The position numbers and the translations under genes were made by a program. Positions 1-20,000 of a stretch of DNA of 20,000 nt are shown piece after piece. Numbering within the stretch: the first letter of the stretch is position 1; the number at the start of each line of letters is the position of its first letter. Source of the stretch: an uncultured virus (IMG/VR IMGVR_UViG_3300030330_006072) (lineage: Duplodnaviria > Heunggongvirae > Uroviricota > Caudoviricetes); IMG/VR virus record IMGVR_UViG_3300030330_006072; one strand, 5' to 3'. The notes under the pieces were generated by a model that saw nothing but the letters and a program-made list of their open reading frames with translations, was not told the DNA's origin and searched no databases.

Positions 1-264
1 TTAAAACATGCTGCCCAATTCGTAGCGAATCAATTTTTCTCCGAGAAGCCAAACTCTTATACGAGTGAGATTCCACCAATAATAGAAGACAATGTGGACA
101 TTACAACCACAAGAGGCTCCTTTGGACTATCGATAACAGTCAATATAAAAAGACGCTCGTTTAAGCGTATACAAAAGGCGATTGATGCGGGGGAAATCTC
201 AAGAGAGGATGTTGCTGAGTATTTGGGGGATCTCGTTGCTGATCGCTTCTCAAGCGGCCTTTAA
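1..264 (+). CDS. Hypothetical protein, 5'-truncated by window edge (...LKHAAQFVANQFF...LVADRFSSGL*)
   Basis: Frame 1 is open from base 1 to TAA at 262-264 (not in the ORF track). Its stop overlaps the minus-strand stop of the next gene in TTAA 261-264. Confidence 0.7.
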   Translation, partial: LKHAAQFVANQFFSEKPNSYTSEIPPIIEDNVDITTTRGSFGLSITVNIKRRSFKRIQKAIDAGEISREDVAEYLGDLVADRFSSGL

Positions 265-932
265 TCGGATGTTAGAATACTGTACGCTTGGAACACTACA
301 AATCCGACTGCGACAATAAGACCAACATTTTCCGCTGTATCGGTAAACCTAGAGAATCCAGTATAGGATTTGACATAAGAGGATAAATTGTCTTGCAATG
401 AATCCATCATCCTATCCATCATTTGTTTTAATTCCTCATTGGATATTTGATCTTTTACCTCCAAGTCGTAACTTTCAGAGACTTTTTGCACGTAGTTATT
501 GATCCAGTCTCTGATTCGAGGGTCTTTAAGGCAATTTGAAAATCGTGTTGTATCGCACCTAGGTAGATCGGGATAATCGAGGCCCATTGCTCTCTGATAA
601 AATATTATTGCGGGTTCAAGCGCATTGATGTCTCCTAATTGGTATTGCATCCCAAAAAGCATCGATACCGTTGCGTACCAGTCTTTCATCGTAATAGGGC
701 CTGTTATAAATCGTCCCATTGCCGATGCAAAGCCAATTCCTCTCTCCGATAAGAAATCCGCAAAACTCTCCTCTGTATTGCTGATCGAACCTTGGGGGGC
801 TTGGATTAAAGCGTTGGCAATACGAAGCTTCCAGATAACATTATCCTTCATCGTTATGACATCGCTAATACCAACAGCCCATGCCATAGAGCGAACAGCC
901 GTATCCATCCATTTTTTCCAAGTTTTAGCCAT
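261..932 (-). CDS. Hypothetical protein with C-terminal hydrophobic anchor
   Basis: 223 aa ORF, start overlaps the end of the upstream gene, AAGGA just upstream. Ends VGLIVAVGFVVFQAYSILTSD. Confidence 0.8.
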   Translation of the reverse strand: MAKTWKKWMDTAVRSMAWAVGISDVITMKDNVIWKLRIANALIQAPQGSISNTEESFADFLSERGIGFASAMGRFITGPITMKDWYATVSMLFGMQYQLGDINALEPAIIFYQRAMGLDYPDLPRCDTTRFSNCLKDPRIRDWINNYVQKVSESYDLEVKDQISNEELKQMMDRMMDSLQDNLSSYVKSYTGFSRFTDTAENVGLIVAVGFVVFQAYSILTSD

Positions 933-1161
933 TCAAATCGTCCTTCTTTGGCTTAGAGAAAGAAGCAAGCATCTTTTGACCTGTGTCCCCACCGATATAG
1001 ACTCCCGCAATAGATCCCGCAAAATAAGCCCACGTCGTCGCATCGATCTTTCCATACCACAAAGCAAATCCCGCAAATATTTCGAGTCCAAGACTAATTG
1101 TGACTCTGCGCCAAGACAAAGCATTTTCTTTGCAAAACAATTTTGTTGCTAAATTATTCAT
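925..1161 (-). CDS. Small 2-TM membrane protein, putative holin
   Basis: 78 aa with two hydrophobic segments (VTISLGLEIFAGFALWYG; WAYFAGSIAGVYIGG) and a charged C-tail, in the same operon as the endolysin. Holin function is inferred from topology and context. Confidence 0.55.
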   Translation of the reverse strand: MNNLATKLFCKENALSWRRVTISLGLEIFAGFALWYGKIDATTWAYFAGSIAGVYIGGDTGQKMLASFSKPKKDDLNG

Positions 1162-1466
1162 TTCTTACGTCCCAAGTATAAAAGACCAAGTGCAGCAAGA
1201 GCCAAGGCCATTTTAGATCCCTTTGTATCAAGCTCTGATATAACATTACCTAATTCTGGATGGAATCCAACATGCACGATTTTACCATCTTTTGTTATGG
1301 ATCGCCCATCTACTTTAATCTCTGCGGGATAGACCTTTTTTGGGTCGTCGTACCAATAATAGAGATCATAGCCCCCCTTATTTTTTAGAGTTACGACTAA
1401 TCCTCTTTTATACTTAGGGTCGTCGGCCCTAAGTACAATAGGTTTTTCTTTAGGTAATTTAACCAT
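1158..1466 (-). CDS. Hypothetical protein with C-terminal TM anchor
   Basis: 102 aa, AGGAGA RBS. Beta-rich soluble part followed by MALALAALGLLYLGRKK. Confidence 0.8.
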   Translation of the reverse strand: MVKLPKEKPIVLRADDPKYKRGLVVTLKNKGGYDLYYWYDDPKKVYPAEIKVDGRSITKDGKIVHVGFHPELGNVISELDTKGSKMALALAALGLLYLGRKK

Positions 1467-1474
1467 TATATCTC

Positions 1475-2380
1475 CTATTTTCCTAAATATTTTGTGAGAT
1501 CAAATCCGCCACAATCTATTTTAGCATTGCTAATTTGATAATGATGTACAAATCCCGACCAGTCCCCTTTTGCTGCGGGTTCAAAAAGACTATCGTATTC
1601 TTCTACTTTGCCTTTCCCATCGTTTTGTATTGGACATCGCATCGGAATGTCGCATGCATCGGCAATCGCCCACCAAAGAGCCTGTGCAGCTTGAATCTGA
1701 ACATCATAGAAACCAAGATGCTCCTCTAACTCTACTCCTCTCACTTTTCCTGTTACTATTGGTCGTTCTCCAAATCCATTTTTGACGTACCATGATTGAT
1801 ATTTGTCTGCATAGTATGCATTGCTGATTTCTACTCCTACAGAGAAAGAGTTTTGATTTCCCGCATGCCATGCTTGATGTTGAATGTCTAAGGTTTGAAA
1901 AATTGTACCATCATTATCTATAAGAAAATGTACAGATATCCCTCTATCATCTAAAACTCTTTGACAAGAAGCAGATGATAAGCACACATCCCAATGATTG
2001 ACGAATAGTTTTATATGTCGATCGGGGCCAACTTGTTTTCTGTAGCATCCTTCTTTGGCCTTTAAACCATCATCCTCATCCCACAAAATAACCTTATCCC
2101 AACGTATAGGGAAAAACTCCCCATTGTATACAATGTGATTTGTGTCTCGACTTGACGTTCGAGGTTCCCAAGAGGATATTTCTGCTTCTCTATCCGTAAA
2201 GATTCGACGAAAGGTTTGCATACCTACCATTCCATCCCCTGTTAATCCTTTGGATTTTTGATATGCTATAATGGCATGTATTAATTCCTCATCATGGTGC
2301 TTAAAGCCAAACCACGAAGGCTCCCAACCAAATTTGTTAGATGAATTGACATTGTATTTAAGAATTTTAGATATGTTCAT
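1475..2380 (-). CDS. Endolysin: N-terminal peptidoglycan-binding domain + N-acetylmuramoyl-L-alanine amidase (Amidase_2/AmpD-like)
   Basis: PG-binding-1-like AIIAYQKSKGLTGDGMVG. Amidase_2 motifs VNH, SVHFLIDNDGTIFQ, AWHAG, NSFSVGVEI (catalytic Glu), VHH and KIDCG (His/His/Asp-or-Cys Zn ligands). Confidence 0.92.
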   Translation of the reverse strand: MNISKILKYNVNSSNKFGWEPSWFGFKHHDEELIHAIIAYQKSKGLTGDGMVGMQTFRRIFTDREAEISSWEPRTSSRDTNHIVYNGEFFPIRWDKVILWDEDDGLKAKEGCYRKQVGPDRHIKLFVNHWDVCLSSASCQRVLDDRGISVHFLIDNDGTIFQTLDIQHQAWHAGNQNSFSVGVEISNAYYADKYQSWYVKNGFGERPIVTGKVRGVELEEHLGFYDVQIQAAQALWWAIADACDIPMRCPIQNDGKGKVEEYDSLFEPAAKGDWSGFVHHYQISNAKIDCGGFDLTKYLGK

Positions 2381-2434
2381 GGTACACCTTTTTGATATAC
2401 TATATTATATTTGTGTAAAATATTGGGAGAAAAA

Positions 2435-2764
2435 ATGGCAATTATTCAAAATACTATTCGAAGCGCACAAGCATCCGCAACGAATACAACAAGCGTAGCC
2501 GCAAGCTTGGCACTACCTCAAAATGCACACACTGTTATAATATACAATCCCGATGGAACAAACAGCGTGTATGTGGCGGAAGGTACTGCGTCGGCTAGTC
2601 CAATATCTGTGGCTCAAGCTTTGATTGTTCCCGCAAACAGCAGTGTAACGTTGGGTATTGGTACGCAAACCATGAGAGGGAATCCCCTAGGGGATTTTAT
2701 CTTTAGCACGTCTGCGGGATCGATATCGGTCACAATAACCTATATTTGTACTAATACCATCTAA
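2435..2764 (+). CDS. Small beta-rich putative virion protein
   Basis: Start moved to ATG 2435 behind GGGAGA (2425-2430). 109 aa of alternating hydrophobic strands (HTVIIYN, SVYVA, LIVPANSSVTL, ISVTITY), suggesting a beta-sandwich. Confidence 0.65.
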   Translation: MAIIQNTIRSAQASATNTTSVAASLALPQNAHTVIIYNPDGTNSVYVAEGTASASPISVAQALIVPANSSVTLGIGTQTMRGNPLGDFIFSTSAGSISVTITYICTNTI

Positions 2765-4566
2765 TGCATAGACGATTCCCATACCCTTTTTTCCTCACTG
2801 GAGAATTAAGAATTGGTTCTGGTTCTGGAGGAAGCGGATCGGCACTTGAAGTAAAAGATGAGGGTGTAACCATAGACTCTAATGTCACTGTCCTTAATTT
2901 TATTGGTGCAGATGTCCAAGCTTTGTCGGGTGGATCTGGAATTGTATCTATTTACATTCCGCCTCCTTCTTTTGCGTCTCATTGGACGACAAGCGATGGA
3001 ACAACAAACGGAAGTGTATCTGAGAGTATTAGTCGATCAACTGCACGTATATCAACACCTACAAGCGAGGGAAACCCCTTCTCTACTGGAGGGTGGGCGG
3101 GAACAAATCAAAGTTCATCCCTAAACACTACCGTTACATTTACAACTGTATCGGGACAGGCTGTAACAGGATTTGGGGGCAACTCTTCTTTTACGATTAA
3201 TGTATACGATGCGGATGGAACGAGTGTTTTAGCAACATACACTACCCCCTCCTTAACAGGGAATGGAACAAATACGTCTGGTTCTGGTTTTATATCGGTT
3301 ACTCTTTCTGGATACGGTGCAGATACAACAAGGTTCAAAGCTGTACCCTCTATCTCGGTACAAATTAATAATATATTGAATGCAAATTCTCGATCTGGAG
3401 GAAGATATCATGTGGTTGCTATAATGACTACTGATGCAGCAACCGATGGAACAGGGCCATATACATACACGCAAACAGCGGTGTTTTTAGATTCGAACCC
3501 TACGACTCCTTCTATCGGTGGAACCACAAGCATTGCCGAAACAGGCGGATCAGTGACCACAAAACATCTAAGTGGGATTGAGTATTACACAACAGGATCG
3601 AGATTTACAATCGATGTTACAGACATTGACCAACTGAATAGAAATACAGCGAGGACGACGAATAACGTGCAAATTACAGCAAGTAATTATGGAATTTCGA
3701 ATCTCAATCAAAGCCCGTTTGGAACAGGGTCGGGAAATTTTAGCGGATGGACGAATGCATTTGATCAAGACAATGTCAATTATCAGAATACAGCAGCATC
3801 GATATCAAGCTCCAACTTTAGATATAGAGGAACAGGAGCATCTGCCTCGGCAACTCCACGAGATACGTGGGCCTCTGGTTCTACCCAAACATCATCCAAC
3901 GCTTCTATATTAGTAGACACATACGGAACAACAAGCTCGGATTTATCAGAAAGTTTTGATGATGAAAATCGAAGACAAACGAGTAATTTTAACACTGGCA
4001 ATACTGCGGGAAATTGGACTTCTGCAAACTCTCTTGTAGGTGGTGAGGCTCTAGTCTTGGGCGGACAGCTATTGGTTCCCAATCAAGCGACATTGACAAA
4101 CGGCTCCACCAATAGCGATTTTAGCTCCTATTCTCCGACAATAGGAGGCGCAAACCCAAACTATACTGCTCTTGGTGCTCCAGCATCTTATTATCGCACA
4201 ATCGTCGATTCTACTGGCCTTAACCGATCATCATTTACTATCGTGTTCTCTGGTAGTTTTGTTTCGAATGCAACGAATGATTTAGCCAATGAAAATTTAA
4301 AAATCTTTATTCGTAGACGTGCAAGCGCAAATGGTGGAAATGCGGGCTATAATACTGCTTTTCCTTTACTTGTGCATGGAGCACTATATAACTTTGCTGC
4401 TTTTGATGATGGTGTAAACAACGGTCAAATTCGAGAGGCATCTAGCTCTGGAAATACAGTCAATTGTACTTTTGGAGGCTTTACGTGCGAGAACGGATTT
4501 TTTATTCAGATTGAGATTGCCAATACAGCTATTAAACTAAGTAGTTTTACGGTTACATTTTTCTAG
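2764..4566 (+). CDS. Ser/Thr/Gly-rich beta protein, putative fibre/spike-type structural protein
   Basis: 600 aa, TAATG coupling. N-terminal LEVKDEGVTIDSNVTVLNFIGADV resembles a motif I recall from phage fibre proteins. Composition is typical of virion proteins. Confidence 0.65.
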   Translation: MHRRFPYPFFLTGELRIGSGSGGSGSALEVKDEGVTIDSNVTVLNFIGADVQALSGGSGIVSIYIPPPSFASHWTTSDGTTNGSVSESISRSTARISTPTSEGNPFSTGGWAGTNQSSSLNTTVTFTTVSGQAVTGFGGNSSFTINVYDADGTSVLATYTTPSLTGNGTNTSGSGFISVTLSGYGADTTRFKAVPSISVQINNILNANSRSGGRYHVVAIMTTDAATDGTGPYTYTQTAVFLDSNPTTPSIGGTTSIAETGGSVTTKHLSGIEYYTTGSRFTIDVTDIDQLNRNTARTTNNVQITASNYGISNLNQSPFGTGSGNFSGWTNAFDQDNVNYQNTAASISSSNFRYRGTGASASATPRDTWASGSTQTSSNASILVDTYGTTSSDLSESFDDENRRQTSNFNTGNTAGNWTSANSLVGGEALVLGGQLLVPNQATLTNGSTNSDFSSYSPTIGGANPNYTALGAPASYYRTIVDSTGLNRSSFTIVFSGSFVSNATNDLANENLKIFIRRRASANGGNAGYNTAFPLLVHGALYNFAAFDDGVNNGQIREASSSGNTVNCTFGGFTCENGFFIQIEIANTAIKLSSFTVTFF

Positions 4567-4575
4567 GTTTTTATT

Positions 4576-5211
4576 GTGGCTTTTTTCCCCGATCAATACA
4601 AAGTATTTATATCAGAGTCCAACAATCAAATTATTTTATCGGCTCGTATATCGGAAGATGTCGCTGAGACATACTTTTTGAGTAAAGATCAATGTCTCCC
4701 TTTTACAGAGGCTACCGATTTTTCGTCTTGGGCGGGGTCGGACTCTATCATGGGAAAGATCGCCAATAATGAAGCGACATTGGCCTTGAGAACCAGTGAA
4801 GGAGTAAAGTATTATCGGAGTGATGCGGGAACGCTCCTTGTTATGCAAGCTCAAATGAGAACATCCGTTGCATCATTAAATGATGACGTGTCAGACTCTG
4901 GAGGAAATGCAGCACACCACGCAGATATAAATATAGACTATGAATATATTAGACAAATAATAAAATTTGAACTGAGTATGTTTAAAGCGGAATTAATGGC
5001 GGATTTGGCTCAAAGTAAGCCAAGAGAACCAATTAAGCCTACTCTCACTAAAACTTTAATAAAACCCCCTTCCAGTGTGTATGTACCATCGAAAATTACT
5101 AATTCAAACTTAGAAGGGAATATTAATATAGAATCCTCTACAAAGGATTCTAATATAGAAAACGCTTTAGAAGCGTTAAAAAATCTGAGAAAACAAGGAG
5201 ATAAAAAATGA
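4576..5211 (+). CDS. Hypothetical protein coupled to the actin-like gene, candidate adaptor/regulator
   Basis: 211 aa, GTG start. Globular N-terminus, Pro/Lys linker, C-terminal amphipathic helix NIENALEALKNLRK. ATGA overlap with the actin gene. Confidence 0.75.
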   Translation: MAFFPDQYKVFISESNNQIILSARISEDVAETYFLSKDQCLPFTEATDFSSWAGSDSIMGKIANNEATLALRTSEGVKYYRSDAGTLLVMQAQMRTSVASLNDDVSDSGGNAAHHADINIDYEYIRQIIKFELSMFKAELMADLAQSKPREPIKPTLTKTLIKPPSSVYVPSKITNSNLEGNINIESSTKDSNIENALEALKNLRKQGDKK

Positions 5212-6182
5212 TCGGATTAGACATAGGAACAATGAACATTGTTTGCAGCACCAAAGATCCCTCATCTGGAGAAATATCCACAAGAAGGATTCGTGATGCA
5301 TTTTTAGATTTGCCTATTAGCGCAAAACGTATGCTCAAAATGGGATCGAGCAATTTTATCCAAAGAGACGACCTTCTTTATATTATTGGAGATCAAGCTT
5401 TGGAGGTAGCGAACATCTTTGGAAGAGAGGCAAGAAGGCCATTAAGCCAAGGACTTATATCCAACTCTGAATCGGAAAGTCTCGATATACTGGCATTTAT
5501 CATCCAATCATTGATCGGAAATGGGAACGGAGAGAATTGTTTTTACTCAATCCCCGCTAAACCGATTGATAATCCATCTAAAGATGTGATCTACCATAAA
5601 AGGGTATTTGAGCGTATCATAGCAGAATGCGGATATAAACCATGTGCCAGTAATGAAGCAATGGCAATTGTGTTTTCAGAAGCATCAGAGACGCAATTTT
5701 CCGCTATATCGTTTTCATTTGGCTCTGGAATGACGAATGTAGCGATTTCTCTTAATGGGATTGAGTGTTTGACTTTTTCAATTCAAGTGGGTGGAGACTG
5801 GATCGATAAAGGAGCCTCCCAAGCCCTAGGAATGACGCAAGCAAGGGCCTGTTCAATCAAAGAGAAAGGAATAGACTTGATGAATCCAAGAGGAAGAGAA
5901 CAAGAAGCCATCGCCTTTTATTATCGAGAACTCATCGAGTACACACTAGAGCAAACGCACAATGAATTGAAATCAAGAGCGCAAAAATTCTCTTTGTCTC
6001 GCCCAATTCCTATAATTGTATCGGGTGGAACCAGTACAGCCGTTAATTTTGATCTCTTCTTTCAATCGGTATTTGAGCGTTTATCCGATAAGTTTCCTTT
6101 CAATGTAAGTGAAATCAAAAAGGCTAAAGATCCCTTTAATTCAGTATCCTTGGGCTTACTTATACAATCATTGCAAGAATAA
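5208..6182 (+). CDS. Actin-like ATPase (MreB/MamK-like, viral)
   Basis: Phosphate-1 IGLDIGT, RRPLSQGLI (cf. MreB RPLKDGVI), connect-1 SNEAMA, phosphate-2 SFGSGMTNVAI, VGGDWID, adenosine motif IIVSGGTS and C-terminal KDPFNSVSLG (cf. EDPLTCVARG). RBS ACAAGGAGA. Confidence 0.9.
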   Translation: MIGLDIGTMNIVCSTKDPSSGEISTRRIRDAFLDLPISAKRMLKMGSSNFIQRDDLLYIIGDQALEVANIFGREARRPLSQGLISNSESESLDILAFIIQSLIGNGNGENCFYSIPAKPIDNPSKDVIYHKRVFERIIAECGYKPCASNEAMAIVFSEASETQFSAISFSFGSGMTNVAISLNGIECLTFSIQVGGDWIDKGASQALGMTQARACSIKEKGIDLMNPRGREQEAIAFYYRELIEYTLEQTHNELKSRAQKFSLSRPIPIIVSGGTSTAVNFDLFFQSVFERLSDKFPFNVSEIKKAKDPFNSVSLGLLIQSLQE

Positions 6183-6191
6183 GGAGGAAGT

Positions 6192-6488
6192 ATGGAAGAT
6201 TTTGAAATTAGAGTCACGTTTCAATATGAACAACCTACTCAAAAATATAAGATGGATTCAATTAAAAAATCTATTAAAGAGTTTCAATCTAAGTATTGCG
6301 ACTTAGCCCGATCGTATCAAGGTTTCTGGATCGATCAAGGGTGGTATGCAATGGAAGACGATAAAAACAAAGCTCGAATCGTGAAACATGACATTGTGCT
6401 CTCTTTTGTTACAAAAGAAGGAATGCTATCTTTCAAGGCTCAAGTTGAAAATATTAAACCTCAAAACGTTTCATTGACGATAATCTAA
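6192..6488 (+). CDS. Hypothetical protein
   Basis: 98 aa, AAGGAGG RBS, TAATG coupling to the next gene. Confidence 0.8.
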   Translation: MEDFEIRVTFQYEQPTQKYKMDSIKKSIKEFQSKYCDLARSYQGFWIDQGWYAMEDDKNKARIVKHDIVLSFVTKEGMLSFKAQVENIKPQNVSLTII

Positions 6489-7528
6489 TGGGTTTTTCCA
6501 ACCAAGAAAGAATTAATATGAATTCCGCTGCCCTTGCAGCGGGTGTAATTGATGCCAATTCAAGTGCTCAATGGTATGAAAAGCAATTCGGATTCTCTTT
6601 TATTCTGAATGCTAATACGGTCTGGACGCAATTATCATCCATTCCAACTGCTGCAAACTTAACGACAGCTAGAAACAACGCAACGGCAAACCCAACTTTG
6701 ATCCAAGACCTTAGCCAAGCATCAGACGCAAAAAGGCTCACCAAGGTAGCGGGTACGAATAACTCGACGTTTGCCGCATACTCGACGTATAACGACACAT
6801 CGAGTACTCTTTTAAAAAATTGGCTTCTTCCCCAATTGGTTCCTCAAGCCTCTGGTGCTCCTTCTAATGGTTATTCCATCAATCTATACAATGGAGATCC
6901 CGACAGTGGAGGAACTCTCATTACAACAACGGTAGGCCAAACAGGAACAGGAACGACAAAAAGTGTCGGATGGATTTGGAATTATGCTTTAGGGATTCTC
7001 CTTCTATCCGATGACTTCTACTCTCAAAGTGGCATCTCTTCTGCTTCCTTTGATCCGTATGTGGTAGGATTCCGATATATCGGCAATACCGCCTCAAGTG
7101 GAGTATCGACAACCGCAACAAGAACGACATCATCGGGTGTTGCGGATGAAACAATAGCCATAGGAGACGTTCTACGATTCGCCTTGAACGGAGAAGCGGG
7201 ACTAACAGCGGGTAGACTGGTAAAGGCCAATGCAACGTCTGTAAATGGATCTGAGGTGGTTGGAATAGCGACAAGTGGGGGATCTCAAGGGGCAAGCATA
7301 AACTATGCAACATCTGGCGAAGTCGCTGTAAAATTTGGCTCAAATCCCGCTACGACCGACAATGGAAAGAAGGTTTTTTTAAATACAACCAGTGGACAGG
7401 CCACATTTACGGCTCCTACAGCATCGGGCCAAACGATAGTGCGCCTTGGGCATATAAACGGTGCAACAGGAAGCACAAGCACACCAACCATTGTTCTAAA
7501 TATAATGGTTGTGATGCAAATAGGATAA
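6488..7528 (+). CDS. Putative virion structural protein with C-terminal beta-tulip/cement-like (DUF2190-like) domain
   Basis: 346 aa, S/T/G/A-rich. C-terminal pattern ADETIAIGDVL...GRLVKANA...VVGIA...VFL...SGQ...TAPT...IVRLG resembles phage decoration domains. Confidence 0.6.
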   Translation: MGFSNQERINMNSAALAAGVIDANSSAQWYEKQFGFSFILNANTVWTQLSSIPTAANLTTARNNATANPTLIQDLSQASDAKRLTKVAGTNNSTFAAYSTYNDTSSTLLKNWLLPQLVPQASGAPSNGYSINLYNGDPDSGGTLITTTVGQTGTGTTKSVGWIWNYALGILLLSDDFYSQSGISSASFDPYVVGFRYIGNTASSGVSTTATRTTSSGVADETIAIGDVLRFALNGEAGLTAGRLVKANATSVNGSEVVGIATSGGSQGASINYATSGEVAVKFGSNPATTDNGKKVFLNTTSGQATFTAPTASGQTIVRLGHINGATGSTSTPTIVLNIMVVMQIG

Positions 7529-7562
7529 GCGATAATATGATTTTAAATATATTAAGTTACAT

Positions 7563-7580
7563 AAAAAACTCGAGTTTTTT
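7563..7580. promoter_or_regulatory. Perfect 18-bp palindrome AAAAAACTCGAGTTTTTT
   Basis: Lies in the intergenic gap between the structural operon and the SOD-containing gene. Possible operator or weak terminator. Confidence 0.4.
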
Positions 7581-7636
7581 GTATAAAGATTTTTGTGAAG
7601 CATGTGAATGTGATCCTTGTGATTGTGGGTGGGGAC

Positions 7637-9454
7637 ATGACTAGATTTAAATGGCTACCATTAGATGATGTCGTGAGAAGCATTCCTGTTATGGATAAAT
7701 ACAACGTCTCCAGAGTAGCCAGAGGACTCGATGACTCGGAGCAAACAAAGGAGGGATTCATAGAGGCTTATATCGCTGTAAAGGGCGACAAGAACAAAAT
7801 GATGACTCGTATCACTGGAAGGATGCGTAAAGGCCAAGAAGTCGAAACGTGGGCCGATAGAAGGAATCAATTTGTTGCTCGACATCTAAAGCAAATGCGC
7901 CAAGGTGACACGTACTCTAATGGATGGTTGCCAAGTGGAGAGCCAACACGACGACACTTAGCCTTAATCGCTTGGGCCTACTCTCCCTCTCCTAAAAGAC
8001 TAAAAGACTGGCTCAATACACAAGAAGCACCTTTGACAAACCCTAAAACGATAAGAAGTGCAATTCATCGTATTGATTCACAAGGTGTACATGAAAAGAT
8101 CGGATTCGTCGTATTCTCTGATTCATCTAAGGGCCTAAAGATCGACGTAGACGTGTCTTCACTTCCAAATGGAGAACATGGTTTTCATGTACATGAATAT
8201 GGTAGCATAGAGCCAAAAATGAAGGATGGCAAGATGGTATCGGGATTGAGTGCGGGCCAACATTACGATCCCTTGGATGCGGGCTTTCATGGTTCTCCAA
8301 CAGGTTGCGGACATCTCGGTGATCTTCCTTTTATCACTGTAAAGAACGGAACCTCGAAACAAACTGTATATGCACCTAGACTGTCCGTAAAACAGATCGA
8401 GAATAGGGCCATCATTATCCATGAAGGAGGGGATAATTACTCGGATACTCCTTTACCCAACGGTGGGGGAAAATCTCGTATTGCGGGCGGTATTATCACG
8501 AATGGCTGTCCGTATTGTGTATCGAACCCTAAGTTTACCGCAAAGAAGCTTGAAAATATATTGTATGACGTTTACAGAAGGGGATCGGCTGCATGGGCAT
8601 CGGGTGGACATCGGAAATTCCAAACCCCGCAGTCGTGGGGACATGCGAGAGTAAATTCTTTCTTGGTTGGAGGCAAAACCTTTTTCACTGGAGACAAGGA
8701 TCTTGCTAAAAAGCTACCTACAAAGCTGTATGAAGCGATCTATAAAGAAAGAACATACGATCCCCCAAAATCTCTAAAGTCTGATGACAAAAAGGTGATT
8801 AGGGACTCCAGAGGGCTAAAGATACCCCAAAAGTATTTGGATGGATTCAAAGGAAAAGATCGGGATAGTCGAATCAAAGAGATAGACAAAAGACGTAGAG
8901 AGTATTCACAAGCTTTAAAAAAGTATGGTGACGAAAAAGATTTTCCTCAAAAGGTTTTAGATCAAATTTATTCTCCTTGGGACAGCGATAAAGGAACATC
9001 TAAGATTAAGAGTCCGTATACAATCGAGGCACATAAAAGAGGATTCACAGGCTCCAGACTGGAGAAATCTAAAGAGGCGATAAACTATTACATGAAGAGA
9101 AAGAACCCTTCTAAGTCTATGAGTGTAAGCGATAAGGATATAATAAACGCTCTATCGGAGCGTTTTAAGAGTCTAAATAATCAATTGCCCAAGTGGGAAG
9201 ATATCAAATGGAAGAAAGGAAAAGATTTTGATATGGATGGGACGTGGGAAACAGAGATCGGGGGCAAGATATATGATATTTATCGAGATGCCACAAGTGG
9301 CATATATTCTTCTGCGGTCTGGTATTTAGGACGAAAATCAGAAAAAATATTTAAGATATCTAAAAGCGACATCTTAGATATACTTGGATACACCAAGAAA
9401 GAAGCTACAAAAAAGCTTGTGGAAAGGATAAAAGATCGTCAGTCTAAAAAGTAA
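7637..9454 (+). CDS. Multi-domain protein: unknown domain + Cu/Zn superoxide dismutase (SodC-type) + DUF5824-like module + unknown C-terminal domain
   Basis: Likely start ATG 7637 behind GGGTGGGG. The SOD domain (~8045-8500) keeps HVH, GQHY, FHG, GHLGD, IIH and the catalytic Arg (SRIAG). VYRRGSAAW...TPQSWGHARVNSF...GKT...DKDL resembles DUF5824 as I recall it. The SOD call is strong, the other domains are less certain. Confidence 0.85.
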   Translation: MTRFKWLPLDDVVRSIPVMDKYNVSRVARGLDDSEQTKEGFIEAYIAVKGDKNKMMTRITGRMRKGQEVETWADRRNQFVARHLKQMRQGDTYSNGWLPSGEPTRRHLALIAWAYSPSPKRLKDWLNTQEAPLTNPKTIRSAIHRIDSQGVHEKIGFVVFSDSSKGLKIDVDVSSLPNGEHGFHVHEYGSIEPKMKDGKMVSGLSAGQHYDPLDAGFHGSPTGCGHLGDLPFITVKNGTSKQTVYAPRLSVKQIENRAIIIHEGGDNYSDTPLPNGGGKSRIAGGIITNGCPYCVSNPKFTAKKLENILYDVYRRGSAAWASGGHRKFQTPQSWGHARVNSFLVGGKTFFTGDKDLAKKLPTKLYEAIYKERTYDPPKSLKSDDKKVIRDSRGLKIPQKYLDGFKGKDRDSRIKEIDKRRREYSQALKKYGDEKDFPQKVLDQIYSPWDSDKGTSKIKSPYTIEAHKRGFTGSRLEKSKEAINYYMKRKNPSKSMSVSDKDIINALSERFKSLNNQLPKWEDIKWKKGKDFDMDGTWETEIGGKIYDIYRDATSGIYSSAVWYLGRKSEKIFKISKSDILDILGYTKKEATKKLVERIKDRQSKK

Positions 9455-9482
9455 AAGGAGAAGGGATTGGAACCCTTCTCCT
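9446..9482 (-). terminator. Rho-independent terminator-like hairpin
   Basis: AGGAGAAGGG (9456-9465) pairs perfectly with CCCTTCTCCT (9473-9482). A U-rich tail (TTTTACTTTTT) follows only on the minus strand. Confidence 0.65.
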
Positions 9483-9540
9483 AGGTAGAAAACAGTACAA
9501 AGGAAAACATGTCTTCTACAACCAAAAATCAAACAGAAAG
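9450..9540 (-). ncRNA. Candidate small RNA (two stem-loops, anti-SD loop, intrinsic terminator)
   Basis: On the minus strand: TATAGT at 9548-9543, then stem GTAGAAGACA/TGTTTTCTAC (G-U pair on this strand, A-C mismatch on plus) with loop TGTTTTCCTTTGTAC, then a 10-bp hairpin followed by a U-rich tract. Confidence 0.5.
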
Positions 9541-9629
9541 ACACTATATAATTACAGCCTAAAATAATTATACGTATCGCTCTTGATAATAACTTTAATT
9601 ATTATCGTTGGCAATACAAGGAGAAAAAA

Positions 9630-10481
9630 ATGCAAGAAAAATATACCGTAAATTTAATGAAAGATGGAAGTATAGTAGGGAATATTGGTTCTTATCCATC
9701 CAAAAGAGAAGCGCAAAGCGTAGCTTTAGAGTTTAATGTAAAGTTTAAGAGAAGGGCGGGAAAGGCTGTTGTAACCGAATTAAAAGAACAAAAAGAAGAG
9801 GAAAAGCCAAAGCCAAACCCTAGACGTAGTACTCAAGCTCTATTCTTATCTCGATCAAATCAAGAAGAGTCAGAGGAGGAGTCAGAAGAGGAGTCAGAAG
9901 AGGAGTCAGAAGAAGAATCGGAGGAAGGGTATCAATACTCCGAAGAAGAAGAGTCAGAAGAAGAACAGAGAACACCTATTTTTAAGCCCCGACAACGACT
10001 AAGAGAGCGACGAATAGAGAACAAGCCTAAGAGTCGATATAAAGTGCCACATAAGACAGTCGATCGTCCGTTTATGTTTGGGTATGGAGCACAAAACACA
10101 AACATTGTTCTCATCGATGATGAAGGATACGTGGCTTTAATAGAGAACAGAGCAATAAGAGGCCCAAAGTGGATCTTTATGTCAAGTGAGATAGAGAGCC
10201 ATGATTCCCCTCAAGAGAAGATGATAGAAGATGTTGAAAGCGCATCGGGCTACAAGAATGAGATTATATCTCGAATAGAAGCTTCCTATATATCGGGAAA
10301 GAAGATTATCTTTTATTTGGCTCGCCCTACACGAATGGTTCACGACCCAAGAGAAGAAATCGCTTGGGTTAGCCAAGATGAAGCATACGATTTATTAGGA
10401 AGAAATATTGGGCAAAATAAAACAATCTTAAGAAGAATTTTAGATAAAGCTTTCAGTATTTGGAGAAAAAAACAATTATAA
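9630..10481 (+). CDS. Protein with acidic repeat linker and C-terminal degenerate Nudix-fold domain
   Basis: RBS ACAAGGAGA. Basic N-terminal domain ends KPNPRR, then (ESEE)n. C-terminal NIVLIDDEGYVALI...W...SGY...FYLA...IAWVSQDEAYDLL follows the Nudix layout, but the box residues are substituted. Confidence 0.7.
   Translation: MQEKYTVNLMKDGSIVGNIGSYPSKREAQSVALEFNVKFKRRAGKAVVTELKEQKEEEKPKPNPRRSTQALFLSRSNQEESEEESEEESEEESEEESEEGYQYSEEEESEEEQRTPIFKPRQRLRERRIENKPKSRYKVPHKTVDRPFMFGYGAQNTNIVLIDDEGYVALIENRAIRGPKWIFMSSEIESHDSPQEKMIEDVESASGYKNEIISRIEASYISGKKIIFYLARPTRMVHDPREEIAWVSQDEAYDLLGRNIGQNKTILRRILDKAFSIWRKKQL
9867..9926 (+). repeat. 12-bp tandem repeat (GAGTCAGARGAR, five units, the last degenerate) encoding ESEE
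   Basis: Units gagtcagaggag, gagtcagaagag, gagtcagaagag, gagtcagaagaa, gaatcggaggaa. Confidence 0.9.
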
Positions 10482-10515
10482 TGTGCTAGATTAAAAACTT
10501 ATAAGTGGAGTATCT

Positions 10516-11094
10516 ATGTTTGACAATCAAGAGATTGATTATATTCAATCGACAGAAGGTGCGTTGGGTGACGCACCAAAGGAATCCAGAGTGCCAAATG
10601 TGCCTGTGAATAAGGATTTCGAACCATACTGGCAACGTTCCAACATTGCGCCTTATAGTCCTCGATATAGAAAGCCCGCTAATATCGATGTGCCAAGCAG
10701 TGATCCTCTTGGAGCACCTTATGTTCCTCCCGAACAAAAAAGCTCCTTCCAAGTCGGGGCCTTGGTATCCTCTTTTATCATTATTGGGGCTACAGTGGGA
10801 TACAGTCTCGAAGGCAAGCTATCAAGTCGCTTTAAAGCAGCGGGCTATGGTTCTTTGATTGGCGCAGTACTCGCAAATGCTATTAGATACACTGTTGCTA
10901 CAACCTCAGCATCGGGCTTTAAAGCGGGCGCAATGGGTCTTGTTGGTGCATCCGTTCCTTTGCTTCCAATTGGTTTGATAATGCTTACAAAACGGCCTTT
11001 AAAGAAGTCAAATGTTTATTTAATTGGTGGTTGGTCAGCTTTGGTATCGGGATACATTGTCGTCAATCATCTTAGAAAAAAACTTGGGTTTTAA
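10516..11094 (+). CDS. Multi-pass membrane protein with Pro-rich N-terminus
   Basis: 192 aa, GGAG RBS. About four Gly/Ala-rich hydrophobic segments in the C-terminal 60%. Confidence 0.8.
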   Translation: MFDNQEIDYIQSTEGALGDAPKESRVPNVPVNKDFEPYWQRSNIAPYSPRYRKPANIDVPSSDPLGAPYVPPEQKSSFQVGALVSSFIIIGATVGYSLEGKLSSRFKAAGYGSLIGAVLANAIRYTVATTSASGFKAGAMGLVGASVPLLPIGLIMLTKRPLKKSNVYLIGGWSALVSGYIVVNHLRKKLGF

Positions 11095-11616
11095 ATGAGT
11101 ATTTTAGAAGCAATAAAAGAAGAGTTTAATTATCTTCGTGGGAATTATGGTCTTGGGACAGCAATTGCGTATCTACTGGTTCCTACTATTGCGCTCCAAA
11201 CAGAGCAAGAAGGACTCAGTACGGAAAATCTATTAAAGGAGCTTGACGTATCCCCTAGGGACATCCTTCTTAAACAGCAAGAAATTCTTTTTAAGGTGAA
11301 AACGTCAAATGTTGCTCAGTTTATCAACACGTTGGAGTTTTTGGTCGGACTCGATATGGATGCACAATTTCTACCAGAGACGACAAAAGAACAGATAAGA
11401 GGCGAATTAGCCAAGTTGAATCCTCAAGCATCGTGGAGATCGTTGTATCCATCCCTTCAAGTGTTGGCTATGCGTGATGGCATCCTCGGATCGAATGGAT
11501 TAAGCGACTCTACGGCCTTGTTGGGTGCGTATCTTAATAAAAACAAGCCATTACCTCTCGGTTTCATTTTTGGGGGTGTTACACTGGCATTACTAGCTTA
11601 TACAGCTTTGAGGTAA
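11095..11616 (+). CDS. Tail-anchored membrane protein (paralog A)
   Basis: 173 aa, starts directly after the upstream stop. Ends LGFIFGGVTLALLAYTALR. Confidence 0.8.
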   Translation: MSILEAIKEEFNYLRGNYGLGTAIAYLLVPTIALQTEQEGLSTENLLKELDVSPRDILLKQQEILFKVKTSNVAQFINTLEFLVGLDMDAQFLPETTKEQIRGELAKLNPQASWRSLYPSLQVLAMRDGILGSNGLSDSTALLGAYLNKNKPLPLGFIFGGVTLALLAYTALR

Positions 11617-11618
11617 AT

Positions 11619-12053
11619 ATGAAAGCATTACAAAAATTAGGAATGGAACAATGGGAAAACGGACAGTATGACGCTTTTCTGACTACACTTTCAACCATGC
11701 TCGCAAGAGAAATGAGTACGACAAAAAGTCCCGAAGAAGATGATATATTAGAATGGGACAATGAATTGTATGAAGTTGCTAGGGATAGTGGAATTACAGA
11801 TTTGAGAAAGCAACTTAAAGTGCTTAGTTTGGTTCACGATCCCGATGACTCGCAGCAAACAGAGCAAAAAGCTAAAGAGATTTTTCTTGTCTTTCTTCCG
11901 ATTTTAAAGAAAGCGACATATTTTGAGTCGACTCGGCCGATGGTTCCCAAGACATACCAATTCTTGAAACAGGTTCTTATGGGGAAGAACAAGCTGGGAT
12001 TTATTGTCGGTGGTCTTACAGTCGGATTACTGGCTTATGCAGCATTGAGGTAG
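11619..12053 (+). CDS. Tail-anchored membrane protein (paralog B)
   Basis: 144 aa. Starts LGMEQWENGQYDAF and ends LGFIVGGLTVGLLAYAALR. Confidence 0.85.
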   Translation: MKALQKLGMEQWENGQYDAFLTTLSTMLAREMSTTKSPEEDDILEWDNELYEVARDSGITDLRKQLKVLSLVHDPDDSQQTEQKAKEIFLVFLPILKKATYFESTRPMVPKTYQFLKQVLMGKNKLGFIVGGLTVGLLAYAALR

Positions 12054-12055
12054 GT

Positions 12056-12433
12056 ATGAGTATAGAAGAAAGAGGAAGACAAGAGTGGAAAAACGGACAG
12101 TATGAAGCTTTTATGCGTACACTGACCGAATTAACATATAGAGAGTTAGCATCTAAAGGTTATTCAGAAGATCAATCCGATCAAGTTTTTATGGGCATGT
12201 TTAATGCAGTAGGCGGTAAAGACTTTATAGACCAAGTTAGGGATGCTGAAAAAACAGATAACAAGGAAAAAGCAAAGGGCCTTTTTGAGGCCCTTAATAA
12301 GATAAATCAAACTGATGTTAATCCTATGACATCTAAGTATTTAAAGGAGGTTCTTAATCCTACAAATCCTTTACTTAGAATTGCTATCTTCTCCGCTGTT
12401 ATCGGTGGTACGCTCCTTTTCTTGAGAGGCTAG
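12056..12433 (+). CDS. Tail-anchored membrane protein (paralog C)
   Basis: 125 aa. Starts RGRQEWKNGQYEAF and ends LLRIAIFSAVIGGTLLFLRG. Confidence 0.85.
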   Translation: MSIEERGRQEWKNGQYEAFMRTLTELTYRELASKGYSEDQSDQVFMGMFNAVGGKDFIDQVRDAEKTDNKEKAKGLFEALNKINQTDVNPMTSKYLKEVLNPTNPLLRIAIFSAVIGGTLLFLRG

Positions 12434-12616
12434 GTACATTTCGAGGATAGAGACAAGACACGCTCCTCTGGTCACACCCTCTCTTTTGGCAACCTCATCG
12501 ATCGCCAAGGCAAGACCGACAGGAAGACGAAACGACCATGCAGTGCTTTGATATTTGATTCGTTTTCCATCTTTGTACAAACAGGCTCGACCTGTTTTTC
12601 GTTTTTTAAACATCAC
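12371..12616 (-). CDS. Ribbon-helix-helix (CopG-like) DNA-binding protein
   Basis: Basic N-terminus, then WSFRLPVGLALAIDEVAKREGVTRGACLVSILEMYL (strand-helix-G-T-helix pattern). The start may be ATG 12613. The 3' end overlaps the convergent gene by 63 bp. Confidence 0.75.
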   Translation of the reverse strand: MMFKKRKTGRACLYKDGKRIKYQSTAWSFRLPVGLALAIDEVAKREGVTRGACLVSILEMYLASQEKERTTDNSGEDSNSK

Positions 12617-12938
12617 TTCTATCCCTTAAAAAACACTGCTTTCTGGCGGATTCTTGCACACAAAGTTTAAAGAATTCTAGTATTAAATAGTAATCGACTT
12701 GACCGTTTATATCGAAATAATCGCTATGAAAAGGGATTTGATAGACATCCCTTTCATCTTTACGCTTGATGATGACTTCTCCGCTTCTGATTCTAAAAGA
12801 CCAGTCATAGAAGGGATGAAGAGAACTTATAATTCCCCAATACTCGGCTAATTGTGGCTGTTCAAGAAGCAATTTGCCTCTGGTTATGTCGTAGATTTTC
12901 CATCTACGACGTTCACGATCTTTGTTGTGTTTGTCCAT
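12606..12938 (-). CDS. Hypothetical protein
   Basis: 110 aa, RBS CAAAGGAAA, overlaps the RHH gene start. Confidence 0.7.
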   Translation of the reverse strand: MDKHNKDRERRRWKIYDITRGKLLLEQPQLAEYWGIISSLHPFYDWSFRIRSGEVIIKRKDERDVYQIPFHSDYFDINGQVDYYLILEFFKLCVQESARKQCFLRDRSDV

Positions 12939-12955
12939 TTTATTTCCTTTGATAT

Positions 12956-13002
12956 AGGTTATGCGTATCTATGGATACGCAACCCTAGTGTATCACACTA
13001 TA
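12956..13002 (-). promoter_or_regulatory. Putative promoter/operator: TATAGT -10 overlapping palindrome TAGTGT-ATC-ACACTA, followed by hairpin TGCGTATC-TATG-GATACGCA
   Basis: Inverted repeats at 12986-13000 and 12962-12981, in the gap upstream of the operon containing the RHH gene. No clear -35. Confidence 0.45.
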
Positions 13003-13023
13003 AAGACAAAGGCAAACAGGCTT

Positions 13024-13431
13024 CTACGATTCTTCCTCTTGGAGATCCAGTCTCTCAAGCAAAGATTGCCATTCTTTCTCGGTTGCATCGGATGATTCTG
13101 GATTTGAAATATAACAGATTCTTTCATCGATAAGATAAGGCGACGTTTGAGCTTCTAAAGCTGCATATTGAGCAGCAGTCTGTATTTCAAAGACTGGTTT
13201 AGCCTCTTCTCTTTTATCTTCTGGAACGTTCGATAAAAACTCCGCTACAATGGACTCTTTTAGGTTCTGTATTGCTATAAAGTCGGGATTCAGAACCCTT
13301 GTTTGGATGGTTAATTTGCTCCAACCTATCGGCAAGTCTTCTAATTCGTCTCCTGTTTCAATTGGTGCTTTTTCCTCTTTATTGGCTGTACGGCCCGACA
13401 AAGCGCATACATATTCATCTGACATCGACAT
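13024..13431 (-). CDS. Hypothetical acidic protein
   Basis: 135 aa, RBS CCAAGGAGA. Confidence 0.8.
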   Translation of the reverse strand: MSMSDEYVCALSGRTANKEEKAPIETGDELEDLPIGWSKLTIQTRVLNPDFIAIQNLKESIVAEFLSNVPEDKREEAKPVFEIQTAAQYAALEAQTSPYLIDERICYISNPESSDATEKEWQSLLERLDLQEEES

Positions 13432-13447
13432 ACTTTCTCCTTGGTGT

Positions 13448-14041
13448 CTATGTTTGTTTGTAAAATAATTCTAGTTTTTGGGACAGTGGTGGAAAAATAA
13501 TCGACGACACTTGGGCCATGTTCATCGCTATGGTTCGTGCTGTTTCGCTATTTCCCTCCCAACATCTTAATATTGCCTTTGTAAGCCCCCCACATCGATC
13601 TATGAAGGCTAAAACAGCGGTTCCGTTGTCTTCTATGCATTCAAGAAGAGCCTCCGATCTATTGGGCTGTTCTCCTTCTCCACCAAGATTGATAGACCAA
13701 GTTTCTACAAGTCCTCTTAGTGAGGTGGCTCCTTCTCTGGCGATAGCTTCATAAGCGGCCGAGAGCGTAGCATCGGAGTTTTGGGTCGGTATTTCTGGAT
13801 CTTGATTGAGCTTTAGGAAGTCTTCTGGTTCCAAGTACGATTCTTTTTTTTGCATATACGTAGGGGTATCTTTGTACATTTCGCTCAAGGGTCGTTCTTG
13901 ATAGGATGTTTGAGGCGGAAGAACATAAGGACTTTGTTGTTTAATTTCTTTCGTACTGATCGAGATAGTATCTCCTTCTACAGTCATGGAAACACTGCCC
14001 TCTAACTCTATACGGACATCTCCAACAAATAGCTTTATCAT
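13448..14041 (-). CDS. Hypothetical protein
   Basis: 197 aa, TAATG coupling to the 641-aa gene. Confidence 0.8.
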   Translation of the reverse strand: MIKLFVGDVRIELEGSVSMTVEGDTISISTKEIKQQSPYVLPPQTSYQERPLSEMYKDTPTYMQKKESYLEPEDFLKLNQDPEIPTQNSDATLSAAYEAIAREGATSLRGLVETWSINLGGEGEQPNRSEALLECIEDNGTAVLAFIDRCGGLTKAILRCWEGNSETARTIAMNMAQVSSIIFPPLSQKLELFYKQT

Positions 14042-15966
14042 TATTCACCCTCGTAGTACTTTAAATCTTCTGGTACAATCGGACTTGCTTGGAGCTTTTG
14101 TATAATCGCAGATGACAATTGGTCGTTTGCGCCCGCCTCCTTGAGAGCAGCCAAAACAGAGACTTCGTTACAATAATGATATATAGAAAACTCATTCGTT
14201 ATTGCCGTTGCAATTAACTCTTCCCACAATCCCTCTTCCGTATTAGGTAATTGATTAACTAATTTTCGAAGGGCTTTTCTCGCACTTCTTTGTACTTTTA
14301 AGTCTAAATTAATCTGCTGTTTTGGTGATGATTGTTGTGATTGATTGGATTGTAATGGATTTGGCATCGGCTGCTGTTGCTGCTGTTGCTGCTGTTGCTG
14401 TTGCTGTTGTTGGGGCTGTTGAGACAAGGCTGCTTGTGGATAGGAGGGAACAGGAACATTGGGATTCATACCCGCATAAGGGTTGTATTGTGGCTGCATT
14501 GGTGCTTCTGATGATGCTTTGGCCTCGATACCCGCTTTCATAACTTCCGCAGCATTCCCCGCTATTTTTGTCAATGCTCCAATTACCTCTGATGATGTTG
14601 TCCCGCCATCGCCATTCATAAATCTATCTATTAAATCTCTTGGTTCAATCCCAAAATCTTCTAAGGTAGACTTTGCCTCTTTTATGATCCCTTTTAGTCC
14701 GCCAAGTCCGCTTTGTTTTTGATTGTCAAACTGGAGTAATTGTAGCTGCATCATGCGCTCTTGGTGCTCTTTATCCCTCGTAGCGGCCATTTCCATTTCT
14801 TTGAGCTTTAATTCATGCTGCCTTTGACGTTCTTGTTCTCGTTCTTTGGAGTCTCTTGTCTCTCTTAGTCTTTTCTCCTCGGCTTCTTTTCTCCTATCTC
14901 TTTCTCTACGTTCATATTCTATACGCTCTAACTCTCTTTTTTGCTCCCATTCTTGGCGCATTTGCTGCATACGCTCTTGTGCCTCTTGTCTATCTCGATC
15001 TCTCCGTAGTCGCTCCTCTTCCATTCTTACTCTGGCTTCCAGTTGGATCATTTCAAGACGTTGCTTCATATCTTCCTTCTCTTGTTGTCTCCTTAGATTA
15101 TCTTGAGACATCATTCGTTCGTAGAAGGTTTTATCTTTTTGAATTTGCTGTTCCGCTTGTTGAGTGGCCCGATCTCTTTCAGCTTGTAAAACCTCTAGGT
15201 TGGACTGAAAGAACGCAGCCATCGAGTCTTGTGCTTGTCTATTGCGCTCACTTTCTTGTCGTATCATAGCCTCGTGTCGTTTTGCATCTGCATCCATCAT
15301 TCTTTGAGATATTGTCTCTACTCCTGTTGCGGCATTGGAGGCCAAGTCTATCCGTTCTTGGGCCATTTGGGACATAAGTTGTTGTGTTCGCCTACGTTCC
15401 TCAGCCAAAGCATCTTGAGAGGCTTGTAGCGTTCTATTCAGCATTTCAATCATCGACTGATGCACACTGCTTTCTGGATTTGATTGTGGGACTAAAGCAT
15501 CTTGTTTTGACATTTTCTTTAGTAATGCGTGATGTTCCGAAATAACAAAAGTTATTTCCGATCCTAATTCTGAACCATCTATGTTTAGAGGCCGACATTT
15601 AAAGGTTTTTTTCAAGTCGCCTGTCTTGGGCATTGCGGAAGGGAATTGTCGGATAAAATCCTCTTCCGTTGCATTGGCATCTATGAGTCCTAAACCTGTT
15701 GGAATTCCGTTTTCAATTGCCCAACACCTTAATTGGGTACATTCATTAAAATTTGACGCTTGAGCAAATATAAGAGGAGAGCTTGATCGGCCTTGCATTT
15801 GGGTGGCACTGCTTCCATGTATCGTAGATTGTAGCCTGTTACCGCCTATTGTGGGTGATTCTGGCAATATTTCTTCTCTACCTATCGGTCTAAGTTCTGG
15901 TTCGTCGGAATCCTCATCAAAACCAAGATCGAATAATTCGTCATCCCTACCTTTATTCTCGCTCAT
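14041..15966 (-). CDS. Large coiled-coil/low-complexity protein with polyQ tract
   Basis: 641 aa, RBS ACAAGGAGA. Acidic N-tail, small globular domain, long E/R/K/Q/M-rich helical region, P/Q-rich linker with Q14, helical C-terminal domain. Confidence 0.88.
   Translation of the reverse strand: MSENKGRDDELFDLGFDEDSDEPELRPIGREEILPESPTIGGNRLQSTIHGSSATQMQGRSSSPLIFAQASNFNECTQLRCWAIENGIPTGLGLIDANATEEDFIRQFPSAMPKTGDLKKTFKCRPLNIDGSELGSEITFVISEHHALLKKMSKQDALVPQSNPESSVHQSMIEMLNRTLQASQDALAEERRRTQQLMSQMAQERIDLASNAATGVETISQRMMDADAKRHEAMIRQESERNRQAQDSMAAFFQSNLEVLQAERDRATQQAEQQIQKDKTFYERMMSQDNLRRQQEKEDMKQRLEMIQLEARVRMEEERLRRDRDRQEAQERMQQMRQEWEQKRELERIEYERRERDRRKEAEEKRLRETRDSKEREQERQRQHELKLKEMEMAATRDKEHQERMMQLQLLQFDNQKQSGLGGLKGIIKEAKSTLEDFGIEPRDLIDRFMNGDGGTTSSEVIGALTKIAGNAAEVMKAGIEAKASSEAPMQPQYNPYAGMNPNVPVPSYPQAALSQQPQQQQQQQQQQQQQQPMPNPLQSNQSQQSSPKQQINLDLKVQRSARKALRKLVNQLPNTEEGLWEELIATAITNEFSIYHYCNEVSVLAALKEAGANDQLSSAIIQKLQASPIVPEDLKYYEGE
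14371..14412 (-). repeat. CAG/CAA trinucleotide tract encoding 14 Gln
   Basis: Plus strand reads ctg ctg ttg ctg ctg ttg ctg ctg ttg ctg ttg ctg ttg ttg. Confidence 0.9.
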
Positions 15967-16063
15967 GTAAATCTCCTTGTAAAATTCTGTATCAACAAAA
16001 TATGTTCTTTAAATTGCTTTTTCAAGGGTATGATTTTAATATCATATCTAAAGGAGAAAATAT

Positions 16064-16417
16064 ATGTCGATATTAAACAGAAAGAAAAAGCCTAACAAAA
16101 CAAAACCAAATCCCTTTAGAAGACCATTTGAATTCCAAGAACCAGAACCCAAAAATTCAGATACTATTTCTCGTCCTCCTTTGGTCGAAACTCCTTTACG
16201 ACAGAAGAGCGTCCCTAAAAAACCCAAAACAAAGAAAGTTGGTCGGCCCGCATACAAAAACCCCAAAAACAAGAAAAATAAACGCTTTACAGTATGCTGT
16301 ACAGAAGGGGAAATGAGAGAGATCCGTATTTTTGCAGCGGAGCGTGATATAAGCGTGTCGGATCTGGTTATGCGTTGTATTTCTCAATACATCTTAGAGA
16401 AAAAAGGGCCTAAATGA
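16064..16417 (+). CDS. Basic protein with C-terminal ribbon-helix-helix domain
   Basis: RBS AAAGGAGA. K/P-rich disordered N-terminus with KKVGRP, then KRFTVCCTEGEMREIRIFAAERDISVSDLVMRCI (RHH pattern). Confidence 0.78.
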   Translation: MSILNRKKKPNKTKPNPFRRPFEFQEPEPKNSDTISRPPLVETPLRQKSVPKKPKTKKVGRPAYKNPKNKKNKRFTVCCTEGEMREIRIFAAERDISVSDLVMRCISQYILEKKGPK

Positions 16418-16488
16418 TCCAAAAGGATCACTACGTTTTTTTATGACTCTATTATAATGAAAAAGCGTATTTTTTTTTTGGAGACATC

Positions 16489-16836
16489 ATGCAACAACAA
16501 TATCAAGGCTATCCCAACTATCTACACCAACGATCCCAATTTGACTATTACAGTCCCAAGCTTGCGGGATTCAGCAATGGATTTGGTGGAATGGTTTATA
16601 ATCCTTACGGTGGAGTCAAGGAAGACATCATGGCTATGCCATCCAATTGGTTTGCGGGTGCTAAAGAAGGCTCTTTCGATTCTTGGGCGGGTGTAGCGGG
16701 CCTTGGAATGATACTTGCGCCAATGTTGGCTAAAAAAGGCTTCCTTAAAAAGAAAATGCCCAAACAGGTTATGCGTTTGGGCGGTTTGGCTCTGGTTGCA
16801 TACAGTGCGTATCGTTCCTATCAGCCAGTAGTCTAA
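16489..16836 (+). CDS. Small membrane protein with Q/Y/G-rich N-terminus
   Basis: 115 aa, GGAG RBS, upstream TATAAT. Two hydrophobic segments flank a basic loop. The stop overlaps the convergent SWIM gene stop (CTAA 16833-16836). Confidence 0.75.
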   Translation: MQQQYQGYPNYLHQRSQFDYYSPKLAGFSNGFGGMVYNPYGGVKEDIMAMPSNWFAGAKEGSFDSWAGVAGLGMILAPMLAKKGFLKKKMPKQVMRLGGLALVAYSAYRSYQPVV

Positions 16837-17234
16837 AAAGGCACAAGCTCTCTATCTCTTTGGTCGAGAACAGCTAAGGGATCAACTCCCCTTGTCTTAG
16901 CCTCTAAGAGAGACGCAAAGGCTACGATGTGTTCGCAGCATCCATGTGCATAGTATATTTGCTTATGCCAGAGGCAAGAACAGGAAATGGATACGTCGGG
17001 GCGATACTCGGCTGCATAAAGATTGATTGAAACATCGTATTGTTCAATCAATCCTTTATAGATTCCAAGTGTCGGATTGCTCGATTTCCACAAAACGTCA
17101 AATTTACCCTCTTGGAGAATAATCTTTGCTTTTTCAAATCGGCTATGTTCTGCTCGAATCGGTCTGCGCCAAACTTCGTTAAGTTTGGCGACTGTAAGGA
17201 GACGAATAAGTCGTTTTTCTTCATCGCTACGCAT
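16833..17234 (-). CDS. SWIM zinc-finger protein
   Basis: YDVSI...ISCSC-x11-CCEHIVA matches the SWIM CxC-xn-CxH motif with its preceding Y-x-V strand. AGGAGA RBS. Confidence 0.8.
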   Translation of the reverse strand: MRSDEEKRLIRLLTVAKLNEVWRRPIRAEHSRFEKAKIILQEGKFDVLWKSSNPTLGIYKGLIEQYDVSINLYAAEYRPDVSISCSCLWHKQIYYAHGCCEHIVAFASLLEAKTRGVDPLAVLDQRDRELVPF

Positions 17235-18411
17235 TTTGCTCTCCTATCCAATACCAACTATCGGTTAAGGTGGAGGCAACCTTTAATTGCTTAGATGATA
17301 CCAACCATTTCAAAGCCTCATCGACTACTCTTTGAGGTTTTTGTAAGCGTTTGAGGATAGATGCATAATGAACTTTTCCTCCAGTTTGCCCGACAAACTC
17401 GATAACTCTTCTACGCATTCGAGACGAATCATCGGGGGATAAAGTTTCTGAAAGGCTGAACAAAGACTCTATTAAAAATTCTGTAACATAAATTGCTAAA
17501 GTTAATGTTTGCGGTTGTATATCCCATCTTTGACCAAAAGAAGAAAGTCCTTGATCAAAATGCAACAGGTGTGCGATACGAAGACAATGTGCGGGTATAC
17601 GTGTCTTGGCTCCTGTTATGATGTTGGGGAATGGTCTTGTCTGGAGATCATTAAACCAGTGTGTCCAAAGATCCAAAGCTTCCTTATTTGGCCCCTCACA
17701 TACTCCAATACCATTCTGTTTGCGTTGGGATAGGGTAGAGACTAACCAGTCCTCCCCTTTGACTCGTCGGCCTTTATTGGGCCAAGCATCAGTACGCTCT
17801 CGATGTGCATGGATAAAAAAGAATCGACCAAGAAATCCGCCATGCCAGTCTTCTTCCGATGTGTAGGACTCCAAATATTTTACTGCACATGCAGCAAGGA
17901 GCGTTAATCTAGGCTTTTCACATTTTACGGTTTCGCCCGCCTTAGCTCTCTCTTGGGGTGTTCCATCCCAAAGATCGGTTAAGAGAGTCTTTATTGCTTC
18001 TCCGTATCCTGTTTTGGTATTTGAAAAGAAATATCCAAACTCTGAATAGCTAAGAATTTGTGTTGGCTTCTCGGACAGCGATTGAATCAATCCCTCTGGT
18101 GAAGCGGGTTTATCACCTTGGAGACTAGAAGACACTTTGTATAAGATTTTCTTTCCGATAGATAAAGCAGTGGATTTTTGCTCTACCCCGCTACGACCAA
18201 CAACACATCCATAAAATGTCGGAGGAAGAGACGTGATGAAAGGTATCCCCGAATTTGGCGGCATACATACGTTTAGGAGTCCAAGACCAACACATAGGTG
18301 ATAGGCACTTGGAGCCGTTGTTTTTTGACTGGCATAACTAATATACTTACGTAGCCAGCTTTTATCGGGGAGTTTTTGGCAAAACTCCCTAATAGACTGT
18401 TCTTTTATCAT
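17227..18411 (-). CDS. DUF3987/YfjI-like P-loop NTPase (putative replicative helicase) with C-terminal winged helix
   Basis: Walker A variant GRSGVEQKSTA, SPEGL, Walker B variant ILSYSEF, LLTDLWDG, PRLTLLAA, GFLGRF (Arg finger-like). HTH-like C-terminus. RBS ACAAAGGAAAACA. Confidence 0.8.
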   Translation of the reverse strand: MIKEQSIREFCQKLPDKSWLRKYISYASQKTTAPSAYHLCVGLGLLNVCMPPNSGIPFITSLPPTFYGCVVGRSGVEQKSTALSIGKKILYKVSSSLQGDKPASPEGLIQSLSEKPTQILSYSEFGYFFSNTKTGYGEAIKTLLTDLWDGTPQERAKAGETVKCEKPRLTLLAACAVKYLESYTSEEDWHGGFLGRFFFIHAHRERTDAWPNKGRRVKGEDWLVSTLSQRKQNGIGVCEGPNKEALDLWTHWFNDLQTRPFPNIITGAKTRIPAHCLRIAHLLHFDQGLSSFGQRWDIQPQTLTLAIYVTEFLIESLFSLSETLSPDDSSRMRRRVIEFVGQTGGKVHYASILKRLQKPQRVVDEALKWLVSSKQLKVASTLTDSWYWIGEQNA

Positions 18412-18438
18412 TGTTTTCCTTTGTTTCTGATTTCTGTT

Positions 18439-18459
18439 TGTGGGGTGGCTTGCCCCACA
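18439..18459. promoter_or_regulatory. GC-rich hairpin TGTGGGG-7nt-CCCCACA in the leader of the DUF3987 gene
   Basis: Perfect 7-bp inverted repeat in an otherwise AT-rich divergent intergenic region. Confidence 0.5.
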
Positions 18460-18550
18460 TCAAAAATATATGGTATCCATTGACAACGCAATAACAATTT
18501 TTTAAATGCGGCTTTTAAACGTCTTGCAGCCCAATTTCAGAACAAAAATA

Positions 18551-18599
18551 TTTTTTTTCAAAAAAAGTCTTGACGTGCCAATAGTAAGTGAATTAGACT
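18551..18599 (+). promoter_or_regulatory. Sigma70-type promoter
   Basis: A/T tracts (UP-like), TTGACG at 18570-18575, 18-bp spacer, TAGACT at 18594-18599, then RBS ACAAGGAGA and ATG 18629. Confidence 0.65.
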
Positions 18600-18628
18600 A
18601 TCCATGTACCACAAAACAAGGAGAAATC

Positions 18629-18799
18629 ATGTACGAGTTACAGTACAGACAACCAATAACAAAATACGTCAAACGTCGTTTATTCAAAACCTTAGCATTA
18701 GCCATCAGTAAAGCAAACCAACTTGGATTAGCCAAATATACAATCTCTTGCAATGGAATCGTTGTTTATAGCTGTTCGGGGGTGCGTTATGCTAACTAA
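18629..18799 (+). CDS. Small basic hypothetical protein (56 aa), likely early gene
   Basis: Start moved from 18506 to ATG 18629 on the basis of the RBS and promoter position. Confidence 0.7.
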   Translation: MYELQYRQPITKYVKRRLFKTLALAISKANQLGLAKYTISCNGIVVYSCSGVRYAN

Positions 18800-18908
18800 T
18801 TTGAAAGCATTTCTTAAGCAATTCATCGAAGATATGGCCTGTTTTGGTGTTCTTATTCTTATCTCTTATTGGTGTGCTTGGATCGGAGTAAATGCCCTAT
18901 TTGGATAA
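18789..18908 (+). CDS. 39-aa single-TM peptide MLTNLKAFLKQFIEDMACFGVLILISYWCAWIGVNALFG
   Basis: Not in the ORF track. ATG 18789 overlaps the previous gene end, GGGGTG upstream, TAA at 18906-18908. Confidence 0.6.
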   Translation: MLTNLKAFLKQFIEDMACFGVLILISYWCAWIGVNALFG

Positions 18909-18935
18909 AAATATTTCAAATCGTTAAAAATTTTG

Positions 18936-18969
18936 GTATAAAAAGATAGACTTTTTATACTTTTTTTTT
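18936..18969 (+). promoter_or_regulatory. Inverted repeat GTATAAAAAG-ATAGA-CTTTTTATAC followed by T9 (weak terminator, or operator over an extended -10 TGGTATAAA)
   Basis: Perfect 10-bp arms at 18936-18945 and 18951-18960. Confidence 0.45.
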
Positions 18970-18977
18970 GGTTTTTT

Positions 18978-19238
18978 ATGAATGTAAGCTTTTCAGAATT
19001 AGAGAGAACAGGTGCAGAATTCGGAATAGTCGTAACAATACGGTTGTATATCTCTTTGTATCCTCTTAAAACACAAGAAGATCGCATTAAAGCGATCTCT
19101 ATTTTAAACGATATAAAGCACGTATATATGGACTTCTGTAAAACTCAAGATCCTAGGCGCATCGAATCTTTATCGGGGGAAATATATCAAATTTGGGAAG
19201 AATTCTCAGCACTATATGCTCCTATGTTGGATAATTAG
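18978..19238 (+). CDS. Hypothetical protein
   Basis: 86 aa, abuts the HTH gene. No clear RBS. Confidence 0.6.
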   Translation: MNVSFSELERTGAEFGIVVTIRLYISLYPLKTQEDRIKAISILNDIKHVYMDFCKTQDPRRIESLSGEIYQIWEEFSALYAPMLDN

Positions 19239-19239
19239 G

Positions 19240-19503
19240 ATGGAAGAGACTTTTGGTTTTTGGCTCAAACAGCAAATCGAAAAACGGTTTGGAACATCCC
19301 AAGGCTGCAAGCTTTTTTCTCAAAAGATCGGGTATCCGATCTTAACGATATATCGTTGGATACGAAACGAGCGTACACCTTCTGGTACTGCGCTCTCTCT
19401 GATTGTTAAGGTTTTAGCGGATGCGGATGAGTCGGAAAGCTCCAACGCTTTCCAAGTTTTAGCGGGTGAAGCATTGCTTCAAATTCTTCATTCTCGGACG
19501 TAA
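19240..19503 (+). CDS. XRE/Cro-C1-type helix-turn-helix protein
   Basis: Likely start ATG 19240. TFGFWLKQ...FSQKIGYPILTIYRWIRNERTPSGTALSLIVKVL fits the XRE pattern. Confidence 0.8.
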   Translation: MEETFGFWLKQQIEKRFGTSQGCKLFSQKIGYPILTIYRWIRNERTPSGTALSLIVKVLADADESESSNAFQVLAGEALLQILHSRT

Positions 19504-19504
19504 A

Positions 19505-19822
19505 ATGGATAAGAAAATATACATTTTGTGTGAAGATGGGGTTATGTACACTGGTATTCGTATTTCTACTTCCAACGAGGCGATATTAAGAGGTGTGCGC
19601 TTGGCAATGGCCCTAGGGTTTGACAGCATCAAGATGAAGAACAGCACAATCCAAGTGATACAAGATGAGAAGAAAATAAAGATGTCTGGACTACTCATAG
19701 TGGATAAAAATAGACTCAATACATCTATTTTCATTTCAGATATTCTATTAGACAATGTATCAGAGACAACAGATGTCAAAGTGGGATCTCCTAAGCCATT
19801 CGGAGATCCAATAGAAGAATAG
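19505..19822 (+). CDS. Hypothetical protein
   Basis: Likely start ATG 19505 directly after the HTH gene stop, 105 aa. Confidence 0.7.
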   Translation: MDKKIYILCEDGVMYTGIRISTSNEAILRGVRLAMALGFDSIKMKNSTIQVIQDEKKIKMSGLLIVDKNRLNTSIFISDILLDNVSETTDVKVGSPKPFGDPIEE

Positions 19823-19852
19823 AGAGAATCCAAACAGGATTCTCTTAATTTA
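19823..19852 (+). terminator. Terminator-like hairpin
   Basis: AGAGAATCC-AAACA-GGATTCTCT (19823-19845) directly after the stop codon, followed by A/T-rich sequence. Confidence 0.55.
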
Positions 19853-20000
19853 ATTAAAATTAAAGAAATTAAGCCTAGAGAGTTTAAAATCCTAATTTTA
19901 AAAAAAGGTATGGCTACCGATTTTATATTAAGATCGGTTCTATATCTGCTTTGTACTCTCTTGATCCAGAATGCGTCAAGTTTTTTTTTGCACATTGTTT

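Follow-up and report, generated by a model that had tools for sequence, protein, structure and literature searches.

The 20,000-nucleotide stretch of DNA analysed here (the window; IMG/VR record IMGVR_UViG_3300030330_006072, Caudoviricetes) comes from an uncultured marine phage and carries an actin-like gene whose start overlaps the end of a smaller gene. The locus raises the question of which kind of actin this is, and of whether the genes around it belong to the same system. The phage-built cytoskeletons known so far are the tubulin PhuZ and a few actins of the ParM or Alp type that are tied to DNA. An initial annotation had described an MreB-like actin with two coupled partner genes inside a structural operon, and the three open reading frames at these positions, of 211, 324 and 98 aa, are all found on the plus strand (Table 1). 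As set out below, the phage encodes a volactin-family actin-like filament gene together with a small and constant partner gene. With a probability of roughly 60%, we read the two genes as a filament system in which a volactin-type actin has a dedicated docking adaptor.

Table 1. Features of the locus, with positions in the window.
Feature	Position	Strand	Basis or match
Upstream flanking gene, 600 aa, S/T/G/N-rich	2764..4566	+	phrog_31482 (E 4e-41), unknown function
Putative adaptor (partner) gene, 211 aa, GTG start	4576..5211	+	cluster HMM and upstream position in relatives
Adaptor C-terminal tail module, about residues 165-211	5068..5208	+	conservation, profile alignment, model
Coupling junction	5195..5211	+	AAGGAG at 5195-5200 and ATGA at 5208-5211, read from the sequence
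Volactin-family actin-like ATPase, 324 aa	5208..6182	+	PF25216 match, fold, nucleotide-site residues
98-aa ORFan, in a slot of variable content after the actin and before the 346-aa gene	6192..6488	+	no relatives outside its own cluster
Downstream flanking gene, 346 aa, S/T/G/N-rich	6488..7528	+	phrog_33494 (E 2.9e-41) and phrog_9417, both of unknown function

The actin belongs to the Volactin family

Judged by its sequence, the 324-aa protein is a member of the Volactin family (PF25216) and not an MreB. It scores 216.8 bits against the family profile, for which the Pfam gathering cut-off is 35, and the match extends over residues 2-319 of the protein and positions 3-319 of the 321 in the profile. 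Haloferax volcanii was recovered above the cut-off in a control search with the same family. The search with the actin returned 1971 protein clusters, and PF25216 was present in all of the best 120 relatives listed. The MreB-like label does not hold, given that the Pfam model MreB_Mbl, which has a cut-off of 27 bits, gives only 13.2 and the NCBIfam MreB models reach 11.1-17.2 bits with cut-offs of 293-515. As had been stated, mreC and mreD are missing alongside, with no match to either family among the 25 ORFs of the window. FtsA was rejected in the same way (25.8 bits against 31.8 for PF14450; 20.2 against 175.85 for TIGR01174).

The full-length family match and a confident structural model support a complete actin-fold ATPase. 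The best structural match of the model is the MamK filament subunit, followed by BeeR, MreB and F-actin, and EutJ and FtsA are likewise among the good matches. When the actin-family profile was compared with PDB sequences, MamK was the only match, and a single-sequence search of the PDB gave a chance match only (E 0.22). With regard to the nucleotide site, D5, G7 and T8 of phosphate-1 and N149-E150 of connect-1 are invariant in a comparison of 47 viral and 30 Planctomycetota sequences. The phosphate-2 motif reads S-F-G-S-G where the canonical pattern is DxGxG, so that the residues had been read correctly, with the phosphate-1 Asp and the connect-1 Glu (E150) retained and the phosphate-2 Asp replaced. 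Since the Ser is found in all 47 viral and all 30 Planctomycetota sequences, it is a trait of the clade and not a sign of decay, and it sets nothing apart about the actin of the window.

The protein could also be a non-polymerising ASKHA ATPase, that is, a chaperone or assembly factor resembling EutJ, Hsp70 or PilM, with the upstream protein as its client or co-factor. The presence of EutJ in the top Foldseek matches (E 2.5e-13), the FtsA-type matches, though below cut-off, and the Ser in place of the phosphate-2 Asp are all in keeping with such a function. We regard it as improbable. The protein groups with polymerising actins and not with sugar kinases or Hsp70. The 324-aa protein most likely binds ATP and would assemble into dynamic filaments.

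The upstream protein and its conserved tail

In the 211-aa protein, a small N-terminal domain is followed by a disordered linker, in which one helix is predicted with confidence, and then by a conserved C-terminal tail. Its GTG start is backed by tblastn, in which the matches of relatives start from residue 1, and an HMM of the upstream-gene cluster, built from 73 of 80 viral loci, matches it with an E of 7.8e-14. Searches of Pfam, PHROG and NCBIfam gave no family match, DNA-binding families included, and the protein has no transmembrane-like segment. The AF2 model (mean pLDDT 63) places strands and helices within residues 1-62, and at this low confidence the N-terminal domain has no recognisable fold. 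Residues 65-103 fall below a pLDDT of 50, and a helix at 122-146 is modelled in blocks at 82-95. After the disordered linker, a terminal helix is predicted at 193-210, with a pLDDT of 76-87 by 10-residue blocks.

Within the family, conservation is highest in the tail, which runs from a hydrophobic V-Y-V-P-S-K-I through N-L-E-G-N-I-N-I-E to the amphipathic, basic terminal helix. The last 18 residues have the highest helical hydrophobic moment of the protein (0.49, matched by 2.35% of 2000 shuffles), at a mean hydrophobicity of -0.35. The amphipathic C-terminal helix that the initial annotation had pointed out is thus well founded. With a threshold of E<=0.001, a tail profile derived from a joint alignment of phage and Planctomycetota sequences (A5) matched 789 cluster representatives. 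Each of the 150 matches listed ends no more than 30 residues before the C-terminus, and 133 of them end no more than 5 residues before it.

These properties suggest how the two proteins may work together. The 211-aa protein would be the dedicated adaptor of the actin and would dock onto it through the tail, with the hydrophobic stretch, the short strand-like stretch and the terminal helix forming the docking element. The flexible linker would then join the filament to whatever target the small N-terminal domain may recognise. That the tail binds the actin is an inference.

Constancy of the pair

The analysis covered 110 distinct viral or metagenomic loci in which no less than 900 nt precede the actin, and in all 110 an ORF of the adaptor family lies upstream on the strand of the actin. 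The two genes adjoin directly in 77 of these loci, and other genes, for example a Dps/ferritin-like one, separate them in the remaining 33. In the window, the TGA of the adaptor and the ATG of the actin share bases within ATGA, and this overlap, with the AAGGAG ahead of it, upholds the earlier claim of coupling. In a set of 136 loci that contains duplicates, 10 have no gap, or an overlap, before the conserved actin start, and 78 have a gap of 1-60 nt. One relative, L165, has an actin 85% identical to that of the window and a partner whose last 87 residues are 55% identical. Adaptor and actin are presumably co-transcribed. Because the partner gene always accompanies the volactin-type actin, phages of this kind probably build actin filaments of their own in the host. 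No paper on adaptor-actin pairs of this kind was found in the literature.

The second proposed partner fares differently. The 98-aa ORF begins 9 nt past the actin stop, is preceded by AGGAGG, and ends in a TAA that shares a base with the start codon (ATG) of the following gene at 6488. A search of 5.8 billion proteins returned its own cluster (96% identity) only, and it is missing from the 80 viral loci. In eight relatives with the gene order of the window, the 346-aa gene follows the actin after 10-19 nt, and elsewhere the slot is filled by unrelated ORFs, of 108 aa in L167 and 325 aa in L230. Of the two coupled partners claimed, the upstream one is therefore conserved and the 98-aa gene is not, and the synteny of the three genes reduces to a constant adaptor-actin pair followed by an ORF that is absent or replaced in relatives. 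The 98-aa gene is probably a lineage-specific ORFan outside the filament system.

Gene neighbourhood

The two flanking genes stand out by composition, with S, T, G and N making up 0.48 and 0.43 of their products as compared to 0.13-0.38 in the other 21 ORFs. Their homologues lie side by side in 12 of 12 cultured-phage records. In Shewanella phage 1/4 the two homologues are neighbours and lie about 2.7 kb downstream of the gene for the major capsid protein. The first part of S14_123 from this phage is matched by the N-terminal ~200 residues of the 346-aa protein. This proximity to a major capsid gene is the one structural link of the flanking genes. Profiles of the neighbouring genes, these two included, gave nothing below E 0.05 against PDB sequences; neither scanning viral contigs with the 600-aa protein nor comparing the window with the phage collection by megablast gave a match, and Atlas look-ups with both proteins gave no usable lead. 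The two are possibly virion proteins. The S/T/G-rich character noted by the initial annotation stands; a virion identity and a structural operon do not follow from it. In the relatives L230 and L169, which have the gene order of the window, the block lies near genes for a DNA polymerase, an SbcC-like protein, an SNF2 helicase, a nuclease and an endolysin.

The 600-aa gene is found immediately 5' of the adaptor in 12 metagenomic loci, and in 10 related loci the full order is seen again, with the 600-aa gene first, then the partner and the actin, and the 346-aa gene last. Contigs from another study's run (X5) span two junctions; one joins the 600-aa gene, the partner and the actin, and the other the end of the actin, the 98-aa ORF and the 346-aa gene. 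As no neighbour of the window had been seen in the 80 viral loci, the cassette was considered as a recent insertion between genes that are adjacent in cultured phages; this reading was rejected, since the shared order in 10 metagenomic relatives indicates that the arrangement is old in this lineage. The 13 loci with the order of the window (11 by context, the window itself and the 85% relative L165) fall into one actin clade (100/96), which includes two close database relatives of unseen context. In a tree rooted on Planctomycetota, this clade is nested among other viral actins. The adaptor-actin pair is the only element common to the two viral gene contexts, and hhalign comparisons of their neighbours stayed at a probability of 1.1% or less in 15 of 15 cases. 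The pair would thus be passed on as a unit and would have shifted at least once between phage genome contexts, with its expression driven from the surrounding operon. Promoter-like sites are no commoner than in shuffles (15 against 15.8) and so give no evidence on transcription units.

The neighbourhood also bears on a positioning of DNA of the ParMRC or AlpAC kind, in which the N-terminal domain of the adaptor would bind phage DNA and the filaments would push or position replicating or plasmid-like genomes. The replication-type genes near the block in L230 and L169 would suit this, as would the logic of the tail helix, which resembles that of ParR and ParM. An adaptor followed by a co-transcribed actin is also the order described for the alpA-alpC operon of prophage CGP3 (PMC4446434). 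We nevertheless consider this function unlikely, though a DNA site elsewhere in the genome might still serve it. Neither a repeat array nor a set of iterons is present in 2300-7700, in agreement with the earlier remark that centromere-like repeats are not adjacent, and the tandem repeats of the window scoring at least 50 (9862-9925 and 14370-14421) both lie in other coding regions. Only 9 nt separate the 600-aa gene from the adaptor, which itself matches no DNA-binding family, and the corresponding partner in Planctomycetota is of another build.

A counterpart in Planctomycetota

The actin is encoded on the chromosomes of 65 of 151 sampled Planctomycetota genomes. Among 30 of the 77 loci from this group (L084-L160), 29 have an upstream partner of their own, which ends in a tail homologous to the viral one. 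The homology is seen in a profile alignment of the C-terminal 50 residues (hhalign probability 68%, E 4.8e-5). The cellular partner itself is a long protein of the coiled-coil type, and its N-terminus is unlike that of the viral adaptor.

The chromosomal location of these cellular relatives, the lack of an identified phage cargo and the influence of volactin on the rod-to-disk shape change of Haloferax, as described in PMC10869688, would fit filaments that alter the shape, division or membrane organisation of the host, for instance by enlarging or stabilising the infected cell, and move no phage cargo; this seems improbable, as the N-terminal domain of the adaptor is conserved among phages and differs from that of the Planctomycetota partner, which argues for a phage-specific target, and the adaptor of the window has no membrane segment.

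A volactin-type actin with a docking adaptor may, in turn, be part of something older. Tentatively, and as a possibility more than an expectation, tail and actin could form an ancient portable filament-docking module of Planctomycetota and of many uncultured, often huge, phages, where it would organise a late step of infection. Phages would have kept and moved the module as a unit for an actin cytoskeleton of their own in late infection, and the candidate step would be the gathering or moving of capsids, DNA or assembly sites. Both this cargo and the late timing of expression are suppositions, and a role in particle assembly or transport is conjecture. For Planctomycetota, the module would offer a concrete candidate for the attachment of little-studied cellular filaments. 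Since adaptor and actin make up a small unit that is complete in itself, what they do can be tested directly, even without a cultured host.

Comparison with known systems

The nearest characterised relative by family is the volactin of Haloferax volcanii (VolA, HVO_2015), for which dynamic filaments in vivo are described (PMC10869688). The likeness extends over the full length of PF25216 and to an adjacent gene for a linker-bearing protein: HVO_2016 is described with a disordered linker, a small C-terminal domain and four transmembrane segments (PMC12126565). Compared with that description, the partner in the window is soluble. Furthermore, the gene discussed here belongs to a phage whose host has a peptidoglycan wall; an Amidase_2 endolysin is encoded in the window.

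AlpC and AlpA of prophage CGP3 in Corynebacterium glutamicum, compared by their description in PMC4446434, share with the pair a virus-encoded actin-like protein and a co-transcribed, actin-binding adaptor upstream of it. The window likewise has its putative adaptor upstream, with overlapping stop and start, and the same order as all 110 loci. AlpA is described as binding AlpC as well as DNA upstream of the alpA-alpC operon, at a site within the promoter of its own gene, and early expression is described for the two genes (PMC4446434), whereas the pair in the window has no upstream intergenic region or repeats and lies inside a longer operon. MamK is the closest in structure; however, the identity is about 16%, Pfam places the actin in Volactin and the window has no magnetosome genes. 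MreB differs in the cut-offs that the actin fails to reach and in the missing mreC and mreD, and ParMRC in the centromere-like repeat array that is not present beside the operon.

PhuZ of nucleus-forming jumbo phages is similar in being a phage-encoded cytoskeletal polymer that organises infection, but it is a tubulin whereas the protein in the window is an actin, and we know of no dedicated tail-bearing adaptor gene for it. Should the portable module exist as outlined, it would be the actin counterpart of the PhuZ tubulin spindle, and a volactin-type actin with its tail-bearing adaptor would represent a third, widespread cytoskeleton system of phages.

A volactin-family actin with a conserved nucleotide site

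The 324-aa protein matches the Volactin family (Pfam PF25216) with 216.8 bits across the full profile. The MreB-like identity proposed in the initial annotation has to be given up, as MreB_Mbl scores 13.2 bits against a cut-off of 27 and the NCBIfam MreB models score 11–17 bits where at least 293 are required. A match to FtsA likewise stays below its cut-off (25.8 bits versus 31.8). Because the Volactin match is strong and the FtsA and MreB models fall short, the protein is placed among the polymerising actins and not with sugar kinases or Hsp70, a grouping that had been named as speaking against a viral cytoskeleton. Volactin itself, the namesake of the family, is reported to make dynamic filaments in Haloferax cells (PMC10869688).

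The motif S-F-G-x-G-M-x-N is invariant in 47/47 viral and 30/30 Planctomycetota sequences, and so are D5, G7, T8, N149, E150, G273 and G274. The replacement of the phosphate-2 Asp by Ser, with the phosphate-1 Asp (D5) and the connect-1 Glu (E150) kept, thus extends from the window to every sequence compared, and this invariance marks the Ser as a clade trait, not as decay of the window's gene.

Gene arrangement in the window

The window is phage-like in content, with a G+C of 37–45% in 1-kb windows, and the three ORFs of the proposed actin operon were all recovered. The actin start overlaps the partner stop in an ATGA preceded by AAGGAG, in agreement with the suggested translational coupling, and the 98-aa ORF begins 9 nt past the actin, behind an AGGAGG, its stop overlapping the start of the next gene. 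One contig from another study's run spans the junction of the 600-aa gene, partner and actin, and a second connects the end of the actin gene with the 98-aa ORF and the gene of 346 aa, so the arrangement is not an artefact of single-sample assembly. An inverted repeat directly after the stop of the 346-aa gene may be a terminator, closing an operon that begins near 2411.

Further downstream, parts of the 619-aa protein with a superoxide dismutase domain have relatives near the actin block in four other loci (L168, L169, L170, L213). The three tandem small genes look like paralogues; the 144-aa and 125-aa proteins have in common an N-terminal W-x-N-G-Q-Y-[DE]-A-F motif, and each has a hydrophobic, membrane-like C-terminal segment.

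Features of the window and their coordinates
Feature	Coordinates	Strand	Evidence or remarks
Endolysin with Amidase_2	1475-2380	minus	PG_binding_1 match weak, below cut-off (19.9 bits vs 23)
600-aa gene	2764-4566	+	
Partner gene, 211 aa, GTG start	4576-5211	+	ORF call
Actin gene, 324 aa	5208-6182	+	ORF call, Pfam
98-aa ORF	6192-6488	+	ORF call
346-aa gene	6488-7528	+	
Inverted repeat	7557-7586		15-nt arms, 87% complementary, perfect spacing
Cu/Zn superoxide dismutase domain + DUF5824 protein, 619 aa	7595-9454	+	PF00080, 93.6 bits; N-terminal part unassigned
283-aa protein	9630-10481	+	Acidic (SEEE)n repeat; tandem repeat at 9862-9925
Three tandem small genes (173, 144, 125 aa)	11095-12433	+	No family match
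641-aa protein	14041-15966	minus	Coiled-coil-rich, poly-Q run; repeats at 14370-14421
DUF3987 primase/helicase-like gene	17227-18411	minus	Family search

The upstream gene is a conserved partner of the actin

A scan of viral contigs returned 89 actin relatives, the best 80 of which were kept; these are 41–58% identical, many on contigs of 200–500 kb. Two more relatives came from a phage collection, where their records, both of uncultured phages, measure 485 and 595 kb. Clustering of ORFs in the 80 viral loci revealed a recurrent order in which ~458-aa, ~187-aa and ~213-aa genes precede the actin and ~399-aa and ~144-aa genes, the latter with a zinc ribbon, follow it, and the HMM of the ~213-aa cluster matches the window's 211-aa protein (E 7.8e-14). 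When the viral and metagenomic loci are counted together with the window, each with at least 900 nt upstream, an ORF of this family lies 5' of the actin on the same strand in 136/136 loci (110/110 with duplicates removed), and directly adjacent (≤150 nt) in 77 of the 110. The upstream gene, as had been proposed, is therefore a real, conserved partner. In one subgroup of the huge-phage (first) context, a Dps/ferritin-like gene (PF00210, E 1.4e-10) sits between adaptor and actin (5297-5944 in viral locus L055, and 24 other viral loci).

The partner evolves much faster than the actin: between the window and locus L165 the actins are 85% identical, the last 87 residues of the partners 55%. The family alignment comprises an N-terminal domain of ~70 residues, a variable Pro-rich or coiled-coil linker and a conserved C-terminal tail, in which the consensus P-x-F-I-P-S-x-I leads into a brief acidic run and then into A-x-x-A-L-[RK]-x-L-[RK]-K. 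The structural model of the partner is poor overall (pLDDT 63), with a helix at 122–146 in blocks of pLDDT 82–95; the C-terminal amphipathic helix described initially is borne out, being modelled at 193–210 (block pLDDT 76–87) after a disordered stretch. Since the last 18 residues have the highest hydrophobic moment of the protein (0.49) and a low mean hydrophobicity (-0.35), and no membrane-type segment was found in the window's partner, this helix would fit protein docking better than membrane anchoring.

A cellular counterpart in Planctomycetota

With each species represented by one genome, a scan returned 317 actin relatives. Among the best 80 kept, three (52–56% identical) carry the whole viral gene set and are for this reason phage contigs inside metagenome bins; nearly all others are labelled Planctomycetota and are 37–41% identical, some lying on chromosomes of 6.6–8 Mb. 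In a sample of Planctomycetota, 65/151 genomes hold a match above the Pfam cut-off. Some carry two volactin-family genes ~1.4 kb apart on one contig (G011:C116, G018:C137, G127:C10), which suggests tandem duplicates. With regard to bin labels, the contigs that carry the whole set of viral genes occur in bins labelled Actinomycetota, Legionellales and 'uncultured bacterium' (L081-L083), where they are probably misbinned phage contigs; a 'Luminiphilus' contig (L088) has a planctomycete-type actin, and a 264-kb 'Clostridium' contig (L156) is a long-branch member placed among viral sequences.

A ~283-aa gene immediately precedes the actin, on the same strand, in 29/30 of the Planctomycetota loci examined. 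Its product ends in P-V-D-F-G-G-L-F ... L-E-S-N-M-x-N-I-E-V-K-Q-K ... G-G-I-A-A-N-L-A-R-L-K-K-L-K-G-G-G, and in a profile-profile comparison the final 50 residues align with the tail of the viral partner (68% probability, E 4.8e-5). In the joint viral and planctomycete alignment the three tail elements can all be seen, among them the window's N-L-E-G-N-I-N-I-E stretch. A profile of this joint tail retrieved 789 cluster representatives at E ≤0.001 among 1.84 billion; among the 150 matches listed, all end within 30 residues of the C-terminus and 133 within 5, and 144 of the proteins have no membrane-type segment.

Two viral contexts for one pair

No other gene of the window was found in the 80 viral loci. 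A metagenome scan, which gave 273 actin relatives (best 80 kept), accounts for this: the window has a second context, in which a 117-aa gene and the 600-aa gene precede the partner and the actin, and the 346-aa gene follows them. This context is present with both flanks in ten loci (L166, L167, L168, L169, L171, L172, L184, L207, L227, L230) and partly in L164, L211, L228 and L229, and its neighbouring genes have no detectable homology to those of the first context. A maximum-likelihood tree of 79 sequences places the 13 rows labelled as second-context in one clade (support 100/96), and two close relatives from the database, whose context was not seen, are nested among them. Of the 13 rows, 11 carry this gene order wholly or in part; the remaining two are the window and L165, which was labelled by the 85% identity of its actin to the window's. 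With 13 Planctomycetota sequences as an assumed outgroup, this clade is nested among first-context sequences, and the viral/planctomycete split has support 100/100. In 12/12 records of cultured Shewanella and Vibrio phages, two of the records being RefSeq copies, homologues of the 600-aa and 346-aa genes are immediate neighbours and no actin separates them. Most simply, adaptor and actin would have entered the 600-aa/346-aa junction together in a single move and stayed there ever since.

The 98-aa gene, initially regarded as a further partner, does not share this conservation. In 8/10 loci with both flanks its slot is empty, the 346-aa gene following 10–19 nt after the actin, and unrelated ORFs of no family occupy it in L167 (108 aa, 3639-3965) and L230 (325 aa, 9002-9979). 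A search of 5.8 billion proteins, by a method that needs shared 5-residue words, found no relative beyond its own cluster. The actin/346-aa junction is thus a variable slot that behaves as an insertion hot spot, and the 98-aa gene is probably no second partner.

The flanking genes are S/T/G-rich, as initially noted (S+T+G+N fraction 0.48 and 0.43), and in Shewanella phage 1/4 their homologues S14_122 and S14_123 lie ~2.7 kb downstream of the major capsid gene. A structural operon is nevertheless no more than a possible reading: both genes fall only in PHROGs of unknown function, their profiles found nothing in the PDB, and the relatives' block adjoins genes for DNA polymerase A, an SbcC-like ATPase, SNF2 helicase, PD-(D/E)XK nuclease, M23 peptidase and amidase.

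Proposed function and comparison with known systems

In the best-supported reading, of which family, fold, conserved site residues, conserved pairing and tail homology are directly supported, the 324-aa actin would polymerise into filaments and the tail of its dedicated adaptor would dock on it, and we infer cargo and timing as well as polymerisation and binding. In the non-subscription literature, none of the listed papers that mention volactin deals with a phage, judged by title and abstract start, nor was any paper found on an actin-like system of such kind in jumbo, huge or other phages; the nearest comprises AlpC, PhuZ and reviews. A mention of ParM in a huge-phage preprint proved to be a citation only.

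Positioning of DNA by the adaptor-actin pair is a live rival because in prophage CGP3 the adaptor AlpA links phage DNA to the actin AlpC (PMC4446434), although neither a repeat array in 2300-7700 nor a DNA-binding domain in the adaptor was seen here. The further rivals are a non-polymerising ASKHA protein and filaments that reshape the host. For an actin with a dedicated adaptor, AlpA-AlpC is the closest known kind, and there too the adaptor lies upstream of the actin and is co-transcribed with it.

What the first reader, a model, noticed from the sequence alone, without database searches (positions are those of the whole stretch)
7637..9454. Polyprotein-like gene whose domains are each delimited by Asn-Pro
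Seen: the three NP dipeptides in this protein fall at apparent domain borders. LTNP (8039-8044) precedes the SOD domain, VSNP (8525-8530) follows it, and KRKNP (9104-9109) precedes the last domain. The next gene has KPNPRR (9816-9821) between its N-terminal domain and its acidic linker. All four are encoded AAC CCT. Inference: NP may be a viral protease cleavage or virion-packaging signal that lets unrelated cargo domains be strung together, or AACCCT may mark domain-shuffling junctions.
Basis: partly seen in the sequence, partly recalled or inferred. Interest (0 to 1): 0.75.

Follow-up and report, generated by a model that had tools for sequence, protein, structure and literature searches.

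The report
Asn-Pro seams join phage protein modules
A marine phage protein that strings a superoxide dismutase and other modules together carries a conserved Asn-Pro pair at its joints, kept in relatives even where modules are swapped, which looks like a cut-here or dock-here mark although no cutting has been shown.

Summary
Gene 7637-9454 encodes a 605-aa protein: N-domain | NP | Cu/Zn SOD | NP | permuted DUF5824 | NP | C-domain. All three NPs, and the one in the next gene, lie in coil or low-confidence linkers and are coded AACCCT.

The count in one protein (3 against 0.93 expected) proves nothing, because NP is 1.5-2.3 times over-represented in the phage proteins examined here. The position is what matters. 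In 24 homologues, NP sits 44-48 residues before the copper site in 22 of 22, and 1-4 residues after the CxxC end in 22 of 24. Modules inserted in relatives bring their own NP. About 60 stand-alone viral SODs start and end at these points and lack it.

GC-rich relatives code seam NPs with CCC or CCG, so a fixed AACCCT hexamer is not supported.

Best reading (about 0.4): NP, usually [K/R]-x-N-P, is a processing mark in a polyvalent phage protein. No protease was found in the 20 kb, and no cleavage is shown. A non-cut docking or structural seam remains a serious rival.

Earlier notes of this scan describe the same Asn-Pro seams in at least eight other windows; those are unchecked leads.

[quoted passage not shown]
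7637..9454 (+). Gene for the 605-aa multi-module protein (P0001). The ATG at 7637 is preferred over the upstream GTG at 7595.
   Evidence: ORF list and translation. Homologues start at the equivalent M-x-[RK]-[FY]-x-W. GGTGGGG lies 3-9 nt upstream of the ATG.
7637..8014 (+). N-domain (residues 1-126), a helical fold like the 'ORFan' C-terminal domain of mimivirus sulfhydryl oxidase R596. Function unknown; possibly binding or localisation.
   Evidence: AF2 pLDDT 93.8. VIA Z 14.6, rmsd 2.6, 110 residues aligned to 3td7_A 172-289, next best Z 3.4. Foldseek E 9.8e-4. Stand-alone copies such as P0167.
8039..8044 (+). Seam 1: Asn135-Pro136 (AACCCT) between the N-domain and the SOD.
   Evidence: N and P in 22 of 22 homologues that reach this point; coil before strand 138.
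8048..8518 (+). Cu/Zn superoxide dismutase module (residues 138-294) of a viral clade that ends in CP[YH]C. The metal-ligand His/Asp positions and the Arg are invariant.
   Evidence: PF00080 E 1.7e-26, 93.6 bits against cut-off 28.9. phrog_1975. Invariant H184 H186 H209 H218 H226 D229 H262 R281 C291 C294; their assignment as ligands is recalled.
8525..8530 (+). Seam 2: Asn297-Pro298 (AACCCT), directly after the CxxC end of the SOD.
   Evidence: NP 1-4 residues after CxxC in 22 of 24; P0016 ends there, P0019 has N-G; pLDDT<50 at 296-302.
8531..8752 (+). C-terminal half of DUF5824 (GAWASGGHR...ARVNSFLVGGKTF), placed first in this protein: a circular permutation.
   Evidence: PF19141 37.2 bits against cut-off 25, residues 309-355 matching profile positions 74-125. 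Order compared with P0005, P0011 and P0094.
8789..9094 (+). N-terminal half of DUF5824 ('RGLKIPQKYL...KYGDE..FP...YY'), placed second. The joint with the preceding half has no NP (YDPPKSLKS).
   Evidence: Alignment A1. Pfam coverage of this part in P0005, P0011 and P0094.
9104..9109 (+). Seam 3: Asn490-Pro491 (AACCCT) before the C-terminal domain.
   Evidence: pLDDT<50 at 486-500. Kept at the aligned place in P0004; P0003 and P0089 have NP a few residues further on, after their own linker.
9110..9451 (+). C-terminal domain (residues 492-605), unknown. Shared with P0003, P0004 and P0089 only.
   Evidence: No family or Atlas hit. Low AF2 confidence.
9456..9482 (.). G+C-rich inverted repeat just after the stop codon; a possible terminator.
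   Evidence: 10 pairs, with the T-run on the minus-strand reading.
9630..10481 (+). Next gene (283 aa): small N-domain (about residues 1-46), seam NP, SEEE acidic run, and a NUDIX-type C-domain with a degenerate Nudix box.
   Evidence: NUDIX PF00293 hits in homologues P0220-P0223 and P0225, none in the window copy.
9816..9821 (+). Seam NP of the next gene (KPKPNPRR, AACCCT), 17 residues after the small N-domain.
   Evidence: Of the 12 homologues with a recognisable N-domain, 10 have an NP 6-25 residues after it.

Best explanation
The gene encodes a small 'polyvalent' phage protein: a chain of autonomous modules (R596-ORFan-like N-domain, Cu/Zn SOD, permuted DUF5824, unknown C-domain). Each module occurs elsewhere as a separate protein or in another order.

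The Asn-Pro pair at the joints, usually within [K/R]-x-N-P-[K/R/S/T], is a protein-level signal kept by selection. Most likely it is a processing site at which a sequence-reading peptidase (viral or host, not identified here) cuts the chain, so that the SOD and the other modules act as separate proteins, as their stand-alone homologues do.

Shown: the seam-specific placement, its conservation, and the modular shuffling. Inferred: that the mark is read in trans. Speculative: that reading means cutting, and which enzyme does it.
For: 1. Conservation. NP is invariant or nearly so at both SOD borders (22 of 22; 22 of 24) while adjacent linker residues vary.

2. Insertions. Every large insertion in relatives (P0004, P0005, P0009, P0010, P0011, P0018, P0022-24) is flanked by its own NP. 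NP lies within 8 residues of 55 of 85 insertion points, against 8.9 expected. NP is the second most enriched of 333 dipeptides at homology breakpoints, 2.8-fold.

3. Stand-alone forms. About 60 stand-alone viral SODs begin MI[KR]AAIH one residue after the NP-equivalent point and end CPYC+stop or CPYC+hydrophobic tail, without NP. The stand-alone N-domain P0167 ends where the seam begins. Cutting at NP would therefore give native-like termini.

4. Structure. The NPs lie in coil or low-confidence linkers with no modelled contacts. Their invariance is therefore hard to ascribe to fold stability and points to a reader acting in trans.

5. Local motif. Over 178 non-redundant NP contexts, position -2 is K/R in 47% (2.8-fold) and D/E in 2% (0.1-fold). 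This is the kind of subsite preference a binding pocket gives.

6. Relatives. Long relatives repeat a longer motif: P0094 has NPRRR(R)N four times, and it and its relatives carry a module with an HExxH motif just before the last seam.

7. Precedent. Polyvalent phage proteins are proposed to be processed by embedded zincin-like peptidases (PMC5512222, passages read). A zinc peptidase that reads N-P before its cut exists: PPEP-1, VNP|PVP (PMC10413326, passages).

8. Inside the modules NP is at or below compositional expectation: N-domain 2 against 3.86, SOD core 6 against 9.09. Whole proteins have 90 against 32.0.
Against: - No cleavage data of any kind.
- No peptidase family hit and no HExxH motif in any ORF of the 20-kb window. 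The rest of the roughly 76-kb contig could not be read.
- The HExxH module of relatives has no Pfam match and is absent from P0001.
- Other proteins of the window do not avoid NP: 27 against 12.0 overall. A protease cutting any exposed NP would therefore need extra context.
- Some proteins carry the motif within their first 12 residues (7 cases), and L161's 295-aa ORF has NP 10 residues before its end. At such places cutting would release only a few residues, which fits a tag at least as well as a cut site.
- Most proteases do not cut before Pro (recalled).
- One module joint in P0001 (between the DUF5824 halves, YDPPK) and one in P0016 lack NP.
- NP depletion in stand-alone viral SODs (2 against 27.3) is not unique to NP: it is the 7th lowest of 249 dipeptides, so family history can explain it.
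Confidence: 0.4

Rival explanations
1. NP is a seam mark that is read but not cut. It could be a short docking motif ([K/R]-x-N-P, often with an Arg run) that tags each module for packaging, DNA or portal binding, or a partner protein. It could also be simply the best turn or helix-start dipeptide, insulating neighbouring modules so that they fold independently.
For: - The motif occurs at extreme N-termini (MRRRNPL..., 7 cases) and near a C-terminus (L161's 295-aa ORF), where cutting makes little sense.
- Arg-rich versions (NPRRRR) resemble nucleic-acid-binding peptides (recalled).
- N and P are both favoured in natural linkers and in type-I turns or helix N-caps (recalled).
- NP298 is followed four residues later by helix 302-314.
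- No protease was found in the window.
- NP is generally 1.5-2.3 times over-represented in the phage proteins examined.
Against: - A purely structural linker rarely keeps one exact dipeptide in 22 of 22 and 22 of 24 diverged sequences while its neighbours drift.
- The three NPs show no modelled contacts.
- NP precedes a strand at seam 1 and a helix at seam 2, so there is no single structural role.
- Other multi-domain DUF5824 proteins (Melnitz and 58 IMG/VR ORFs of the pelagimyophage type) join their domains without NP. NP is therefore not a general need of such fusions.
Confidence: 0.3
2. The Asn-Pro bonds cleave themselves: the Asn side chain attacks its own carbonyl (succinimide), as in the known Asn-Pro autocleavages. 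No protease is needed.
For: - Asn-Pro autocleavage is established in FlhB, Asn269-Pro270 within NPTH (PMC3708937, passages).
- It is also reported for aquareovirus VP5, Asn42-Pro43 (PMC9148132, search listing only).
- It would explain why only N and P are invariant and why no protease is seen in the window.
Against: - The known cases sit inside folded domains that strain the bond and supply catalytic groups (recalled). Here the NPs lie in low-confidence linkers.
- No T-H follows NP: the window has NPK, NPK, NPS and NPR.
- Uncatalysed Asn-Pro cleavage takes weeks (recalled).
- The K/R preference at position -2 is not needed for self-cleavage.
Confidence: 0.1
3. The mark is at DNA level: AAC-CC(T) microhomology at module borders favours in-frame illegitimate recombination, and NP is only its translation.
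For: - All four seam NPs of the window use AACCCT, although AAC is the minor Asn codon (99 of 300) and CCT is 89 of 260 Pro codons.
- All eight NPs of the two ORFs examined in GC-rich loci L162 and L163 begin AACCC.
- Modules are indeed shuffled at these points.
Against: - The third Pro base varies (T, C, G) in relatives.
- In the window itself, NP66 before the RHH domain of gene 16064-16417 and NP16 in its basic N-terminal part are AACCCC and AATCCC.
- The flanks of the four AACCCT share nothing.
- AACCCT is not enriched in the window: 10 sites on both strands against roughly 9 expected from base composition (my estimate).
- Five bases are too few for homologous exchange.
- Selection for future recombination cannot hold NP invariant across proteins 40-67% identical.
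- AAC preference may instead reflect accuracy selection at an essential Asn (recalled idea).
Confidence: 0.05
4. Chance: three NPs in a 605-aa protein happen to fall in linkers, where N and P are common.
For: 3 against 0.93 expected is not significant given a 1.5-2.3-fold general excess of NP.
Against: Column-wise conservation in 24 homologues, NP around every inserted module, and absence of NP from stand-alone forms.
Confidence: 0.02

Closest known systems
Polyvalent proteins of phages and conjugative elements (Iyer, Burroughs, Anand, de Souza, Aravind 2017; PMC5512222, abstract and passages read)
   Same: - Several unrelated effector-type domains lie in one polypeptide of a phage, and architectures are reshuffled between relatives.
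- Relatives of this protein carry typical polyvalent-protein domains: ParB_N, GNAT, and a module with an HExxH motif.
- Processing into parts by a peptidase is proposed for that class.
   Different: - A conserved Asn-Pro seam is not described there: a text search of the paper gave 'linker' 0, 'superoxide' 0, and 'asparagine' 3, of which the one passage shown concerned a domain's NX+ motif.
- The window protein is small (four modules) and has no embedded peptidase.
- SOD, DUF5824 and the R596-like domain are not among the domains found in my term search of that paper.
Viral polyproteins with protease cut sites (general principle, recalled)
   Same: A short conserved site sits in accessible linkers between modules that are separate proteins in other viruses.
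   Different: No protease is identified and no cleavage is shown. The host is prokaryotic. N-P as the core of a cut site is unusual.
2A 'StopGo' peptides, D(V/I)ExNPG|P (recalled)
   Same: N-P lies at the border of two products in one reading frame.
   Different: No G-P follows NP in the window (NPK, NPK, NPS, NPR). The upstream sequence is not conserved. 2A works on eukaryotic ribosomes.
Asn-Pro autocleavage: FlhB/YscU NPTH (PMC3708937); aquareovirus VP5 Asn42-Pro43 (PMC9148132, listing only)
   Same: The scissile pair would be the same, Asn|Pro.
   Different: The known sites are inside folded domains and have further conserved residues. Here the pair lies in floppy linkers with variable followers.
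Pro-Pro endopeptidase PPEP-1, VNP|PVP (PMC10413326, passages)
   Same: An HExxH metallopeptidase whose site contains N-P just before the cut. It shows that N-P can be read by a zincin.
   Different: It needs Pro at P1', which the window's seams lack. It is a secreted clostridial enzyme with no relation shown to any protein here.
Mimivirus sulfhydryl oxidase R596 'ORFan' domain (PDB 3td7; PMC3509050, passages)
   Same: The N-domain of this protein has the same fold (Z 14.6) and is likewise fused to a redox enzyme. The authors suggest a binding or localisation role.
   Different: Only 19% identity, and not detectable by sequence. The fusion partner here is a Cu/Zn SOD, not an Erv oxidase. This is a phage, not a giant virus.

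Membership tests
Polyvalent proteins (Iyer et al. 2017) | Two to 15 distinct domains in one polypeptide encoded by a phage or plasmid | tested here: met
   N-domain, Sod_Cu, DUF5824 and C-domain. Phage context: amidase endolysin, DUF3987 primase-helicase, and structural genes like those of Shewanella phage 1/4.
Polyvalent proteins (Iyer et al. 2017) | Variable architectures: the same domains recombined in relatives | tested here: met
   Insertions, deletions, reordering, and Cu/Zn against Fe/Mn SOD in homologues.
Polyvalent proteins (Iyer et al. 2017) | Presence of the class's typical conflict domains (ParB-like, methylases, MPTase and others) | tested here: inconclusive
   None in the window protein itself. 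ParB_N and GNAT are present in relatives P0094, P0095 and P0037. The HExxH module is unconfirmed.
Polyvalent proteins (Iyer et al. 2017) | Packaged in the virion and delivered with the DNA | not testable with these tools
   Only position beside structural-type genes.
Cu/Zn superoxide dismutase (PF00080) | Profile match above Pfam's gathering score | tested here: met
   93.6 bits against 28.9, residues 156-287 covering profile positions 3-133 of 133.
Cu/Zn superoxide dismutase (PF00080) | Copper and zinc ligands and catalytic Arg present | tested here: met
   H184 H186 H209 H218 H226 D229 H262 R281 are invariant in 24 sequences. Their assignment to ligand roles is recalled.
Cu/Zn superoxide dismutase (PF00080) | Conserved intrasubunit disulfide using the Cys of ..IACGVI (recalled feature) | tested here: not met
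   The viral clade has ..IAGGI.. and instead an invariant C-terminal CxxC. This affects the subclass, not the fold assignment.
DUF5824 (PF19141) | Profile match above the gathering score over the whole profile | tested here: inconclusive
   37.2 bits against 25, but only profile positions 74-125. The rest follows later in the chain as a circular permutation.
2A StopGo peptide | D(V/I)ExNPGP core | tested here: not met
   No G-P after any of the four NPs, and no conserved upstream D-x-E.
Asparagine peptide lyase of the FlhB/YscU type | NPTH loop inside a folded domain | tested here: not met
   The followers are K, K, S and R. The sites lie in coil or low-pLDDT linkers.
PPEP-type cut site | Pro at P1' (N-P|P) | tested here: not met
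   Window seams are NPK, NPK, NPS and NPR. A few relatives have NPP.
R596 ORFan-domain fold | Structural match covering the whole domain, well above the background | tested here: met
   Z 14.6, rmsd 2.6, 110 of 134 residues aligned, next best Z 3.4. Foldseek E 9.8e-4, TM 0.68. Model pLDDT 93.8.

The most novel reading that the evidence does not exclude
[K/R]-x-Asn-Pro is a general punctuation code of uncultured prokaryotic viruses. It would be a cut-site (or dock-site) grammar, read by a so far unrecognised processing enzyme, that lets viruses assemble, swap and then release effector modules (SOD, NUDIX, ParB, GNAT and others) from single polyproteins. That amounts to a bacterial or archaeal virus counterpart of eukaryotic viral polyprotein processing, with a new protease specificity.
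Probability: 0.35. Interest if true: 0.85.

Novelty: new variant of a known kind. Interest (0 to 1): 0.7.

Why it matters
- If the seams are cut, this is a new processing code and implies a protease specificity (Asn-Pro) not described for phages.
- It would show that tailed phages use true polyproteins to deliver or co-express sets of effectors.
- It gives a simple rule for parsing domain borders in viral 'dark matter' proteins, and possibly a compact tool for co-expressing proteins.
- Independently of cutting, the family shows a phage repeatedly carrying a superoxide dismutase (Cu/Zn, or Fe/Mn in a relative) joined to a domain so far known only from a giant-virus redox enzyme. That points to oxidative-stress management as a phage function worth testing.

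Tried and rejected
**DNA of close homologues, for a codon test**
- The search for related loci with P0001 in viral contigs found nothing.
None of the 160 loci held carried the N-domain or the C-domain; the only match outside the SOD was one short DUF5824-like stretch in L005.
- The N-domain alignment A2 gave only three GC-rich distant loci in viral contigs and one Tessaracoccus MAG locus in genome contigs, which has no seams.
- The DUF5824 alignment A3 returned pelagimyophage-type proteins without seams. These served as a negative control.

**Reads**
- Logan contigs of four marine runs were laid at 80% likeness. No listed difference fell in the four NP codons.
- The table was truncated and the expected number of changes in 6 nt is below 1, so this says nothing.

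**Whole genome and protease search**
- No whole genome is held.
- No protease was found in the window.
- P0094 modules were searched in records G001-G003; only the small 'GSEVQT..F' domain matched.
- A crude ORF scan of the 105-kb record G002 gave NP 34 against 22.2 expected and no HExxH. There is no genome-wide seam grammar there, but my gene calling was rough.

**Other checks**
- NP avoidance: stand-alone viral SODs have 2 NP against 27.3 expected, and bacterial SodC 47 against 18.0. Other dipeptides are equally depleted in this homologous set, with NP 7th lowest of 249. I do not count this as evidence.
- The HExxH module of P0094 has no Pfam family.
- The C-domain has no Atlas hit.
- The N-domain has no PDB match by sequence and no match in cultured phages.

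**Literature**
- 'DUF5824': 0 papers.
- 'Asn-Pro' + bacteriophage + cleavage: 31 papers, 20 listed, none on phage seams.
- 'asparagine peptide lyase' + phage: 5 papers, none relevant.
- 'polyvalent proteins' + 'superoxide dismutase': 1 paper, unrelated by its title and abstract.
Full report
**What is there.** The window (40.6% G+C) is a piece of an uncultured marine tailed phage.
- It has an Amidase_2/PG_binding endolysin (1475-2380, minus strand) and a DUF3987 primase-helicase (17227-18411, minus strand).
- It has a Volactin-like actin (5208-6182).
- Two genes (2764-4566 and 6488-7528) have relatives just downstream of portal and major capsid genes in Shewanella phage 1/4 and large Vibrio phages.
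- No near-identical cultured phage exists, and no whole genome is held.
- The finding's gene, 7637-9454, gives a 605-aa protein. The ATG at 7637 fits the starts of homologues and has a GGTGGGG just upstream.

**Checking the observation.** NP occurs three times, at residues 135, 297 and 490. These are the stated coordinates, each coded AACCCT. The next gene has KPKPNPRR at 9816-9821, also AACCCT.
- Pfam puts the Cu/Zn SOD at 156-287 and the C-terminal half of DUF5824 at 309-355.
- An AlphaFold2 model built on 24 homologues has a confident N-domain (1-126) and SOD (strands 138-290). It places NP135 in the coil before the first SOD strand, and NP297 and NP490 in stretches with pLDDT under 50 (296-302 and 486-500).
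- The NPs are therefore at domain borders.
- The count alone means little: 3 against 0.93 expected, in a setting where NP is 2.25-fold over-represented over all window ORFs (27 against 12.0) and 1.5-fold in 1194 unrelated ORFs.

**Relatives show the placement is not chance.**
- A search of 5.8 billion proteins gave 87 relatives of similar length, 8 longer ones, and thousands of shorter ones, of which 120 were listed.
- In the alignment of 24 SOD-fusion homologues (40-67% identity), N135, P136, N297 and P298 are at least 90% conserved.
- NP lies 44-48 residues before the GxHG[FT]H copper-site motif in 22 of the 22 proteins that extend that far. It lies 1-4 residues after the terminal CxxC in 22 of 24. 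P0016 ends there and P0019 has N-G. The linker residues around NP vary.
- Relatives differ by whole modules: a ParB-like insert in P0004, further inserts in P0005, P0009, P0010 and P0011, an N-terminal extension in P0018, and other C-terminal domains in P0018 and P0022-24. Each extra module comes with its own NP.
- Over the 85 places where a sequence lacks an insertion of 25 residues or more that others have, 55 have NP within 8 residues, against 8.9 expected. Of the 30 misses, 16 are at one insertion point inside a domain.
- In an all-against-all BLAST, NP is the second most enriched of 333 dipeptides near homology breakpoints.
- These counts are over related sequences and are not independent events. 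The number of distinct seam positions is roughly ten.

**Stand-alone forms.**
- About 60 viral-type SODs of 155-190 aa start MI[KR]AAIH..., one residue after the NP-equivalent point. They end CPYC plus stop or CPYC plus a hydrophobic tail. None has NP at either end.
- A stand-alone N-domain (P0167, 124 aa) stops where seam 1 begins.
- NP thus belongs to neither module. It appears only where two modules are joined.
- Inside the modules NP is at or below compositional expectation: N-domain 2 against 3.86, SOD core 6 against 9.09. Whole proteins have 90 against 32.0.

**Breadth.**
- Long relatives repeat a longer form. P0094 (1068 aa, two ParB_N domains, a module with FHENLHH, DUF5824) has four NPRRR(R)N joints. 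P0045, P0051 and P0054 have NPRRRR.
- P0095 has a GNAT domain and, after RSRSNP, an Fe/Mn SOD in place of the Cu/Zn enzyme.
- GC-rich viral loci that carry the N-domain also hold proteins with RRRNP and NPRRR joints (L161, L163).
- In the next gene's family (small N-domain, acidic run, NUDIX domain), 10 of the 12 homologues with a recognisable N-domain have an NP within 25 residues after it, as does the window copy. NP is 38 against 10.6 expected over the 15 proteins listed (sums are mine).
- Over 178 non-redundant NP contexts, position -2 is K/R in 47% and D/E in 2%.
- As a negative control, the multi-domain DUF5824 proteins of Melnitz and of 58 IMG/VR ORFs of the pelagimyophage type join their domains without NP. 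Their NPs sit mostly in the catalytic GRFNPPTTGHE motif.

**Protein or DNA level?**
- The window's four seams all use AACCCT, although AAC is the minor Asn codon. Among the window's other NPs, 3 of 23 use AACCCT. The chance is about 0.001-0.002 by my hand calculation.
- Against a DNA signal: the flanks share nothing.
- Seam NPs in GC-rich relatives use CCT, CCC and CCG.
- In the window's gene 16064-16417, NP66 just before the RHH domain and NP16 in the basic N-terminal part are AACCCC and AATCCC.
- NP is held across proteins whose synonymous sites must be saturated.
- I could not obtain DNA of the close AT-rich homologues, so a weak AAC-CC microhomology is not excluded.

**How it most likely works.**
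- Shown: a seam-specific, conserved [K/R]-x-N-P in flexible linkers of a shuffled multi-module phage protein.
- Inferred: since the dipeptide has no modelled contacts, something reads it in trans.
- Most likely (about 0.4): it is a processing site, so that the chain yields separate modules with termini like those of the stand-alone proteins. This fits the proposal that polyvalent phage proteins are processed by embedded zincin-like peptidases (PMC5512222), and the HExxH-motif module next to the last seam in the NPRRRR relatives. A zinc peptidase that reads N-P before its cut is known (PPEP-1; PMC10413326).
- Against it: no protease in the 20 kb, and the HExxH module has no family match. Other window proteins do not avoid NP. 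The motif also sits within a dozen residues of protein ends.
- The main rival (about 0.3) is a mark that is read but not cut, for docking, packaging or DNA binding, or a strict turn or cap that insulates modules.
- Self-cleavage of Asn-Pro, as in FlhB, is less likely (about 0.1), because the known cases need a folded environment.

**What the parts are.**
- The SOD keeps all invariant His/Asp/Arg positions and is probably active.
- The N-domain, modelled at pLDDT 93.8, matches only the 'ORFan' C-terminal domain of mimivirus sulfhydryl oxidase R596: Z 14.6, with the next best at 3.4. That domain was described as a novel fold, possibly for binding or localisation (PMC3509050).
- DUF5824 is circularly permuted here.
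- The C-domain is unknown.

**Novelty.**
- My searches found no paper on DUF5824 or on Asn-Pro seams in phage proteins. The polyvalent-protein paper does not mention linkers or SOD.
- Earlier notes of this scan describe the same Asn-Pro seams in at least eight other windows of uncultured viruses, some with a zinc or cysteine protease nearby. They are unchecked AI notes on other DNA. I tested the seam pattern only on this family.
- I file the protein as a new variant of the polyvalent-protein kind, with a seam code that is not in print as far as these searches reach.

Noticed in passing
window 7637-8014: The N-domain has the fold of the mimivirus R596 'ORFan' domain (3td7 residues 172-289; Z 14.6, 19% identity). 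That fold was published as novel and without relatives. Here it is part of a large phage family, also found as stand-alone proteins of about 120 aa.
   Followed up: partly
window 5208-6182: A phage gene for a Volactin-like actin (PF25216, E 6.9e-64). Its only matches among the phage records searched are two uncultured huge phages of 485 and 595 kb, at 52% and 31% identity.
   Followed up: partly
window 8048-8518; proteins P0099-P0158: A viral clade of Cu/Zn SOD without signal peptide. The Cys of bacterial ..IACGVI is Gly, and the chain ends in an invariant CP[YH]C. In stand-alone forms this is followed by stop or by a C-terminal hydrophobic tail.
   Followed up: partly
window 8531-9094: DUF5824 is circularly permuted in P0001, P0003, P0004 and P0089: profile positions 73-125 come first and the part matching about 1-72 follows. 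The two halves are joined without NP.
   Followed up: partly
window 9630-10481: The next gene ends in a NUDIX-type domain whose Nudix box is degenerate in the window copy (SSEIESHDSPQEKMIEDVESASGY). Homologues P0220-P0223 and P0225 keep a canonical box and hit PF00293. A SEEE-type acidic run (about 9861-9974) draws very high contig depth in marine runs, probably as low-complexity sequence.
   Followed up: partly
P0095 (relative, 1285 aa): The same kind of protein (N-domain, DUF5824, GNAT) carries an Fe/Mn SOD after an RSRSNP seam instead of a Cu/Zn SOD. Two unrelated SOD types have thus been recruited to one architecture.
   Followed up: no
L179, L184, L185, L187, L189 (IMG/VR DUF5824 proteins): A conserved RHNCDNPGPK near the C-terminus of pelagimyophage-type proteins contains the NPGP core of eukaryotic 2A peptides. 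It is probably coincidental.
   Followed up: no
window 16064-16417: A small basic protein with an RHH/NikA-like C-terminal domain (residues 70-106) has YKNPKNKK at residue 66, just before the domain, and KPNPFRR at residue 16. This is possibly the same seam motif in a regulator.
   Followed up: no
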